IMG/VR virus record: IMGVR_UViG_2875722834_000006
Direction: 5' to 3' (one strand)
Source of the DNA: a virus
Lineage: Duplodnaviria > Heunggongvirae > Uroviricota > Caudoviricetes
Length of the DNA: 42,851 bases
Shown: piece after piece, positions 1 through 42,851 of the stretch
Numbering within the stretch: position 1 is the stretch's first letter
Layout: each line of letters starts with the position of its first letter
Translations under genes and position numbers: made by a program
The notes under the pieces: generated by a model
Seen by the model: only the letters and a program-made list of their open reading frames with translations
Database searches by the model: none
Told to the model about the DNA's origin: nothing

Positions 1-321
1 CTACATTACAGGCGATTTATCGTCTTTAACTTGGTTAAGTGTATGTGTAAGAACGCCGTGTACCGTTACGTCATTCAGAGCTTCCCCTTCTATCGCTTCA
101 CCATCTTCAGTGATCAGCGCGTGGCCCATTAGCTTCACGAACTGGTTTCTCCCGTCCATGCTAACCAGCAGCGTATCCCCTCCTTCTGGCTTCAGACTGA
201 CGTTAATAACGGCCCAGCCGCATGAAGTTTCAATAACCCGGCAGTTGTTATCTACACCGCAGATAACATCTATCGTCATGCGCTGCTCCTGGTAATCCAT
301 GGCTGGCGATGGAAATCCCAT
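1..321 (-). CDS. Hypothetical protein (106 aa), no family recognised
   Basis: Complete ORF; GGAGG-like RBS about 8 nt upstream of ATG at 321; stop at window edge. Confidence 0.4.
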   Translation of the reverse strand: MGFPSPAMDYQEQRMTIDVICGVDNNCRVIETSCGWAVINVSLKPEGGDTLLVSMDGRNQFVKLMGHALITEDGEAIEGEALNDVTVHGVLTHTLNQVKDDKSPVM

Positions 322-407
322 TAGAAAACCCTCCCCATGTTTCGCAGGATCCAGTATCGATTCTCACTTCCGTTTGTCGTCTTATCGGCGAAGTCCGGCT
401 GGTACCG

Positions 408-560
408 CTAGATCCATGAATTTGCATCCGCCTGGCTGAAATGCCAGTGCCTCTCCTGCAGTTCAGCGATAAATTTGTCTGTATGCAGGCAGAGATAGCC
501 CTTCGGGTTTTGCTGTATGACCGCAACAAAAGCAGCACGAATATCCGGTTGACGAGGCAT
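408..560 (-). CDS. Hypothetical small protein (50 aa; longer 78-aa alternative start at 644)
   Basis: ATG at 560 preceded by GAGGG RBS (568-572); sits immediately beside the LexA box. Confidence 0.3.
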   Translation of the reverse strand: MPRQPDIRAAFVAVIQQNPKGYLCLHTDKFIAELQERHWHFSQADANSWI

Positions 561-581
561 GTGCGCACCCTCACTCGCTAA

Positions 582-610
582 TTGACTGTATACACATACA
601 GTAGTATTTT
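582..610 (+). promoter_or_regulatory. SOS (LexA) box CTGTATACACATACAG (586-601) overlapping a sigma70-like promoter (TTGACT 582-587, TATTTT 605-610) upstream of the dinI-like gene
   Basis: Exact CTGT-N8-ACAG LexA consensus; 17-bp spacer between -35 and -10 hexamers; lies between divergent genes. Confidence 0.6.
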
Positions 611-660
611 TATAAAAACAGATCAAGCACAGGCAATTTTTCACTAATGAGAGGATCGGT

Positions 661-927
661 ATGTTTGTTGAACTCGTTTATGACAAGCGTAATGTTGAGG
701 GGCTCGAGGGGGCCAGAGAGATCATACTGGCCGAGCTGACGAAGCGGGTGCACCAGATTTTCCCTGATGCCGAAGTGAAGGTGAAGCCGATGCAGGCGAA
801 CGGCTTGAATAGCGATGCCAGCAAAAGCGATCGTGAAAAACTGAACCACATGCTGGAGGAAATGTTTGAAGAATCCGATATGTGGTTGGTTTCTGAGTTC
901 CCGACTGTTCGCCAAGCCGGGCTGTAA
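661..927 (+). CDS. dinI: DinI-family SOS-inducible protein
   Basis: 88-aa product aligns by eye with E. coli DinI (conserved FPD motif and acidic C-terminus ending in W-VSE); RBS GAGAGGA upstream; LexA box upstream. Confidence 0.75.
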   Translation: MFVELVYDKRNVEGLEGAREIILAELTKRVHQIFPDAEVKVKPMQANGLNSDASKSDREKLNHMLEEMFEESDMWLVSEFPTVRQAGL

Positions 928-970
928 AATGGTTCAGGCTGCCAGCTTCAATATTCACTGGCGGCCTGCA

Positions 971-1531
971 TTATGTCTTACCACTACCTACCGGAAATTT
1001 TCGGTAGAGTGTTGAAACCCCTACGTCGTAAATTATTGCCACACGCTGGCGAGATTCCCCTGCTGAGATCAATCTCCCTGCCTGCGCCCATTGTTCATCC
1101 GTTAATTTGGGCCTGCGACCGCCGAACCGCCCTTTTGCTCGCGCAGCTGCTAAACCCGCCCGGGTGCGTTCAACAATGAGCTCTCTTTCCATTTCTGCCA
1201 AAGCCCCCATAACATGAAAGAAGAATCGGCCCATCGGCGTAGACGTGTCTATGCTGTCGGTCAGGCTGCGAAAATTAATGCCCCGCTCTCGCAGCTCCTC
1301 CACAAGAACGACAAGATGCCGCATGCTTCTACCGAGCCGATCGAGTTTCCAGACCACCAGCGTGTCTCCCTCCGACAAGATACGGAGTACCTTTTTGAGC
1401 CCCGGCCTCTCCGATGTCTTTCCGCTTATCTTATCTTCAAAAATCAGTTCACATTCTGCGCTATCGAGCGCATTTCTCTGTAATGCGGTGTTCTGGTCAT
1501 TTGTTGACACTCTCACGTAACCAATAAGCAT
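971..1531 (-). CDS. Serine recombinase, DNA invertase of Hin/Gin/Pin/Cin family
   Basis: 186-aa product starting MLIGYVRVSTNDQ with LVVWKLDRLGRS and C-terminal HTH (GVSTLYR), near-identical motif order to Hin; start moved to internal ATG at 1531. Confidence 0.85.
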   Translation of the reverse strand: MLIGYVRVSTNDQNTALQRNALDSAECELIFEDKISGKTSERPGLKKVLRILSEGDTLVVWKLDRLGRSMRHLVVLVEELRERGINFRSLTDSIDTSTPMGRFFFHVMGALAEMERELIVERTRAGLAAARAKGRFGGRRPKLTDEQWAQAGRLISAGESRQRVAIIYDVGVSTLYRKFPVGSGKT

Positions 1532-1600
1532 TGTTTTATCCCCTGCAAAAAGCAGAAAGCATGCCACTAGTGAGCAGAATGGTCATTATCAAAAACGTTC

Positions 1601-2017
1601 CTATATTGGCATCTCAGGCCAGACAGGGTTGGCTGAGTCAACCTTTGTCAATGCATAGCGATATTTCTGCCACGCCGTGAGTTTTGGCTTATCTGCATCA
1701 TCAATATAGTCACCATCAAAAGCATCCTTAAGTGGGTCAATAATATGTGTTGCATATGCGATAAGAGATGATTTTTTTGACACCGCATCTGCTTCAAGTT
1801 CTTCTGGCGTACGTGGTGGTATTTCACCCCATGTTGGCATGCCGTCATTGCCTGCGATGCGCACTAATCCATCAACGGTTCGATCCTGAGTGAACGCAGT
1901 AAATTGCTCAGTAGTTACGTCAATCAGGTCAGACAGATCCCAACCCGCATCTTCATAATTCCCCAGCTCAGCAGTACGGAAAAATGCATTGTTCTTAGCG
2001 CTGTATTGATATGTCAT
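1601..2017 (-). CDS. tfa: Tail fibre assembly protein (P2 gpG / Mu U-like chaperone)
   Basis: C-terminus VDSANPVWPEMPI matches the conserved tail-fibre-assembly C-terminal motif; start taken at MTYQYSAKNNAFF (ATG 2015-2017) directly after the fibre stop. Confidence 0.75.
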   Translation of the reverse strand: MTYQYSAKNNAFFRTAELGNYEDAGWDLSDLIDVTTEQFTAFTQDRTVDGLVRIAGNDGMPTWGEIPPRTPEELEADAVSKKSSLIAYATHIIDPLKDAFDGDYIDDADKPKLTAWQKYRYALTKVDSANPVWPEMPI

Positions 2018-2018
2018 C

Positions 2019-2936
2019 TTATTTTCCCCAGGCAATGTAATAAACATCTTCACTGAATGGTTGGATACCACCAGAGCCACCCCAGCACCGACCATCAAAA
2101 CCAAAACCCGCCTTATTAAGGTACGTGACATAGGGAGAGAACATCCAGGCTTGGCCAATCATTACGCCGAATGCAATGGCAGTACATTCGTTGGGGAACG
2201 GGGTATCAAATAATTTATCACCGGACAGAGAGACCTTGCCGGTTCTTACATGGCCTGTTGCTGCATTGCCCATCCCAAGATTATTTCTGGCCGTGGCTGC
2301 ATCGTTCGCACCAGTACCGCCTTGCTGAACCCCCAATGGTACGAATTTTGCGCCGTCAAAAAGCCCCCACTGATTATCTTCGCGTGCTGTAAAATATGCA
2401 GTTTTTTTATCGTCGCAATAAATTACCGTTTCACCTGCCCGCTGCTCAACTCTGCCAAGGCCAAGATTAGTCCTTGCTCCTGCTGCATTACCTGCACCTG
2501 TTCCACCCTGATTAATACCCAAGGGGATAAAACCTTTCGTAGTGTCATAAATGCCCCACTGACCATCAATCCTGATGGCAAGATAAGAGGAGTGATCGTC
2601 CCCGGAATAAATTCTCGTTTCGTTATTTAACTGCTCCACCCTGTCAATTCCAAGGTTTGTGAGAGCCGTAGAAATCGCCGCTGCACCATCTGATTTGATA
2701 TCGGCAAATGGGTTTGCACGGCTCAGTGTGAGTTTTTGAATGGCTTTTAAAACCTGAGTCATATCGTTAATGTCGAGCGCCAATCCTGCTGACTCTACGA
2801 TATGCGCTAACTCTTCCTGCATGGCATTAAACGCTGCTGCCCGCAGCCTCGTTGCGGCAATACCACCAGCAACACTTCCATCAGTATATTTGCCATCCTG
2901 CGTTGCAGTGGCTTCGACTTGCCCGATTCGGAGCAT
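2019..2936 (-). CDS. Tail fibre protein (305 aa)
   Basis: Two internal copies of the tail-fibre repeat (P)LG(I/V)xQGGTGA..AA.AR.NLG; GAGGA RBS upstream of ATG at 2936; followed by tfa. Confidence 0.8.
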   Translation of the reverse strand: MLRIGQVEATATQDGKYTDGSVAGGIAATRLRAAAFNAMQEELAHIVESAGLALDINDMTQVLKAIQKLTLSRANPFADIKSDGAAAISTALTNLGIDRVEQLNNETRIYSGDDHSSYLAIRIDGQWGIYDTTKGFIPLGINQGGTGAGNAAGARTNLGLGRVEQRAGETVIYCDDKKTAYFTAREDNQWGLFDGAKFVPLGVQQGGTGANDAATARNNLGMGNAATGHVRTGKVSLSGDKLFDTPFPNECTAIAFGVMIGQAWMFSPYVTYLNKAGFGFDGRCWGGSGGIQPFSEDVYYIAWGK

Positions 2937-2987
2937 AGTTAATCCTCACTTAGTGTTAAGCGATAAAATCAGAGGGGGAAATATCAG

Positions 2988-3581
2988 TTATGAATAATTG
3001 AAAATGATGTTCAGATGGGATGGGGCAATTTTGTTGATTGAACACTCCAGTTGTTTATTGCCCCACGATGCGAGCGGATCTCCGCAGTAGGACGCGCCAG
3101 CAAGCGAATACTTGATCGTTGTTTGTGGCGCATTTATCCGCCAGGTAAATGGCCACTCGTCACCGTTAAGCGCATCACCGCATACTGACATGCCACTCAT
3201 AGCGGGCCGGAACTGTGTGATAGTGATGGTATAACCAAGAGCTGCAGCCACCCGGATGTAATAATCGCGGTTCAGGCCGCCGGTGCTGATTAACTTTGCC
3301 ACCACGGCGCGCTGGCGATCGCTGACGCCACCGGATTCACCAATCGCACAATCATCTGGTAACCCCAGAGAGCTTTCCCATTCTGACAACATTACCGTCG
3401 CTGTAGGGGGAAAAGCACCAGTAATCAGGCTTTGCGCATCGTTGTCAGAACGCTGAAACGCGCTGCCCAGTGCCCGTAATACCGCAGCCTGTACCGTTCT
3501 TTGCGACCGGGGCCACGCCCTGCCCGTCGGTAGCAGCGCACCAAGCGCACCGGCATAATCATTTTTTGAAAAGAGGCTCAT
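2988..3581 (-). CDS. Tail protein, YmfQ / Mu gp48-like (baseplate or fibre attachment)
   Basis: 197-aa product with N-terminal ALLPTGRAW motif typical of this family; position between baseplate J and tail fibre. Confidence 0.6.
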   Translation of the reverse strand: MSLFSKNDYAGALGALLPTGRAWPRSQRTVQAAVLRALGSAFQRSDNDAQSLITGAFPPTATVMLSEWESSLGLPDDCAIGESGGVSDRQRAVVAKLISTGGLNRDYYIRVAAALGYTITITQFRPAMSGMSVCGDALNGDEWPFTWRINAPQTTIKYSLAGASYCGDPLASWGNKQLECSINKIAPSHLNIIFNYS

Positions 3582-4720
3582 ACAAAATTCACCCCGCCAA
3601 GCACCGGAATTTCGCCAACAGCAAAGGTGATATTGGCCGTCGGAGAGTTAAGAATATAGCCCGTCGTGCCGCTAACACCGCCGATACTCCCGTTAATATC
3701 AGAGAGGTAAACTTTCCCGGAACCATCAGGGTTAGCTTCATCAAAAAACAGCGCCGTCAGCGCGTCTTTTATCCCCTGAACTGTGGTGCTGTCGGCATTT
3801 TTGATCCCAGAGATTTCAATATTGATGACTTTCTTGATCGGGGAACATACGAAAACAATGGCAGTGTCTGTCTGCTGCGGATAGATGTGGTCGGCGACAG
3901 CGAGCTGGTCTCCGGTGGCTTTAACAGCCCCCCAGTCCTCAAGTTGGGATATTCCGTCGGTACCGACCGGAAACCCACCATTGTCATTCCGATCACACAT
4001 GATATACACGCCAACGGTCCCGGCCCCGTTCAGACGCCGCTTTACCCACGCGCGGGTGACGCCCGAAACCTCAAGCGCCCATTTTTTATAATCGGCGTCG
4101 CTTCCACCCTGAGGCGGATTCTGCCATGCCAGCAAGCCACGACTGCGAAAATCCTCTTCCGTTTCAATATCGGCTCCGCCGGTCGCAGCGGACAGTAACG
4201 TTACCTGTGGATCCACGCCAGCAATATTCGCGTCCAGGGTCATTATGGTCCCGGCATCAGCGTTACCGCGCGCGCCTCCACCCGTTACATCACTGGTAAT
4301 ATCCGGCAGTATGGCCGTCACCGCGACGATACCAAATCCATCTGCCTGAATTTTAAGATCTGCATCCGTCCGGTACTGGTATCCGTCCCCGCGGTTAATG
4401 ATCGAGCCAACAGGGATAATACAGTCAACACTGCCACTAGCCTGTACCGCAGGCGACTTCGCCGCTGCAGCTGGTTTTCTGAATACCTGCTTAAGGGCCA
4501 TCCACCCGGCGAGATACTCATCGGTAGAGGTAAACGGGTTTGTCTGCAGGGCAATATAGTCAAGGTAGGCGTAATGCAGATGCCCCATCCCCGCATCCAT
4601 GTCAGCCAGTACCTTCAGGTTCGCGAAGCGCAGGAGCGCACCAACATCCTCAAGCTCCGCCTGCATAAATTTCCGGTTTCCGTCGCGGAGTTCGCTCAGC
4701 GTCGGTCGTTTAAACGGCAT
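3578..4720 (-). CDS. Baseplate J-like protein (Mu gp47 / P2 gpJ family)
   Basis: 380-aa product; start moved to MPFKRPTLSELRD (ATG at 4720) abutting upstream gene stop; gene order. Confidence 0.75.
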   Translation of the reverse strand: MPFKRPTLSELRDGNRKFMQAELEDVGALLRFANLKVLADMDAGMGHLHYAYLDYIALQTNPFTSTDEYLAGWMALKQVFRKPAAAAKSPAVQASGSVDCIIPVGSIINRGDGYQYRTDADLKIQADGFGIVAVTAILPDITSDVTGGGARGNADAGTIMTLDANIAGVDPQVTLLSAATGGADIETEEDFRSRGLLAWQNPPQGGSDADYKKWALEVSGVTRAWVKRRLNGAGTVGVYIMCDRNDNGGFPVGTDGISQLEDWGAVKATGDQLAVADHIYPQQTDTAIVFVCSPIKKVINIEISGIKNADSTTVQGIKDALTALFFDEANPDGSGKVYLSDINGSIGGVSGTTGYILNSPTANITFAVGEIPVLGGVNFV

Positions 4721-4721
4721 A

Positions 4722-5159
4722 TTAACGTTGCTCCCATATCCAGTAAAACCTGAATTCCTGCCAGTCCTTCCCCGGTGCCTGATAGCGGATAATGAGATTG
4801 AGCCGGTCAGGCAGGACGATCCTTGCAACAGGAATAACCTCGCTGACAACGCCATCAACCTTTAACCAGTTGAGCGCTTCACTCGAGTATTCCTCCGCTT
4901 TTTTTGCTACATCCGGGGTCAGTTTTTTCCGCCGTAGCAGCCACAGCCGGGATCCCAGTTGGGATTCCTCCCCGGAATCCCCCCACCAGCCGCGGCGATC
5001 GCTATCCTCATAATCATCGTCAGCGCGCGCCAGCCTGTCGGTAAACAGGCTGTCCAGTATTGCAGTCTGTAAATCGTTCCCCGTGGTGAGTTCACCCAGC
5101 CCTTTCTGCCAGTCAGCAAACATCTCATCCACATTCCAGAATGAAGCGATGTCACTCAT
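4722..5159 (-). CDS. Baseplate protein, Mu gp46-like (gp25/GPW-like wedge)
   Basis: 145-aa product with RRGWWGD and SRLWLL motifs; position between V-like and J-like genes. Confidence 0.65.
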   Translation of the reverse strand: MSDIASFWNVDEMFADWQKGLGELTTGNDLQTAILDSLFTDRLARADDDYEDSDRRGWWGDSGEESQLGSRLWLLRRKKLTPDVAKKAEEYSSEALNWLKVDGVVSEVIPVARIVLPDRLNLIIRYQAPGKDWQEFRFYWIWEQR

Positions 5160-5740
5160 GTCACCTGATCCTCTGTTTTTTGGCTGCGGATATTGTCATT
5201 GCCACTCTGGGCATTTTTAACCACATGATCATGGTCATTATGTGCATCCCGCAGCTCTTTCAGTGTTCGGGTATTGGTTTCACAGTTATCAACAATGTCA
5301 CCCGTGCACCTCAGGATCGGGGTATTTGCAAGGATCCCCTGGCTGGCATTGATGGTCACGTTAGTGGCGTTATTGACCTCAACATTCTGGCCCTTTGCAT
5401 CCAGGAAGATCCCCTTCTCCGTCAGGAGAATATTAAGGCCCCACTGGTTATACATGACCGTTTCGCCCGCTTTCAGGCCTGTATGACGGAACCCCTGATG
5501 GTTGGACGCAATTACCACCGCGCTGGAACGATCACCGCCAATAAAAGCCAGAACCACGTCAGTCCCTGACGGCAGGCCGGATGAAAAGCCAAATTCTGCC
5601 ATCCGCGGAGCGCTGGCCACCTCCAGCGGAGTCTGGTACTGGATAGACTGCACCACCCCACCATCTTTCATAGCCGTGATCCGGCCAATCCCCAGCATGC
5701 CGGCGATCCTGGTCGCTGCATGTTTAAATAGTTGCTTCAT
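5156..5740 (-). CDS. Baseplate assembly protein V-like (Mu gp45; spike)
   Basis: 194-aa product, gene order and overlapping start/stop with neighbours. Confidence 0.65.
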   Translation of the reverse strand: MKQLFKHAATRIAGMLGIGRITAMKDGGVVQSIQYQTPLEVASAPRMAEFGFSSGLPSGTDVVLAFIGGDRSSAVVIASNHQGFRHTGLKAGETVMYNQWGLNILLTEKGIFLDAKGQNVEVNNATNVTINASQGILANTPILRCTGDIVDNCETNTRTLKELRDAHNDHDHVVKNAQSGNDNIRSQKTEDQVT

Positions 5741-6822
5741 GTATTGAATCCCGCCAGGTTCTGGTAGAAGGCATATGGCTGAACGGAGAATGCTTCAGGC
5801 GGCATCAGCGTCATGCGTGCATGGGTGCCGTAGTCATCGCGCATATAGGTGACTTCTGCCAGTAGCAATTCAGTCTTCGGCAACCGTAAGGTGGGAAGAT
5901 CAACGGGGATCAATGTGTTTGGTTCCCACAGTTTCCCGTCTTTATCCCGCCAGGAATCGATGGTTACCGAGAGCTGTTTTGAACGTCCGTACCGCCGGTT
6001 CATTTCCCAGTCGATCGCACTTTGTGCCTGTTGAGTAGCCATCAGGGTACTTTCCACAATCGATATATGTTTTCGGTACCGCATGCGGGCGGCCTCCGGA
6101 TCTCTCGCCGTTGCCAGAGTCACAGCGTCATAGGCCGTATCAGGCGAATACCCTGCAATTGGAGAAACGCTCATTGATACACCGACATAATCTGAAAACC
6201 TGTCAGCCATCGATTTGCGGTAGTATGCCTGCTCGACATTTACCCCTTCGGCTATCCCACTTGCCGCACGACGTGTTCCCACCCGGGTCAGTAACAGGTT
6301 TCCATCGGGCTGATCGTAGTAAAGCAGAGCAGACCATCTGGCCACCCGATCGATGACTTCTTGCGGAGACTCACCCCAGTTCAGAGTGAACTGGGGTACC
6401 TTCACAAGTTCATCAACATCCGTGGTTACGGTGATGCCGTAGTAGGATGCCAGGCGAGAAGCAATTTCAAGCGCATTACTGGCATTGATGACGTTGTTAG
6501 GCCACTCGGCTGAGCAATCCACCAGGTCCTGACATTTGCTCCTGCCCGTGGCGCGGACCTCATGGCGGGAGCGCGATAGTGCGGGTTCCCAGTCATCAAC
6601 ATATCCCGTCAGTGTCAGATCATCTCCGATACGAACTTCACAAGACATTCCCTCTTCAACGAGTTGACGATCTTCGTTGCCAGGGAAGTAATCCATTAGC
6701 CCAAGATCGAAATCAGAGGGAAAACGCTCAATACCCCGCGTTACCCGGACAGAATCCCACCCCTCGATGATTTTGCCGTCGACCGTCAAAGAAACAACAT
6801 CCAGATCGCTGTCTGCATTCAT
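5737..6822 (-). CDS. Tail protein, Mu P (gp44) / P2 gpD-like
   Basis: 361-aa product; conserved position after DNA circulation gene in Mu-type tail modules. Confidence 0.65.
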   Translation of the reverse strand: MNADSDLDVVSLTVDGKIIEGWDSVRVTRGIERFPSDFDLGLMDYFPGNEDRQLVEEGMSCEVRIGDDLTLTGYVDDWEPALSRSRHEVRATGRSKCQDLVDCSAEWPNNVINASNALEIASRLASYYGITVTTDVDELVKVPQFTLNWGESPQEVIDRVARWSALLYYDQPDGNLLLTRVGTRRAASGIAEGVNVEQAYYRKSMADRFSDYVGVSMSVSPIAGYSPDTAYDAVTLATARDPEAARMRYRKHISIVESTLMATQQAQSAIDWEMNRRYGRSKQLSVTIDSWRDKDGKLWEPNTLIPVDLPTLRLPKTELLLAEVTYMRDDYGTHARMTLMPPEAFSVQPYAFYQNLAGFNT

Positions 6823-8222
6823 TGCCTCAGTACCTTCATGGTTGTCGGCATAAACGCCGGATGCGGTACGCGCGCTTCCTGTACCAGTTCATCTGCACGG
6901 GTGGCATCCTGGTATAATCGGTTTGCCAGCGTCAGCGCCGGAAGCGGCTGAGCGGTAGTAACCTGCAGAAGCTCGCTCAGACCAGAAGCACGCTCACTCA
7001 TCGTAGAAAGGAATGCCGATCTGACGGCGAGAAGCGCGTTATACATATCATCGTCTGCGCGGTCTCCAGCCAGAACCAGCGCCGTATCAAGTTGCACAGA
7101 AACTCGTTGAGTTAACTCTTCTGCCTCGTCTGTACTGGCTGGTCTGGAGTCCGCAGCGGCACTGGTCATGGCACCAGTACATAGCACAACAATCAGCGTG
7201 TTCATGGTCGCCGAAATCGCTTTGCTGCTGTCGGACTGCTGGTACTCCGTGCTGATTGAATTAGCCAGTTTTTCCAGCGCTGTGATTCGGTCATTAACGC
7301 TGCCGGCGCTGTTAAGAATTGCGTTTACCACGTCGGCGACGCCCTGGACAAACTCATCAGGTGTGTTGGAGCTGCTAAGCTGGCTCGACCTGTCGGTAAC
7401 ATTTTTCCGGTCCATTACCGACTGGGCTGTTACCTTGTCAGCCAGTGCTCTCTCATCATCCACATCAGCAACTGACGATTTGCCAGCAACAGCAGAGGAA
7501 CTACCGCCCACAGAGCCTTTACTGTAACGTCCGTACCGGGTATTCCCGAACGTGGAGTTCAGGACATTGCTGAGATTCGTGACCTGACTGATGGTGCTGT
7601 CAACCATGTTAGTCCAGAACGTGACCGTGCCTCTGATGGTGTTTATAGCCTGTGTGACACCGCGGATTTCACTCTTAACTCTGGCAATCGTGCTCAGCAC
7701 AGCAGTGCTGACCAGTTTCAGATAGTTGGTTTTCACCGTGGCGCCTGCAACGGTACTGCCCGTGACAGCAAACACTTTAAGCCCTGATTCAATTGCCATC
7801 AGGGTAAATTCAAATACTCGCCCGTTCTCCATCGAACCGGAAATACGCAAACCATTCTCAGGGATGGAAACCGTTAATTCGCCCAGTGTCGGATGGACAA
7901 GCGTACCGCTACCTTTTTGTTCACAGGCTTCAATCAGTGACTGGCGCTGCGTGATAGCATCGCCGCCGCCGTAAACCTGGCTGTTCTGGATCAAGAAACC
8001 GCGAATAACAAATCGCCGTGTTGCCCGCCCGATATCCTCTATCCAGGCTGTATCACGGTAGGGATATTCATGTACCGCCTGGCGTCGGCCGTGGCTCCCT
8101 TCCTCAGCAACAATTGCAAATGGCACACCTCTGAATGAGCTGGGCCGTAACTGCCCCTGCCAGTCATCGCTGGTATCTCCCCCCAAAAGAGAAGTTATTG
8201 CGTCCTGGATAATTGACGGCAT
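6819..8222 (-). CDS. DNA circulation protein (Mu N / gp43-like)
   Basis: N-terminus MPSIIQDAITSLLGG...SSFRGVPFAIV typical of Mu N family; ATG at 8222 with GGAGG RBS. Confidence 0.7.
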   Translation of the reverse strand: MPSIIQDAITSLLGGDTSDDWQGQLRPSSFRGVPFAIVAEEGSHGRRQAVHEYPYRDTAWIEDIGRATRRFVIRGFLIQNSQVYGGGDAITQRQSLIEACEQKGSGTLVHPTLGELTVSIPENGLRISGSMENGRVFEFTLMAIESGLKVFAVTGSTVAGATVKTNYLKLVSTAVLSTIARVKSEIRGVTQAINTIRGTVTFWTNMVDSTISQVTNLSNVLNSTFGNTRYGRYSKGSVGGSSSAVAGKSSVADVDDERALADKVTAQSVMDRKNVTDRSSQLSSSNTPDEFVQGVADVVNAILNSAGSVNDRITALEKLANSISTEYQQSDSSKAISATMNTLIVVLCTGAMTSAAADSRPASTDEAEELTQRVSVQLDTALVLAGDRADDDMYNALLAVRSAFLSTMSERASGLSELLQVTTAQPLPALTLANRLYQDATRADELVQEARVPHPAFMPTTMKVLRQ

Positions 8223-8233
8223 CACGCCTCCGG

Positions 8234-8262
8234 AAATAAAAAAACCGCCATGTCGGCGGTTT
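8234..8262 (-). terminator. Intrinsic terminator-like hairpin (CCGCC-N5-GGCGG) with U-tract on the minus strand
   Basis: Stem 8245-8249/8255-8259, T-run on minus strand immediately 5' of RBS of the DNA circulation gene. Confidence 0.5.
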
Positions 8263-8565
8263 ACATATGCACTGAAATGACTTATCTATTTATCGCTGGA
8301 TCCATTACGGTCAAGAGATTCGGCGATCCTGTAAAGATGCTCAGTCGCCTTGAATGAGTTCATTAGGAACTCATAAAGCACACGTAAAAGCAATGCACTT
8401 ACCACCGATATCGTAATCGCCGTGAAATTCATTGAGACAACAGAAAAAACGAGGAAAATGCCAATTACCAGGTAAACAAGCGCAAAAACCTTTGGAGTCT
8501 AAATGGCTTTTGCTCCAAAAACTTTTTCATTCATAACTTCTTCCTTAACGAAATGACGACAGTGA

Positions 8566-17288: not shown

Positions 17289-18922
17289 TTTTCCTCCGGA
17301 TCGGTAATGGTCTGGCTCGCAAACTGGTCAGCCTGTGCCCAGCTCGGAAGCGGTAATCCGCGTTTAAGACATGACTCAATTTCTCTCTGGCGCTGATCAA
17401 GCACTTCTTCCCAGTCTTCACCGACGTTTTCACCCACCTCAATCTCGAGGGTGGAAAGTCCGGCATCCAGACCAAGAATGGCGCCTTTTTTCTCTGCAAC
17501 CGGATCCACCCAGCCGCGCCCTGGCCCCATCCAGCGCGCGCGAGAATACGCGGCTCTGGCGTCAACAAAATCAGGTGCGCCTGCGGGCAGGGGTAAATCC
17601 TCATTGTCGTGAACTTCTTCAACAAAGGCGGTGAGAATGGGCTGAGCGAAGCCGGTAGAAAAATCGTCCCGGCGGCGAGTCAGTGTTTTCCATGCCTCCA
17701 GCAACGAGGAGCGTGCAGAACTGTAGTTAACGTCAGACCAGTCCTGGGTGACCTGCTGTGGGGACAACCCTGTTCCTGAAGAAAAATTACGGAGAACAGC
17801 AGATTCGAAGACTTCAAAATTGCTGTAGGGCCGCGCCGCGTTAACCGTCGTGATTTTCTCACCAGGATAAAGAATGGGCATTCGGGCACCATTCTGAAGT
17901 GTCAGACGCCGATCGTTATGGAACTCAACACGCCCGTCCTGATAAGTGCCTAACTCCGACTCGTCATAGGTCTCGCCCAGGGCAGACTGAACCATCGCAG
18001 GGTCATAGGGTGACTCAATGTAAGCGGCAAATATGGCATTAAGAATTGCTGCCTCAAGCTCACTCTGGTCATACTTCACCAGCATTTTCAGACGCTGAAT
18101 AACCGGAGTCAGGATGCCGTTACCACGGTGCTGCGCGCCACGCTCATGATCAAAATCGTGAACCACATGCGGGCGGCCCCAGTCAGTTTCACGCGGGATA
18201 CGCTGCCACGTCATGGTTTTAGCCCCGCTCCACCAGTCACCGATATGGGCCTCCCTGATGTGGTAAGCAACCGGCGCACCGTCCGCATCAATTTCAACGC
18301 CACCACGGACATTTGGCATATCGAAATTCTGCTGAGGATTACTGAGGCGGTCAGGATCGACAATCTGTACCGTGGTGGCGTAACGCCCTCTTCCGGGACC
18401 AAGCCTGTCAGTTCTGTACTGGAGAATGGCCAGAGCATCCCCGTCAATAAGCTTGTGACGAAATCCCAGGCGTAACATCTGCGACACGGTGAGTTTTCGT
18501 TCAACATCACAATACCGGCCAGGATCGTTACTCCAGGTCCGCCAGTGCCCGTCCAGTGCTTTTCCGTACTCTTCCGCCCAGGACGCATCAAACGCCTTGT
18601 TTCCGGTGATCATTCTGAGAACACGGTAATCGGGTTTCATGATGGGGCGGAAGTTGGCACCAACCGCATTATCCAGCAGACGTGTGACCGCACCGTTTGC
18701 CCAGCCGTCATTACGGACCAGATCGCGTGCGCGGGACACGATGCGATCCCGGTAAATGTTAATTTCATTGTCCGGGGACCACAGCGCGGGTTGCCAGTTC
18801 GCCAGTTGATCGCTGAAAGAGTCAGCTGCGTCATAAGGTACGCGGCTCCCCCCCACCAGCATAGAGGGACGCTGCTGTCGCAACGGCTGCCCATCAGAGC
18901 CCAGTATCTGTACTTTATTCAT
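17285..18922 (-). CDS. Portal protein (lambda gpB-like)
   Basis: 545-aa ORF between W-like and protease genes; size and order. Confidence 0.85.
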   Translation of the reverse strand: MNKVQILGSDGQPLRQQRPSMLVGGSRVPYDAADSFSDQLANWQPALWSPDNEINIYRDRIVSRARDLVRNDGWANGAVTRLLDNAVGANFRPIMKPDYRVLRMITGNKAFDASWAEEYGKALDGHWRTWSNDPGRYCDVERKLTVSQMLRLGFRHKLIDGDALAILQYRTDRLGPGRGRYATTVQIVDPDRLSNPQQNFDMPNVRGGVEIDADGAPVAYHIREAHIGDWWSGAKTMTWQRIPRETDWGRPHVVHDFDHERGAQHRGNGILTPVIQRLKMLVKYDQSELEAAILNAIFAAYIESPYDPAMVQSALGETYDESELGTYQDGRVEFHNDRRLTLQNGARMPILYPGEKITTVNAARPYSNFEVFESAVLRNFSSGTGLSPQQVTQDWSDVNYSSARSSLLEAWKTLTRRRDDFSTGFAQPILTAFVEEVHDNEDLPLPAGAPDFVDARAAYSRARWMGPGRGWVDPVAEKKGAILGLDAGLSTLEIEVGENVGEDWEEVLDQRQREIESCLKRGLPLPSWAQADQFASQTITDPEEK

Positions 18923-19185
18923 CAGAATCTAAACCTCGCTGGTTTCCGGGGACGAGAGATAATCCCCAGTTGCGCCTGCAGAAGTTGAATCAGGGCCAGC
19001 AGATCAGCCAGGGTGCTTTGCTGATAGGACACTGATCGCGTCCCGTCTCCCTGCGTATAGGAAAACGAAACACCGTGGCTCCCGGTTGCTAAATCAATGT
19101 ACGCCTGCTGAGCTTTCGCAAGCGCATCCCTGAGCTGATCGTCAGTCATTGCGCCGGCAAGCAGGCTGGTGTTCCGGTTGAACAT
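18922..19185 (-). CDS. Head-tail joining protein gpW-like
   Basis: Small ORF between terminase large subunit and portal, AAGGA RBS before ATG at 19185. Confidence 0.65.
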   Translation of the reverse strand: MFNRNTSLLAGAMTDDQLRDALAKAQQAYIDLATGSHGVSFSYTQGDGTRSVSYQQSTLADLLALIQLLQAQLGIISRPRKPARFRF

Positions 19186-19193
19186 GATTTTCC

Positions 19194-21323
19194 TTATTTC
19201 GGCAGGAGTTGCGATATTCGCTTACGTTTGACCGGCGCTGGTTCTTCAATAACCGCACCCGGCAGCTCGTAATTGATTTTTTCTTCCTGTCCAACTGGCG
19301 CTGGCAGGAACTTATCCGGATCGGCTTCGAGGTTGGCGGCCCGGACGTTGAGTTTTAACCCCATATGTTTGAGACCGCACAGCGCGGCATAGCTGTAAAC
19401 GAGGCAGTCAAGCGCTTCGTTAGCTCGTCCTGGTATTGCTTCCCAGATACTGTACCGCTGCCCGGAAATGACTTTGTAAACCAGTCGCTCCGCCAGCAGC
19501 TGATTGAAGTACCCGAGATCGCGATCGTCAGGAAAATGCATATAACCCGCAGCGGCGGCGCCAGGTTTGGGTGGCTCAAGATGCAGGCGACCGCGTATCA
19601 CGTCTTTCGCTGAGTTAACCCCCAGAATGACAGGGCGGAAACTGGCTTTGCTTTTCGATGATGGTCGTTTGGTCGGCCAGACAGGATTGCGTTTACCTCC
19701 CTGTGCAGACTCCCCCTTAATTGCCCAGACACGACGGCCAAGACGCTCTTTGGCGAATTCGTATACCTTCTGCGTATGGTGGCCACCGGAGTCCATGCAC
19801 GTTGCCATGATATTCAGGCCGCGCCCGTCACCACGTCGCCAGATCTGTTTCAGGTATGCATCCAGTCGCTTCCAGGGTTCTTCCGTCTCAAGGTCACCAT
19901 AAATAACGTCATGCGCGACCGACCACGATTCTTCATCTCTCCCCCAGCCGGTGATCGTAATTTCGAAGCGATCGTCCTGGGTATCAACTCCAGCTGTTAA
20001 CAATGCCACCCCGTCCGGAACGACGGCCGGAAATATTTCCCGGCGCGCCAGCAGAACATCAACAGGGAGCTGTTTCCCATGATTAGGTCGGTGCGGAAGC
20101 CCCATCTGGGTATTCCACCACGCCTGTTCCTTATCCGGATCGCCCTTCGCATCGATATATTTTTTCGCAATATCCGACGGCTTATCTTTTTGCCAGGGGC
20201 TGAAAAGCTTGGATGCCTGGTACCCCGCGTGGTGGTTATCGACTGCCTCCTTTCCACAGGAGGGGCAGATTGCGCGATAGACCGCATGCCGTTCCGACTC
20301 TGACCATTGCCAGACCTTTTCAACGCTGCCCTCGTCTGCCGCCCGCCAGGCAAGGTCATAATCCATCAGCGGTGAGTGCCGCTCCCCGCAGCACTCAAAT
20401 GGGCGCGTCTGATGCCATCGAATAGTTTGCAGAGCTCTGAGGCGCTGTCCTTCGGACCAGCCACTACCACAGCATTCGCAATAGAGCATCGCCGATTTAG
20501 TCAGGTGTTTATCTCCCTCTTTCGGCCACTGAACGTGTTTGAAAAAGTCGGGGAACTGGCGGTGGCCACAGTGCGGGCAAACCACAGATGCCCGGCGCTG
20601 ATCGGAGTCGGCGTAGCTGTCAGCAATGCGGCTCTCATCCTCCACCGTCGGCGAACAGGCGCGTACAGACAGCCAGGTCAGGCCAAATGTCGCTGTACGC
20701 TCTTCGGCCAGCGCAATTGGATCGCCTTCGCGGGTTATCGGGTACTTGTCCACTTCATCCGCCAGCAGGACACGAATCGGACGACGCGCAAGGTTATCAG
20801 GGCTACCAGCACCCGCCAGCGCCAGAAATCCGCCAGTGAACGCCTTGTAAAGAATGGTTTCTTTCGAGCTTTTCTGTTTCGAATCACCGATGATTTTACG
20901 CAGTACCGGCGTCACCCTTACCAGCGGGCTAATACGCTCTTTCGAAAACTGTTCAGCGGCTTCTTCTTTCGGCTGCAGCAGCAGTATCGGACAAGGATCG
21001 AGGTGGGCAAAATAGCCAAAAAGGTTTTCCAGCAGTGCTGTCTTCATCAACTGGGTACAGCACATTACAGTGATGATATGAACCCCGGACTCCGTCGCGG
21101 CAAGCATCGGTCCGCGGGCAATTTCTACCGTCGATGTTTCCCAGTTTCCCGAAGTGCTCCCAGCCTCTTTTGCCAGCTTACGATAGTCATCTGCCCACTG
21201 CGGCACACTGATACGCGGCGGGGGTGTCCAGCCTTTGCGGACGCTTAATTCAAGACGCTCAATCTTCTGCCGGGTTAAACTCTGGCTCTCCGAGGACTGA
21301 GATGTGTTTGTGGACATGTTCAA
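19194..21323 (-). CDS. Terminase large subunit (lambda gpA-like)
   Basis: 709-aa ORF directly downstream of small subunit, conserved cysteine-rich middle region and ATPase/nuclease size. Confidence 0.9.
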   Translation of the reverse strand: MNMSTNTSQSSESQSLTRQKIERLELSVRKGWTPPPRISVPQWADDYRKLAKEAGSTSGNWETSTVEIARGPMLAATESGVHIITVMCCTQLMKTALLENLFGYFAHLDPCPILLLQPKEEAAEQFSKERISPLVRVTPVLRKIIGDSKQKSSKETILYKAFTGGFLALAGAGSPDNLARRPIRVLLADEVDKYPITREGDPIALAEERTATFGLTWLSVRACSPTVEDESRIADSYADSDQRRASVVCPHCGHRQFPDFFKHVQWPKEGDKHLTKSAMLYCECCGSGWSEGQRLRALQTIRWHQTRPFECCGERHSPLMDYDLAWRAADEGSVEKVWQWSESERHAVYRAICPSCGKEAVDNHHAGYQASKLFSPWQKDKPSDIAKKYIDAKGDPDKEQAWWNTQMGLPHRPNHGKQLPVDVLLARREIFPAVVPDGVALLTAGVDTQDDRFEITITGWGRDEESWSVAHDVIYGDLETEEPWKRLDAYLKQIWRRGDGRGLNIMATCMDSGGHHTQKVYEFAKERLGRRVWAIKGESAQGGKRNPVWPTKRPSSKSKASFRPVILGVNSAKDVIRGRLHLEPPKPGAAAAGYMHFPDDRDLGYFNQLLAERLVYKVISGQRYSIWEAIPGRANEALDCLVYSYAALCGLKHMGLKLNVRAANLEADPDKFLPAPVGQEEKINYELPGAVIEEPAPVKRKRISQLLPK

Positions 21324-21828
21324 TCAGCACCTCTGTCATCCTGTCCGCCGGTACATCCAGATCAGCAGCCATTAGCGGCGCCACCCTGGACGGCCAGTTA
21401 AGCCAGGCATCACGCTGTTGGCGAAAGGCGTTGAATAAAACCTCCTCGGCTGCTGTCAGCTCAATAAGCTGGCCGCTGTCTTTTTCATACTGCAGCTTTG
21501 CCTGCAGGGCCATGTAATTCTCGCGGATACGTCCCGCTTCCTCTCTCGAAAGATCTGCCCCTTCAGTGAGCATTATCTGGCGGACAGTTTTATTGATTTC
21601 ATCACCGTCATCATCGTTATCGCTAACGACGGGAGTTTTCTTTTTCTTCGCGTTCGAGGCGCGCGGGTCTTTGCCATCGCGGTTTTTCTTCAATGCCGCA
21701 TCGCTGGCCTCTACGTCAATCAGGTCTCCGTCCATCACAATGAAGCGCCCGGCTTTAATCCACCGACCAATTGTTTTGCGATCCACACCTGAATGTTGTG
21801 CGTACTGACTCTGGTTCATCGTGGTCAT
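21259..21828 (-). CDS. Terminase small subunit (Nu1-like, N-terminal winged HTH)
   Basis: 189-aa ORF overlapping start of large subunit, N-terminal DNA-binding-like segment, adjacent to repeat array. Confidence 0.7.
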   Translation of the reverse strand: MTTMNQSQYAQHSGVDRKTIGRWIKAGRFIVMDGDLIDVEASDAALKKNRDGKDPRASNAKKKKTPVVSDNDDDGDEINKTVRQIMLTEGADLSREEAGRIRENYMALQAKLQYEKDSGQLIELTAAEEVLFNAFRQQRDAWLNWPSRVAPLMAADLDVPADRMTEVLIEHVHKHISVLGEPEFNPAED

Positions 21829-21976
21829 GGGACATCACCTGGGACATTTTCTGGGGTGGGACATTCGCCTGGGACATTTTTGCCATGTCCCACCAGAATG
21901 TCCCACTGGAATAAACTGGAATAGCCAGAGCTGGCGAGGTGTCCGTAATGATCGCCAGAGGTGGGACATGGGACAC
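21829..21976. promoter_or_regulatory. cosB-like array: 8 copies of GGGACAT(T) in direct and inverted orientation immediately upstream of Nu1-like gene
   Basis: GGGACAT at 21829, 21841, 21858, 21871, 21963, 21970 and inverted ATGTCCCAC at 21885 and 21898. Confidence 0.6.
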
Positions 21977-22067
21977 AAATCTGAAAGTTGTAGCTAGGAA
22001 AACACCGCGGCGCGCAATGCCCGTGCCTTACAAAAGGCTCAGGAAGGACCCAAAACCCCTGGGGGGG

Positions 22068-22721
22068 CTATCTGGCCGAGCTGATCGCCTCAGCAATCGC
22101 CTGGTGCAGCGCTGAGGGTAACAATGCGTTGGCCATGGTGTTTGCCCTGTCCATATAGCCGAGCGTTGGTTTGACTGGAAGCGCGTCTCCAAACCGAATA
22201 AGCAATTTTGGTGCAGGTTGCTTAATCTTGTCTCTGCGCGTGCCGTTCGGAGAACGTTTTGCCCGTTTCTTCCCTTTTTTGGTTTTCGGCTTTTTTCTCT
22301 GCCACACGGCATTCACGCCACCAACGTCACCAATAAATACGTTTGGCTTTGCTTTGAGCTGAGAGAGCTTATTACGCGGCAGGTTGCCGTATTTATTAAG
22401 CTTTATGTCTTTCGGGTTAAGCAAAGCACCACCATTAAGCTTGTGCGCTCCGCCGAACTCGAAGGGTTCAAGGTAGCCAGCAGCAGTATCACGAACAAAC
22501 ACCTTCGCACGAAGGCTGTTTTTCCTGGCACCAACTGACCCTACCGATTTAACTGTAAAAGGTGTTGGATTATCCAGATTCTGCTCAAATGCTGTTTTTT
22601 GGGCCGCTTCTATCTGGCGAACCACTTTAGTCATAGCCTGGGCAGTCGCAAACGGTATTTGCTTCTGCAGCTGTCTTAACTGACTGGAAAGGTCCTTAAG
22701 CGTTGCCATATCATTGACCAC
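22068..22721 (-). CDS. Hypothetical protein (217 aa) with Lys/Arg-rich segment
   Basis: ORF with AGGTGG RBS; located between lysis cassette and cos; no family recognised. Confidence 0.5.
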   Translation of the reverse strand: MVNDMATLKDLSSQLRQLQKQIPFATAQAMTKVVRQIEAAQKTAFEQNLDNPTPFTVKSVGSVGARKNSLRAKVFVRDTAAGYLEPFEFGGAHKLNGGALLNPKDIKLNKYGNLPRNKLSQLKAKPNVFIGDVGGVNAVWQRKKPKTKKGKKRAKRSPNGTRRDKIKQPAPKLLIRFGDALPVKPTLGYMDRANTMANALLPSALHQAIAEAISSAR

Positions 22722-22761
22722 CTAGTTACAGTAATTAAGATCAGTTTGCTCATAAAGTTGA

Positions 22762-22786
22762 CAATAAAAAACCGCCCGTAGGCGGT
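22762..22786 (-). terminator. Intrinsic terminator (ACCGCC-CGTA-GGCGGT plus U-tract on minus strand)
   Basis: Stem 22771-22776/22781-22786 followed by T-run on minus strand, overlapping stop of 22786..23190. Confidence 0.6.
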
Positions 22787-23190
22787 TAGTCGAACATTTT
22801 ATCAAGTTGCTTAGCAAGAGCTCGGTTAAACAGCTCCTTCGAAACTGTCATCAGCGTGCCCATACTGGCATCTTTGAATCCGGTTTTTAATGTTGCCCAA
22901 ACCTCTTTGTTACGGAGAGCATCCAAGAAGTCATGCCCCATCGCGGTCAATCGCAAGGGCATTACAGCCCAGTGAGTCATTCCGTCTAAAGACTGAATAG
23001 CACCAAAGCCGGGCTCTCCATCACTCCTGATAATCAGCCCTCTATCCTCAAGCAAACGCATATGAAACACAAATGTGTCAGTTTCACAATTGAACCCTAA
23101 ATCATTTAATCGAATAATATCGGTATCAGGTGAATCCGATGCCTCGAAAGCCTCGAGCAAACCTTTAAGGTATTCTTGATCTATTTGCAT
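22786..23190 (-). CDS. Hypothetical protein (134 aa), low-GC cargo-like gene (possibly DUF2513-like)
   Basis: ORF with about 37-40% GC in sampled stretch versus about 55-60% in structural genes; own terminator. Confidence 0.5.
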   Translation of the reverse strand: MQIDQEYLKGLLEAFEASDSPDTDIIRLNDLGFNCETDTFVFHMRLLEDRGLIIRSDGEPGFGAIQSLDGMTHWAVMPLRLTAMGHDFLDALRNKEVWATLKTGFKDASMGTLMTVSKELFNRALAKQLDKMFD

Positions 23191-23222
23191 AACCCCTCCG
23201 TATGTAAAAGGTTAATTTAACA

Positions 23223-23684
23223 TCAATTTAAGCACTGCTCTTTGATGTATTCCTGCAAATATCCAACCTGTTTCGTCACTGTGACGATTCGCTCTCTGAG
23301 GGTGAAATAATCCCGTTCAGCGGAGTCAGTAAGTCGGGGGCCGGTAACATCGCCCAGGCCGCCGGTGCTGGTCGCTCCGTTCGCGGGACATCTGGCGTTG
23401 ACGTGCAGCCCACACTTGCCAGTGCGAACACAACGCTGCAAATCATCAAGCTGCTTTTTAGCATCAGCTAAGTCCTTCGTGTATTTGGCATCCAGCACCG
23501 CTGCATCACGCTGGCGGATCTGCATGTCTTTGATGGTGGCGTTCGCCTGGCTAAGATTCTTAATGGCTTTATCGCGCTGGTCTTTGTAGGTGATGGCGTT
23601 GCCGCGGTAGTGGTTAATCGCCCAGGCCATGGAAACCATCAGGCAGATAACGACAGCACAGATGATTGCTGTTAATCGGCTCAC
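23223..23684 (-). CDS. Rz: i-spanin Rz
   Basis: Aligns by eye with lambda Rz ([32 protein letters not shown]); GTG start at 23684 giving MSRLTAII. Confidence 0.8.
23276..23464 (-). CDS. Rz1: o-spanin Rz1 (lipoprotein) embedded in Rz in alternate frame
   Basis: Lipobox ASVGC, proline-rich, [11 protein letters not shown] identical to lambda Rz1 motif. Confidence 0.8.
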
Positions 23685-24220
23685 TAATCTAACCCCCAAC
23701 ACGCCAGCGCGCTTTCCTGGTCCCGTCTCTCAACCTGACCATAGCAGCCATTCTTCTGGCCTTTGGTTAGTCGGCAATCGCGGCCACCGTCTTTGATCCA
23801 CCAGCGGATTGCTTCACATGCCCCTTTACGATCACCGGCGTTGATGCGTTTATAAAAGGTAGAAGGGAAGCATTTACCAGGACCAATGTTGTACGGGCAA
23901 AATGAGGCAATCCCCGCTTTCTGCGGTTCGGTCAGTGGTACCTGGATATTGCGGTCGACCCAAGCCAGCGCCTTGTTCAGCTCGCTGGCGTTCACCTGAT
24001 TACATTTCTCTGGCGATAGCCTCATACCTGGTGTAACAGGCTTGCCGTCAACCGTGGTAGCTCCCCGGCAAATCGTCCAGATGCCGCTGCCATCTTTGTA
24101 CGCTGTAAGGCTGTTTCCCTCTTTCTCATTCAGAAACTGATCGAGAATGACGGATGCTGGCGCACCAGCAAGTACCAACCCCAGAACAGCAGCACTTAAT
24201 TTTGCTCTGGATCCCATCAC
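23684..24220 (-). CDS. Endolysin, lysozyme-type with N-terminal signal-anchor-release (SAR) segment
   Basis: Hydrophobic Gly/Ala-rich N-terminus followed by [20 protein letters not shown] catalytic motif. Confidence 0.8.
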
Positions 24221-24519
24221 TCACCTTCCTTTTGTAATGCCTCAACGACCACGCTTGCAGCCGCAGGACGTTCGTGAAGGGGTTTATCACCAACGCCTTT
24301 CAGGTAGTCATTGACCATTTTTGTTCGCTTCTCGTCCTCTCTACGCCTGCGGTGGGCATCCACGCGACCATTGACATAGGAGGCAAACGAGATAAGCAGA
24401 CCAGCGGCGCCAAAGAACATGAACACCATATCCTGAGTGGTAAAACCAATGGCTGACGCCAGAGCTGCTACCCACGCGAAGAACTGCGTGAAAATGTTCC
24501 CTGAATCATTCATTTTCAT
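24217..24519 (-). CDS. Holin (two predicted TMDs, MKM dual-start; pinholin-like)
   Basis: 100-aa ORF upstream of SAR endolysin with two hydrophobic helices and charged C-terminus. Confidence 0.7.
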   Translation of the reverse strand: MKMNDSGNIFTQFFAWVAALASAIGFTTQDMVFMFFGAAGLLISFASYVNGRVDAHRRRREDEKRTKMVNDYLKGVGDKPLHERPAAASVVVEALQKEGE

Positions 24520-24552
24520 GGTCTCTCACCTCGCTGTGTGCGGGTGTTATTG

Positions 24553-24580
24553 AGGTAATAAAAAAGGCCGCTTGAGCGAC
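24553..24580 (-). terminator. Terminator-like hairpin with U-tract between methyltransferase and holin genes
   Basis: GGUCGC/GCGGCC stem (one G-U pair) followed by TTTTTTATT on minus strand. Confidence 0.4.
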
Positions 24581-24587
24581 CTCACGT

Positions 24588-25640
24588 TTATTCCCCTGTT
24601 AACGCCCTTATTTCCCCCACCGTCTGGCTAAACCTGTCCTTCTCGAGTTCAACGCCGATAGCCTGGCGGCCAAGTTCCAGCGCGATTTTCACGGTCGAAC
24701 CGGACCCCATAAAGAAATCAGCCACCACATCACCAGGCTTACTGCTGGCGTTGATGATCTGCCGCAACATGTCAGCGGGTTTTTCGCATGGGTGTTTACC
24801 TGGGTAAAACTGAACGGGTTTATGTGTCCAGACGTCGGTATAAGGAACGGATACGGAAACAGAGAAATGCCGCCGAAGCGATTTGTACTCTTCGAGCAGC
24901 TCTGAATACTTGCGATTTAACGAATGCCACATAGCCACCAGCTGGTGGTGTGGTGTTGCCAGTTCGCCGTTCTGGTGCTTTTCGATGGCTACCTGCGTGA
25001 AAAGGGACTGAAGCTTCCGGTAGTCTGATTCATTCGGTAATTGCCACTGGCTACCGCTGAACCAGTGAGACACCATGTTCTTCTTTCCAGTCGCATCGGC
25101 TATTTGTTTTGAGGTTATGCCAAGCGCTTCACGTGCATCCCGGAAATAAGAAATTAGGGGAGTCATTACATGCTGCTTCAGCTCGCTTCCCTTCTCAGCG
25201 TACCCGTCGCTCTTTGGTTTATACGGCCCCTGGTAATGCTCAGCGAACAGGATGCGCTCTGTTGCAGGGAAGTAAGAGCGCAGGCTCTCTTTATTACAGC
25301 CATTCCAGCGGCCCGACGGTTTAGCCCAGATGATGTGGTTCAGGACGTTGAACCGCTCACGCATCATGATCTCAATGTCTGCCGCCAGACGGTGACCTGA
25401 GAAAAGATAAAGACTGCCGGCAGGTTTAAGCACTCGCCAGAATTGTGCGAGGCACATATCAAGCCAGCGAAGATAATCCTCATCCCCTTTCCATTGATTG
25501 TCCCAGCCGTTGGGTTTCACTTTGAAGTACGGCGGATCCGTGACTATCAGGTCAATGAAGTTATCAGGGAGAGTTGCGATGTATTGCAGGCTATCAGCGT
25601 TGACTAACTCAACACTGTTTATATTTACAGTATTTTTCAT
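24588..25640 (-). CDS. DNA N6-adenine (or N4-cytosine) methyltransferase, beta class
   Basis: DPPY motif near N-terminus (VTDPPYF) and AdoMet motif FxGxG near C-terminus (DFFMGSGST). Confidence 0.8.
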   Translation of the reverse strand: MKNTVNINSVELVNADSLQYIATLPDNFIDLIVTDPPYFKVKPNGWDNQWKGDEDYLRWLDMCLAQFWRVLKPAGSLYLFSGHRLAADIEIMMRERFNVLNHIIWAKPSGRWNGCNKESLRSYFPATERILFAEHYQGPYKPKSDGYAEKGSELKQHVMTPLISYFRDAREALGITSKQIADATGKKNMVSHWFSGSQWQLPNESDYRKLQSLFTQVAIEKHQNGELATPHHQLVAMWHSLNRKYSELLEEYKSLRRHFSVSVSVPYTDVWTHKPVQFYPGKHPCEKPADMLRQIINASSKPGDVVADFFMGSGSTVKIALELGRQAIGVELEKDRFSQTVGEIRALTGE

Positions 25641-25810
25641 AGATCCGTAAGCGTAACTCTGATAGGCTCACTATGCTTTTGCGCTAAAGCAGTGGGCCTT
25701 GGTTAGCTTGTGACCTGTAAGCATGAGCTGATGGTTGGTCGGGTGCTACAACACCCACCAGCCGCCCATTCCACAGCAAAACTCCTCCATATTGAAGGAA
25801 CGAAGGCGTA

Positions 25811-25850
25811 AAAAAGCCCTGATTTTCAGGTCAGGGCATTTTTAATAAAA
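25811..25850 (-). terminator. Intrinsic terminator hairpin (GCCCTGA...TCAGGGC) with T/A runs on both sides
   Basis: Stem 25816-25822/25831-25837; minus-strand U-tract directly after stop of 25859..26758. Confidence 0.6.
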
Positions 25851-25858
25851 TCTGAAAT

Positions 25859-26758
25859 TTACGCGTTTCCAGGAGGGACATGCCAGACTCTTCGGCCATC
25901 CTCATGGTTCTCGATAATCTTGGCTGCTGTACTGCCACCAAAAGTGTGCATATAGCTATGATGTATCGTTAACACAATATCTTGTAATGCCTGATCTGCT
26001 TCCATCGGTATGATTTTCAAACCAATTTGGCTAGCTTTATCACTGTGAATATGACGTGCATGAGCAAAAGTTGAACTGTGGTTATTCAGGCTTGAACAAA
26101 TAGCTTCAGCCTTTTGCTGGGCATCTGGATCCCCATCAAACATACCAGTAATTAGCCATTCACTGACAATTGTTGTTGCCCATTGGATTGCCTTTTCACA
26201 CTCACCAATGAACGTCGGATTGAGTTTAGACAGTGTAAATTGCCAATACGCAGCAGTCGCAGGGTTTTTAATAATATCTTGCATAGCCTTCTGCGCTTCT
26301 TCAATCACGCCATGTGCTGGCACGCCACCGATTTGGGGATCGAAAGGACCGATATTTGATTGTTTCCCCATGATGATTTCTTTTGCACAACAAGCCAACA
26401 TAGTCCCTGCTGACATAGATATCATGGGGACAAAAGCACGGATATCGTTACCGAACTTAGCTCTCAAGTAATAACCTATCGATTCTAAGGCGGCGATATC
26501 CCCACCAGGTGTATGCAAAATGAGATCAAGCCCCTTCGTGGCATCGAGCCCATGAACCGCTGTCATGAATCCATTTTTATCATCATCAGACATAGTGCAT
26601 AAATGCGAGCTATTCTGAAGGAACCCCGAGTAGTACGCAATGACGTTACGTCCGGTCATCTGCGACATCTCTTTGATATATTTGCTTCTTACTGTGTCTA
26701 GGGGGCTTTTTTGGGCGAGGACTGCAACCTCGCCCATAACATGATTCCAATTAGGCAT
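25859..26758 (-). CDS. Clp-fold serine peptidase (SDH / S49-S14-like family), cargo gene
   Basis: LILHTPGGDIAA and MISMSAGTMLA motifs resemble ClpP/SppA fold; low GC; separate from head protease. Confidence 0.55.
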   Translation of the reverse strand: MPNWNHVMGEVAVLAQKSPLDTVRSKYIKEMSQMTGRNVIAYYSGFLQNSSHLCTMSDDDKNGFMTAVHGLDATKGLDLILHTPGGDIAALESIGYYLRAKFGNDIRAFVPMISMSAGTMLACCAKEIIMGKQSNIGPFDPQIGGVPAHGVIEEAQKAMQDIIKNPATAAYWQFTLSKLNPTFIGECEKAIQWATTIVSEWLITGMFDGDPDAQQKAEAICSSLNNHSSTFAHARHIHSDKASQIGLKIIPMEADQALQDIVLTIHHSYMHTFGGSTAAKIIENHEDGRRVWHVPPGNA

Positions 26759-26772
26759 TGTTCATCTTATTG

Positions 26773-26982
26773 TTAGTATGAATACAGTTGGTACGATGCA
26801 TTTCCTTGTTGATTGTAATCAACATTTTCCAGGTGAGAACCTGTCGAATAAATCACACCTTTTTGCCCAGAACCAACTGATGAGGTACTCATTACTCTGC
26901 GACCAAAATCAGTTGCTGTTTCGTTTGGCAAAAATTCTGCGGGGGTGATACCAAAATCGTCATAAAGCTGGTTTATGTTCAT
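26773..26982 (-). CDS. Small hypothetical protein (69 aa), translationally adjacent to peptidase
   Basis: ATG at 26982 with GGAGAG RBS; 14-nt gap to peptidase start; low GC. Confidence 0.4.
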   Translation of the reverse strand: MNINQLYDDFGITPAEFLPNETATDFGRRVMSTSSVGSGQKGVIYSTGSHLENVDYNQQGNASYQLYSY

Positions 26983-27064
26983 GGCTGCGCTCTCCAACAA
27001 ACTACATGTAGTAAAAAAACAACTTCGGCACACAACATGTAGATTTCACTAAGGGATAGATACG

Positions 27065-27086
27065 AAAAAACCTCCCAAGTGGAGGT
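27065..27086 (-). terminator. Intrinsic terminator (CCTCC-CAAGT-GGAGG plus U6 on minus strand)
   Basis: Stem 27071-27075/27081-27085 followed by TTTTTT on minus strand. Confidence 0.65.
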
Positions 27087-27292
27087 CAAGATTGCTTTAG
27101 TTATGCGCTAAATATGGTCTGAACATACGTTATATGCAATCTTTTTTGCACAGATTAGTGGTGTTTCTCGGAGATTTCTTGACTTTTTTTGTTGTAAGTG
27201 CAGCTTAACAACAAATTCCTATGAATGTATAAACAGTATCTTTTTATGTTGTTATGGTCGCCGGGTAATCCCATCCACTTAGTACGTGAAAA

Positions 27293-27318
27293 TGAAAAAC
27301 CCGCTCGCTGGCGGGTTT
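27293..27318 (-). terminator. tR'-like intrinsic terminator downstream of Q-like gene
   Basis: Stem CCCGC/GCGGG (27300-27304/27311-27315) with U-tract on minus strand about 100 nt after Q stop. Confidence 0.55.
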
Positions 27319-27410
27319 ATATACTCATGGCAACATATCAAATTAGCTTTAAATATCGCTTATTTTGTTGCATTTTGCAAGCCTGATTGAAGACGTTAGT
27401 GAAATTTACT

Positions 27411-28103
27411 TCACATTTCTACCACTTTCGCTTCTTCATACTCTTCGTACCGCGCCAGGCTTTCACATAACGCCACGCTGTCCATTTCCACGAAAGCTGC
27501 TTTAAATGCTGTCCAGTGAGCAGCGTATACCCTTAGCCAAGTTGAACGCTCCACGCTCACCATGCGGGCCAGTGCAGCCCCCGCATACTCCTGGTACGTA
27601 TCGTTATTGCGTGATGCCGCAACTTCCTGGGCCGCGAGCCAGACCAACCCCACTAATTTTTTTGTGACTCTGTCTTGGAGCTTCTTACTCCCCTGCTGAT
27701 GCTGAAACTGTGCCCAAACGTACTGGCACATTAACGTCTGGTACCGGAAAGACAGGTCATACCCATAGCAATACCTCACCCATGCCTGCAAATGCTCCCC
27801 CAGACCATTCACCGAACGACGCCATGCTGAACAAGCGAACTCCGTATCCTTAATAGGCGGTAAAGGTCGACGACGGCTCCTTGTCTCAAGAACATAAAGT
27901 GGAGTGGCCAGCGTTTTTACAACCTTGGATCCACAACCTTCCCCACCCTCCATGATGATTTCAGGATGGTGCCGGGGGTATTTGTTCTTATCTGCTGGTG
28001 GATGCTCACTGAACGCCTGCAGCTGTCCTTTTGTCGATCCTGATAAATCCGCCAGCGCGCGGCGCAGTTCAATCCGTGTAAATTCCAGTTCTTGTAAATT
28101 CAT
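27411..28103 (-). CDS. Late-gene antiterminator Q-like protein
   Basis: Position immediately upstream of promoter/terminator region preceding lysis genes; family assignment from memory of Q-family prophage proteins, not verified. Confidence 0.45.
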   Translation of the reverse strand: MNLQELEFTRIELRRALADLSGSTKGQLQAFSEHPPADKNKYPRHHPEIIMEGGEGCGSKVVKTLATPLYVLETRSRRRPLPPIKDTEFACSAWRRSVNGLGEHLQAWVRYCYGYDLSFRYQTLMCQYVWAQFQHQQGSKKLQDRVTKKLVGLVWLAAQEVAASRNNDTYQEYAGAALARMVSVERSTWLRVYAAHWTAFKAAFVEMDSVALCESLARYEEYEEAKVVEM

Positions 28104-28124
28104 TATGCTCAGCGCTCCATACAA

Positions 28125-29186
28125 TTACGCTTTTGTTATTACGCCGATCGCCAGCGCTCGATTCATAAATCGGAATAGCAGCTCCAGCTGGGTACCGTGT
28201 TTTTTCTCGAACGCTGCAACATCAGCATGTAATTTGTCGTGACACTCTCTGCACAGAGGGATCACGAACAAATCGTGGGCTTTAGTGGCGGTACCGCCCA
28301 TGCCGTGACCAATGACATGGTGTGGATCATCCGCTGGCCGCCGGCAACCTTCACAGGGCTGGGTTTTAGCCCACCGGGTATAGTCCTCATTCACCCACCT
28401 GCGGTGTTTTGGGCGCAACATGAATGATTCAGGGGATTCAGGATCCGCATGCAGAGCCAGAACCTGTGGCTGGTCATAGGCCACTTCCTGATTTGTTCCA
28501 TGCTTTAAATGCGCAGCCGTGACCGCAGGGGTGACCTTCTTCTGCAAAATGTTTTTTGTCGGTGGCATCGGCACAATGTCACTTTCGCGATATACGGATA
28601 AAAACGGCTCATCCGGTAAGCGAAGCGCATGCTGGGCCATCCTTTCCGTGATTGCATCAGCAATGCCTGAGTAAACGGCCCACCAGCACAATTCACCGAG
28701 GGATAGTTCACGCTCGTTGTTGTAGCCAAGCGAAGACAGGATAGAACTGATCAGCCAGTTAATGAGATTACGCCGGGCCAGTTCTGCCAGCGCCGCGGTG
28801 GTTTGCTCGCGCAGCTGGTTATCGCAATGCCAACAGAGCAACATTGATCCAGGGGGATGTCGCATCGTTACCAGCTCATGATGGTGATAATTAGTGTGCG
28901 GGTACTGGCATTCCTTCACGTTACGCTCTAGCCAGGATTCCAACCCGGACAAACCGCCTGCTGCACGGATAACTCTCTCGTCGGTGAAGAATTCCTCGAG
29001 GGACTTATCTTCTGCCAGCGGCTGCCGGGCATCAGGGACGAGCCCCGACGGAAGCCCAGCCATGCTTTTTGGCTGAGGCTCCACCAGCACACGCCCCTGT
29101 TGAAACAAAGACATCAGTTCGCTACCCGGCTTTAACAGCACAAGCCCAAGGCGCGGAACAGTCTCGGCTGTAAACAGTCCTCTCAC
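28125..29186 (-). CDS. DUF968-like protein with C-terminal HNH-type Cys/His motif
   Basis: C-terminal HHVIGHGMGG...CRECHDKLH motif; GTG start overlapping upstream stop; typical location near Q in lambdoid prophages. Confidence 0.5.
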   Translation of the reverse strand: MRGLFTAETVPRLGLVLLKPGSELMSLFQQGRVLVEPQPKSMAGLPSGLVPDARQPLAEDKSLEEFFTDERVIRAAGGLSGLESWLERNVKECQYPHTNYHHHELVTMRHPPGSMLLCWHCDNQLREQTTAALAELARRNLINWLISSILSSLGYNNERELSLGELCWWAVYSGIADAITERMAQHALRLPDEPFLSVYRESDIVPMPPTKNILQKKVTPAVTAAHLKHGTNQEVAYDQPQVLALHADPESPESFMLRPKHRRWVNEDYTRWAKTQPCEGCRRPADDPHHVIGHGMGGTATKAHDLFVIPLCRECHDKLHADVAAFEKKHGTQLELLFRFMNRALAIGVITKA

Positions 29187-29875
29187 GCGGCATGCCCCTT
29201 AGCGATGTGTGCCGTCCACAGGCCGCCGATCCACTCGATGCCTTTGGGTGTAAAACGTGCCTGGCTAAAGGCGTAGTTTGTTTCGCTCGTAGTGCCAGTT
29301 TTCACTTCAAACCGCCCGGCAGCAATGTGCTGGTGCCGAGGTGTCAGCACTCCACTGAGCCGGTACAAAATGCCGCTCTCAATGAGGAACAAGCGGAAAT
29401 CGGTCTCTTTGGCCTGCAACAGCTTTGCCACCTGGCGGAAAGACATTGAGCCTTTGGCAGTACAATATCGATCGACAAACTCAACTTTCGGCGCGGCAGC
29501 GGCTAACTGCTGGCTGAGTTGTTCTTTCTGCTCGGCCAGATCCGCGGCGAGACGTAATGCCTCCGGCAATGTTTGCGGGACACTTACGGCCTGGCTGTTC
29601 TCCAGCTCTTGCCAGCGATCGACAACAGCGGCGGTAAATTCTGGCGACAGCCTGGCGACGATCACCAGAGAATCACGTTTGTTAAACCAATACTCCTCGT
29701 AGGTTTGCCCGTTTTGCGGGTGTGTGTAGGGGGTGTGCGCCAACGGCGCGGTTAAAATACCAGCAGATGCAAGGCGCTCAGCTGAGCGCTTCACATCACC
29801 ATGTTTGCTCTGCACCAGCCTGGCAATTTCACGGCTGGACATTGTCACAACACCCTTAGCGGTTAACTGATTCAT
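29183..29875 (-). CDS. Rha-family phage regulatory protein / antirepressor (KilA-C/ANT C-terminal domain)
   Basis: N-terminal VTMSSREIARL...KHGDV motif of Rha family; start at ATG 29875 with GGAG RBS. Confidence 0.7.
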   Translation of the reverse strand: MNQLTAKGVVTMSSREIARLVQSKHGDVKRSAERLASAGILTAPLAHTPYTHPQNGQTYEEYWFNKRDSLVIVARLSPEFTAAVVDRWQELENSQAVSVPQTLPEALRLAADLAEQKEQLSQQLAAAAPKVEFVDRYCTAKGSMSFRQVAKLLQAKETDFRLFLIESGILYRLSGVLTPRHQHIAAGRFEVKTGTTSETNYAFSQARFTPKGIEWIGGLWTAHIAKGHAA

Positions 29876-29889
29876 GCTATTTCTCCATA

Positions 29890-31827
29890 TCAGGCGGCTG
29901 CACCCGCCTTTTGATTTGCACATAATTCAGGAAGATTTGCTTCTACCAGCGCACGAGCGAACGGCGGCGGTACTGCGTTACCACAGCGCGCTACCTGCTT
30001 GTCTTTGGCGTAACGATTGCCGCGATAGTCCTGATCGATAACGTAGCCGTCAGGGAAGCCCTGCGCCTTATAAAGCTCATGCGGTTGCAGCATGCGCATT
30101 CCGATATCGACGATCTGGTACTTAACCCCCTCGATCGTCACCAGCCATTCATCCTCGCTATCACCGCAGTAGGTTTCGAGGAATGTCCGGACCTCGCCAA
30201 CGTGCTGGCCACCAGCGGTAATCGTCGGCATAGGTGTATCCATGGTCTGACCGTCGCGGCAGGTTCCGCGCAGCTTCACCAGGTGCGACGCAACTACCGC
30301 GTGGTGATCAACAGTAGTGACTGAGTGGGCAGGCTCATCCATACCAACACCCGGCCCCGTGTAATTCCCACCATAGTGCTTCGCCAGGAACGCGCTCACC
30401 GTTGCAAACTTATTACCACCAGCAGTGACCGTGCCGAGCGGGTTATTCAGTTGAAGAACACGCGGTTCTTGCCCTGGGCGTTCGCCGTACCCCATCTGGA
30501 TCAGTGTTGGAGTTACCAGCTGCGACTTACCGCCACCACCTGCAGTAATCGTCGCACTCGGTTCGTCAGCCCTGTGCCCAACACTGGCTCCAAACTGGCG
30601 GGCGATGACCGGCGCAACCACGCACGCGCGGGACTGCTTGAGGATTGTATGAGCGGGTTTATCCAGCGGGCGCGGCTTTGCCTGGTACTCACTGCCGCCA
30701 TTGCCAGCCAGGAACGGTGTCAGGGCGGCCTCAACTACGCCAAGCGCATGCCCATTCCCGCCCGGGCGCGCCGACGTACCAGCGGTGACAGTTGGTACCG
30801 GCTCGGTCACTGGCTGCCCGGTGGCCCCGGTGCGGAATTTAGTAAGATGCGGTACCGCCAGTGCGTAGCCATGCTTTTTAGTGATGGTCTGCAATGGCTC
30901 TAACAACGATTGCCCGCGGAAACAGTCATAACCTCCTTTCGTCGTGGTGTGGTTACACTTCACGATGAAAGGTGATGCGCTTTCGATAACAAAGCGCTGG
31001 ATGCCGCGCGCGATACGTTTGAGCGTATTTTCCGCCAGCGGCTTTTTGCGGTCGAAGATGGACCGGGCCGGGATATTCCAGTCAATGCACTCCGCCGCGG
31101 TACGCCATGGCGCCAGCTTGCCGCTTTGTACTTCCAGTGATTTTGGATCCCCATGAGTCGCTTCAGGCCAATGAATCTTGCGGCCGTCACAGCGCATGAC
31201 CATGAAGAAACGCTTTCTGATCGTCGGCGCGCCGTAGTCACATGCGCGCAGCTCCCGATAATCAACCTCATAACCAAGCCCGGCGATCAGCTGTTGCGCC
31301 TGCTGGCCGTGCGGCTCAATGGCAAGGAATTCACAAACCTCAGCCAGCGCAGGGTGATTCGCCGCGATCCCCGTCGACAGCATGCCGACAAATGCCTCGA
31401 ATGTTTCGCCAGCACGCTCAGGATCTGGGCGTAATTCTTCATCCAGCAGCGGGCCCCATGTCTTAAACTCTTCGACGTTCTCCAGCATCATGACGCGGGG
31501 ACGTACTGCCAGCGCCCAGCGCAGGACAATCCACGCCAGCCCGCGAATCTCTTTCTTAACCGGCTTAGCGCCCTTCGCCTTGGAAAAGTGGCGGCAGTCA
31601 GGGCTAAACCAGGCCAGACCGACAGGTTTACCGCTGGTGGCTGCGCTTGGGTCAACGTCAAACACCGACTCGCAATAATGCAGCGTGTCAGGGTGATTCG
31701 TCTTATGCATCGCAATAGCGTTTTCGTCGTGGTTGATAGCGATATCCACGCTACGCCCGATCGCCAGTTCAATGCCGGTACTCGCGCCGCCGCCACCAGC
31801 AAAGTTATCAACGATAATTTCACGCAT
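29890..31827 (-). CDS. DNA (cytosine-5)-methyltransferase with extended, internally repeated variable region
   Basis: Motif I FAGGGG, PC motif (SPDCRHFS), ENV (MLENVEEF), motif VIII (YGAPTIRKRFFMV), motif X (GNAVPPP); four T(I/V)TAGG-containing modules between VIII and IX. Confidence 0.85.
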   Translation of the reverse strand: MREIIVDNFAGGGGASTGIELAIGRSVDIAINHDENAIAMHKTNHPDTLHYCESVFDVDPSAATSGKPVGLAWFSPDCRHFSKAKGAKPVKKEIRGLAWIVLRWALAVRPRVMMLENVEEFKTWGPLLDEELRPDPERAGETFEAFVGMLSTGIAANHPALAEVCEFLAIEPHGQQAQQLIAGLGYEVDYRELRACDYGAPTIRKRFFMVMRCDGRKIHWPEATHGDPKSLEVQSGKLAPWRTAAECIDWNIPARSIFDRKKPLAENTLKRIARGIQRFVIESASPFIVKCNHTTTKGGYDCFRGQSLLEPLQTITKKHGYALAVPHLTKFRTGATGQPVTEPVPTVTAGTSARPGGNGHALGVVEAALTPFLAGNGGSEYQAKPRPLDKPAHTILKQSRACVVAPVIARQFGASVGHRADEPSATITAGGGGKSQLVTPTLIQMGYGERPGQEPRVLQLNNPLGTVTAGGNKFATVSAFLAKHYGGNYTGPGVGMDEPAHSVTTVDHHAVVASHLVKLRGTCRDGQTMDTPMPTITAGGQHVGEVRTFLETYCGDSEDEWLVTIEGVKYQIVDIGMRMLQPHELYKAQGFPDGYVIDQDYRGNRYAKDKQVARCGNAVPPPFARALVEANLPELCANQKAGAAA

Positions 31828-33154
31828 TGACGGCCCCCTGCATGCTGTTGAAGAGACCACCAGCGGTCGTGATAATTTCACTCGTCGGCATACGTTCGAG
31901 CCACAGCTGGTTGATATTGGCTTTCAGCTTGTTCTGCTGCGAAACAGGTAGAGCGTCAGCCCCTTCAATCTGGTTAAACACCAGTCCAACCTCAAGAGGC
32001 CAAACGCGCGATTCGTTTAACGCCTTGTCCTTTGATTCCTGCGTCTCACGGACATGGGCGCGGATCCCCCGAATATTTGACCATTTGGCTTTATCCAGGC
32101 TTTCCATGGTCGCGATGAATTCACTGTGGTTAATGCCGTATTCTTTCGCAGACTCAACGGCAACCGTGCGTAACCGCTCTGACATGTCTTGTTTCACGTC
32201 ATCGCTATCAAAGGGCAATGTTTCCAGCCATGCATTAACACCCACCAGGATGCTCTCGCTGATCAGCTTTTTCGCTCTGTCGATCGTCAGCGGTGAAACA
32301 TTGGTAAATTCAGGGTTTTCCAGAGAGTCGGCAGCCCAGGTATGACCAAACTTTGACTCGCTGAAGGTGTACTCGTCTTTCTTGCCGAACGCCGCGACAA
32401 CACAGGCCCAAGCCTCTACACCGCTGGTTTCCAGAATGGCTTTTTGGGTTAATGGCAGTTCTGCCTCTGATTTCTCCGGCACTACCTCAGCGTCCAGCTC
32501 CGGCGCCGCATCAGTTTGCGTTCTTCCCACGGCAAATTGGGCCAGCGACATCGCAGCACGGCCTTTGGCCTCCAGGTCGGTGCGGTTGATGTAACTGAAA
32601 CGCTCACCCCGCCATGTTTTGTCGAAGACCACGATAGCGCCAGCAAAAAATGCGCTGGTGGGCTGCTGCTTTTCGTCTTTCGGCACGAACCATGTAGGAA
32701 GATCGAAACCAATTCGGCCACGGATGAATGTGACGTGATCTGCCTCTACCGGCCACCACGTTTCACTCGTCGCAGACTTAATGAGAAAAACGTACCGACC
32801 ACCCTTTTCTCGCATGGCCATAGCGTGGTTAATGATGTGGGTCATTCCGGTAACGGCCTGCTTGTCGTGGTACTGAGAGCGGCTGTAAGGCGGGTTGCCA
32901 AACCCGGCACCACCGAGTTCTGCCAGCCGCTCTGACCAATCCTGCATCAGGGCATTATCTTCAGCCGTGTACCATGCTGGGCACTTCGCGTTGCTGTCGT
33001 CGGCAAAAAGGTCCAACACCAGAGGGCCGAACATCGCATTGATCCCCCAAAACAACAGATCCGGAGTGCGCCATTGATCACCGACCTCTTTCAACTCGTG
33101 TGCTGGTTTTGAACGGAGTTCAGCCAGTGCACGGCAGTATTTATTTTCCATCAT
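31820..33154 (-). CDS. Phage-type DNA N6-adenine methyltransferase (Dam family) with about 250-aa C-terminal extension of unknown function
   Basis: N-terminal DQWRTPDLLF and NPPYS motifs characteristic of phage Dam family; long uncharacterised C-terminal half. Confidence 0.7.
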   Translation of the reverse strand: MMENKYCRALAELRSKPAHELKEVGDQWRTPDLLFWGINAMFGPLVLDLFADDSNAKCPAWYTAEDNALMQDWSERLAELGGAGFGNPPYSRSQYHDKQAVTGMTHIINHAMAMREKGGRYVFLIKSATSETWWPVEADHVTFIRGRIGFDLPTWFVPKDEKQQPTSAFFAGAIVVFDKTWRGERFSYINRTDLEAKGRAAMSLAQFAVGRTQTDAAPELDAEVVPEKSEAELPLTQKAILETSGVEAWACVVAAFGKKDEYTFSESKFGHTWAADSLENPEFTNVSPLTIDRAKKLISESILVGVNAWLETLPFDSDDVKQDMSERLRTVAVESAKEYGINHSEFIATMESLDKAKWSNIRGIRAHVRETQESKDKALNESRVWPLEVGLVFNQIEGADALPVSQQNKLKANINQLWLERMPTSEIITTAGGLFNSMQGAVNA

Positions 33155-34005
33155 CCTCTGAACCCCTCTGGAATCTTGCTATCAACCGGACCGAACTTCA
33201 TCGGGTCATGTTTCTTTTCACCCCAGCTGTCACGCGGTGGCCGCCCCTTCTTGTCCCAGCGGATCCCGCTTTGCAGATAACCTTCAAATTTTTTCGGACC
33301 GAAGAGCGTTTCAGGACGCATGTACTGGTACTGCACGTCATTGCCGTTCCAGTGCTCATGCTTAAGGTCGATCACCAGCTGTAAGTCGCTAACGGTGTAA
33401 CCTTCACGCAGACGAGCACGGATGTTTTCCAGAGAAGTTTTTGATTTTTGGTATCGTGAGCCACTAACCAGGTTCAGATGATTCAGAACCAGGATGGCGT
33501 TATCGGTGATCATCACTTCAGGGTCTGGTTGCGGCGCAACCGGACAAGAAGGTTTTTTAACTGATGGATCAGTAGTTGTATTTACTGACGGATCCCCCCC
33601 AGATTCTGACGGGTGAAAACCGCCTTTTTCATCGTTTTTTGATGCCTCAGATTTTGACGCGTCGGTTTTTGAGGCATCAGATTTTGATGCGTCAGAATCT
33701 GACAGGTGAGAAAAGGCAGCAGCCTGCAATTTAGCAACATTGAGCTGGTAAACGTTCGATGCATTTCGGTTGCCTTTACGGCGCTGCTGGCGGGTTAACC
33801 AACCATCTTTTTCCAGCTGAGATATGGCTGTACGAACCGTGCTCTCACCAGCACCAATCTGGCGCGCGATGGTAGCGATGGAAGGCCAGCTAACCCCTTC
33901 ATCACTGCTGAAGTCTGCCAGACGCGCCATGATGGCAACGCTGGATAGCTTCATGCCAGAAGCGGCACAAGCATCCCAAACGTAACCCGTTAATTTAGTG
34001 CTCAT
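33151..34005 (-). CDS. Replication initiator-like protein (N-terminal winged HTH, central SDASK repeats, conserved phage C-terminal domain)
   Basis: HTH segment GVSWPSIATIARQIGAGESTVRTAISQLEKDGWL; DNA-level iteron-like repeats inside gene; position after cro/CII-like genes. Confidence 0.65.
   Translation of the reverse strand: MSTKLTGYVWDACAASGMKLSSVAIMARLADFSSDEGVSWPSIATIARQIGAGESTVRTAISQLEKDGWLTRQQRRKGNRNASNVYQLNVAKLQAAAFSHLSDSDASKSDASKTDASKSEASKNDEKGGFHPSESGGDPSVNTTTDPSVKKPSCPVAPQPDPEVMITDNAILVLNHLNLVSGSRYQKSKTSLENIRARLREGYTVSDLQLVIDLKHEHWNGNDVQYQYMRPETLFGPKKFEGYLQSGIRWDKKGRPPRDSWGEKKHDPMKFGPVDSKIPEGFRG
33640..33710. repeat. Iteron-like repeats (GCATCAGATTTTGA(C/T)GCGTC and inverted partner) inside initiator gene; candidate ori
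   Basis: Repeated TCAGATTTTGA units at about 33647 and 33678 with flanking inverted TTTTTGA(T/G)GC(C/A)TCA. Confidence 0.45.
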
Positions 34006-34014
34006 GGTCGTCCT

Positions 34015-34341
34015 TTAACTCTGTAAACTTGCGCTTGAATTGTTCGAGCGGGCTGAAACATTCGTGGTCATATCCATCCCGCAGGTAGATAACTCGTTGA
34101 GTCTCTGGCTCCCACCTGATAACCCGAACGGGGATCCCTCTGTGGTCTTTGAACCTTCGGTTAACTTCGCGCTTAAGCGTTTCGCCTTCCTGTAGTAAAC
34201 CCCCACAATTGCGACCGCCCGACTGTGGTTACATGGCACCCAGCGGTTTGCTATTCTGCGTTCATACCGAAACAACGGAGCGCCCGGTACCGGGATCATC
34301 CTGAGTTGCGGCAAACGGTTAAAAGCCGTTAAACTGGTCAT
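34015..34341 (-). CDS. Questionable hypothetical ORF (108 aa)
   Basis: Open frame filling gap between CII-like and initiator genes; atypical composition, no RBS evident. Confidence 0.2.
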   Translation of the reverse strand: MTSLTAFNRLPQLRMIPVPGAPLFRYERRIANRWVPCNHSRAVAIVGVYYRKAKRLSAKLTEGSKTTEGSPFGLSGGSQRLNELSTCGMDMTTNVSARSNNSSASLQS

Positions 34342-34346
34342 GCGGA

Positions 34347-34952
34347 TTACTTCTCCATACAAGATTTGTCTGCCACGACGCCCGGAGCTGCACACTCGCG
34401 GGCGTCACCTTTTTCCGGCGCACAAAACACACGGAAAAGCAGCGTCAAATGTTCCTGCCACTTAGCCATCACCTGATAGCTGTTCTCTTCAATCTGGGCG
34501 CGTTCCTGAGCATCAATAACGCCGTCAGCGGTAGCTTTGCGAACGTATTGCGAATGCCTGCCGATCCACTCCACTGACTCCATAAGACGCTGGTTGATGT
34601 CACCGTTCTCTATTTCTTCAACGTCAGCCAATGGCACGAAAACACCGTTCGAGTGACGTGCAATAGCGTTCGCTATGTGGTTTGAACCACCAGCACGTTG
34701 AAGCACCATCGCCCAACCGAGCTGGAAGATCTGATCGCCATCGGTACGCAGCCGGTTAAACAGCGCGTTCTCGGTCACACCCAACCACTCAGCAGCTTCT
34801 GAATATCCGCCAGGCAGCTCGGTGATCGTTTTTTTGATTGCGGCCACCAGCCAGGCTGGCTGCTTATCTACTTTCCATTCAGGTTCTATACCCACGGCTA
34901 GGTCCTCCCTTCTGTGGTTATTTCTGATCGCTTGGCGATGTATTCTTGCCAT
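34347..34952 (-). CDS. CII-like / phage regulatory protein (HTH-containing)
   Basis: Predicted HTH (YSEAAEWLGVTENALFNRL); position directly downstream of cro; start ambiguous (GTG 34979 or ATG 34952). Confidence 0.4.
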   Translation of the reverse strand: MARIHRQAIRNNHRREDLAVGIEPEWKVDKQPAWLVAAIKKTITELPGGYSEAAEWLGVTENALFNRLRTDGDQIFQLGWAMVLQRAGGSNHIANAIARHSNGVFVPLADVEEIENGDINQRLMESVEWIGRHSQYVRKATADGVIDAQERAQIEENSYQVMAKWQEHLTLLFRVFCAPEKGDARECAAPGVVADKSCMEK

Positions 34953-35133
34953 AACGTTCTGGGTTAAATTCCAGTTCACCAGCAGTTCGATACGCAGCTT
35001 CAGCAGCTCGTCCTTTTGGGATTAAGCGTCCGGGGCGGTTACGCCACTGGTAAACGGCCTCACTGGTGATGCCAAAAAATTCGGCAACTTTTTCAGTGCT
35101 GCCGAAATGTTGTTCAATCTCGTCGGTTGTCAT
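34918..35133 (-). CDS. cro: Cro-like repressor (Cro/YdaS-type HTH)
   Basis: 71-aa HTH protein (KVAEFFGITSEAVYQWR), AAGGAGG RBS, divergent from cI-like gene across operator region. Confidence 0.7.
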   Translation of the reverse strand: MTTDEIEQHFGSTEKVAEFFGITSEAVYQWRNRPGRLIPKGRAAEAAYRTAGELEFNPERYGKNTSPSDQK

Positions 35134-35232
35134 GAAGCCTCCTTAGCTAAGTTTGGTTAGATATTAATAACCAATCTAACTTTGGTCAATAAAAACTAAG
35201 ATTACTTAGTCTTTTTTAAACTTGGTGCTTTC
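35134..35232. promoter_or_regulatory. Right operator/promoter region: PR (-35 TTGACC, -10 TAATAT on minus strand) with three CTAAG-containing operator repeats
   Basis: Minus-strand TTGACC-17bp-TAATAT upstream of cro RBS; repeats CTAAGTTTGGTTAGAT (35147-35162), ACCAATCTAACTTTGGT (35171-35187), CTAAGATTACTTAG (35196-35209). Confidence 0.65.
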
Positions 35233-35859
35233 ATGGAAACGGTTGGTCAGCGCATTAAAGCCCTACGTAGGGTTACAAGAACCTCTCAAAAAGAACTGGG
35301 TAAGTTCTGCGGGGTTAGTGACGTAGCGGTGGGTTATTGGGAAAAGGATGTGAATATCCCAAACGGTGAATCGCTGGTTAAGCTGGCGAAATTCTTTAAC
35401 ACATCAATAGATTACATTCTTTACGGCACTGAATTTGAAGGCACCCTCATAACTAAAATGAGGCGTGTCCCGGTGATTTCATGGGTTCAAGCTGGGCAGT
35501 TCACGGAATGTAAAGCCGCTGATTTGTTCAGTGATGTCGATAAATGGGTTGAAACATCACTTCGCATTGGGGATAACTCGTTCGCTTTAGAGGTCAAAGG
35601 GGATTCAATGACCAATCCAAATGGCCTCCCAACAATCCCTGAAGGGGCAACCGTTATTGTTGATCCAGATGCCGAACCCCTTCATGGCAAGATTGTGGTT
35701 GCGCGTCTTGATGGCACTAATGAAGCGACTGTTAAAAAACTTGTCATTGATGGCCCACAAAAATTTTTAGTGCCACTAAATCCTCGCTACCCCAACATCC
35801 CGATCAATGGTAACTGCCTCATTATTGGCGTTGTTAAAGGCGTTCAGTACGAACTCTAA
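35233..35859 (+). CDS. cI: CI-like repressor (N-terminal HTH, C-terminal LexA/S24 peptidase-like autocleavage domain)
   Basis: HTH (TSQKELGKFCGVSDVAVGYWE) and S24 signature (EVKGDSMTNP...K) with divergent cro. Confidence 0.85.
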   Translation: METVGQRIKALRRVTRTSQKELGKFCGVSDVAVGYWEKDVNIPNGESLVKLAKFFNTSIDYILYGTEFEGTLITKMRRVPVISWVQAGQFTECKAADLFSDVDKWVETSLRIGDNSFALEVKGDSMTNPNGLPTIPEGATVIVDPDAEPLHGKIVVARLDGTNEATVKKLVIDGPQKFLVPLNPRYPNIPINGNCLIIGVVKGVQYEL

Positions 35860-35884
35860 TCCCTTCCCACTCTTCCTCTAAGCA

Positions 35885-35945
35885 TCAAGCTAAGTTTAGT
35901 TTGATGTTTTCACTTGACCAGAAAACTAAGTTAAGTTAGATTTTT
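35885..35945 (+). promoter_or_regulatory. Left operator/promoter region: PL-like promoter (TTGACC 35914-35919, TAGATT 35937-35942) with operator repeats CTAAGTTTAGTTTGAT and CTAAGTTAAGTTAGAT
   Basis: Same CTAAG-type repeats as in OR; 17-bp spacer promoter overlapping second repeat. Confidence 0.55.
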
Positions 35946-36486
35946 TTCTGTCGACACCAAACCACCGCGCCTGATGTGGTTAAAAGCAGGCCAAAGCAAT
36001 AAGAAGTGATCCCTGTTCTGGCTGCTCACTTTCCCCTTGAGGGTGACAGCCAGCTTTTTAAGGGCACAACAGGCGAGAGCATTGCTGATTATCGGACTGC
36101 GTGAGACGCGACGCGGTAAAGCAGGTAAACAGTGCTCTCACCGTTGTGGTAATGCGGCTCTGCGCACGTGACGAGGCCAACAAGTTTTTATTTCAACTTT
36201 TGAAATGAATACGTTTCTTGTGGTGTAGCGTCGCCGGTTCTGGCCGGTCCGGCAGGTGGAGGCACCACCGCCACAACAACATCATTGCTGTGTGTAGTCT
36301 TTGCCCATCACATCGGTGGGCACCTTTTTTACACAAGAGACAAGGGCATCACCGGGCGACGGGCTCATTCCCCAATCCACCCGGGCAAGAGGATAGCGAT
36401 TGCAGTCGCCGACAAATGCAGGTGCCCTTCTCTGTTGTGTATGGAGAAAGTTCGGCGGTGGCAGCCGCCATAACGAGGGTAAAACC

Positions 36487-36858
36487 ATGAGTAATGACCG
36501 CATGACCGTAGTGCCCGACTTTTTGGGCGAGCTGGATGCCGGTGTGTTCATGAACAAAATCGCGGCAGCACTTAACACCACCGCGCTTGGCGTTCTGAAC
36601 AACGGCAACAAAGGCAAAGTAGTCCTCACCTTTGATTTTGAGCGTATGGGTAATTCCGTTGAAGAGAAGCGCGTCAAGATCAAGCACAAGCTGAACTACA
36701 GCACCCCAACCCCGCGCGGTAAAGCCTCCGAAGAGGACACAACCGAAACCCCTATGTGGGTTAACAAAGGCGGGAAGCTAACCATCCTCCAGGAGGATCA
36801 GGGGCAACTGTTCGGGATCACCGGCGCGGTGGACGGAAAGCTTAAAGCGGCTCAGTGA
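36487..36858 (+). CDS. Hypothetical early protein (123 aa), YfdP-like position
   Basis: ATG at 36487 with GAGGG RBS; first recognisable ORF of leftward early operon. Confidence 0.5.
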   Translation: MSNDRMTVVPDFLGELDAGVFMNKIAAALNTTALGVLNNGNKGKVVLTFDFERMGNSVEEKRVKIKHKLNYSTPTPRGKASEEDTTETPMWVNKGGKLTILQEDQGQLFGITGAVDGKLKAAQ

Positions 36859-36914
36859 TCCGCAACAACAAACTCACTGATACCACTTTGATCATCAGTT
36901 AATAAGGAATTTTT

Positions 36915-37742
36915 ATGTCTCAGTTAGACAGCGGCACCTTCAAGCAGGTCAAAGACCTGGTCCTTTCCGGTTATCACCTGAATGATATTCATGGCCTGGC
37001 TTGCCCGACCGCATTACTGCCAGAGGGTACTGGCGTTGAAAGCCTTGAGCGCTTTTCTCTGGAACGTTTCCGCTTTCGTGGCGCAATGACCACAACCAGT
37101 ATTGACGACTTCGCACGTTATTCTAAAGGTTATGCCAGCGCCAGCGAGCCAGCTCGTTGCTTCATTGACGCTGACAACATGACCGCCCGTTCAGTGTTCA
37201 ACATCGGCACCCTGGATAACCCCGGTCACGCCGATAACGTTGCTTCAATCACTCTGAAGAAAACCGCCCCGTTTCGCGCGCTACTACAGATCGATGGTCA
37301 GCGTCTGAAACAAAAGCAAATCGCTGAATGGCTGGAAGACTGGAGTGATTACCTGCTGGCGTTTGACGCTGATGGTAAGACGATGGAGATTTCTCAGGCG
37401 GCTCAGGCCGTGCGTCGTATCACTATCCAACAAGCAACCCAGCAGGATCATGAAACTGGTGATTTCGCTTGTAAAAAATCACTCATGCAAAGCGTCGAAG
37501 CAAGCAGCAAAGACGTAATGCCGGTAGCGTTCGAATTCAAATGTGTGCCGTATGAAGGTCTGGGCGAACGCCGCTTTAGCTTGCGTAACAGCCTGCTGAC
37601 CAGCGATGAACCCTGCTTTGTTCTGCGCATCGTCCAACTTGAAGCCCAGGAAGAAGCAATCGCCAACGAATTCCGCGATTTACTGATCAGCAAGTTCGAC
37701 GGTGAATCAGTGGAAACTTTCATCGGTAACTTTAAAGCCTAA
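36915..37742 (+). CDS. YfdQ-like (DUF2303) prophage protein
   Basis: 275-aa ORF starting MSQLDSGTFKQVKDLVLSG with AAGGAA RBS; family assignment by recollection. Confidence 0.5.
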   Translation: MSQLDSGTFKQVKDLVLSGYHLNDIHGLACPTALLPEGTGVESLERFSLERFRFRGAMTTTSIDDFARYSKGYASASEPARCFIDADNMTARSVFNIGTLDNPGHADNVASITLKKTAPFRALLQIDGQRLKQKQIAEWLEDWSDYLLAFDADGKTMEISQAAQAVRRITIQQATQQDHETGDFACKKSLMQSVEASSKDVMPVAFEFKCVPYEGLGERRFSLRNSLLTSDEPCFVLRIVQLEAQEEAIANEFRDLLISKFDGESVETFIGNFKA

Positions 37743-37870
37743 TTGCTCTGCATTAAATCCCCGGCGCCGCGGGGATTTATTGAAGCGTAATTCCATTAAT
37801 TATCGCCATCCGGCGAGGGATTCGTGCAACCAAAATCTGCGCGGTACAGCGCGCCAATATGGAGAAAACC

Positions 37871-38410
37871 ATGAGCTACATTCAGACATTATCCGGCAAA
37901 CACTTTAATTACCTCGATATCCAACAGGACGATATCGTCATCGAGGATATTGCTACTGCGCTGTCTCATATCTGCCGTTTTGCTGGGCATCTTCCTGAGT
38001 TTTACAGCGTCGGCCAGCATAGCGTTTTAACCAGCCATCTCGTTCCGCAGGAGTTTGCCTTAGAAGCACTGCTTCATGATGCCGCCGAAGCCTACCTGCA
38101 AGATATTCCCTCACCGCTTAAGCGCCTGTTACCGGATTACCAGGTGATCGAAGCTCGCGTAGACGCTGCTATTCGCCAGAAATTTGGCCTACCGACGGAG
38201 CAACACCCAACAGTGAAATATGCCGATCTGGTGATGCTCGCCAGCGAACGCCGCGATTTTGAGATTGACGAAGGTTCCGTGTGGCCATGCCTCGATGGCG
38301 TTGTCCCGACGGACCTATTCATCATCAATCCAGTTCGTCCAGGCCAGTCATACGGCATGTTCATAAATCGCTTTAATGAGTTGATGGAGCAGCGTCAATG
38401 CGCCGCATGA
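37871..38410 (+). CDS. HD-domain phosphohydrolase (YfdR-like)
   Basis: H...HD motif (ALSHICRFAGH, LLHDAAEAY); GGAG RBS before ATG 37871. Confidence 0.6.
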   Translation: MSYIQTLSGKHFNYLDIQQDDIVIEDIATALSHICRFAGHLPEFYSVGQHSVLTSHLVPQEFALEALLHDAAEAYLQDIPSPLKRLLPDYQVIEARVDAAIRQKFGLPTEQHPTVKYADLVMLASERRDFEIDEGSVWPCLDGVVPTDLFIINPVRPGQSYGMFINRFNELMEQRQCAA

Positions 38411-38574
38411 AGGTAAAAGAACTCGTGGCGGAGGCGTTTGCCTCCGTGGCTGAATTGCCACCAAAGCATGCATCGCTTATGCGCGAAGTCGCTACCAGGC
38501 TTGAAGCTACGTTCGCAGCATTAACCGAATCATTGGCGCAACTGGAACAGGAACGTAAAGGTAAAACGCAATGA
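38407..38574 (+). CDS. Small hypothetical protein (55 aa), translationally coupled
   Basis: ATGA overlaps at both ends (38407-38410 and 38571-38574); below ORF-track size cutoff. Confidence 0.35.
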   Translation: MKVKELVAEAFASVAELPPKHASLMREVATRLEATFAALTESLAQLEQERKGKTQ

Positions 38575-38825
38575 CCGTATTTGAATATCTCCAGGGCCAC
38601 CCGAACGCCACCAGCGGTGAAATCGCAAGGGCGATGGGTAAAAAGACGCCAGCCGTAGCCAGCGCACTATCTCAGCTTTATGCAACAGGGAGAATTGTTA
38701 AGTCTGGCGCACGCGGTGGGATACCGACATACCGCGTCAATGATCTGCCGTTTGGATGCAGCAATAACTTAACGCTGATATTTAACCAGCTTCTGCGAAA
38801 CGTCCGCAAAGGAGCAGCCCAATGA
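38571..38825 (+). CDS. Small winged-helix DNA-binding protein
   Basis: 84-aa ORF with HTH-like TSGEIARAMGKKTPAVASALSQL. Confidence 0.5.
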   Translation: MTVFEYLQGHPNATSGEIARAMGKKTPAVASALSQLYATGRIVKSGARGGIPTYRVNDLPFGCSNNLTLIFNQLLRNVRKGAAQ

Positions 38826-39139
38826 GCAAATTTACGGCATTACCAGTAGAACGCGACCAATACGGCTACTGGACTCACCCCGTCTATGAGCAATTTTGCG
38901 ATGGTCGTGAATTTATCTCACCTGATGAGTTCAACGCCTGGCTGGATAAAAACGGCCTCGAATGGACGGTAGTTTACCGGGATGAAGAAGACATCGATCC
39001 TGAAGTTGATGGTTACGATATTTCAGCCTGGCAGCCAGAATCGCCAGCCGGTGAAGGTTGGTTTGTCGGTTCAATTCACAACGCCGAAGATGGCGCGGTA
39101 TGCATCTGGTTACGTAACGTTGAAGGCGGTGCAGCATGA
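38822..39139 (+). CDS. Hypothetical protein (105 aa)
   Basis: ORF overlapping upstream stop (ATGA), acidic/aromatic composition. Confidence 0.45.
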   Translation: MSKFTALPVERDQYGYWTHPVYEQFCDGREFISPDEFNAWLDKNGLEWTVVYRDEEDIDPEVDGYDISAWQPESPAGEGWFVGSIHNAEDGAVCIWLRNVEGGAA

Positions 39140-39293
39140 CAGTCCATACACTGAAGCAATGCCGCCCGGACCAAGAAGAAGCGCATGACTGGCGCTGACT
39201 GGCTGACAGCGATTGAGATGTACAAACCAACTGTGCGCATCGTGGAAGTTAATGTGCCACGCGCCGCTGGCATTCGCATCAAAGGAGAGTGAT

Positions 39294-39809
39294 ATGGCGT
39301 TAACACACCGCGAACTCTGTCAGATTGCGTACAAGTTCCTTAAGCGCAACGGGTTCAAGGTTTGTTTTCATGACCGCTTTATAGCTGTAACCAGTACCGG
39401 AGAACAGCCAGATGCTATGGGATTCAGAAATTCAGCATCATGCCTGATAGAGGCGAAGTGTTCTCGTGCTGACTTGTTGGCAGATAGAAAAAAGCGTTTC
39501 CGTAAAAATCCCTCACTTGGCATGGGCGACTGGCGATTCTTTATTAGTGAGCCGGGAATTATTTCAGTTGAGGATTTACCTCCCGGCTGGGGATTACTTC
39601 ACGTTGTTAACGGAAGAGTACGGAAAGTACATGGGTGGCCCAAGGGTAATTGCTGTTGGGGTAATCCTGACGATAAGCCATTTACTGGAAATAAGCAGGT
39701 TGAATGCGATTACATGTTATCTGCATTAAGGCGCATGGAGTTGAGAGGGCACCTTAATGAAATATATGACGGTGTAATTGTTAATAAGAAAGAAGGAAAC
39801 GCGGCATGA
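39294..39809 (+). CDS. PD-(D/E)xK-type nuclease-fold protein (MmcB-like)
   Basis: QPDAMGF...LIEAKCS matches PD-x(n)-E-x-K arrangement; AAGGAG RBS before ATG 39294. Confidence 0.5.
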   Translation: MALTHRELCQIAYKFLKRNGFKVCFHDRFIAVTSTGEQPDAMGFRNSASCLIEAKCSRADLLADRKKRFRKNPSLGMGDWRFFISEPGIISVEDLPPGWGLLHVVNGRVRKVHGWPKGNCCWGNPDDKPFTGNKQVECDYMLSALRRMELRGHLNEIYDGVIVNKKEGNAA

Positions 39810-40420
39810 CCACTATTACCAAAGAACGTATTGAATTGTTCATTAAAAATCCGCTTGAAAACGGACTTACCCGTGGCGAACAAATGGAACTGGCACGGAT
39901 TGCACTGGCATCACTGGAAGCGGAGCCTGTAAGCCAAGCTTACAACTTGCCACAAACGCACTTTGAACAGGTTGCTGACCTTTACGAAATGCAATTTGAG
40001 GATGGACGCACTTGTACCTTTCACACTGATGCGCAAAAGGCTGTGCAATGGCTTCAGGCGTGCGACGGAAACAGGGTTCAGGAATACGTTAAGCTGGAAC
40101 GATTGCAGAACGCACTGTCTGGCAACTCTCCGGTAGCTCCGGATGGTTTGTTAGGTTGTGGTGAAAATTGCTGGTCATGTGGCAAGTATTTTACATACGA
40201 ACAGCACTCTGAATGCGACGGATACTGCCCACACTGTAACTCTCCTGTTGATCTTGATGATGAAGAAGACCAGCCATCGAAAGTAGTGCCAACTAATCCT
40301 ACGGAAGAGATGATTTCTAACGCATGGAGGGAGGCAATCGGCAAGTGCGATCATGAAACCATTAAGCGCATATACGCGACAATGCTCGCAGCAGCACCAC
40401 AGCAGGAGGTGAAGCTGTGA
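39806..40420 (+). CDS. Hypothetical protein with C-terminal Cys-rich zinc-ribbon-like motif
   Basis: CGENCWSCG...CDGYCPHC cluster; overlapping start/stop with neighbours. Confidence 0.5.
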   Translation: MTTITKERIELFIKNPLENGLTRGEQMELARIALASLEAEPVSQAYNLPQTHFEQVADLYEMQFEDGRTCTFHTDAQKAVQWLQACDGNRVQEYVKLERLQNALSGNSPVAPDGLLGCGENCWSCGKYFTYEQHSECDGYCPHCNSPVDLDDEEDQPSKVVPTNPTEEMISNAWREAIGKCDHETIKRIYATMLAAAPQQEVKL

Positions 40421-40656
40421 CTAAATCAGAATTCCTCCAGAAGGTAGCGGTGCTGGCCGGTGAATGCCATAAGTTGGCCTGTGAGCTGGACATAGGCGAT
40501 GAACGAATAGAGATGTTCGAGATTTATGAAGTGCTTCGCCGAATCCAGCGGAGTGGTGCAGCCGGTGAAATGCTGGCTGCAACAAACCCTTTACTATCCC
40601 CTGGAATACCTGAGGACACTGAATGGGTAAATTTCCATAAAGAGGATCATGCCTGA
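40417..40656 (+). CDS. Hypothetical protein (79 aa)
   Basis: ORF translationally coupled to neighbours. Confidence 0.45.
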   Translation: MTKSEFLQKVAVLAGECHKLACELDIGDERIEMFEIYEVLRRIQRSGAAGEMLAATNPLLSPGIPEDTEWVNFHKEDHA

Positions 40657-40832
40657 TGCCTAAGACAATCATCATAACCTTAGAAATTGATGTTCCGGAA
40701 CACGCTACCGATAGCGACATATCAGATTGGGTAGACGTCGAGTACGGGCAGTGTGGTGGACAAAAATTAGATAACCCCTGCCGTGGCGATGCCACCGAAG
40801 TAATAAACCATTCATGGAAATTTGAGAGCTAA
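40656..40832 (+). CDS. Small hypothetical protein (58 aa)
   Basis: ATG overlapping upstream TGA; ends 3 nt before exonuclease start; below ORF-track cutoff. Confidence 0.3.
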   Translation: MPKTIIITLEIDVPEHATDSDISDWVDVEYGQCGGQKLDNPCRGDATEVINHSWKFES

Positions 40833-40834
40833 AG

Positions 40835-41407
40835 ATGAACGACTTAATGATTGACCTCGAATCAATGGGGAAAAAGCCAAACGCGCCGATCGTCTCAGTT
40901 GGTGCTGTCTTTTTTAACCCTCAAACAGGTGAACTTGGCCAAGAATTCTATACAGCCGTCTCGCTTGAAAGCTCAATGGATCAAGGCGCGGTACCGGATG
41001 GAGATACGATTCTTTGGTGGCTAAAACAAAGCCCTGAAGCGCGCTCAGCTATCTGCGTTGATGATGCGATGCCTATCACTGATGCACTGTCGGAACTTAG
41101 CCATTTCATTCACCGGCATGCATATAATCTCAAATACATGAAGGTCTGGGGTAACGGGGCCACCTTTGACAATGTGATTTTGCGCGGAGCTTACGAACGC
41201 GCCGGACGCATTTGCCCGTGGGAATTTTGGAACGATCATGATGTACGAACGATTGTTACCCTCGGTCGCAGTGTTGGTTTCGATCCGAAGCGTGACATGC
41301 CTTTCATTGGCGATGTTCACAACGCCCTGGCTGATGCGCGCCATCAGGCAAAATATGTGTCAGCAATTTGGCAGAAAATTATCCCTGCCACCAGCACCAA
41401 CGAGTAA
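40835..41407 (+). CDS. 3'-5' exonuclease, DnaQ-like (DEDDh)
   Basis: N-terminal MIDLES (D-x-E), downstream acidic residues and HNALADA (H-x4-D) motif. Confidence 0.6.
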   Translation: MNDLMIDLESMGKKPNAPIVSVGAVFFNPQTGELGQEFYTAVSLESSMDQGAVPDGDTILWWLKQSPEARSAICVDDAMPITDALSELSHFIHRHAYNLKYMKVWGNGATFDNVILRGAYERAGRICPWEFWNDHDVRTIVTLGRSVGFDPKRDMPFIGDVHNALADARHQAKYVSAIWQKIIPATSTNE

Positions 41408-41414
41408 ACCACAC

Positions 41415-41438
41415 AGCCCGGGTGCAGCCGGGCTTTAT
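41415..41438 (+). terminator. Hairpin (AGCCCGG-GTGCAG-CCGGGCT) with short U-tract after exonuclease gene
   Basis: Perfect 7-bp stem; weak T-run. Confidence 0.35.
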
Positions 41439-41451
41439 GGAGAAGGAAACC

Positions 41452-41661
41452 ATGGCAAAGCTAATGAAAGCGAGTCTCTGGAGTAAACGCGAATTTACCA
41501 AAGACTCCATTCCTGACAACCGTACAATAAAACGTTGGGTCGAAAACGGATTACTCATGGGAAGGATTGTAGATGGTTCAGTTTTTGTCTATGAAACCGA
41601 AAAGTGGGGAGTTGACTCAATTGTTAATCAGGCGGTACGTCAGTTAATAATTGAGGGTTGA
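41452..41661 (+). CDS. xis: Excisionase (Xis-like DNA-binding protein)
   Basis: 69-aa ORF immediately upstream of and overlapping integrase start, GGAGAAGGA RBS. Confidence 0.6.
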   Translation: MAKLMKASLWSKREFTKDSIPDNRTIKRWVENGLLMGRIVDGSVFVYETEKWGVDSIVNQAVRQLIIEG

Positions 41662-41663
41662 CC

Positions 41664-42851
41664 ATGGCAGCAAGGCCACGAAAAAAAGAATACCGCCACC
41701 TTCCTGATTATCTTTTTTTTGATAAAGATCGTGGCGTGTATAAGTTCACGCTTATAACTGGGAAAAAGAAAACTCTAGGTTCGGATCGAGTAATGGCTAT
41801 CGCCATCGCCCGAGAATATAACCTGAGGATGCGCCCTGAAAATACACCATCGATAGATTCATTAATTCGGGAATCGGGAGGGCTGAATGGTGAATCCCAC
41901 CCGTTTTCTGAACATGTTGATCGCATTATGGAGAGAGCTATCAAAGATGAGCAACCGTCTAAAAGCACACTTGACGATTGGAATAATGATGCCATCAGGG
42001 TTAAAGAATTTTTTAATAACATACCCGCATGCGACATTGAGCTTGAGCACGTAAATGCCTACATACGAAATTACCATTCTGAATCGTCGGCCAATGTTCA
42101 GAACCGAAAAGTTAGCTTCCTGAAAAAGCTATTCTCTTATGCTGTTGATGAATCGCTAATGATGGATAACCCTGCAACACGGAAAAAAATGCGGCGTGTC
42201 GATAAAAAGGTCCGCCGGCGACTTACTTTGGAGCAGTTCCTGGCCATACATGCAGCTGCTGAACCCTGGCTGAAGACAGCAATGGACCTTGCATTACAAA
42301 CTACTCAAGCACGCCTGGAAGTATCCCGGATCCGGTACTCGATCAAGGAACCTCAAGAAGGAGTTTGCGGCTGTGTATGGTTCGATCAGGAAGAGGCTGG
42401 CATATTCGGAACGCTTTACATTCATCGGCAAAAAGTGCAACACAAAGAGGCCTCTCACGTTGCAATTCCGATCGGCAGGGCCCTGAAAGAGATCATCGAC
42501 AATAGCAGAGACAATGTGGCCAGTCCTTATGTTGTTCACCGGCTTTTGGAAAAGAGAAGCAATCCGATAAGCAAGGAAGTTAACCACCCAACACAGGTGG
42601 CCCCTGATTATTTGAGCAGAGCATTTTCAGAGCTGCGGGACCGGATAGGTATAGCGGCAGAATTACCTATCAAAGAAAGGCCAACTTTCCACGAGATTAG
42701 AGCGCTGGCGGCTCATATTTTCGAAAGACAAGGTATCGATCCGCAGGCAAGGATGGCCCATAGTGATGCAAAATCGACAAAAATTTATACCCAGAACCAT
42801 GTTGAATGGGTAGAAGTTCCTCATGCTGAAATTGTCTTTAAAGCCGGGTGA
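41664..42851 (+). CDS. int: Tyrosine integrase (site-specific recombinase)
   Basis: C-terminal catalytic region with HEIRAL...AHSDAKSTKIYT (R..H..R..Y pattern); GAGGG RBS before ATG 41664; stop is last codon of window. Confidence 0.85.
   Translation: MAARPRKKEYRHLPDYLFFDKDRGVYKFTLITGKKKTLGSDRVMAIAIAREYNLRMRPENTPSIDSLIRESGGLNGESHPFSEHVDRIMERAIKDEQPSKSTLDDWNNDAIRVKEFFNNIPACDIELEHVNAYIRNYHSESSANVQNRKVSFLKKLFSYAVDESLMMDNPATRKKMRRVDKKVRRRLTLEQFLAIHAAAEPWLKTAMDLALQTTQARLEVSRIRYSIKEPQEGVCGCVWFDQEEAGIFGTLYIHRQKVQHKEASHVAIPIGRALKEIIDNSRDNVASPYVVHRLLEKRSNPISKEVNHPTQVAPDYLSRAFSELRDRIGIAAELPIKERPTFHEIRALAAHIFERQGIDPQARMAHSDAKSTKIYTQNHVEWVEVPHAEIVFKAG

Follow-up and report, generated by a model that had tools for sequence, protein, structure and literature searches.

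A window of 42,851 nucleotides of phage DNA (the whole stretch analyzed here) encodes a DNA cytosine-5 methyltransferase in which seven small modules are arranged in tandem between motifs VIII and IX. Encoded by a lambdoid prophage of E. coli, the protein adds a further member to an already known kind of enzyme: it has the fold and motifs of the C5-methyltransferases, an array whose modules are gained and lost among close relatives, homology to a family with tested members, and a prophage setting. It is tentatively read as an orphan enzyme of a prophage early region, belonging to a very large phage-borne family with tested members of relaxed specificity, that would provide broad anti-restriction by means of its module array; we place this reading just short of probable. 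Broad protection against restriction by the window protein is likely, because its full-length homologues fall in a family with relaxed specificity. We infer that the protein is active, that each module serves one sequence context and that the enzyme has an anti-restriction role.

Two genes of the window are relevant here:
29890..31827, minus strand: C5-cytosine DNA methyltransferase gene (645 aa and a stop codon; PF00145 E = 1.9e-20)
31820..33154, minus strand: upstream phage N6-adenine methyltransferase gene (Dam-type, 444 aa; PF05869 1.7e-42; TIGR01712 1.9e-59)

The ORF of the C5-methyltransferase gene spans 29890..31881 on the minus strand, and the start codon is the ATG at 31827 (MREIIVDNFAGGGG), used by all homologues and yielding the 645-aa protein. 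Read directly in the sequence, the stop codon of the Dam-type gene overlaps this start within ATGCGTGA, and the C5-methyltransferase gene is translationally coupled to the phage Dam-type methylase. Replication genes flank it on one side and an antirepressor on the other; among its neighbors (Dam-type methylase, replication protein, antirepressor and DUF968) no restriction or nuclease partner gene was evident, so that the gene holds an orphan position in a prophage replication/early module. Distant members of the family in Methylopila and Paenibacillus also lie in prophage early regions that lack a restriction gene. Coding sequences 98-100% identical to the window gene are carried by phages Flotzy and Eeyore and by 12 chromosomes of E. 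coli, where they are annotated as 'DNA methyltransferase' or 'DNA cytosine methyltransferase'.

The first-pass annotation had called a C5-cytosine methyltransferase, which is borne out by the PF00145 match and by the presence of motifs I, IV, VI, VIII, IX and X:
31786..31809, minus strand: motif I, DNFAGGGG (aa 7-14), AdoMet-binding; residues invariant in the 141-sequence alignment A3
31582..31611, minus strand: motif IV, WFSPDCRHFS (aa 73-82), with catalytic Cys78; aligned to GPPCQGFS of 3g7u
31465..31485, minus strand: motif VI, LENVEEF (aa 115-121; ENV at 116-118); read in the sequence and in the 141-sequence alignment A3
31198..31239, minus strand: motif VIII, DYGAPTIRKRFFMV (aa 197-210; TIRKR at 202-206); aligned to DYGAPTIRTRYFFI of 3g7u
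30043..30102, minus strand: motif IX, GMRMLQPHELYKAQGFPDGY (aa 576-595; RMLQPHELYKAQGFP at 578-592); from the sequence and the core alignment
29944..29997, minus strand: motif X, QVARCGNAVPPPFARALV (aa 611-628; GNAVPPP at 616-622); from the sequence and the core alignment

Motifs VI (ENV), VIII (x-R-x-R), IX and X follow one another in the canonical order, and the variable region separates VIII from IX. The core was modeled by AlphaFold2 with pLDDT above 90 and its structure matches C5-methyltransferase folds; residues 209-290 are conserved and confidently folded and belong to this core. The nearest solved structure to the core is 3g7u, a putative DNA methyltransferase of prophage CP-933R (sequence E = 6e-7, fold E = 3e-10). 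It is likewise prophage-encoded in E. coli, but the protein has 376 aa, its variable region is of the ordinary, short kind, and its motif IV reads PPC, as in canonical enzymes. By contrast to the P-C of canonical enzymes, the window protein and its family have P-D-C: motif IV reads S-P-D-C, Asp occupying the place of the Pro adjoining Cys78, and S75, P76, D77 and C78 are invariant in alignment A3. Because activity is found in family members that share this motif, P-D-C probably represents a variant and no defect.

This unusual motif IV, together with low scores for a C5-methyltransferase (Pfam, 74 bits; TIGRFAM, 53 bits versus a cutoff of 100.65) and the reported inactivity in E. coli of the family member Phi2LM21_p23, would be in line with an ordinary monospecific or an inactive methyltransferase, in which the repeats would be an evolutionary relic inside one recognition domain and the enzyme would either read a single motif or be silent or defective in the prophage. 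However, the reading frame is uninterrupted and is kept at 98-100% identity in several phages and prophages of E. coli, the catalytic residues do not vary among 141 members of the family, members carrying P-D-C are active and relaxed, and the repeat loops are strongly conserved among close relatives, which makes this alternative very improbable.

Four modules of about 50 aa, in a variable region of about 330 aa after motif VIII, had previously been noted. The four strings on which that count was based are present (PTVTAGTSA at aa 345-353, ATITAGGGG at 425-433, GTVTAGGNK at 465-473 and PTITAGGQH at 534-542), each followed by a hydrophobic stretch, and the array does lie between motifs VIII and IX. 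The span from VIII to IX is, however, about 367 aa, with the array at aa 305-558; the modules measure 32-47 aa, with a median start-to-start spacing of 35 aa in the family, and they number seven, the additional copies lacking AGG and reading TITKKHG at 314, HTILKQS at 393 and HSVTTVD at 501. The repeat array is confirmed, and had been understated:
30820..30915, minus strand: module 1 (B0), aa 305-336, GQSLLEPLQTITKKHGYALAVPHLTKFRTGAT; module alignment A2, independent HMM i-E 4.7e-11
30679..30819, minus strand: module 2 (A1), aa 337-383, core PVPTVTAGTS; alignment A2, HMM i-E 1.7e-6
30580..30678, minus strand: module 3 (B1), aa 384-416, core PAHTILKQS; alignment A2, HMM
30472..30579, minus strand: module 4 (A2), aa 417-452, core PSATITAGGGG; alignment A2, HMM
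30358..30471, minus strand: module 5 (A3), aa 453-490, core PLGTVTAGGNK; alignment A2, HMM i-E 8e-16
30256..30357, minus strand: module 6 (B3), aa 491-524, core DEPAHSVTTVDHHAVVAS; alignment A2, HMM
30154..30255, minus strand: module 7 (A4), aa 525-558, core PMPTITAGGQH followed by a conserved helix, EVRTFLETYCG; alignment A2, AlphaFold2, HMM

All share a frame, G-x4-(D/E)-x-P-x2-T-(I/V)-T, followed by a variable loop, a hydrophobic strand and Gly, so that seven TL-type units, P-x2-T-(I/V)-(T/L), recur at 32-48 aa in one tandem array. An independent HMM, built from 300 modules of distant relatives only, recovered seven modules in the window protein (i-Evalue 2e-6 to 8e-16); applied to 500 shuffles of the region, it found none in 493 and one in the other 7. 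Aligned with itself, the variable region reached a best score of 95 versus 32-33 ± 4-5 in shuffles (z = 13-15), as compared to z = 1.6 for the catalytic core, and one or more T[IV]TAG strings arose by chance in only 0.41% of 20000 whole-protein shuffles. At the DNA level, likeness between repeats was limited to the 18-19-nt T[IV]TAGG cores, indicating that the duplications are old and that it is at the level of the protein that they have been kept. Repeat slippage as a source of phase variation was also considered and was rejected, the only DNA repeats being these imperfect 18-19-nt cores.

Natural variation of the array was analyzed in the family, to which at least 2589 clusters, defined at 50% identity, are matched with E < 1e-30 and which has members from Proteobacteria, Firmicutes and cyanophage. 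The 121 proteins at least 78% identical to the window protein showed eight architectures differing by single whole modules; these close relatives carry 6-9 modules each, with clean, in-register gain or loss of single modules. Thus, module 3 (B1) is cleanly missing in P0027-type relatives, module 4 (A2) in P0079, and module 5 (A3) in the P0040 type, represented by 26 close relatives. P0079 additionally gains a module, Bx, as P0002 does, and P0036 gains a B3-like module. Across 382 family members the count ranged from 1 to 12 modules per protein. When modules were clustered by single linkage at 60% identity, they all fell into one cluster; assignment to reference modules was used instead, together with greedy clustering at 50% identity, which gave 168 clusters. 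Among close relatives the loops are the most conserved parts, implying that every module is under selection. In the 300 modules of distant members the Pro is 99% and the Thr 95% conserved, and the loop after T-x-T varies in sequence and length. Modules A1 and B1 are rare outside close relatives; the long Gly-rich loop of A1, ARPGGNGHALG, is invariant in close relatives and rare in distant ones. In most distant relatives, modules A2, A3, B3, A4 and B0 can be matched to counterparts of 40-70% identity, the median for the core being 54%. Conservation of these five at the level of the core fits a fixed multi-hairpin scaffold and independent cassettes equally well. Relatives from nature that lack exactly one module occur in many genomes, which is suggestive of modules that behave as separable units.

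An alternative view of the array is that its seven beta-hairpin repeats form a single, composite recognition domain lying along the DNA. Relaxed specificity would then stem from weak base reading near the target cytosine, and gain or loss of a module would shift affinity or footprint, not the list of targets. Several observations are in line with this: five modules are as conserved family-wide as the core; the two C-terminal positions of the array, one of which is A4, are the best conserved (44-47% mean pairwise identity versus 34-35% in the interior); and indels are always in register, as expected of a solenoid-like repeat. Against it, the TL-type Pro and Thr are kept at 95-99% in every module, and only one module at a time could fit beside the flipped base. 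Structure prediction bears on the same point. With the 141-sequence alignment, AlphaFold2 modeled the core of the window protein confidently and gave the array (aa 291-540) a pLDDT of 22-54; confidence in the array was equally low for a short natural homologue, P0315 (532 aa), modeled with a tailored 65-sequence alignment. Confident inter-module packing was found neither for the window protein nor for the short natural member, which weighs against a single extended domain. Foldseek searches of the PDB matched only the catalytic core (3g7u, DNMT1, M.HhaI and M.HaeIII), and a profile of 79 modules found no methyltransferase among PDB sequences. To our knowledge, no structure of a multispecific C5-methyltransferase has been solved, so that the build of C5-methyltransferase recognition domains has been a question since the work on Bacillus phages.

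Biochemical data are available for relatives of the window protein. It is homologous to ARM81mr_p29 of an Aeromonas phage (45.8% identity, 100% coverage, E = 2e-163), to ARM81ld_p31 (41.6% identity) and to Pyei1_p05 of a Paracoccus phage (42.6% identity, 98% coverage); these carry 5, 5 and 8 modules, respectively, all with P-D-C in motif IV, the ARM81 enzymes having only the five 'frame' modules. Pyei1_p05 is reported to be about 69% identical to the tested Paracoccus aminophilus prophage enzymes JCM7686_0772 and JCM7686_2655, and the module content of these two was deduced from this relative. A genome-collection scan with Pyei1_p05 returned 55 loci from Rhodobacteraceae and other genomes, among which P. 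aminophilus JCM 7686 was absent. Tested members of the family were described by Dziewit, Radlinska and co-workers as having 'relaxed specificity', with partial protection against 16 of 28 restriction enzymes (PMC3925955, Additional file 8; PMC5537653; PMC6536676). JCM7686_0772 and JCM7686_2655 protected partially at AGCT, GGCC, GCGC, CCGG, CCWGG, CCNGG, ACGT, CTCGAG and others, and gave zero protection at CGCG, GATC, CTAG, CATG, CCATGG and others (PMC3925955). The ARM81 phage enzymes are reported as relaxed as well (PMC5537653). The accessible literature on these enzymes states that they are 'relaxed' and does not describe the module array, and the literature searched on multispecific or tandem recognition domains contained no paper on this methyltransferase family.

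These data relate to the alternatives in different ways. Protection that is merely partial at every affected site would suit a composite domain, as would the relaxed behavior of ARM81 enzymes with five modules; the latter means that extra modules are not required for relaxed specificity. On the other hand, the protected AGCT, GGCC, GCGC, CCGG, ACGT and CTCGAG have no simple common context and CGCG, GATC and CCATGG are untouched, unlike what plain non-specificity would give; a search for one degenerate motif accounting for the protected and unprotected sites of the tested relatives found none. Overall, we regard a single composite domain as unlikely, though a serious contender. The earlier proposal that the enzyme protects against several host restriction specificities has indirect support from experiment insofar as full-length homologues at 42-46% identity belong to a family whose tested members partially protect DNA against 16 of 28 enzymes, but the published protection is partial and relaxed, not complete at a few discrete sites.

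The array was compared with the Bacillus phage multispecific enzymes (M.SPRI, M.Phi3TI/SPβ MtbP, M.Rho11sI and M.H2I), in which it is established that recognition domains in tandem provide more than one recognition sequence (PMC8936443). The premise of the first-pass annotation that such domains occupy this same position of the variable region is correct, as PMC8936443 and the sequences of SPR, SPβ, ρ11s and H2 attest. Like the window protein, these are phage orphans with one catalytic core, in which a tandem series of TL-type units, in the Bacillus enzymes (S/A)xT(L/I)T(T/S) units 30-48 aa apart, fills the interval from motif VIII to motif IX and a conserved element, (D/E)EPA.T/SV.T.D.H, precedes motif IX; ρ11s and H2 also give an internal repeat signal (z = 7.2 and 4.8). 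Alignment to these enzymes, which had been suggested as a check, showed agreement in unit type, spacing and position without demonstrable homology: hhalign placed the T-x-T cores of the modules and the Bacillus units in register with a probability of 3.9%, and module HMMs scored 0.6-7.5 bits on SPR, SPβ, ρ11s and H2, with no significant likeness to their recognition domains. The best BLASTP segment matched module 6 (B3) to the pre-motif-IX element of ρ11s, DEPAFTVNTIDRHGVAIG (11/24 identical, E = 0.002 for a single comparison). In view of the non-significant HMM and hhalign scores, the claim that the modules are homologues of known recognition domains was rejected. A single P.PT(I/L)T unit before motif IX also occurs in ordinary monospecific enzymes, for example in the sequence given in PMC11954522.

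The same position, unit type and 30-48-aa spacing, the precedent of the Bacillus enzymes (PMC8936443) and the natural dispensability of single modules would accord with the view initially put forward, that of a classical enzyme of the SPR/φ3T type in which several modules, for instance the four with T[IV]TAGG, are complete domains, each fully methylating a discrete 4-6-bp target of its own, the rest being linkers or pseudo-domains. Nevertheless, the tested relatives protect partially against 16 or more specificities, exceeding the number of modules, and against none completely; a module of 32-38 aa has a single variable loop, whereas structurally known recognition domains use two; and the modules bear no significant likeness to the Bacillus domains. 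We consider this view improbable. The Bacillus cores are only distantly related to that of the window protein (PF00145 300-314 bits versus 74 bits) and have the canonical P-C in motif IV, and the Bacillus enzymes have 2-4 units with discrete published targets, as compared to 1-12 units in the window family, the tested members of which are partial and relaxed.

Under the reading favored here, that of an orphan prophage enzyme with broad anti-restriction through its modules, the methyltransferase would modify phage DNA, and host DNA incidentally, at many short sequence contexts, so that incoming or induced phage DNA would be partly shielded from many unrelated restriction systems. The seven modules would be small recognition units, each providing the near-invariant TL-type Pro and Thr needed by a recognition domain beside the flipped cytosine, one variable loop and one strand, and they would dock by turns opposite the single catalytic domain. 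According to PMC2790894, M.HhaI and M.HaeIII have two loops, one per half of the recognition site, and M.HhaI with a shortened loop 2 recognizes only GCG. With one loop in place of two, each module would read no more than a short stretch of context, about 2-3 bp. Overall specificity would be the union of the module contexts, perceived as 'relaxed' with partial protection, and in-register gain or loss of whole modules would alter the repertoire. A bolder extension, possible but in our view rather doubtful, is that the family constitutes a previously unrecognized, widespread modular system in which 1-12 one-loop modules time-share one catalytic domain and phages retune the sites masked by gain, loss or exchange of modules.

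If the module model is correct, a common prophage gene would confer broad, partial immunity to Type II restriction, and lysogens would carry 5mC at many contexts, affecting McrBC-type restriction, mutation at 5mC and gene expression. The natural single-module variants offer a ready deletion series for learning how the recognition domain of a C5-methyltransferase is built. The family is labeled merely 'DNA cytosine methyltransferase', and predicting its specificity as one domain for one motif would mislead. One-loop, short-context modules might also be used in footprinting or for broad methylation. Should the reading as a modular system hold, the system would stand beside the few multispecific enzymes of Bacillus phages as their combinatorial, evolvable counterpart, and it would account for the reported 'relaxed specificity'.

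Among other known systems, M.HhaI and M.HaeIII share the C5-methyltransferase fold with the core of the window protein, as found by Foldseek, but their single recognition domain has two loops and one TL, as compared to seven TL-type units in the window protein. In PMC2790894, this conserved TL dipeptide lies at the start of recognition loop 2, and the TL-type residue pair of M.HhaI acts beside the flipped base. A strategy of low-specificity methylation by an orphan prophage enzyme is shared with M.EcoGII and the Mu-like prophage enzymes studied by Drozdz et al., non-specific phage or prophage adenine methyltransferases described, in PMC5778455 and PMC3299994, as orphans of very low specificity that block many restriction enzymes; they differ in methylating N6-adenine, in their unrelated fold class and in lacking tandem recognition modules. 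The enzymes of Paracoccus and Aeromonas are homologous to the window protein throughout their length, have P-D-C in motif IV as it does and carry tandem modules of the same kind, and they too are orphans in prophage replication/early modules. The window protein is set apart from them by its seven modules, two of which (A1 and B1) are rare elsewhere, and by loss of the P..T.T core from the last module before motif IX.

The C5-cytosine methyltransferase gene lies in an open reading frame on the minus strand of the window (29890..31881), where the ATG at 31827, the start in all homologues and in the annotated phage copies, gives a protein of 645 amino acids opening with MREIIVDNFAGGGG. PF00145 (C-5 cytosine DNA methylase) was the sole Pfam match (E = 1.9e-20), with a score that is low for the family, 74 bits versus 300–314 bits in the Bacillus phage enzymes, and TIGR00675 reached 53 bits, under its cutoff of 100.65 bits. 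The canonical motifs were all found, in order:

Canonical motifs of the window protein
aa 7–14, motif I, DNFAGGGG
aa 73–82, motif IV, WFSPDCRHFS
aa 116–118, motif VI, ENV
aa 202–206, motif VIII, TIRKR
aa 578–592, motif IX, RMLQPHELYKAQGFP
aa 616–622, motif X, GNAVPPP

Motif IV contains P-D-C in place of the canonical P-C, with Asp replacing the Pro beside the catalytic Cys (aa 76–78, window 31594–31602). None of the 141 family members aligned, among them relatives of enzymes with demonstrated activity, departs from P-D-C. The window protein is divergent for a C5-methyltransferase, yet complete.

The window represents an E. coli temperate phage, or prophage, of lambdoid type. Phages Phi06_2987 S, Flotzy and Eeyore have copies of the gene with 98–100% identity, as do 12 of 5426 complete E. 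coli genomes, where it is always chromosomal and always adjoins a phage N6-adenine methylase gene. Upstream of the gene in the window is:

31820–33154, minus strand, Dam-type phage N6-adenine methyltransferase gene, 444 aa, with PF05869 and TIGR01712 in the first ~200 aa

The C-terminal extension of its product (~240 aa) had no Pfam match. Its stop codon overlaps the C5-methyltransferase start codon (ATGCGTGA, window 31820–31827, minus strand) and a GGGGG run lies 8–12 nt upstream, suggesting translational coupling of the two methylase genes. The Flotzy and Eeyore records label the Dam-type protein 'phosphoadenosine phosphosulfate reductase', apparently a wrong name taken over from a PHROG. 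On the downstream side are genes for a Rha/KilAC antirepressor and a DUF968 protein; the 3'-terminal 34 nt of the C5-methyltransferase gene overlap the antirepressor reading frame (29183–29923) on the same strand (window 29890–29923). No restriction gene was found near it in the window, and the gene is an orphan of the prophage early region. Distant family members in Methylopila (an alphaproteobacterium) and Paenibacillus (a firmicute) likewise lie in prophage early regions, with no nuclease partner beside them.

The variable region was analyzed for repeats. The first-pass annotation had described four tandem TxTAGG-type modules of about 50 aa; the four strings are all present (aa 345–353, 425–433, 465–473 and 534–542), and at least one T[IV]TAG occurred in just 0.41% of whole-protein shuffles. 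The array nevertheless holds seven modules, because three copies without AGG (PLQTITKKHG, PAHTILKQS and PAHSVTTVDHH) add to those four. It runs B0-A1-B1-A2-A3-B3-A4 over aa 305–558, in modules of 32–47 aa, shorter than first estimated. That the tandem repeats are real was borne out by self-alignment of the variable region (score 95 versus 32–33 ± 4–5 in shuffles; the catalytic core gave z = 1.6 in the same test) and by an independent HMM made only from modules of distant relatives, which detected all seven (i-E 2e-6 to 8e-16) and at most one module in any of 500 shuffles. At the DNA level similarity is left only in module cores of 18–19 nt, so the duplications are old ones that protein-level selection has maintained.

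In 300 modules of distant relatives, with a median start-to-start spacing of 35 aa, the shared frame is G-x3-(D/E)(E/D)-P-(L/M)-x-T-(V/I)-T, a variable loop, (A/G)(L/V)V-x-(A/P)-x-L and a final G; Pro is conserved in 99%, the first Thr in 95% and the second in 69%, Val in 80%, Leu in 70% and the final Gly in 85%. M.HhaI and M.HaeIII read their sites with two loops, the second opened by a conserved TL dipeptide, and M.HhaI with a shortened loop 2 becomes GCG-specific (PMC2790894). Between motifs VIII and IX the window protein carries a significant array of seven TL-type modules. In the wider family the last module, with consensus EPLHTVTTKDRFGLVTV, directly precedes motif IX. In the window protein and its close relatives the last module has no P..T.T core, aa 559–575 (window 30103–30153) being DEWLVTIEGVKYQIV; the canonical TL position beside motif IX is therefore vacant and A4 is the nearest TL-type unit.

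Among 121 proteins at least 78% identical to the window protein, eight architectures were found that are single whole modules apart:

Module architectures among close relatives (Bx and By, extra modules of relatives)
as the window, B0-A1-B1-A2-A3-B3-A4: 40 proteins
with one additional B3-like module: 33 proteins
without A3: 26 proteins
with one Bx module: 12 proteins
without B1: 6 proteins
with Bx and a module after A4: 2 proteins
with one By module: 1 protein
without A2, with Bx: 1 protein

All these indels are in register, so that a module's loop is joined to the strand of the module after it, and the loop is the most conserved part of each module among close relatives, as judged by invariant alignment columns. 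Single modules are dispensable in nature. In the alignment of close relatives (alignment A1), two homologues (P0067, P0072) have a ~24-aa insertion between motifs VI and VIII (columns 129–153), and five (P0017, P0036, P0043, P0052, P0087) have a highly charged insertion of 17 aa following module A4 (columns 609–625).

Homologues of ~700 aa are widespread among phages of Alpha- and Gammaproteobacteria (PMC5537653). Two m5C methyltransferases of Paracoccus aminophilus prophages, JCM7686_0772 and JCM7686_2655, showed 'relaxed substrate specificity' when expressed in E. coli (PMC3925955). They protected DNA partially against 16 enzymes, AluI (AGCT), BglI, Bme1390I (CCNGG), BsuRI (GGCC), CaiI, EcoO109I, EcoRII (CCWGG), Hin6I (GCGC), HpaII and MspI (CCGG), HpyF10VI, NciI, PauI, PvuII, TaiI (ACGT) and XhoI, and gave no protection against 12, Bsh1236I (CGCG), Bsp68I, Bsp143I (GATC), BspLI, Eco130I, FspBI, Hin1II, HinfI, MbiI, MluI, NcoI and PamDI (PMC3925955 Additional file 8). 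The Aeromonas phage enzymes ARM81mr_p29 and ARM81ld_p31 are likewise reported as relaxed in specificity, and Phi2LM21_p23 as inactive in E. coli (PMC5537653). For Pyei1_p05, from a Paracoccus phage, an identity of ~69% to the tested Paracoccus enzymes is reported (PMC6536676). The window protein is 45.8% identical to ARM81mr_p29 over the whole length, 41.6% to ARM81ld_p31 and 42.6% to Pyei1_p05, which have 5, 5 and 8 such modules, respectively; the module content of the two JCM7686 enzymes is presumably like that of Pyei1_p05. The window protein is a full-length member of a phage family whose tested members protect broadly and partially, and we infer that it is also broad in specificity and serves anti-restriction.

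The mechanism that we favour makes the modules small one-loop recognition units, which would take turns in the one active site and would each read a short context. Alternation of this kind would account for Pro and Thr being invariant in every module, for the clean polymorphism of single modules, for the excess of protected specificities over modules and for the partial protection. The published protection data agree less well with the first-pass reading of a classical SPR-like enzyme that fully methylates a few discrete targets. The first-pass proposal of protection against several specificities is partly supported by the homologue experiments.

The family to which the enzyme belongs is very large. 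A phmmer search against 50%-identity representatives gave 8619 matches at E < 1e-3 and 2589 at E < 1e-30, the best 150 ranging from 403 to 1113 aa; among 382 collected members the module HMM found 1–12 modules per protein, mostly 6–8, and greedy clustering at 50% identity gave 168 module types. Modules A2, A3, B3, A4 and B0 have counterparts of 40–70% identity in most distant members, close to the value for the core (median 54%), and A1 and B1 are rare. Mean pairwise identity was 44–47% at the last two array positions, the best conserved, versus 34–35% at interior positions. From this pattern the array looks like a conserved frame with variable interior modules. Most modules are conserved family-wide, and enzymes with five modules already show relaxed specificity; both points challenge alternation, to which a single composite recognition domain therefore stays a serious rival. 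Bacillus phage phi105 (KY197768.1, 29227–30543) has a ~50%-identity homologue, matched in two pieces where no feature is annotated; this classic Bacillus temperate phage may have a family member that is unannotated or frameshifted. CP059262.1, a MAG labelled Exiguobacterium profundum (a firmicute), has a copy with 70% identity to the Paracoccus phage enzyme; the copy could stem from horizontal transfer or from contamination during binning or assembly.

AlphaFold2 models of the window protein (141 sequences) and of the short natural homologue P0315 (65 sequences) both had a confident core and a module array with pLDDT of only 22–54, with short strands predicted after each T-x-T loop. The low values are compatible with a flexible array, or may simply reflect repeat-induced misalignment. 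Foldseek matched the core alone, with 3g7u best, followed by DNMT1, M.HhaI and M.HaeIII, and the module profile had no match in the PDB.

Bacillus phage enzymes whose recognition domains stand in tandem recognise more than one sequence (PMC8936443), and the genes of SPR, SPβ (φ3T type), ρ11s and H2 were retrieved for comparison. Their variable regions contain 2–4 units (V)Y-x3-G-x-(S/A)-x-T-(L/I)-T-(T/S) at 30–48-aa spacing, alike in kind and spacing to those of the window protein, and a conserved element (D/E/G)EPAFTVNTIDRHG ahead of motif IX; the internal repeat signal was z = 7.2 for ρ11s and 4.8 for H2. In BLASTP of the window protein against the ρ11s enzyme, the top segment placed module B3 (DEPAHSVTTVDHHAVVAS) on the pre-motif-IX element, with 11 of 24 residues identical (E = 0.002 for that single comparison). 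Module HMMs scored below 8 bits on all four enzymes, and hhalign set the T-x-T cores in register with a probability of just 3.9%. Homology of the units was not demonstrable, and the likeness is architectural and motif-level only. The module array, its 1–12 copy range and the natural single-module variants are undescribed in the accessible papers, and they offer a direct experimental handle; the gene belongs to an already known kind, the phage orphan m5C methyltransferases of relaxed specificity.

Follow-up and report, generated by a model that had tools for sequence, protein, structure and literature searches.

The gene at 31820..33154 (minus strand) of the window, a 42,851-nt stretch of tailed-phage DNA, encodes a 444-aa protein in which a phage Dam domain is followed by a linker, a helical module (M), a connector and a second helical module (C). 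It is best explained as an orphan DNA adenine methyltransferase of modular build, encoded by a lambdoid prophage of E. coli and consisting of a GATC-type Dam, an accessory module M and a detached domain of a C5-cytosine methyltransferase (C5-MTase), module C, which would couple the two enzymes; taken as a whole, we give this explanation an even chance of being right. Phage orphan methyltransferases are a main escape route from host restriction and are usually treated as independent single-domain enzymes. The features of the locus are as follows.

33151-34005: upstream replication gene, HTH_36 + Phg_2220_C
33151..33154, minus strand: 4-nt ATGA start/stop overlap with the upstream replication gene
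31820..33154, minus strand: Dam gene, complete ORF of 444 aa with an ATG start, stop codon 31820-31822
32525..33154, minus strand: Dam catalytic domain, aa 1-210, PF05869 and TIGR01712
32462..32524, minus strand: acidic Pro-rich linker, aa 211-231 (RTQTDAAPELDAEVVPEKSEA)
32045..32461, minus strand: module M, acidic helical domain, aa 232-370
32012..32044, minus strand: connector, aa 371-381 (TQESKDKALNE)
31823..32011, minus strand: module C, three-helix, aa 382-444, phrog_16025 and PADLOC PDLC03332
31820..31827, minus strand: ATGCGTGA, 8-nt overlap of the Dam stop with the first codons of the C5-MTase
29890..31827, minus strand: downstream C5-cytosine methyltransferase, 645 aa, PF00145 (E 2e-20)

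The N-terminal Dam signatures recognised in a sequence-only reading of this gene were confirmed. DQWRTPDLLF occupies aa 26-35 (nt 33050-33079) and NPPYS aa 87-91 (nt 32882-32896), the catalytic (D/N)PPY motif IV being present as NPPY (aa 87-90). PF05869 matches aa 19-199 (nt 32558-33100) with an E-value of 1.7e-42 and 145 bits (cut-off 28.1) over profile positions 3-167 of 169, and TIGR01712 matches aa 16-197 with 200 bits (cut-off 97) over positions 2-164 of 165. The dN/dS of the domain is 0.04-0.11. Its structure model is poor (pLDDT < 50) because the alignment is shallow, so that the model is informative for M and C taken by themselves. By analogy with M.EcoVT2Dam, the target of which is GATC (PMC6602927), this domain, a complete T1/VT2-type Dam, is expected to methylate GATC. 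The annotation of phage ST64B had raised the idea that module C corresponds to E. coli K-12 YfdM, but YfdM (91 aa) aligns to aa 2-90 of Dam and not to C; the two 184-aa genes of another locus (L009) were considered as paralogs and rejected.

The overlap of the gene with both neighbours also stands. Upstream, the HTH/Phg_2220_C replication gene ends in a TGA (33153-33151) that shares nucleotides with the Dam ATG (33154-33152); downstream, the Dam TGA stop (31822-31820) lies within ATGCGTGA, and the ATG of the C5-MTase is 31827-31825. The N-terminus of the C5-MTase from this ATG is MREIIVDNFAGGGG, and Klebsiella phage Kp4866-6 uses the same start and the same junction. Among 5,426 complete E. 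coli genomes, 13 contain the full-length gene, at least 35 viral contigs have it as well, and purifying selection (dN/dS) acts on every one of its modules, which rules out a sequencing frameshift, an artefactual fusion or a separate C-terminal ORF. The phage Dam thus genuinely continues, in frame, into an extension of about 235 residues that is folded in the model and selected, and the 444-aa form is stable in E. coli, Enterobacter, Buttiauxella and Mixta.

Where a single large C-terminal domain had been supposed, the extension is two autonomous all-helical modules, M and C, that differ in distribution and evolutionary history. Domain-level HMM searches and structure prediction, which had been suggested as a check, were run, and both modules fold confidently in the model (mean pLDDT 87 for aa 230-444), with low-confidence, fast-evolving linkers between. 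Residues ~200-444 have no Pfam, NCBIfam or PDB sequence match, so the description of the extension as lacking a recognisable motif holds for curated libraries; it fails for the last ~63 aa, which are matched by the PHROG profiles phrog_111 (a profile of the Dam+C architecture, E 5e-98) and phrog_16025 and by PADLOC PDLC03332. The match to PDLC03332 falls in two stretches, aa 2-223 (positions 1-224) and module C (positions 235-296), M being an insertion. The linker (aa 211-231) has low pLDDT, 24-35% identity in diverged pairs and a dN/dS of mostly 0.26-0.67; at the connector (aa 371-381), pLDDT dips to 67-75, identity in diverged pairs is 11-18% and dN/dS is 0.59-0.86. The boundaries of M were drawn from two alignments (A1 and A2), the first of which shows the combinations Dam+M+C, Dam+C, Dam+M, ParB+M and C alone. 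The modules recombine independently: in one relative (L086), which has RusA downstream, Dam and M are 99% identical to the window protein (dS about 0), whereas C is 82% identical (dS 0.52). Both modules are small helical bundles in which neither a catalytic motif nor a fold or family match pointing to catalysis or DNA recognition was found, and the recognisable helix-turn-helix and basic DNA-binding surface of a restriction-modification controller protein or HTH regulator were likewise not found.

Module M has the hallmark LPL..IL..SG.EAWAC..AAFG.K.EY.F.ESK..HTWAADS ... W.N.R..R, a pLDDT of about 85-95 and a dN/dS of 0.05-0.29. It is acidic, with a pI of 5.0 and a net charge of -7 in the window and pI 4.4-6.0 and net charge -1 to -14 in its homologs. 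The module is very rare, with only 17 clusters among 1.84 billion (1.84e9) representative proteins; a word-indexed profile search with module M gave short proteins only. Its partners are Dam, ParB-like (ParB-HTH) proteins, at the C-terminus of which it stands, or none, when it is free-standing. A tie between M and a downstream DNA-modification enzyme, such as DpdA in Pantoea phage AH07, was considered and is contradicted by three loci, in which a ParB+M gene is followed by RusA (L177), a Dam+M gene by a LexA-like gene and RusA (L014), and a Dam+M+C gene by DUF968 (L015). The most likely function of M is protein-protein interaction or oligomerisation, and not DNA binding or catalysis.

Module C carries the signature SRVWPLEV...INQLWLERMP..EII..AG, has no Pfam match at E <= 1 and evolves at a dN/dS of 0.04-0.22. 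It occurs in at least 569 viral contigs and at 66 loci in species-representative genomes, from roughly 55-60 mostly Enterobacterales species. In most Enterobacterales prophages C is a free ORF of ~85 aa whose stop codon overlaps the start of the C5-MTase; elsewhere it is a tail on three unrelated methyltransferase families, namely Dam, the DPPH type (DPPH-motif SAM MTases) and MT-A70. Short PF05869 Dam genes without the cassette were never accompanied by C. The possibility that the extension is a common known domain of the Dam family therefore applies to aa 382-444, the tail of ~295-299-aa proteins covered by PDLC03332, and not to module M.

The 645-aa C5-MTase downstream, a member of a broad phage family, has motifs I (FAGGGG), IV (SPDCRHFS), VI (ENV), IX (QGFPDGY) and X (GNAV) all present. 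Among the best matches per query, which are phylogenetically redundant and give counts that are not independent events, all 80 viral loci retrieved with the MTase (80/80) have C directly upstream of that gene; with C as query, the C5-MTase comes next in 66/80 viral loci and 56/66 species-representative genome loci (85%). In the former 80 loci C is a free ORF in 50, sits on Dam or Dam+M in 15 and on other proteins in 15, and the distance from the C stop to the C5-MTase start is -11 to +8 nt throughout. A free-standing C is followed by the C5-MTase in 31 of 34 cases in the species-representative genomes. The arrangement is not obligatory, as 14/80 viral and 10/66 genome loci with C have no C5-MTase. 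ST64B, LLS and L086 have Dam+C or Dam+M+C without a downstream C5-MTase, and purifying selection still maintains C there (dN/dS 0.20), which means that C may work for any MTase it is attached to, or do something unrelated. In more distant members of the C5-MTase family, such as that of Aeromonas phage LPM4 (50% identity), no C was detected, and catalysis therefore does not generally require it. The tight linkage could also merely reflect co-inheritance of a cassette.

C and the C5-MTase are joined in Pectobacterium phage ZF40, whose gp21 (717 aa) begins MSIWPTEV... and runs on into motif I. Comparison of the profile of 32 distinct ZF40-type N-terminal extensions with that of 177 distinct C modules by hhalign gave a probability of 96.7% and an E-value of 4.3e-10 over 54 colinear columns (2-55 vs 2-55); the single-sequence HMM match of C to such an extension is weak (9.6 bits, E 0.11, among 2,148 ORFs). 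On this profile comparison, module C is homologous to the N-terminal domain of ZF40-type C5-MTases. An earlier suggestion that the extension adds regulation survives in this form, as a coupling to the C5-MTase, given that homology and the nearly constant position of C beside the enzyme; the other two roles suggested found no support (see below).

We propose that C is by descent not part of Dam and is instead a small domain belonging to the adjacent large C5-MTase. It would have split off from that enzyme and, in the lineage of the window, become the in-frame tail of the gene upstream, with M as a separate, rare domain inserted between Dam and C. C may still associate with the C5-MTase core, and the 8-nt overlap would allow Dam-M-C and the C5-MTase to be made together, yielding a tethered m6A and m5C unit that would act on replicating phage DNA and shield it from restriction. 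A bolder version, put forward tentatively as possible rather than probable, makes C a docking domain: the N-terminal domain of the C5-MTase would have moved to the C-terminus of the adenine MTase next door, and Dam-M-C and the C5-MTase core would form one two-headed m6A/m5C complex, a 'domain-swapped' heteromeric enzyme. Phages would have reached this arrangement independently for each of three unrelated adenine-MTase families. In M, which ParB-like proteins also carry, the complex would have a second, rare surface for interactions, which might for example recruit it to replicating phage DNA.

The alternative that survives best, although we think it rather unlikely, makes C a generic MTase accessory domain that is not dedicated to the C5-MTase, acting in cis with its carrier and in trans when free. 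C could then bring the enzyme to a common factor of host or phage, such as the replisome, or promote dimerisation. The fusion of C to four MTase families (Dam, DPPH-MTase, MT-A70 and C5-MTase) and the persistence of Dam+C under purifying selection in ST64B-type phages that have no C5-MTase are as this alternative would predict. However, it is at odds with the adjacency of C to the C5-MTase (80/80 and 85% with the two queries), with the near-constant succession of free C and C5-MTase (31/34), and with the absence of C from short PF05869 Dam genes without the cassette. Less probable still is a neutral origin of the fusion through mosaic recombination among lambdoid phages, in which M and C would be passengers, functioning independently of Dam if they function at all, and the covalent link would have no functional consequence. 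All module combinations do exist, with breakpoints in linkers, M occurs free-standing, and the C5-MTase is an optional cassette, since Dam+M+C is directly followed by an antirepressor gene in five loci (L029, L040-L043); yet in-frame fusions of C recur, with the C5-MTase itself as well as with upstream MTases of three unrelated families, and the 444-aa form is stable in E. coli, Enterobacter, Buttiauxella and Mixta with low dN/dS in every module. That the extension confers target-sequence specificity or a second catalytic activity on Dam, an idea left room by the lack of matches in curated domain libraries, is disfavoured as highly improbable, because the modules are helical bundles without catalytic motifs, M is acidic and ~200-aa relatives do without both.

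Module C recurs in three states, as part of a C5-MTase, as a free micro-ORF and as the tail of three unrelated adenine-type MTases, and such shifting placement is what classically marks proteins that interact (a Rosetta-stone pattern). Tethering as proposed above would, if true, offer a natural means of coordinating two different modifications on phage DNA that has just been replicated. The analysis also defines two unannotated domain families, the very rare M and the C widespread in Enterobacterales prophages. The modular architecture explains mis-sized and mis-named genes in phage annotations; the ~85-aa micro-ORFs annotated as 'DNA methyltransferase', in particular, are not methyltransferases.

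Compared with known systems, the N-terminal 210 aa match phage Dam proteins of the T1/VT2-Sa type (M.EcoVT2Dam, SfV Dam) over the full length, with DQWRTP and NPPY, at 72-73% identity over aa 1-203 to the SfV and Stx2-phage Dam, and the gene occupies the same early-right operon position. Those enzymes are single-domain proteins of about 165-205 aa (~200 aa, without M or C, in SfV and the Stx2 phage), whereas the window protein has about 235 more residues forming two folded modules. The Dam+C proteins of ~295-299 aa, to which Sb44 of Salmonella phage ST64B, the Mtase of Citrobacter phage phiNP and the Enterobacter/Citrobacter 'phage N-6-adenine-methyltransferase' belong (PDLC03332, phrog_111), share the same Dam and C (75-87% identity in C) and usually the same downstream C5-MTase, but their two domains are not separated by the ~140 aa of module M.

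M is shared with ParB-like proteins of lambdoid prophages (Pantoea phage AH07 gp48; P0122-P0125), which carry it at the C-terminus (41% identity, E 1e-26) and fill the same prophage slot after the replication gene. The window protein has no ParB-family match, neither the ParB N-terminal fold nor the ParB HTH, and only M is common to it and the ParB-HTH proteins. Like these ParB-like carriers of M, DpdB joins a ParB fold to a helical C-terminal domain, and it is a homodimer (PMC10164549).

For a C5-MTase with a small partner polypeptide from one locus, precedent is provided by M.AquI and M.EcoHK31I, natural two-subunit enzymes that need a second small polypeptide from the same locus, which supplies the missing motif IX, or IX-X and part of the target-recognition domain (PMC3404938). 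Unlike in those split enzymes, the large polypeptide of the window itself has motifs I, IV, VI, IX and X, and C matches no C5-MTase motif, so that C does not carry motifs absent from its neighbour. A counterpart exists in ZF40 and its relatives, where gp21 has a C5-MTase core 53% identical to the window enzyme, preceded by an N-terminal ~55 aa homologous to C on the profile evidence. In ZF40, C lies covalently within gp21, and gp20, the DPPH-MTase upstream, carries no tail, whereas in the window C is carried by the upstream Dam protein and the C5-MTase begins about 8 residues before motif I.

The gene belongs to the PF05869 Dam family, and both phage Dam signatures named in the sequence-only reading were found in its product (DQWRTPDLLF at aa 26-35, NPPYS at aa 87-91). 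The Pfam profile PF05869 ('Dam') covers aa 19-199 over almost its whole length (E 1.7e-42), and the NCBIfam profile TIGR01712 ('phage N-6-adenine-methyltransferase') covers aa 16-197 with 200 bits (cut-off 97). That reading had also described a single large C-terminal domain; the extension is indeed in frame, but alignment A1 of relatives and a residue recount divided it into two modules, M and C.

Gene and parts of its product (boundaries from alignment A1 and residue recount; dN/dS computed per module against diverged full-length homologs)
31820-33154, minus strand: Dam gene, intact 444-aa ORF
aa 1-210: Dam, dN/dS 0.04-0.11
aa 211-231: linker, acidic and Pro-rich, dN/dS mostly 0.26-0.67
aa 232-370: module M, dN/dS 0.05-0.29
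aa 371-381: connector, dN/dS 0.59-0.86
aa 382-444: module C, dN/dS 0.04-0.22

A frameshift artefact behind the 444-aa gene was ruled out, because 13 of 5,426 complete E. coli genomes carry full-length copies (96.6-99.9% identity; RefSeq name 'phage N-6-adenine-methyltransferase'). The proposed overlaps with both neighbours were confirmed: the Dam ATG (33154-33152) shares bases with the TGA (33153-33151) that ends the upstream replication gene (HTH_36 + Phg_2220_C), and the Dam TGA (31822-31820) sits inside ATGCGTGA, which includes the C5-methyltransferase (C5-MTase) ATG at 31827. From this ATG the C5-MTase begins MREIIVDNFAGGGG (645 aa). The mechanical ORF (29890-31881) opens at GTG 31881 and gives 663 aa, but ATG 31827 is the conserved start, since the ORFs of some homologs cannot reach further upstream. 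Klebsiella phage Kp4866-6 has an identical Dam/C5-MTase junction. Besides the replication gene, Dam and the C5-MTase, the region has a cI-like repressor, CII and a Rha/ANT antirepressor, which makes it the early-right operon of a lambdoid prophage. Within the replication gene (33151-34005), four tandem 15-nt units (33632-33696, 77% matches) encode an SDASK-type peptide repeat midway along the protein. The lambda ori is located within gene O, and by analogy these repeats could be origin iterons.

Dam homologs of Stx2 phages are 72-73% identical to the window protein over aa 1-203. By analogy with M.EcoVT2Dam, a GATC methyltransferase (PMC6602927), the Dam domain should methylate GATC. YfdM of E. 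coli K-12 (yfdM, b2356; 4113-4388 of locus L016; 91 aa) is 80% identical to aa 2-90; it is only an N-terminal fragment of the PF05869 domain and terminates directly after NPPY. A preprint describes it as a 'putative Dam methylase' required by the T1-like phage SW1 (10.1101/413146). With half of the catalytic domain missing, activity as a methylase is unlikely for YfdM, and the reported phenotype therefore needs a different explanation. Several Dam homologs (PP925827, Flotzy; PP925821, Eeyore; NC_004313, ST64B sb44; NC_031940) are labelled 'phosphoadenosine phosphosulfate reductase', a propagated misannotation that apparently stems from phrog_33262, in which a Dam domain makes up profile positions 283-490.

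An AlphaFold2 model of aa 230-444 was confident (mean pLDDT 87), with twelve helices forming two bundles and pLDDT falling to 67-75 at the connector; in the full-length prediction the Dam portion was poorly modelled because the alignment is shallow. Identity of linker and connector drops to 11-35% among diverged pairs. Every module combination occurs in nature.

Module combinations and an example of each
Dam+M+C: window gene
Dam+C: Kp4866-6, 317 aa
Dam+M: relative P0016
ParB-like+M: Pantoea phage AH07 gp48
C alone: Klebsiella phage Kpn_R1, 86 aa

At the viral locus L086, where RusA lies downstream in place of the C5-MTase, Dam and M are 99% identical to those of the window protein (dS about 0) and C is only 82% identical (dS 0.52), an example of the independent recombination of the modules. 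Neither M nor C matched Pfam, NCBIfam or PDB sequences. The 205-aa protein P0002 is an internal-deletion form in which ~43 aa from the start of Dam run straight into M's second half, followed by C; degraded versions of this gene thus circulate in metagenomes.

The rarity of the window gene lies in the inserted module M. Only 17 proteins with M came out of 1.84 billion cluster representatives searched exhaustively with phmmer, and in the phage collection only four records contain it. M is joined to PF05869 Dam domains of several lineages, to ParB-HTH proteins of ~435-446 aa, or to no partner (P0126, 184 aa, within a 98-kb contig). At locus L177 (rep, PerC, ParB+M, RusA, ANT, DUF968, Q), ParB+M occupies exactly the same prophage slot as Dam+M(+C). 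A tie of M to one downstream enzyme was rejected because the downstream genes vary: a DpdA-like gene follows ParB+M in AH07 and not elsewhere, and Dam+M(+C) can have either DUF968 or a LexA-like gene with RusA behind it. M is acidic throughout its homologs (pI 4.4-6.0, net charge -1 to -14; for the window protein's M, pI 5.0 and -7), which argues against DNA binding; a role in oligomerisation or recruitment is a tentative suggestion, held with low confidence. The distant Dam+M-like proteins P0134, P0135 and P0136 (469-505 aa) keep the M hallmark ESKFAHTW.ADS, have lost the WAC cysteine and apparently carry two helical repeats after the hallmark, P0135 with an additional CxxC...CxxC insert. On this pattern, M proteins may be assembled from an N-terminal motif unit and a repeatable helical unit. 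In AH07, gp48 lies directly 5' of gp49 (L001:3272-5346 for the two genes together), a DpdA-like gene labelled 'archaeosine tRNA-guanine transglycosylase' that had no Pfam match at E <= 1; the pair may be a phage analogue of DpdB-DpdA in 7-deazaguanine DNA modification.

Module C corresponds to phrog_16025 and to the final 60 positions of phrog_111 and PADLOC PDLC03332, so the Dam+C sub-architecture, to which the window gene also belongs, is already covered by PADLOC and PHROG profiles. C is encoded by at least 569 viral contigs and terminates hundreds of ~295-299-aa 'phage N-6-adenine-methyltransferase' proteins of Enterobacter, Citrobacter, Salmonella (ST64B Sb44) and others. In redundant locus samples, the gene after C was the large C5-MTase in 66 of the best 80 viral loci (RusA 8, antirepressor 5, other 1). 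Assemblies limited to one genome per species gave 66 C loci, nearly all in Enterobacterales and likewise redundant, and 56 of these had the C5-MTase next; C was free in 34 of the 66, and the remainder were Dam+C (18), DPPH-MTase+C (7), Dam+M+C (6) and one other form. Conversely, with the N-terminus of the Kpn_R1 C5-MTase as query, C lay immediately 5' of the C5-MTase in 80/80 viral loci, likewise redundant, its stop codon -11 to +8 nt from the C5-MTase start; C was a free ~85-aa ORF in 50, on Dam or Dam+M in 15 and on other proteins in 15. These other carriers are methyltransferases too: one kind is a SAM MTase with a DPPH motif, the other an MT-A70 protein (PF05063, E 9e-24). In ST64B-type phages, C is kept under selection without the C5-MTase. 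Free C ORFs are named 'putative DNA methyltransferase' despite having no catalytic domain. Enterobacterial-type Dam+M+C genes in a Geobacteraceae MAG (L179, DAINBV010000046; its module C matches that of the window at 100% identity) and in Chryseobacterium sp. 18061 (L197) likely reflect contamination or mis-binning, not real host range.

Members of the C5-MTase family are widespread (103 phage records, spanning many phyla, match at coverage >= 80%), and only the enterobacterial clade is accompanied by C; more distant relatives are without it. Pectobacterium phage ZF40 is the nearest outgroup. Its C5-MTase, gp21 (717 aa), opens MSIWPTEV... and continues into motif I, and gp20, the DPPH-MTase 5' of it, has no tail. 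Against the gp21 extension the C-module HMM gave a colinear but weak match (9.6 bits, E 0.11 among 2,148 ORFs). In hhalign, 32 distinct ZF40-type extensions and 177 distinct C modules aligned columns 2-55 to columns 2-55 (probability 96.7%, E 4.3e-10), which makes C a homologue of the N-terminal domain in ZF40-type C5-MTases. By these comparisons C follows a Rosetta-stone pattern, alternately in protein B, free, or in protein A. We hold this homology and the modular architecture with high confidence. The literature searched yielded no earlier description of C as a detached C5-MTase domain common to four MTase families, or of M as a rare module that ParB-like proteins also carry.

The most likely reading is that C has kept its packing against the core of the C5-MTase, which would tether the adenine MTase to the cytosine MTase; the two would additionally be translationally coupled via the 8-nt overlap. 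That C acts together with the C5-MTase has, in our judgement, an even chance of being correct. Coupled m6A/m5C modification is a specific, testable hypothesis arising from the window gene, and no new mechanism is demonstrated. In M.AquI and M.EcoHK31I, the small subunit supplies catalytic motifs (PMC3404938); module C, by contrast, carries none, and motifs I, IV, VI, IX and X are all present in the 645-aa C5-MTase of the window.

Follow-up and report, generated by a model that had tools for sequence, protein, structure and literature searches.

The window analysed here, a stretch of 42,851 nucleotides, corresponds to an entire temperate myovirus of enterobacteria, whose early region is lambdoid. 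The replication initiator gene in this region (33151..34005, minus strand) encodes a protein of 284 residues composed of a winged-helix domain, a disordered linker, a helical Phg_2220_C domain and a tail. A pR-like sigma-70 promoter (35161..35189, minus strand), located in the cI-cro intergenic region (30% GC), reads cro, a cII-like gene, a small ORF and the initiator, so that an origin inside the initiator gene would be transcribed as well. The protein exceeds the cut-offs of HTH_36 (PF13730; 37.6 bits against 25, residues 23–70) and Phg_2220_C (PF09524; 81.5 bits against 27, residues 173–245) in Pfam, and of TIGR02220 in NCBIfam (70.3 bits against 66.65), while Phage_rep_O (PF04492) gave no match at E-values up to 0.01, HTH_36 being matched instead. 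PHROGs labels it 'replication initiation O-like' or 'primosomal protein', and 'DnaD-like helicase loader' is also among the matches, the C-terminal domain being DnaD-like according to PHROGs. The family comprises 2,452 database clusters at E-values up to 1e-5, with E. coli Nissle 1917 represented, and abounds in prophages of Escherichia, Enterobacter, Klebsiella, Salmonella and Citrobacter. Annotations of its members usually go no further than 'conserved phage C-terminal domain protein' or 'GntR family regulator', and a literature search found no experimental studies of this enterobacterial initiator family.

In the AF2 model, residues 3–102 form helices and a beta-wing (pLDDT about 72–87), a wHTH fold that is found only once in the protein. 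The best Foldseek matches of this N-terminal domain (residues 1–102; 33700..34005, minus strand) are wHTH regulators of the MarR/ArsR/SmtB type, a profile search of the PDB with the initiator returned wHTH regulators only, and we presume that this is the iteron-binding domain. The linker that follows (residues 103–155, pLDDT below 50) is predicted to be disordered and leads into the all-helical, six-helix Phg_2220_C domain (residues 162–253; 33247..33522, minus strand), presumably the replisome-organising and partner-binding part of the protein. The basic C-terminal tail (residues 254–284; 33154..33246, minus strand) is modelled with low pLDDT; in an alignment of relatives, W250, a GRP..R motif, W261 and the terminal FRG are near-invariant at this end of the protein, and the tail may serve in docking.

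A repeat search and TRF (scores 78 and 96, with a 30-nt double unit 87% matched) located four to five head-to-tail 15-nt units at 33632–33706, within the DNA that encodes the start of the linker. Taken as five tandem 15-bp iterons (33631..33706, minus strand), they read nnn-TCA-AAA-TCT-GAy on the coding strand, with an 11-bp core TCAAAATCTGA, and translate to LSDSD/ASKSD/ASKTD/ASKSE/ASKND (residues 101–125). An inverted-repeat search and a motif scan revealed a sixth, isolated and palindromic iteron, CCGTCAGAATCTGG (33599–33612, minus strand), which sits within the most invariant stretch of the gene among 54 relatives. The six iterons together span 33599–33706 (codons 101–135), between the wHTH (residues 3–102) and helical (residues 162–253) domains. 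With at most one mismatch, the motif TCARAWTCTGA occurs at six sites in 42.8 kb, four of which lie inside 33599–33702, and the 12 strand-hits in the whole window compare with 3.25 in shuffles, none of 100 shuffles reaching 12. Array copy number ranges from 3 to 7 among relatives, in 15-nt steps. These observations bear out the initial annotation, which had described repeat units with inverted partners at about 33640..33710 in the initiator ORF, coinciding with SDASK protein repeats; the inverted partners are a consequence of the near-palindromic structure of the single units (TCAGA-N-TCTGA). The basic period is 15 nt and not about 20 nt. A resemblance of some units to IHF sites (ATCAA...) was considered and rejected since the base preceding TCA is variable.

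An AT-rich stretch (33546..33598), the presumed DNA-unwinding element, contains two GATC-led, 13-mer-like repeats (GATCCGTCAGTAA / GATCCATCAGTTA). Its segment 33546–33585 is the least stable 40-bp duplex in 33000–34300 (GC 0.30, dG −45.7, above the 99th percentile of the window), directly adjoining the iterons and followed by a GC-rich palindrome. Both GATC sites of the stretch (33591–33594 and 33567–33570) are kept in 54/54 distinct relatives, versus 15–31 of the 54 for the other three GATC sites of the gene, and distant homologues likewise have GATC in an AT-rich stretch after their own repeats. GATC is only mildly enriched over the whole window (207 occurrences compared with 172 in shuffles), and therefore only the two origin sites are of note. 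The palindrome that borders the AT-rich stretch, GTCTGGTTGCG / CGCAACCGGAC (33523..33545), has 11-nt arms that are 91% complementary and separated by 1 nt. Klebsiella phage Kp4882-3, which differs in its N-terminal domain and iterons, has an identical TGTCCGGTTGCGCNGCAACCAGAC, and the relatives L087 and L088 have a different palindrome at the same place. DnaA boxes (TTATCCACA with at most one mismatch, or TTWTNCACA) were absent within and beside the initiator gene (33000–34400).

Selection at the level of DNA is evident throughout this segment. Among 54 distinct relatives, synonymous diversity drops to 0.03–0.11 in codons 96–155 (about 33541..33720), which coincide with the disordered linker, against 0.25–0.45 in both flanking domains, whereas non-synonymous diversity over the same codons stays at 0.06–0.25; the 3- to 10-fold reduction continues past the repeats. 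The constrained DNA (about 33523–33720) extends beyond the repeats that the initial annotation described. Among the 358 units that 72 distinct genes provide, core positions 4–14 are nearly invariant and positions 15 and 1–3 are variable. The serine codon is TCA in 350/358 units compared with 25% of serine codons outside the array, its fourfold-degenerate third position being A in 352/358, and the lysine codon is AAA in 256/257 cases within units compared with 63% outside. The 4-nt spacer, on the other hand, varies among the 72 relatives, including non-synonymous changes (A/P/T/V/L/Q), while the 11-bp core is fixed. Such a block structure, with 11 positions conserved and 4 variable, is not 3-periodic and is therefore explained by no reading frame. 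Comparison of homologues further shows that the repeats co-vary with the DNA-binding domain of the initiator: Aeromonas phage 51, the relatives L087 and L089, and Kp4882-3 have divergent or unrelated N-terminal domains and different repeats at the same relative position, and YeP3 has the same recognition helix and the same iteron core as the initiator of the window. Judged by sequence comparison, the proposition that the linker DNA carries the signature of a cis-acting origin is strongly supported, as is the earlier suggestion that the repeats are iterons belonging to an origin within this gene, for which DNA-level selection, co-variation and a lambda-like order of elements all argue.

Two other explanations of the constraint appear far less satisfactory. 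The repeats might be a mere low-complexity, slippage-prone protein linker (SDASK) with the origin located elsewhere, which would agree with the 15-nt steps in copy number, the disorder predicted by AF2 and the fact that tandem repeats do arise by slippage. This is very improbable given that the third position of the serine codon is fixed while codon positions 1 and 2 in the spacer vary, that the loss of synonymous diversity reaches beyond the repeats, and that distant homologues have unrelated repeats at the same place. It is similarly hard to credit that the synonymous constraint stems from an overlapping gene, a structured RNA or a recent recombinational sweep at a module junction. Alternative-frame ORFs do exist (33576..33734, plus strand; 33582..33764, minus strand), but the blocks of 11 and 4 positions fit neither these nor any other frame; the single strand folds well (z = −4.75), but this score results from the palindromic units and no Rfam family is found anywhere in the window; and the identity of the palindrome in a phage with an unrelated N-terminal domain is as expected at a recombination junction, but a sweep would erase non-synonymous variation too, and this variation persists.

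Downstream, the initiator stop codon is overlapped by 4 nt (ATGA) by the gene for a Dam-family N6-adenine DNA methyltransferase of 444 residues (31820..33154, minus strand; Pfam Dam PF05869, E = 1.7e-42; TIGR01712), which occupies the slot where lambda has P and confirms the earlier reading that a methyltransferase rather than a P/DnaC-like loader is the next gene. Its C-terminal 245 residues (200–444) match no family. On the upstream side, an ORF of 108 residues (34015..34341, minus strand; PHROG 1170) ends 10 nt before the initiator start; it has no Pfam or NCBIfam match, copies in RefSeq relatives are named DUF4222, and PF13973 does not match the copy in the window even at E-values up to 1. 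In the 61 relatives with full flanks, only the initiator itself is kept in all within 4 kb either side, the upstream ORF being present in 54, the N-terminal part of Dam in 55, the middle of the Dam extension in 28, Ant in 53 and the N-terminal part of DUF968 in 45. The upstream ORF, missing from 7/61, is unconvincing as an obligatory partner of the initiator. A Dam-type methyltransferase (PF05869 or PF02086) fills the post-initiator slot in most relatives, and in L069 and L071 the initiator is followed directly by Ant, DUF968 and Q. Across about 80 relatives, E. coli Nissle 1917, YeP3 and Kp4882-3, the downstream genes encode methyltransferase, PerC-like, LexA-like, RusA, Ant or DUF968 proteins, as judged for the relatives by comparing sizes and scanning representative size classes for domains.

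No loader or helicase was detected by Pfam, PHROGs and NCBIfam in any early ORF or by PHROGs in 20 larger ORFs of the late region, and Pfam found no DnaC- or IstB-like AAA+ domain (PF01695, PF00308) in any early ORF; the same domain scan did detect the loader of a Vibrio phage used as a positive control. A Walker A-containing loader among the early genes, which the initial annotation had named as grounds for abandoning its proposal, was searched for and not found: the window holds no plausible Walker A motif, such strings occurring only in a DUF2303 protein, structural genes and non-coding frames. Searches of all six frames with lambda P, DUF6475 and the YeP3 ORF (phmmer), together with a scan for P/G39P-like motifs, likewise returned nothing. 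Since none of the about 80 relatives has a loader gene next to the initiator either, the absence of a downstream loader claimed for this genome holds in the window and is, as far as comparison of sequences can tell, a real property of the family rather than a quirk of one member. A phage with neither a helicase nor a loader gene must borrow those of its host. Complete phage genomes have been deposited for the close relatives LLS, Flotzy and Eeyore (the named host of LLS is E. coli K12), which suggests that the module is sufficient with host factors.

The layout closely resembles that of lambda ori. Both origins are set within the initiator gene, in the segment that separates its DNA-binding part from its partner-binding part, with iterons at 39–48% of O and at 35–47% of the gene studied here; several dyad-symmetric iterons with an A-tract centre are followed by an AT-rich stretch and then a palindrome; transcription from pR reaches the origin after passing through cro and a cII-type gene; and a 4-nt overlap couples the initiator to the gene that follows. 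The lambda iterons, however, are 18-bp units spaced at 20–24 bp, as opposed to abutting 15-bp units of another sequence, the two invariant GATC sites in the AT-rich stretch are a feature of the present phage, and a Dam methyltransferase replaces P. Lambda O itself matches Phage_rep_O (123 bits), the only Pfam match it gave, in contrast to HTH_36 for the present initiator, and hhalign of a shallow profile of 20 sequences gave no significant similarity, so that the link to lambda O is drawn from published HHpred results, which assign to lambda O the same make-up of HTH_36 plus Phg_2220_C (PMC5509034).

Iteron plasmids (pSC101 RepA, R6K pi, RK2 TrfA, F RepE and P1 RepA) likewise combine a single winged-helix initiator, tandem iterons and an AT-rich unwinding element, and have no loader or helicase of their own; they obtain the host helicase through a Rep-DnaB contact (PMC4980987), as we infer for the present phage. 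Their origins differ in being intergenic and in carrying DnaA boxes, and in E. coli they require both DnaA and DnaC, whereas the present origin is intragenic and boxless, and their Rep proteins have two winged-helix domains instead of one wHTH and an all-helical Phg_2220_C domain. The Phg_2220_C domain at the C-terminus is also found in the 'replisome organiser' or DnaD-like initiators of Firmicutes phages (SPP1, 80alpha and others): tblastn gave matches in many staphylococcal, streptococcal and Bacillus phage initiators, among them one at E = 3e-6 in SPP1, where the gene carries the annotation 'DnaD-like helicase loader'. The classification of Weigel and Seitz from 2006 is said to include an 'initiator-solo' class, which would resemble the present module in its single initiator gene, internal origin and lack of loader and helicase; papers that cite it bear out the IL, IH and ILH types only, and a search for 'initiator-solo' and variants gave no usable literature match. 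Literature on yfdO/KplE1 yielded nothing on replication, and papers on Stx-phage 'Eru' types describe HTH_36 proteins in replication regions and offer no mechanism.

On these grounds we propose, with a probability of about one in two, that 33523–33720 is a theta-type origin within the initiator gene at which the initiator alone recruits host DnaB, likely as DnaB-DnaC. Transcription from the pR-like promoter would make the initiator and pass through the origin, the N-terminal winged-helix domain would bind the six TCAAAATCTGA sites, and the resulting nucleoprotein complex would strain and open the AT-rich stretch with its two invariant GATC sites and the GC-rich palindrome at its border. The Phg_2220_C domain, perhaps with the conserved basic tail, would then bring in host DnaB, most likely in complex with DnaC, so that the initiator would perform alone the adaptor job that is split in lambda between O and P. 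A role of this domain as organiser is favoured by its presence in phage initiators located beside a DnaC-like loader (Vibrio BT-1011) or beside DUF6475 and, according to published HHpred results, in lambda O, which binds P (PMC5509034). Iteron binding, melting and, above all, direct contact of the initiator with DnaB-DnaC are deduced from this anatomy; recruitment by the Phg_2220_C domain is proposed because the phage has no helicase and no loader. Direct contact with DnaB has precedents in pi of R6K, RepA of pSC101 and TrfA of RK2 (PMC4980987). Counting against the model, E. coli iteron plasmids that rely on host DnaB-DnaC normally use DnaA boxes, which are absent here; the lack of similarity to lambda O in the profile and Pfam comparisons, the frequent failure of sequence to reveal phage loaders and the several early ORFs without an assignment also weigh against it. 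Short GATC-led repeats in an AT-rich stretch adjoining initiator sites also recall the oriC 13-mers and the P1 oriR heptamers, which similarly involve a Dam-type methyltransferase, here phage-encoded, adjacent and putative in its role. P1 oriR heptamers need Dam methylation; the nin regions of lambdoid phages also often carry Dam genes, for unrelated reasons. A more specific and tentative version, to which we give considerably less weight, is a P-less lambda-type origin at which Phg_2220_C and the tail dock on DnaB-DnaC without DnaA boxes and the Dam-type methyltransferase, supplied in this slot by two different enzyme families, controls firing through the two GATC sites, for example by holding the origin in a fully methylated, SeqA-free state as at oriC and P1 oriR.

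The origin may also be real with the helicase reaching it by another path. It is possible, albeit unlikely, that a cryptic phage protein dissimilar to P, DnaC and G39P loads the helicase, conceivably the small ORF ahead of the initiator, the unassigned C-terminal segment of the methyltransferase, the N-terminal half of the DUF968 protein or an ORF of the left operon. The sequence of a phage loader may give no clue to its function (Tominaga et al. 2024, PMC11087808), which leaves room for a cryptic phage-encoded adaptor; the phage-derived VdhL1/2, which adjoin O-like genes, escape all sequence searches (PMC11087808). The Phg_2220_C initiator of Aeromonas-type phages is always followed by DUF6475, an uncharacterised protein for which no literature was found. 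In the window, the gene in the slot of P is translationally coupled to the initiator, and several early ORFs or parts of them carry no assignment (34015..34341, 36400..36858, 38822..39139, 39213..39809, 39806..40420, residues 200–444 of the methyltransferase and the N-terminal half of DUF968). Against such a loader, however, no gene other than the initiator is common to all 61 relatives within 4 kb either side, in L069 and L071 Ant, DUF968 and Q directly follow the initiator, and matches to lambda P or DUF6475 and P-like motifs are absent in any frame. Rather more doubtful is an initiator that makes no contact with DnaB-DnaC, the helicase being delivered through PriA-PriB-DnaT-DnaC on an R-loop or D-loop made by transcription from pR, or through DnaA. 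Transcription of the origin from pR and the DnaD-like C-terminal domain indicated by PHROGs would be in keeping with this, as DnaD works in DnaA- and PriA-dependent loading in Firmicutes. A domesticated O-like protein with a DnaT C-terminal motif also points in this direction (PMC5509034). The DnaA route is at odds with the absence of DnaA boxes near the origin, nothing specific to PriA or DnaT was seen, and lambda and SPP1, characterised systems of the same architecture, use direct initiator-loader-helicase contacts. Among these routes, we favour as the most likely one in which the initiator itself recruits host DnaB-DnaC, as the initial annotation had suggested for the C-terminal domain.

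The mapped origin, with its clear 11-bp site, provides a compact and testable replicon, and its anatomy offers a route to annotating origins in many prophages. LLS, a genetically tractable phage of E. coli K-12, would be a simple system in which to study helicase capture without a phage adaptor. If capture by the initiator is direct, the system would be intermediate between the O-P scheme of lambda and the Rep-DnaB scheme of iteron plasmids, and if a hidden loader is found instead, the diversity of viral helicase loaders, recognised only recently, would grow further; in either case known principles would be extended and not broken.

The phage origin can be placed with high confidence at 33523–33720, inside the initiator gene, where the initial annotation had proposed an iteron origin; this proposal is supported by conservation at the DNA level, by the anatomy of the region and by co-variation of the repeats with the DNA-binding domain. 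Repeat search and TRF locate a 15-nt unit in 4–5 tandem copies at 33632–33706 (coding strand nnn-TCA-AAA-TCT-GAy), encoding LSDSD-ASKSD-ASKTD-ASKSE-ASKND (aa 101–125), with a sixth copy, CCGTCAGAATCTGG, at 33599–33612, 20 nt beyond the array. Both the repeats within the reading frame and their inverted partners had been noted previously and are borne out, the latter (inverted repeats I3, I4, I11 and I12) arising because every unit is near-palindromic (TCAGA-N-TCTGA). With at most one mismatch, TCARAWTCTGA occurs at six sites in the window, a count not attained by any of 100 shuffles, and four of the six lie inside the 104 bases of repeats. Strong iterons, TCAAAATCTGA, alternate at 33631–33706 of this genome with weaker TCAAAAACCGA or TCAAAAAACGA, giving the 30-nt super-period that TRF scores highest; several relatives have strong units throughout.

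In the coding direction, the five iterons, which abut one another (33706–33631), are followed by the sixth site (33612–33599), an unstable duplex and a GC-rich palindrome (11+11, 33545–33523), and the initiator gene and origin are predicted to be transcribed from a pR-like promoter. The 40-bp segment of least duplex stability in 33000–34300 is 33546–33585 (GC 0.30), which lies beyond the 99th percentile of the window. This AT-rich stretch holds two GATC-led 13-mer-like repeats, GATCCGTCAGTAA and GATCCATCAGTTA. All 54 distinct relatives retain the GATC sites of both, whereas the gene's remaining GATC sites are each retained in 15–31 of 54.

Among 80 related loci from IMG/VR (protein identity 76–100%), the array is present in all, with 3 to 7 units each. 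Across the 358 units that 72 distinct genes contribute, positions 4–14 (TCAAAATCTGA) are almost invariant, while positions 15 and 1–3 vary freely, the encoded residue being A, P, T, V, L or Q. Serine is encoded by TCA in 350 of 358 units, whereas TCA makes up 25% of the serine codons in the rest of the gene; for lysine, AAA is used in 256 of 257 cases (63% in the rest). Judged from these alignments, 11 fixed and four free positions form a block pattern that no reading frame would yield. When 54 distinct full-length genes are aligned by codon, both folded domains show a synonymous diversity of 0.25–0.45, which falls to 0.03–0.11 over codons 96–155, where non-synonymous diversity remains 0.06–0.25. 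AlphaFold gives pLDDT below 50 for aa 103–155, between a confident winged-helix domain (aa 3–102) and a confident six-helix domain (aa 162–253), so that the protein is unconstrained just where the DNA is constrained, as expected if a cis-acting element is written into the linker. This conservation pattern contradicts the alternative views of the repeats as just a protein linker, an overlapping gene or an RNA.

The repeats also change with the DNA-binding domain. In phage YeP3, both the recognition helix and the iteron core are identical to those of the window; the more distant homologue of Aeromonas phage 51 (32% identity) carries CCCCGCAGATTCTGC / GCAGAAGTTGC, a chub-gut contig (L087) three copies of GGGTATAGCAGGAGCTGACAC, locus L089 four of GGTGACAACTTGTCA, and Klebsiella phage Kp4882-3, whose N-terminal domain lacks an HTH_36 match, six GGTCAAAATGA units at 23-nt spacing. 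In all five homologues the repeats lie at about 35–50% of the gene and precede an AT-rich stretch with GATC; a palindrome follows in L087, in Kp4882-3 and in L088, where the repeats are weaker. The palindrome TGTCCGGTTGCGCNGCAACCAGAC is identical at 33523–33545 and in Kp4882-3 (L090:2974–2997) despite different iterons. The Kp4882-3 initiator has a different N-terminal domain and only 38% identity to that of the window in the C-terminal domain, and TGTCCGGTTGCGCNGCAACCAGAC sits at the boundary between linker and C-terminal domain; it may act in the origin, mark a recombination junction at which specificity modules are swapped, or do both.

The window, 42,851 bases long, comprises the complete genome of a temperate phage, its nearest deposited phages being Escherichia phages LLS (recorded host E. 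coli K12), Flotzy and Eeyore. The late region (about 1–22,000, minus strand) encodes small and large terminase, portal, protease, major head protein, tail sheath, tape measure, baseplate, tail fibres and a DNA invertase; the Gin/Cin-type invertase (971–1567, minus) adjoins tail-fibre genes (1601–2936, minus), which suggests an invertible host-range segment as in Mu and P1. Beyond lie lysis genes, three DNA methyltransferases within this one 43-kb genome (24588–25640, N6_N4 type with HTH; 29890–31881, 663-aa Dcm-like; 31820–33154, Dam), and the Q antiterminator, with a ClpP-like SDH-type serine protease gene (25859–26758, minus) unusually placed between Q and the lysis genes. In the lambdoid early region, cI (35233–35859, plus strand) faces a series of minus-strand genes: cro, a CP76-type cII-like gene, a small ORF, the initiator, Dam and Dcm-like methyltransferases, Ant, DUF968 and Q. 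The left operon comprises yfdP/yfdQ/yfdR-type genes, an exonuclease, an unassigned 97-aa ORF in the place annotated as excisionase in related phages, and integrase.

As the initial annotation had stated, the gene after the initiator encodes a methyltransferase, a phage N6-adenine enzyme whose gene overlaps the initiator stop by 4 nt, and the lack of a helicase-loader gene downstream holds for the window and for the 80 relatives. Pfam, PHROGs and NCBIfam searches of every early ORF revealed no helicase, DnaC/IstB-type ATPase, lambda P or G39P-type protein, nor did PHROGs in 20 of the larger late-region ORFs. The suggested Walker A scan returned six strings over six frames, all in a DUF2303 protein, structural genes or non-coding frames, none of them a loader; no frame gave a match to lambda P, three DUF6475 proteins or a YeP3 ORF in phmmer searches, or to the P/G39P-type 'FxPxPxEF' motif. 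In the relatives the next gene is Dam (PF05869), D12-class Dam (PF02086), a Dam-Dcm fusion, PerC-like, LexA-like or Ant, and no neighbouring gene is kept across all of them; an E. coli Nissle 1917 prophage, YeP3 and Kp4882-3 share the loader-less layout. Loader absence thus appears, from gene content, to be a family trait. The Dam protein has a 245-aa C-terminal part (aa 200–444) without a Pfam or NCBIfam family, of which aa 200–380 occur in only 28 of 61 relatives and the last 65 aa in 51 of 61; its gene is annotated 'PAPS reductase' in some phage records, after PHROG 33262.

Phg_2220_C initiators of other lineages do have a partner gene. In Vibrio phage BT-1011 (L091:1924–3309) the gene for a DUF6291 + Phg_2220_C protein is immediately preceded by that for a DnaC/IstB-like loader, and in Aeromonas-type phages a 193–194-aa DUF6475 (PF20081) protein is always encoded directly downstream (L084:4305–4889, L087:4726–5307, L088:4777–5358), independently of the initiator's N-terminal domain type. 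The DUF6475 protein, of which no mention was found in the literature searched, is a candidate P/G39P-like helicase loader; it contains 'SGQFFPKPADLIKQ', reminiscent of 'RPFLPSPGQFVAW' in lambda P. The same C-terminal domain is therefore paired by lineage with a DnaC-like protein, DUF6475 or none.

Most likely, the initiator itself recruits host DnaB, presumably as DnaB-DnaC. Its winged-helix domain (Foldseek matches: MarR/ArsR-type regulators) would coat the six sites and open the AT-rich stretch, and the C-terminal domain, found in hundreds of phage proteins annotated as initiators or 'replisome organisers', SPP1 and 80alpha proteins among them, would bring the helicase, perhaps with the conserved basic tail ending FRG. 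A precedent is offered by the Rep proteins of iteron plasmids, which bind to DnaB directly (PMC4980987). The chief alternative is a hidden phage-encoded loader: viral loaders can escape sequence searches (Tominaga et al., PMC11087808) and several early ORFs lack an assignment; however, no candidate gene is universal among the relatives, some of which have only initiator, Ant and DUF968 ahead of Q. Delivery of the helicase by a host restart-type or DnaA route is possible, though without specific support.

The window origin is lambda-type in architecture, its repeats at 35–47% of the gene compared with annotated iterons at 39–48% of lambda O, likewise followed by an AT-rich stretch. To the right of that stretch, lambda has GTCAGAGAATTCTGGC (39157–39199; L085:858–900), which resembles the iteron core GTCAGAATCTGG (cf. 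window 33599–33612), probably by coincidence. HHpred assigned HTH_36 and Phg_2220_C to lambda O (Brezellec et al., PMC5509034), a make-up that a shallow profile and Pfam did not reproduce, and the window initiator does not belong to the lambda O N-terminal family as Pfam defines it. As in iteron plasmids, the module is initiator-only, but plasmid origins of this kind also use DnaA boxes, none of which was found in the search near the window origin. An initiator-only class was reportedly described for phages already in the Weigel and Seitz 2006 review; papers citing that review confirm the IL, IH and ILH module types. The initiator family is abundant, and the literature searched contained no experimental study of it. 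The least expected feature is that the unwinding stretch has two invariant GATC sites and the slot of P a Dam-type methyltransferase, drawn from either of two families; lambdoid phages, however, often carry Dam genes in this region for other reasons.

Follow-up and report, generated by a model that had tools for sequence, protein, structure and literature searches.

The window analysed here, a stretch of 42,851 nucleotides, comes from a lambdoid phage or prophage whose close kin are Escherichia phage LLS and the phages Eeyore and Flotzy. We focused on the leader that follows the PL promoter (positions 35946–36486). Over this leader the window is 94% identical to Eeyore, 88% to LLS and 87% to Flotzy. 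For the coordinates of the features see Table 1.

A gene for a CI-type repressor lies 5' of PL. The identity of PL was accepted because the promoter sits among operator-type repeats that are also present at the divergent cro promoter, where the cro ORF (34918–35133) overlaps the start of a cII-like ORF (34347–34979). No other sigma-70-like promoter was predicted on the leader strand. The first convincing gene 3' of it belongs to the YfdP family and is followed by genes for YfdQ (DUF2303) and a YfbR-like nucleotidase. An initial annotation of this DNA had placed the leader downstream of PL, with the next credible gene at 36487, and this arrangement is borne out by the promoter scan, the operator repeats and the phrog_204 match.

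The leader had also been described as ORF-poor, hairpin-rich and GC-rich. The first two attributes hold: no ORF with an ATG start exceeds 24 amino acids, and the leader folds with a z-score of −3.32, better than 100 out of 100 dinucleotide shuffles. The third does not, as the interval has a GC content of 53.8% compared to 51.4% for the window and is equalled or exceeded by 32% of equal-sized windows. Both hairpins that had been named were found at their positions, GGTGG-AGGCA-CCACC at 36256–36270 and GCCCATC-ACATC-GGTGGGC with its T6 run at 36303–36330. A search of the whole window with Rfam at gathering thresholds gave no match.

Table 1. Positions of the features in and around the PL leader (numbering of the window).
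Feature	Position	Strand	Basis or remark
CI-type repressor gene (cI)	35233–35859	+	5' of PL
Operator-type repeats flanking or overlapping PL	35888–35908 and 35924–35944		Direct-repeat family D2, also in the OR region at 35145–35165
PL-like, sigma-70-like promoter, TTGACC-17-TAGATT	35914–35942	+	Promoter scan
5' stem-loop ACCAC-N10-GTGGT, then UAAAAG	35961–35980	+	Alignment A1; cross-immunity homology starts here
Terminator-like hairpin T1, CTGGCTGCTCAC...GTGACAGCCAG and CTTTTT	36018–36059	+	Fold
Long hairpin, replaceable block	36075–36139	+	Fold z = −3.7; 3' arm is GCTCTCA
Cloverleaf, tRNA-shaped RNA domain of ~135 nt	36143–36277	+	Alignment A3, RNAalifold, single-sequence MFE
Hypervariable A/U-rich linker AACAUC	36278–36283	+	Directly 5' of an invariant AUU; 4–6 nt across relatives
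Mimic of the RprA 3' domain (RprAproc), 47 nt	36284–36330	+	Rfam RprA match, terminator scan, identity to rprA
Structured 5'UTR of the yfdP-like gene	36331–36440	+	~20-bp long-range helix (36331–36350 with 36421–36440) around a hairpin at 36349–36386
RBS-proximal hairpin GGCGGUGGCAGCCGCC and Shine-Dalgarno GAGGG, leading to the ATG at 36487	36454–36486	+	Conserved in A1 and in a 13-sequence alignment
YfdP-family gene, first convincing gene 3' of PL	starts 36487 (ATG)	+	phrog_204, E = 1e-41

Structural modules of the leader

Homology among five relatives (alignment A1) begins at position 35961, even where the repressor and the promoter differ. The 5' stem-loop that stands at this point was found at 49 loci, and in 47 of them a core similar to the host sRNA RprA follows 38–646 nt further 3'. 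The next module, hairpin T1, hardly varies in A1 or across about 40 loci and probably serves as a terminator. The cI transcript could end here as well, given that the scan predicted no terminator between the cI stop codon (35859) and position 35946, nor is one predicted between that point and T1. The long hairpin that comes next occupies a block in which LLS, Flotzy and Ec_mussel carry a different sequence that is also hairpin-forming (GAAAGCGCACTCC.../...GGAGTGCGCTTCC). The motif GCTCTCA at 36133 had been pointed out as similar to boxA. Its letters are indeed present, but they form the 3' arm of the long hairpin, and because this block is replaced by an unrelated hairpin in LLS and Flotzy, the motif is not a conserved boxA.

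The central part of the leader is a tRNA-shaped domain. A closing helix of 8 bp (GUUGUGGU/GCCACAAC) encloses four arms, the last of which (GGUGG-AGGCA-CCACC) adjoins the 3' strand of the closing helix in the manner of a T-arm. In an alignment of 23 sequences with less than 93% identity (A3), the five helices of this fold are paired in 98.1% of the cells, with compensatory changes at eight pairs. None of 500 shuffles was as good, and slid controls reached 28–62%. The minimum free energy structure of the single sequence reproduces the same fold, and a covariance model of the cloverleaf (R2) scores 136.6 bits in the window.

The domain thus has the terminal helix and the adjacent last arm of a tRNA-like cloverleaf, but it is not recognised by tRNA models. 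ARAGORN found no tRNA in the window, and RF00005 had no match at E ≤ 10 between 35800 and 36600. At eight related loci ARAGORN reported no tRNA either, except for one genuine tRNA in locus L005. Sister units with the same GUUGUGG start score 27.6 bits (L005) and 25.2 bits (L033) against a tRNA gathering score of 29. The unit of L005 is annotated by PGAP as 'tRNA-Met, 129 nt' and that of L033 lies directly 5' of an RprA-like core. More tRNA-like units of L033, L011 and L004 were not reached by model R2 at E ≤ 0.1, and their kinship with the cloverleaf of the window is suggested by inspection only. With the same model the domain was also detected in Klebsiella Lastavirus phages and in P1-like plasmids, where a Tad2 anti-Thoeris gene lies 3' of it. 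A weak match came from mEp460, whose cloverleaf is followed by a tail with a different seed. The linker that follows the cloverleaf in the window is a candidate cleavage site for RNase E or for 3'-trailer processing.

Behind the linker lies a cassette resembling the 3' end of RprA. It is composed of a single-stranded seed, UGCUGUGUGUAGUCUU (36286–36301), a terminator T2 (stem 36302–36322) and a U6 tract. In a permissive scan the Rfam model for RprA (RF00034) matched positions 36194–36331 with 41.5 bits (E = 0.0014), compared to a gathering score of 70. The relatives score 45–63 bits with this model. The 3' half of the match is almost letter-perfect: ATTGCTGTGTGTAGTCTTTGCCCATC represents 26 consecutive nucleotides identical to E. 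coli rprA, after which a different loop is followed by an identical GGTGGGC and a T-run. T2 was called a Rho-independent terminator by the terminator scan. Because CC intervenes between its stem and the U-tract, termination in the window may be weak.

The 5' and central hairpins of RprA have no counterpart in the element. The corresponding model positions fall on arms of the cloverleaf with low posterior probability and a 42-nt insertion. The RprA regions that pair with rpoS and hdeD are missing, and so is the sequence CCCCUGAGUGAAACAACGA. The genetic setting differs as well: rprA is located between ydiK and ydiL under an Rcs-dependent promoter, the element in the PL leader of a phage. With a score below 70 bits the element does not qualify as a full-length RprA, but it has the single-stranded stretch and the terminator of the 3' domain. 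An Hfq-binding module is indicated by its sequence signature alone, namely UAGUCUUU, a GC-rich stem of 8 bp and U6.

RprA reportedly uses two separate seeds, one for rpoS and one for ricI, in work ascribed to Papenfort and dated 2015. The last 47 nt of RprA form RprAproc, which coexists with the full-length RNA and regulates by itself (PMC9262595). A shorter form of RprA is generated by RNase E, which cuts within a loop (PMC6202311). Little is settled about the RNAs that RprAproc targets directly, and its effect on narP is thought to be indirect (PMC9262595). The core conserved in phages begins where RprAproc begins. The promoter scan yielded no promoter specific to an sRNA, and PL is repressed in lysogens; both observations count against reading the element as an sRNA.

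Between T2 and the yfdP-like gene the leader is again structured. The long-range helix of this 5'UTR was obtained with RNAalifold from 13 sequences with less than 95% identity and includes a compensatory exchange of GGGCA/UGCCC for GAGCA/UGCUC. The segment 36326–36386 is common, at ~87% identity, to SfV, mEp460, Stx2c phages and ST64B-like phages.

Distribution of the RprA-like core and constraint on its seed

We found the exact 23-nt core in at least 120 viral contigs of IMG/VR. Upstream sequence of the host type was seen at the E. coli rprA locus only and in none of the contig matches listed. A CI-type repressor (HTH and peptidase S24) is encoded 5' of the core on the same strand in 101 out of 104 cases, counting those matches listed that have at least 1200 nt of upstream sequence. 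The repressor gene ends 319–1776 nt upstream of the core. The instances listed represent 24 different sequence contexts with different first genes. Depending on the group, the first downstream ORF is either YfdP-like, at a distance of ~185 nt, or an unrelated ORF of ~300, 326 or 107 amino acids. In some phages the 5' hairpin is located just 38–41 nt before the core, a spacing from which an RNA of ~96 nt, started at PL, is predicted. Other phages have the core behind a small ORF, in the manner of a 3'UTR. Lytic, N4-like Erwinia phages carry the cassette after the thymidylate synthase gene, and it is also found in a jumbo Erwinia phage as well as in phage-plasmids of Klebsiella, Enterobacter, Pantoea and E. 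coli.

Our first scan of the collection required the exact 23-mer, which inflates the apparent invariance of the core. To avoid this bias, a second check was anchored on the upstream cloverleaf, though it too was pre-filtered, for at most three substitutions. This yielded 128 instances. The exact core follows in 55 of them, and in about 35 the same seed is joined to a different terminator (GGCGGTACCAG...CTGGTACCGCC); the remaining instances carry unrelated tails. Among 48 unique seed-bearing tails, the positions of the 16-nt seed are conserved at 0.90–1.00, compared to 0.4–0.7 for the linker and the terminator. The fifth pair of the terminator stem is A-U, C-G, G-C or U-A in different phages, i.e. 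it changes in a compensatory manner. Since the seed stays fixed while the terminator varies, the single-stranded stretch is what is preserved. Such a constraint suggests that the seed pairs with a conserved partner and does not serve termination alone.

In order to find such a partner within the phage, we evaluated possible duplexes of the seed with RNAduplex. The best phage-internal target (−26.2 kcal/mol) lies inside the interval spanned by 20 shuffled seeds (−23.3 to −27.6 kcal/mol), and the complement of the seed occurs in the window only in the element itself. As no phage-internal partner stands out, a host partner is likelier. The absence of a phage-internal target above the shuffled-seed background, together with the poor definition of the direct targets of RprAproc, counts against an sRNA.

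Proposed role of the element and alternative explanations

The best explanation of the leader is a composite, modular non-coding RNA locus transcribed from PL, rather than a gap from which N is missing. Three possibilities had been offered initially: an HK022-like put RNA, another kind of non-coding RNA or a small protein. The second is supported by the covarying cloverleaf and the near-exact RprA 3' domain with its terminator, both of which are kept across many phages. The first is at odds with the covariance model search described below, and the third with the lack of a conserved ORF.

We propose that the element gives rise to a PL-driven, terminator-ended sRNA which mimics processed RprA, acts on host targets and, in addition, attenuates transcription of the early-left operon (estimated probability roughly 60%). 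Once PL is derepressed, upon infection or induction, many transcripts would end at T2, and read-through from cI may add to them. The cloverleaf and the A/U-rich linker would then direct an endonucleolytic cut, which could involve RNase P, RNase E or the tRNA 3'-trailer machinery. The short, Hfq-type sRNA released in this step would pair with host RNAs that are normally controlled by RprAproc. In this way the phage could impose part of the Rcs/RprA output without envelope stress. At the same time T2, along with T1, would attenuate transcription into the early-left genes yfdP, yfdQ and yfdR.

A wider proposal, which we put forward tentatively and hold to be possible rather than probable, is that phages have spread the RprA 3' domain as a mobile sRNA cassette and use it in lytic growth to turn on that branch of the host envelope-stress response which RprAproc governs. 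Temperate lambdoid phages would place the cassette at the first early-left terminator and lytic phages would place it in a 3'UTR. Often it would be fused to a tRNA-shaped processing domain that is able to carry other seeds. Chromosomal rprA would then be related by descent to the phage cassettes, and either could have been the donor.

The main rival explanation, which we consider unlikely, is that the element acts in cis only. T1 and T2 would be early terminators or attenuators, comparable to tL or timm, that keep the early-left operon and read-through from cI switched off. The likeness to RprA would be a leftover from the capture of a host terminator, with no function for the RNA that is released. 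This reading is supported by two terminator-like hairpins in series ahead of any gene, by the lack of a predicted terminator between the cI stop codon and T1, and by the constant place of the element, between cI and the first gene of the early-left operon (101 of 104 among the matches listed). A purely cis-acting terminator or attenuator would likewise yield positional conservation, an observation that counts against the sRNA reading. However, a terminator does not need an invariant single-stranded stretch of 16 nt, and here that stretch is retained although the stem and loop of the terminator differ between phages and even its type is not constant. The same combination of seed and terminator is, moreover, found in lytic N4-like and jumbo phages, which lack the PL/cI logic.

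Another explanation would be that the leader is a new, non-HK022 class of cis-acting antiterminator RNA, which lets RNA polymerase read through T1 and T2. Either the invariant 5' block (35961–36016) or the cloverleaf would be a candidate for it. All early-left genes are preceded by terminators, the 5' block is kept across different immunity regions, and the authors of the LLS study speculated along the same lines for its 88% identical leader (PMC12315714). Neither the leader nor the early-left operon yielded an N homologue, and ten more ORFs from the early-left and cII region were likewise negative. The lambda N/nut system itself is not supported, since neither an N-like, arginine-rich gene 3' of PL nor a conserved nut site with boxA and boxB was found.

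To search for put RNA we built a covariance model (R1) from HK022 putL, HK022 putR and the annotated putL-like RNA of HK639, all taken from genome records. The sought element is a two-stem RNA of the form GAACGGC...CGGUCGG...GGAUGA...CAAUG, which suppresses terminators through the zinc-binding domain of the RNA polymerase beta' subunit. On its own sites the model scores 99 bits (HK022 putL), 64 bits (HK022 putR) and 92 bits (HK639 putL). It had no match in the leader, its best score elsewhere in the window was at most 10 bits (E = 0.2), and in four related leaders nothing exceeded 10 bits. The PL and PR leaders have no repeat in common, inverted repeats and repeats of the putL/putR type included, and there is no room for a right-hand put site because cro runs directly into the cII-like gene. 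An HK022-type put antiterminator is not supported on these grounds. The same results, together with cloverleaves that lie apart from any PL in P1-like plasmids and in Klebsiella Lastavirus phages, make a new class of antiterminator improbable.

The chance that the leader encodes a non-canonical, small N-like protein is very slight. The only long ORF of the leader (90 amino acids, 36218–36490) has an N-terminus rich in arginine and histidine, and gene callers annotated small CDSs here in the phages Eeyore and Flotzy. These CDSs disagree, however, with 90 amino acids in Eeyore compared to 65 in Flotzy. The 90-residue ORF starts with TTG, has no RBS and runs across the terminator, and its frame is disrupted by indels of 4 nt and 3 nt between close relatives (alignment A1). 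Searches of the TTG- and GTG-started leader ORFs on both strands against Pfam and PHROGs gave no N-like or annotated family, in agreement with the initial statement that a convincing N-like gene is lacking. The one exception is an ORF of 31 amino acids that matches phrog_33599 (function unassigned in PHROGs) and lies over conserved non-coding sequence. Gene callers putting spurious small CDSs over these conserved RNA elements are a practical problem in their own right.

Temperate phages often carry the 3' ends of tRNA or sRNA genes in order to restore the gene upon integration. An attP-type remnant of rprA, for which the 29 bp of ssrA carried by LLS would be a precedent, was rejected as highly improbable because of the position of the element, ~5 kb from the integrase-end of the window and between cI and the early genes, and because of its presence in lytic phages; in addition, the attP of the close relative LLS lies elsewhere and matches ssrA (PMC12315714), and the terminator loops differ from host rprA whereas the seed does not.

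If the proposed sRNA mimicking RprAproc is indeed made, the phage would employ regulatory mimicry rather than sponging, a different strategy, with a seed that is kept letter for letter across unrelated phage types. It would offer a way to study the processed form of RprA directly, a form that is still poorly understood. Lambdoid leaders regarded as 'N-less' would turn out to be RNA loci, and a tRNA-shaped domain would be added to them as a possible processing or scaffold module. The proposal is readily testable, because the close relative LLS, with its 88% identical leader, grows on E. coli K-12.

Comparison with known RNAs

With RprA and RprAproc the element shares the identical seed and the first bases of the terminator stem, a Rho-independent terminator with a U-tract and the same starting point. 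It differs in the absence of the 5' hairpin, of the central rpoS-pairing hairpin and of an Rcs-dependent promoter, in its location behind a cloverleaf in a PL leader, and in its score of 41.5 bits compared to the gathering score of 70.

A tRNA-shaped fold directly beside a functional RNA is also known from 3'ETS-leuZ of E. coli and from the mascRNA/MALAT1 principle. In these cases processing enzymes set the end of the adjoining RNA. The cloverleaf of the window, in contrast, is no detectable tRNA, and because it is not recognised as one, its role in processing is put forward by analogy. The put RNAs of HK022 and HK639 are likewise structured RNAs 3' of PL in lambdoid phages without N; the leader differs from them in having neither a sequence or structure match nor a right-hand copy.

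Among the sRNAs of lambdoid elements, DicF arises by processing of a longer transcript and has host mRNAs as its targets. It is a 53-nt, Hfq-dependent sRNA from the repressor-controlled dicB operon of the Qin prophage (PMC5069750). The two have in common that an sRNA, proposed in our case, is embedded in an immediate-early, repressor-controlled operon of a lambdoid element. DicF, however, has its own seed, no similarity to a host sRNA and no tRNA-shaped domain upstream, and it has been established experimentally, whereas the leader element is known from its sequence alone.

StxS is the short PR' transcript of Stx phages, which ends at tR' and acts as an sRNA (PMC7547250). As proposed here for the leader element, it combines a trans-acting sRNA, generated as a by-product of a promoter-proximal phage terminator, with a gate for the downstream genes. 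It differs in sequence, originates at the late promoter PR', is made constitutively in lysogens and ends at a terminator that is antiterminated by Q; for the leader element no antiterminator is known.

The prophage anti-sRNAs AgvB and AsxR mimic mRNA targets and thereby sponge host sRNAs (PMC4104026; Rfam RF02702). They resemble the leader element in being short phage sRNAs with a shared scaffold and an exchangeable pairing region, which correspond here to the cloverleaf and the varied tails. Membership of the element in this family was rejected, as RF02702 scores 14.9 bits compared to a gathering score of 56 and only the shape of the terminator and a CACAACA motif are in common. The anti-sRNAs are, moreover, located in the PR' moron site, whereas the leader element lies 3' of PL and copies the host sRNA itself.

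In the literature we searched, coverage of which is incomplete so that novelty is unproven, we found no published description of this phage element; a preprint on the Pas sRNA concerns other loci. Phage-encoded sRNAs as such are known from DicF, StxS and AgvB/AsxR. A phage copy of the very seed of a core host sRNA would be a new addition to them.

Recurrence of the leader RNA elements in other mobile genomes

The cloverleaf domain, a tRNA-shaped RNA domain of about 135 nt, is not confined to the PL leaders of lambdoid phages and occurs also in P1-like phage-plasmids and in Lastavirus phages (see Table). In the phage-plasmids tRNA genes adjoin the domain and a Tad2 anti-Thoeris gene lies just downstream of it, while in the Lastavirus phages it is located close to one genome end. 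The sequence that follows the domain is unrelated to RprA in both groups. A further conserved non-coding module (GGTTGTAACACGGCGTNTGGCACATGCGTCGTTAGCGGTCTGG...CAGGTAGCCGGAATGTGCAAG), distinct from the cloverleaf domain and without annotation, is common to mEp460 and the P1-like plasmids. In two lytic Erwinia phages, Ea9-2 and pEa_SNUABM_1, the RprA seed and a terminator adjoin the 3' end of a protein gene. In the Ea9-2 record a small "hypothetical protein" CDS begins right behind the seed-terminator element.

Table. Positions of RNA elements and further features
Feature	Location	Strand	Context
RprA core-bearing leader	L004 2560-3340		Prophage of E. coli strain 44; 3' of repressor gene
Cloverleaf domain	L208 1428-1553 and 248-382		P1-like plasmid
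Cloverleaf domain	L209 1508-1646		Klebsiella phage SopranoGao
Module GGTTGTAACACGGCGTNTGGCACATGCGTCGTTAGCGGTCTGG...CAGGTAGCCGGAATGTGCAAG	L210 850-1010		mEp460 PL leader
Module GGTTGTAACACGGCGTNTGGCACATGCGTCGTTAGCGGTCTGG...CAGGTAGCCGGAATGTGCAAG	L208 1205-1330		P1-like plasmid
RprA seed and terminator	L132 1195-1245		Erwinia phage Ea9-2; directly 3' of thymidylate synthase gene
RprA seed and terminator	L133 1003-1065		Jumbo phage pEa_SNUABM_1; directly 3' of hypothetical protein gene
Leader with insertion	L129 1740-2100		E. coli ST536 prophage; leader 97% identical
Rv2179c-like 3'-5' exoribonuclease domain protein	window 40835-41407	+	Early-left operon; Pfam E = 7e-72
Four direct repeats, TCAGATTTTGA-type, 15-nt-spaced	window 33632-33706		Within O-like replication gene (33151-34005, - strand)

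Organization and annotation of the leaders

The ST536 prophage leader contains an insertion of ~330 nt. The presence of a second hairpin-plus-GTTGTGATGAATTGCAGC unit in this insertion shows that the RNA modules of the leader behave as cassettes, being either duplicated or inserted. Across the homologous leaders of Eeyore (L127 1387-2027) and Flotzy (L128 1387-2013) gene callers place small "hypothetical protein" CDSs, four to five in number; the calls in one phage do not agree with those in the other. A 31-aa ORF on the conserved post-terminator segment of the window (36301-36396) even has its own PHROG, phrog_33599. In these cases conserved RNA elements have probably been mistaken for genes.

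The conserved parts of the window leader contain two copies of CACAAC(A) and two of the complementary (U)GUUGUG (36064-36071, 36146-36151, 36272-36277 and 36432-36439), an arrangement that would allow alternative long-range pairings. CACAACA is the consensus of GcvB R1 targets.

Further features and a hairpin array

In the early-left operon, with its processed-looking RNAs throughout the leader, the Rv2179c-like exoribonuclease domain protein could have a bearing on the trimming of RNA 3'-ends. The TCAGATTTTGA-type repeats inside the O-like gene look like origin iterons.

In the leader of the strain 44 prophage a small hairpin motif, (C/G)GGGAAAGACC(G/C), is present in at least eight copies. 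They may constitute a multi-site protein-binding or nut-like array; the motif is similar to the GNRA-like loops of the boxB type.

Follow-up and report, generated by a model that had tools for sequence, protein, structure and literature searches.

A heavily shuffled exo-xis accessory stretch with two apparently intact nuclease genes in a lambda-like prophage

Lambda and the Stx phages share an early-left site between the recombination and early genes on one side and xis-int on the other, the exo-xis region with ea22, ea8.5 and orf60a/61/63/73. This region is described as variable and as housing small, functionally uncharacterised genes (PMC8614690, PMC3824215), and a term search of PMC8614690 and PMC10789677 gave no mention of a nuclease or of a 171-aa gene there. 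Two enzyme families described elsewhere are relevant for the locus analyzed here. MmcB acts in crosslink repair and has been connected, in Caulobacter only, with crosslinker resistance and SOS regulation (PMC9578287), and DUF1052, represented by the structure 3dnx, has been placed within the PD-(D/E)XK superfamily (PMC3424549). EcD, an E. coli homologue of the T4 exonuclease DexA, is reported to attack T4 DNA while leaving unmodified DNA intact, and to shield cells from T4 (PMC12153337).

We analyzed a cluster of five genes at positions 39294-41407 of a prophage sequence of 42,851 nucleotides, the whole of which is called the window below. All five genes lie on the plus strand and are tightly coupled by ATGA, GTGA and TGATG junctions, and the ORFs and their coupling agree with an earlier note on this DNA. 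The 204-aa ORF starts within the end of the 171-aa ORF (ATGA, 39806 vs 39809), the 79-aa ORF overlaps the 204-aa ORF by GTGA (40417 vs 40420), the 58-aa ORF joins the 79-aa ORF at TGATG (40656) and the 190-aa ORF begins 2 nt past the end of the 58-aa ORF (40832 to 40835). As homologues were found in PHROGs for all five proteins, these are not chance ORFs. The features of the region are the following:

39176..39292, plus strand: Ea22 remnant, the 3' end of an ead/Ea22-like gene (PGAP label on identical DNA in NZ_CM174221)
39294..39809, plus strand: predicted 171-aa MmcB-like PD-(D/E)xK nuclease-fold protein (phrog_9263/phrog_631; Upf89.0 of P7)
39806..40420, plus strand: predicted chimeric 204-aa protein of the Eaa/DUF551 family (homologues and module alignment)
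40417..40656, plus strand: 79-aa protein, phrog_4220 (PHROGs match)
40656..40832, plus strand: 58-aa protein, phrog_8773 (PHROGs match)
40835..41407, plus strand: predicted 190-aa DEDDh 3'-5' exonuclease of the Rv2179c-like/T4 DexA family, phrog_255 (PF16473)
41414..41434, no strand assigned: G+C-rich hairpin AGCCCGG-GTGCAG-CCGGGCT between the exonuclease and xis-like genes
41452..41661, plus strand: xis-like gene, 69 aa (assigned by position only)
41658..42851, plus strand: tyrosine integrase with Arm DNA-binding domain

The hairpin was flagged on the minus strand by the scan and its plus-strand T-run is weak. The xis-like gene overlaps the start of the integrase gene and a 69-aa gene is found at the equivalent position in Salmonella; HMM searches with its product gave no significant match. 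A separate promoter for the exonuclease gene did not emerge from the promoter scan, which gave fewer sites than in shuffled sequence.

The operon to which the cluster belongs runs from cI over a leader with a terminator at 36302-36322, a phrog_204 gene, YfdQ, an HD phosphohydrolase and small genes to the Ea22 remnant, the cluster, xis and int. An sRNA-like element with an RprA seed, widespread in prophages, is present at 36194-36331. The earlier note had seen the cluster in the position where lambda carries exo/bet/gam, which does not agree with its surroundings: the Ea22 remnant lies directly upstream, xis and int follow directly downstream, and the cluster abuts xis instead of lying between cIII/kil and the exo-xis genes. 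Because the Ea22 remnant directly precedes it, the cluster is assigned to the exo-xis ('ea') region, in the place of ea22/ea8.5 of lambda. The remnant was identified on identical DNA in NZ_CM174221, where PGAP annotates an ead/Ea22-like family protein without its N-terminus. Starting near 39260, the sequence shares 98-99% identity with the 3' end of Ea22 plus the nuclease gene of Stx phages and P7, and this identity is confined to about 39260-39828. The Stx1 phage AU5Stx1 shows the order gam-bet-exo-...-Ea22-[171 aa]-DUF551-...-xis-int with an intact gam-bet-exo module, and P7 the order Ead/Ea22-Upf89.0-Upf89.5.

The predicted active site of the 171-aa protein consists of E37, D40, E53 and K55 and is followed by the signature S57-R58-x-D60-x-x-x-D64. 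In an alignment of 50 diverse family members D40 is invariant and E53 and K55 are at least 90% conserved, and in two further family alignments (30 and 10 members) all three residues are invariant. A confident structure model places them on strands 2 and 3 of an alpha-beta-beta-beta-alpha-beta core, so that the core fold, the acidic residue of strand 2 and the (D/E)xK of strand 3, by which the PD-(D/E)xK superfamily is recognized, are all present; the PD...EAK motif pointed out in the earlier note is thus confirmed by family alignments and model. Structure and profile comparison revealed a resemblance to 3DNX, the solved MmcB-like structure, including an SRxDFxxD signature after the ExK. The protein gave no match to PF06319 (DUF1052) even at E <= 10, to Pfam, NCBIfam or PADLOC in general, or above noise in a single-sequence search of the PDB, and sub-threshold PF06319 matches were obtained for only 6 of 50 relatives (best E 2.9e-4). 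We regard it as apparently intact and as belonging to a very large, phage-borne branch of the MmcB-like PD-(D/E)xK nucleases. This family comprises about 3,300 clusters at 50% identity, has no Pfam model of its own, and its usual length is 171 aa; the cluster of the essentially identical P0002 (99%, 171 aa) alone holds 1,363 member sequences.

Members of the nuclease family are common to Stx-converting phages, P1/P7, lambdoid prophages and virulent phages. They adjoin primase or helicase genes in Det7 (as gp76), Klebsiella phi1_146041, Vibrio C2, Vibrio K452 and Acinetobacter HFM1. Of nine non-lambdoid phages sampled, four showed the primase adjacency, and these belong to only two or three independent lineages; in Vibrio phage Kuja the neighbour is a methyltransferase. 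Two Vibrio phages carry 650-aa genes downstream of their family member, and Pfam gave no match for these genes. Fusion partners of longer members (TniB, DUF550, DUF551) were also considered and set aside, as they looked like read-through into adjoining genes and gave no functional lead. As the family has no fixed partner and its contexts are very different, from the temperate exo-xis region to virulent replication modules and the methyltransferase of Kuja, a single role for all members is not assured. HFM1 carries a separate VRR-NUC gene directly beside its copy, which argues for a role distinct from the VRR-NUC type. The 171-aa protein would bind Mg2+ through E37, D40 and E53 together with K55 and cut DNA, and its most likely job would be to process, as an endonuclease, branched or damaged intermediates of replication and recombination, a proposal made because of the primase and helicase adjacency in virulent phages and the part of MmcB in crosslink repair. 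That the whole family might be an unrecognised replisome-associated nuclease, for example clearing crosslinks, stalled forks or primers, is a tentative and rather doubtful extension. If true, the nuclease could in Stx phages add to the known effects of the exo-xis region on damage-triggered induction.

The 204-aa protein combines parts of different origin. Its residues 1-105 correspond to the N-terminal modules of DUF551 proteins and align with P0166 (90% identity) and P0159 (81%), both over the aligned part; they are followed by a GNSPVAPDG junction, kept as GNSPVxPDG in 14 of 14 aligned sequences, by a Cys-rich CxxC...CxxC module (residues 118-147) and by a conserved tail (residues 159-203). 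The DUF551 domain itself (PF04448) was not matched, the C-terminal half being the Cys-rich module instead. As for the Cys4-type ribbon proposed in the earlier note, the protein does carry C122xxC125...C139xxC142, a pattern that is conserved within its module, but matches to zinc-ribbon and rubredoxin HMMs were insignificant (E >= 0.065). The 6,153 homologues, with partial coverage, are named DUF551, DUF550, Eaa or Ea22, and searches of Pfam, NCBIfam and PADLOC gave no match for the 204-, 79- and 58-aa proteins. An identity as Lar restriction-alleviation protein was rejected: the name comes from P0185 and from a different module, since only residues 227-324 at the C-terminus of P0185 match the 204-aa protein and the CxxC stretch at about residues 126-200, the probable source of the name, is absent from it. 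The AF2 model (pLDDT 45.6) was unusable. From the alignments, the protein is read as a chimera of a DUF551 N-terminal half and a Cys-rich module also carried by other proteins.

The 190-aa protein matches PF16473 from end to end (E 6.9e-72; 241.3 bits, the gathering score being 27; all 177 profile positions covered). Its catalytic residues D7, E9, D112, H162 and D167 are invariant and stand opposite D7/E9/D119/H186/D191 of T4 DexA, as listed in PMC12153337, and PDB entry 8kel (T4 DexA sequence) was matched with E 8.4e-10. This bears out the DEDDh/DnaQ-like exonuclease of the earlier note, and the catalytic residues of both enzymes of the cluster are complete on alignment. By sequence, the 190-aa protein is a DEDDh 3'-5' exonuclease of the DexA/Rv2179c type. 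It would degrade DNA from 3' ends like T4 DexA and E. coli EcD, and could serve lytic-growth scavenging or end-trimming, or the attack on foreign modified DNA. EcD itself (HAK9828821.1) was represented in our comparison by a 189-aa prophage ORF found with the EcD forward primer; this ORF has the expected Ala78 and its C-terminus lies one nucleotide off the EcD reverse primer, for which no match was found in the viral contigs.

The distribution of the five genes is mosaic. The whole stretch occurs in 3 of 5,426 E. coli genomes and pieces of it in 2,137, and among 80 viral loci with the nuclease gene the exonuclease is found in three and the 79-aa gene in five. Nuclease neighbours in 71 viral loci are Ea22-like at position -1 (10 loci) and Eaa-type at +1 (12 loci), and diverse otherwise. 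A Salmonella relative shows YfdQ...DUF550-exo-xis-int, and the exo-xis-int arrangement is conserved in Salmonella and in phages Flotzy, Eeyore and Phi06_2987. Judged from these arrangements, exonuclease, xis and int are the backbone and the other cluster genes variable cargo. The translational coupling of five genes would fit a functional unit too, but the distribution data speak against it: with three of 5,426 genomes carrying the whole stretch and three of 80 nuclease loci the exonuclease, the five genes are not a co-inherited system. It is therefore probable that the segment is the exo-xis accessory stretch of a lambdoid, e14/KplE1-like prophage, built from one-gene modules, each of which recombines on its own at conserved junctions. 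On this reading it neither co-evolved as a system nor stands in for Red.

A quite different explanation had been put forward in the earlier note, in which the cluster provides alternative recombination or anti-nuclease functions in the place and role of lambda exo/bet/gam. Proteins of the Bet, Exo, Erf and RecT types were found nowhere in the early-left operon, so that a recombination function could be missing, and the operon holds two nucleases and the cluster genes are translationally coupled. However, the ea22/ea8.5 site is not the Red site, Stx phages carry the 171-aa gene together with gam-bet-exo, and the cluster contains neither an annealing protein nor a Gam-like protein; no match to Exo/YqaJ, Bet/RecT/Erf or Gam was found with Pfam, PHROG or NCBIfam in the early-left genes from 36487 to 41661. 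Furthermore, a 3'-5' DEDDh exonuclease has a polarity opposite to that of Red Exo and wrong for 3' recombinogenic tails, and the cluster genes are inherited independently. We consider this explanation very unlikely. Still more improbable is the reading of the 171- and 204-aa ORFs as junk or as pseudogenes in decay, which follows the RefSeq annotation of the nearest genome. There PGAP uses the labels 'frameshifted' and 'incomplete' and splits the identical 204-aa ORF into two partial pseudogenes (NZ_CM174221); a genuine Ea22 remnant adjoins the two ORFs and the 204-aa ORF fuses parts of two families. Yet the 171-aa ORF of NZ_CM174221 is uninterrupted and identical to that of the window, its product has family-typical length, all catalytic residues and the 1,363 sequences of the P0002 cluster on its side, and the identical 204-aa protein is encoded on 193 contigs. 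On this evidence the pseudogene labels look artefactual, the product of reference models that are missing or do not fit.

More weight, even if we still hold it to be unlikely, is due to the idea that the cluster serves conflict between phages or between phage and host, with the DexA-like exonuclease as an HREX-type exclusion nuclease directed against incoming phage DNA with 5hmC-type modification, and with the small proteins and the MmcB-like nuclease adding defence or anti-defence functions. Integrase-proximal accessory genes are a common home of such functions. Activity of EcD against T4 has been reported (PMC12153337), the EcD primers lead to a prophage gene from the PF16473 family whose product is 35% identical to the 190-aa protein, and the latter keeps all catalytic residues and, with W132 (FWND), the equivalent of DexA W152 (FW152NQ). 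This sole experimental lead for the exonuclease family points to cell defence against T4, opposite to the interference with host defence suggested in the earlier note. On the other hand D83 aligns with the tetramer-forming D90 of DexA, where EcD, a dimer-only enzyme, has Ala, and in the MAFFT alignment R145/S146 stand opposite DexA D169, said to read 5hmC, where the EcD-like protein has E, in a poorly aligned region with D150 nearby. As the D90 equivalent is kept and R145/S146 appear to face D169, the 190-aa protein does not seem to carry the EcD signature. PADLOC returned only a weak generic DEDDh match (E 7e-4) for it and no match for the remaining proteins of the cluster. The genes belong to the early-left operon, under repressor control and behind a terminator, with no convincing promoter of their own, and the nuclease family occurs in virulent phages within replication modules. 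We thus prefer independently recombining accessory modules as explanation of the cluster.

In summary the region appears to be an ordinary, heavily shuffled accessory region of a lambda-like prophage with two apparently intact nucleases, and the findings do not alter current views of phage biology. The value of the analysis lies in annotation and triage, as a gene called frameshifted by RefSeq is, by its sequence, an intact MmcB-like nuclease, and phage records mislabel this gene as 'minor tail protein', 'structural protein' or 'adenylosuccinate synthase'. Stx-converting phages carry the same gene, and their exo-xis region affects prophage induction and with it the release of toxin. The exonuclease is of the DexA family, one E. 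coli member of which has just been reported to act in defence against T4. With modules that are independent, there is no need to seek a shared phenotype of the cluster as a 'system' or an activity like that of Red.

Compared with the exo-xis region of lambda and Stx phages, the early-left site is the same and the 171-aa gene, directly 3' of ea22 in Stx phages, is located here 3' of an Ea22 remnant, whereas no exo-xis gene of lambda itself is intact in this prophage and the exonuclease gene is not part of the lambda region. With T4 DexA and E. coli EcD the 190-aa protein shares PHROG 255, the Pfam family and the five DEDDh residues, at 24% identity to DexA and 35% to the EcD-like prophage exonuclease, but the extra loops of DexA are absent. 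Rv2179c of Mycobacterium tuberculosis, the founder of PF16473, is a 3'-5' exoribonuclease in a cellular context; the 190-aa protein matches the family model at full length, and a PDB sequence search at E <= 10 gave no match to Rv2179c. The nuclease family lies below the Pfam model of the MmcB-like/DUF1052 proteins (PF06319; 3DNX, SPO1766; Caulobacter MmcB), has the additional conserved motifs GMGDWRF and GWGLL, and is phage-borne, whereas MmcB is an alpha-proteobacterial SOS gene. To the small junction-resolving PD-(D/E)xK nucleases of the Hjc and VRR-NUC types, its likeness is one at the level of the superfamily only.

A single gene train on the + strand begins at about 36.4 kb and continues up to the window's last base. 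Since the LexA-type cI gene lies upstream and is read in the same direction, and Cro, a CII/YmfL-like gene, an O-like replication gene, two DNA methyltransferases and a Q-like gene are read in the opposite direction, this train is the early-left operon of a lambdoid prophage. Its features are as follows.

35233-35859, same direction as the train, upstream: LexA-type cI gene
36194-36331, +: RprA-like element of the early-left leader, its 3' end being the terminator at 36302-36322
36487-36858, +: phrog_204 gene, the first early-left gene
36915-37742, +: YfdQ/DUF2303 (phrog_210) gene
37859-38410, +: HD phosphohydrolase gene, YfdR/dNMP-phosphatase type
between the HD phosphohydrolase gene and the Ea22 remnant, +: three small genes, one for a winged-helix protein
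39176-39292, +: remnant (117 nt) of an ead/Ea22-like gene
39294-39809, +: gene of the 171-aa protein (nuclease)
39806-40420, +: gene of the 204-aa protein, ATGA junction with the 171-aa gene
40417-40656, +: gene of the 79-aa protein, GTGA junction with the 204-aa gene
40656-40832, +: gene of the 58-aa protein, TGATG junction with the 79-aa gene
40835-41407, +: gene of the 190-aa protein (exonuclease), 2-nt gap after the 58-aa gene
41452-41661, +: xis-like gene, 69 aa
+, stop at the final base of the window: integrase gene

The earlier note had marked out 39294-41407 as a run of tightly coupled ORFs; these limits coincide with the start of the first and the stop of the last of the five genes, and the three overlapping junctions and the 2-nt gap bear out the coupling. 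The closest relative, an E. coli genome (NZ_CM174221), is 99.6% identical over 39000-41700, and its prophage adjoins yejO and narP. A G+C-rich hairpin (41414-41434) lies after the exonuclease stop and ahead of the xis-like start, and two of the ten differences to this genome (41413 and 41417) are located at or inside it. For the gene in the xis position (41452-41661) Pfam and PHROG gave nothing significant, only a weak HTH match to DUF4817 (E 0.015) at best, and it is a putative excisionase, assigned by position alone. In the early-right operon the two large methyltransferase genes occupy 29890-33154 on the - strand; one encodes 663 aa and the other 444 aa, with a PAPS-reductase/ParB-like part in the 444-aa protein. 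They are followed by an Ant-like gene and a gene for a 353-aa phrog_96 'HNH endonuclease'.

The interval from cI to the first early-left gene holds a promoter-like site (35914-35942) and the strong terminator, so that expression of the five genes from the early-left promoter should require read-through of 36302-36322; no convincing internal promoter was found in the cluster. The leader element ending in this terminator scores 41.5 bits as RprA (RF00034), the gathering score being 70. Over 27 nt it copies exactly the conserved 3' region of RprA that is single-stranded and includes the seed; a hairpin and a T-run follow, and these parts correspond to the processed RprA of 47 nt, which is active on its own (PMC9262595). 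A 23-mer from this element is present in at least 120 viral contigs, none of them with the 5' half of chromosomal rprA. Among 76 distinct variants the upstream sequence is unrelated, and the terminator stems differ yet keep their pairing through compensatory changes; a hairpin plus T-run is formed by 47 of 49 distinct 3' parts, and 75 of 121 copies have a cI-type gene on their own strand, some 1.1 kb upstream. The elements look like a prophage sRNA family with the RprA seed, and these putative sRNAs may mimic processed RprA. An Rfam scan of 12 of these viral loci gave no match at the gathering score, and our literature search found no description of such RprA-seed prophage elements. The gene narP, next to which the prophage of the nearest relative is found, is a reported RprA target.

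The five genes are independent modules, as only three complete E. coli genomes out of 5,426 contain the entire 39000-41700 stretch and 2,137 contain parts of it, as the 98–99% identical segment common to Stx and P7 phages reaches only from the 3' end of Ea22 to the first 20 nt of the 204-aa gene, and as, of the 80 viral loci that carry the nuclease gene, three have the exonuclease and five the 79-aa gene. The earlier note had placed the cluster at the position of lambda exo/bet/gam and inferred alternative recombination or anti-nuclease functions. The position needs correcting, as the cluster lies where lambda has ea22/ea8.5. It encodes no annealing protein, the polarity of its exonuclease is the wrong one, and in Stx phages the nuclease gene is found alongside gam-bet-exo. 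In the Stx1 phage AU5Stx1 the order is N, cIII, kil, gam, bet, exo, the equivalents of orf60a/63/61/73, Ea22, the 171-aa gene, DUF551, others, xis and int. A replacement of Red is therefore not supported. No resemblance to a recombinase or to Gam was found among the early-left genes, and the prophage may simply be without a Red-type module, or alternatively the phrog_204 and YfdQ genes of unknown function may hide one. In a Salmonella prophage (locus L110) YfdQ and the exo-xis-int block are conserved together.

To the 171-aa protein no match was found in Pfam, NCBIfam or PADLOC, and it is assigned to two PHROGs of unknown function. A word-indexed homologue search gave 325 relatives, none informatively named and those with a named source all from Enterobacterales, and when 1.84 billion representatives were searched with a profile, 3,286 clusters passed E ≤ 1e-3 and 2,443 passed E ≤ 1e-10. 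D40 is invariant among 30 close and 50 distant members, and conservation reaches at least 90% at E37, E53, K55, S57, D64, K67 and R70. The GMGDWRF and GWGLL motifs are conserved too. The only PDB match of the profile of the 50 distant members was 3dnx (E 5.5e-5), aligned over G-x-x-x-D...IE-x-K-x-S-R-x-D-F-x-x-D. This is the structure of DUF1052/PF06319/COG5321, counted among the PD-(D/E)XK families by Steczkiewicz et al. (PMC3424549), and PF06319 is now named 'MmcB-like' in Pfam. Sub-threshold matches to PF06319 and Hjc were obtained for six and seven of the 50 members, respectively, Foldseek against viral models returned several proteins named MmcB family or MmcB-like DNA repair protein, and the annotators of the Vibrio phage Her copy had independently recorded 'spo1766 structure'. 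The PD-(D/E)xK motif read from the sequence in the earlier note was thus correct, and the protein is best placed in the MmcB-like clade as a phage branch, although it is too distant from PF06319 to count as a member. In GenBank phage records (H8, which is P7 upf89.0, H57, H69, H70 and H81) members of this family are labelled 'minor tail protein', 'adenylosuccinate synthase', 'structural protein' or 'coil containing protein'.

Homologues of this nuclease are present in 642 phage records. In temperate enterobacterial phages the recurring order is an Ea22-like gene, the nuclease gene and an Eaa/DUF551-type gene, as in P7 with Ead/Ea22 (upf88.3), Upf89.0 and Upf89.5 inside the C1-controlled hea operon; over 71 viral loci the commonest neighbours are Ea22-like upstream (10) and Eaa-type downstream (12), the rest being diverse. 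In other phages the gene is located in replication modules. It overlaps the start of a T4 gp61-like primase gene in Salmonella phage Det7 (gp76/gp77) and Klebsiella phage phi1_146041, is flanked by helicase and primase genes in Vibrio phage vB_VpS_C2, lies one gene away from a primase gene in Vibrio phage K452 and, in Acinetobacter phage HFM1, has a DEAD-like helicase gene before it and a VRR-NUC gene after it. E37, D40, E53, K55, R58, D60, D64, K67 and R70 are invariant across these replication-module phages. Caulobacter MmcB is an SOS-regulated PD-(D/E)XK endonuclease required for resistance to mitomycin C and cisplatin (PMC9578287). From these contexts and from MmcB we infer, as our preferred reading, that the predicted nuclease would act on replication, repair or recombination intermediates.

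The 204-aa protein has 6,153 homologues, mostly with partial coverage and named DUF551, DUF550 (now dATP/dGTP pyrophosphohydrolase), Eaa or Ea22. In a module alignment residues 1-105 correspond to the N-terminal half of DUF551 proteins, the junction is a conserved GNSPVxPDG stretch (residues 106-114, window 40121-40147), and residues 106-203 have six Cys, among them C122xxC125 and C139xxC142, as well as an acidic linker and a helical tail with AAPQQEVK at its end. This second module reappears behind quite different N-terminal parts; one protein sharing it is named 'Lar family', a name that does not carry over as the Lar-like part is a different segment. The Cys pattern makes the zinc-ribbon reading of the earlier note reasonable, but zinc-ribbon and rubredoxin HMMs matched only at E ≥ 0.065, the AF2 model was unusable, and the protein is, by its alignments, a chimera of shuffled modules. 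Exchange points between Eaa, DUF551, DUF550 and Lar-containing proteins (homologues P0127-P0192) are GNSPVxPDG, an N-terminal MTTITKE leader and the C-terminal AAPQQEVK, and these stretches look like recombination junctions within coding sequence. In the nearest genome RefSeq/PGAP labels the 171-aa gene 'frameshifted' and splits the 204-aa ORF into two partial 'incomplete' pseudogenes (labelled spans 6295-6473 and 6807-7421 of locus L001, window 39294-39809 and 39806-40420). Both ORFs are intact there, the nuclease ORF being uninterrupted and identical to that of the window; the cluster of the essentially identical (99%) 171-aa protein P0002 comprises 1,363 sequences, and 193 contigs carry the identical 204-aa protein. 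We regard these labels as artefacts.

The 190-aa protein matches the full model of PF16473 (Rv2179c-like, E 7e-72) and phrog_255 'exonuclease', the PHROG of T4 dexA, and phmmer found PDB 8kel, whose sequence is T4 DexA (E 8e-10). D7, E9, D112, H162 and D167 are family-invariant and align with the DexA catalytic residues listed in PMC12153337. The DEDDh assignment of the earlier note is thereby upheld, and the protein is predicted to be a DexA-family 3'-5' exonuclease. Its gene behaves differently from the others: exo-xis-int forms a lasting block in phages Flotzy, Eeyore and Phi06_2987 as well as many genomes of E. coli, and a 75% identical Salmonella homologue stands in YfdQ...DUF550-exo-xis-int, so that the exonuclease is backbone and the genes lying between it and the HD phosphohydrolase are variable cargo.

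DexA is reported to switch between a tetramer degrading unmodified DNA and a dimer degrading 5hmC DNA, and its E. coli homologue EcD to degrade the DNA of T4, though not unmodified DNA, and to shield cells from this phage, termed 'HREX' (PMC12153337). Using the EcD primers of the supplement to that paper we located an ORF of 189 aa with the expected Ala78, found in P2-like prophage contexts near a Dam-type methylase gene and an integrase gene. Judged by these cloning primers, the EcD/HREX exonuclease appears to be a prophage gene; prophages are not mentioned in PMC12153337. The gene is found at 6401-6991 (-) of locus L107 and also at L086, L091, L101, L102 and L104, about 2.5 kb from the integrase gene of a P2-like early region, with a 75-aa ORF alone between it and the Dam-type methylase gene. 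The 190-aa protein is 35% identical to this ORF. It resembles DexA in W132, the equivalent of W152, and in the poorly aligned region around D169 it has R145/S146 opposite this residue, with D150 nearby; EcD is defined by the absence of a D90 equivalent, whereas here an Asp (D83) is kept. It is therefore of the DexA family but cannot be filed as EcD-type. The region is an ordinary mosaic accessory segment of the exo-xis ('ea') region with further members of known enzyme kinds.
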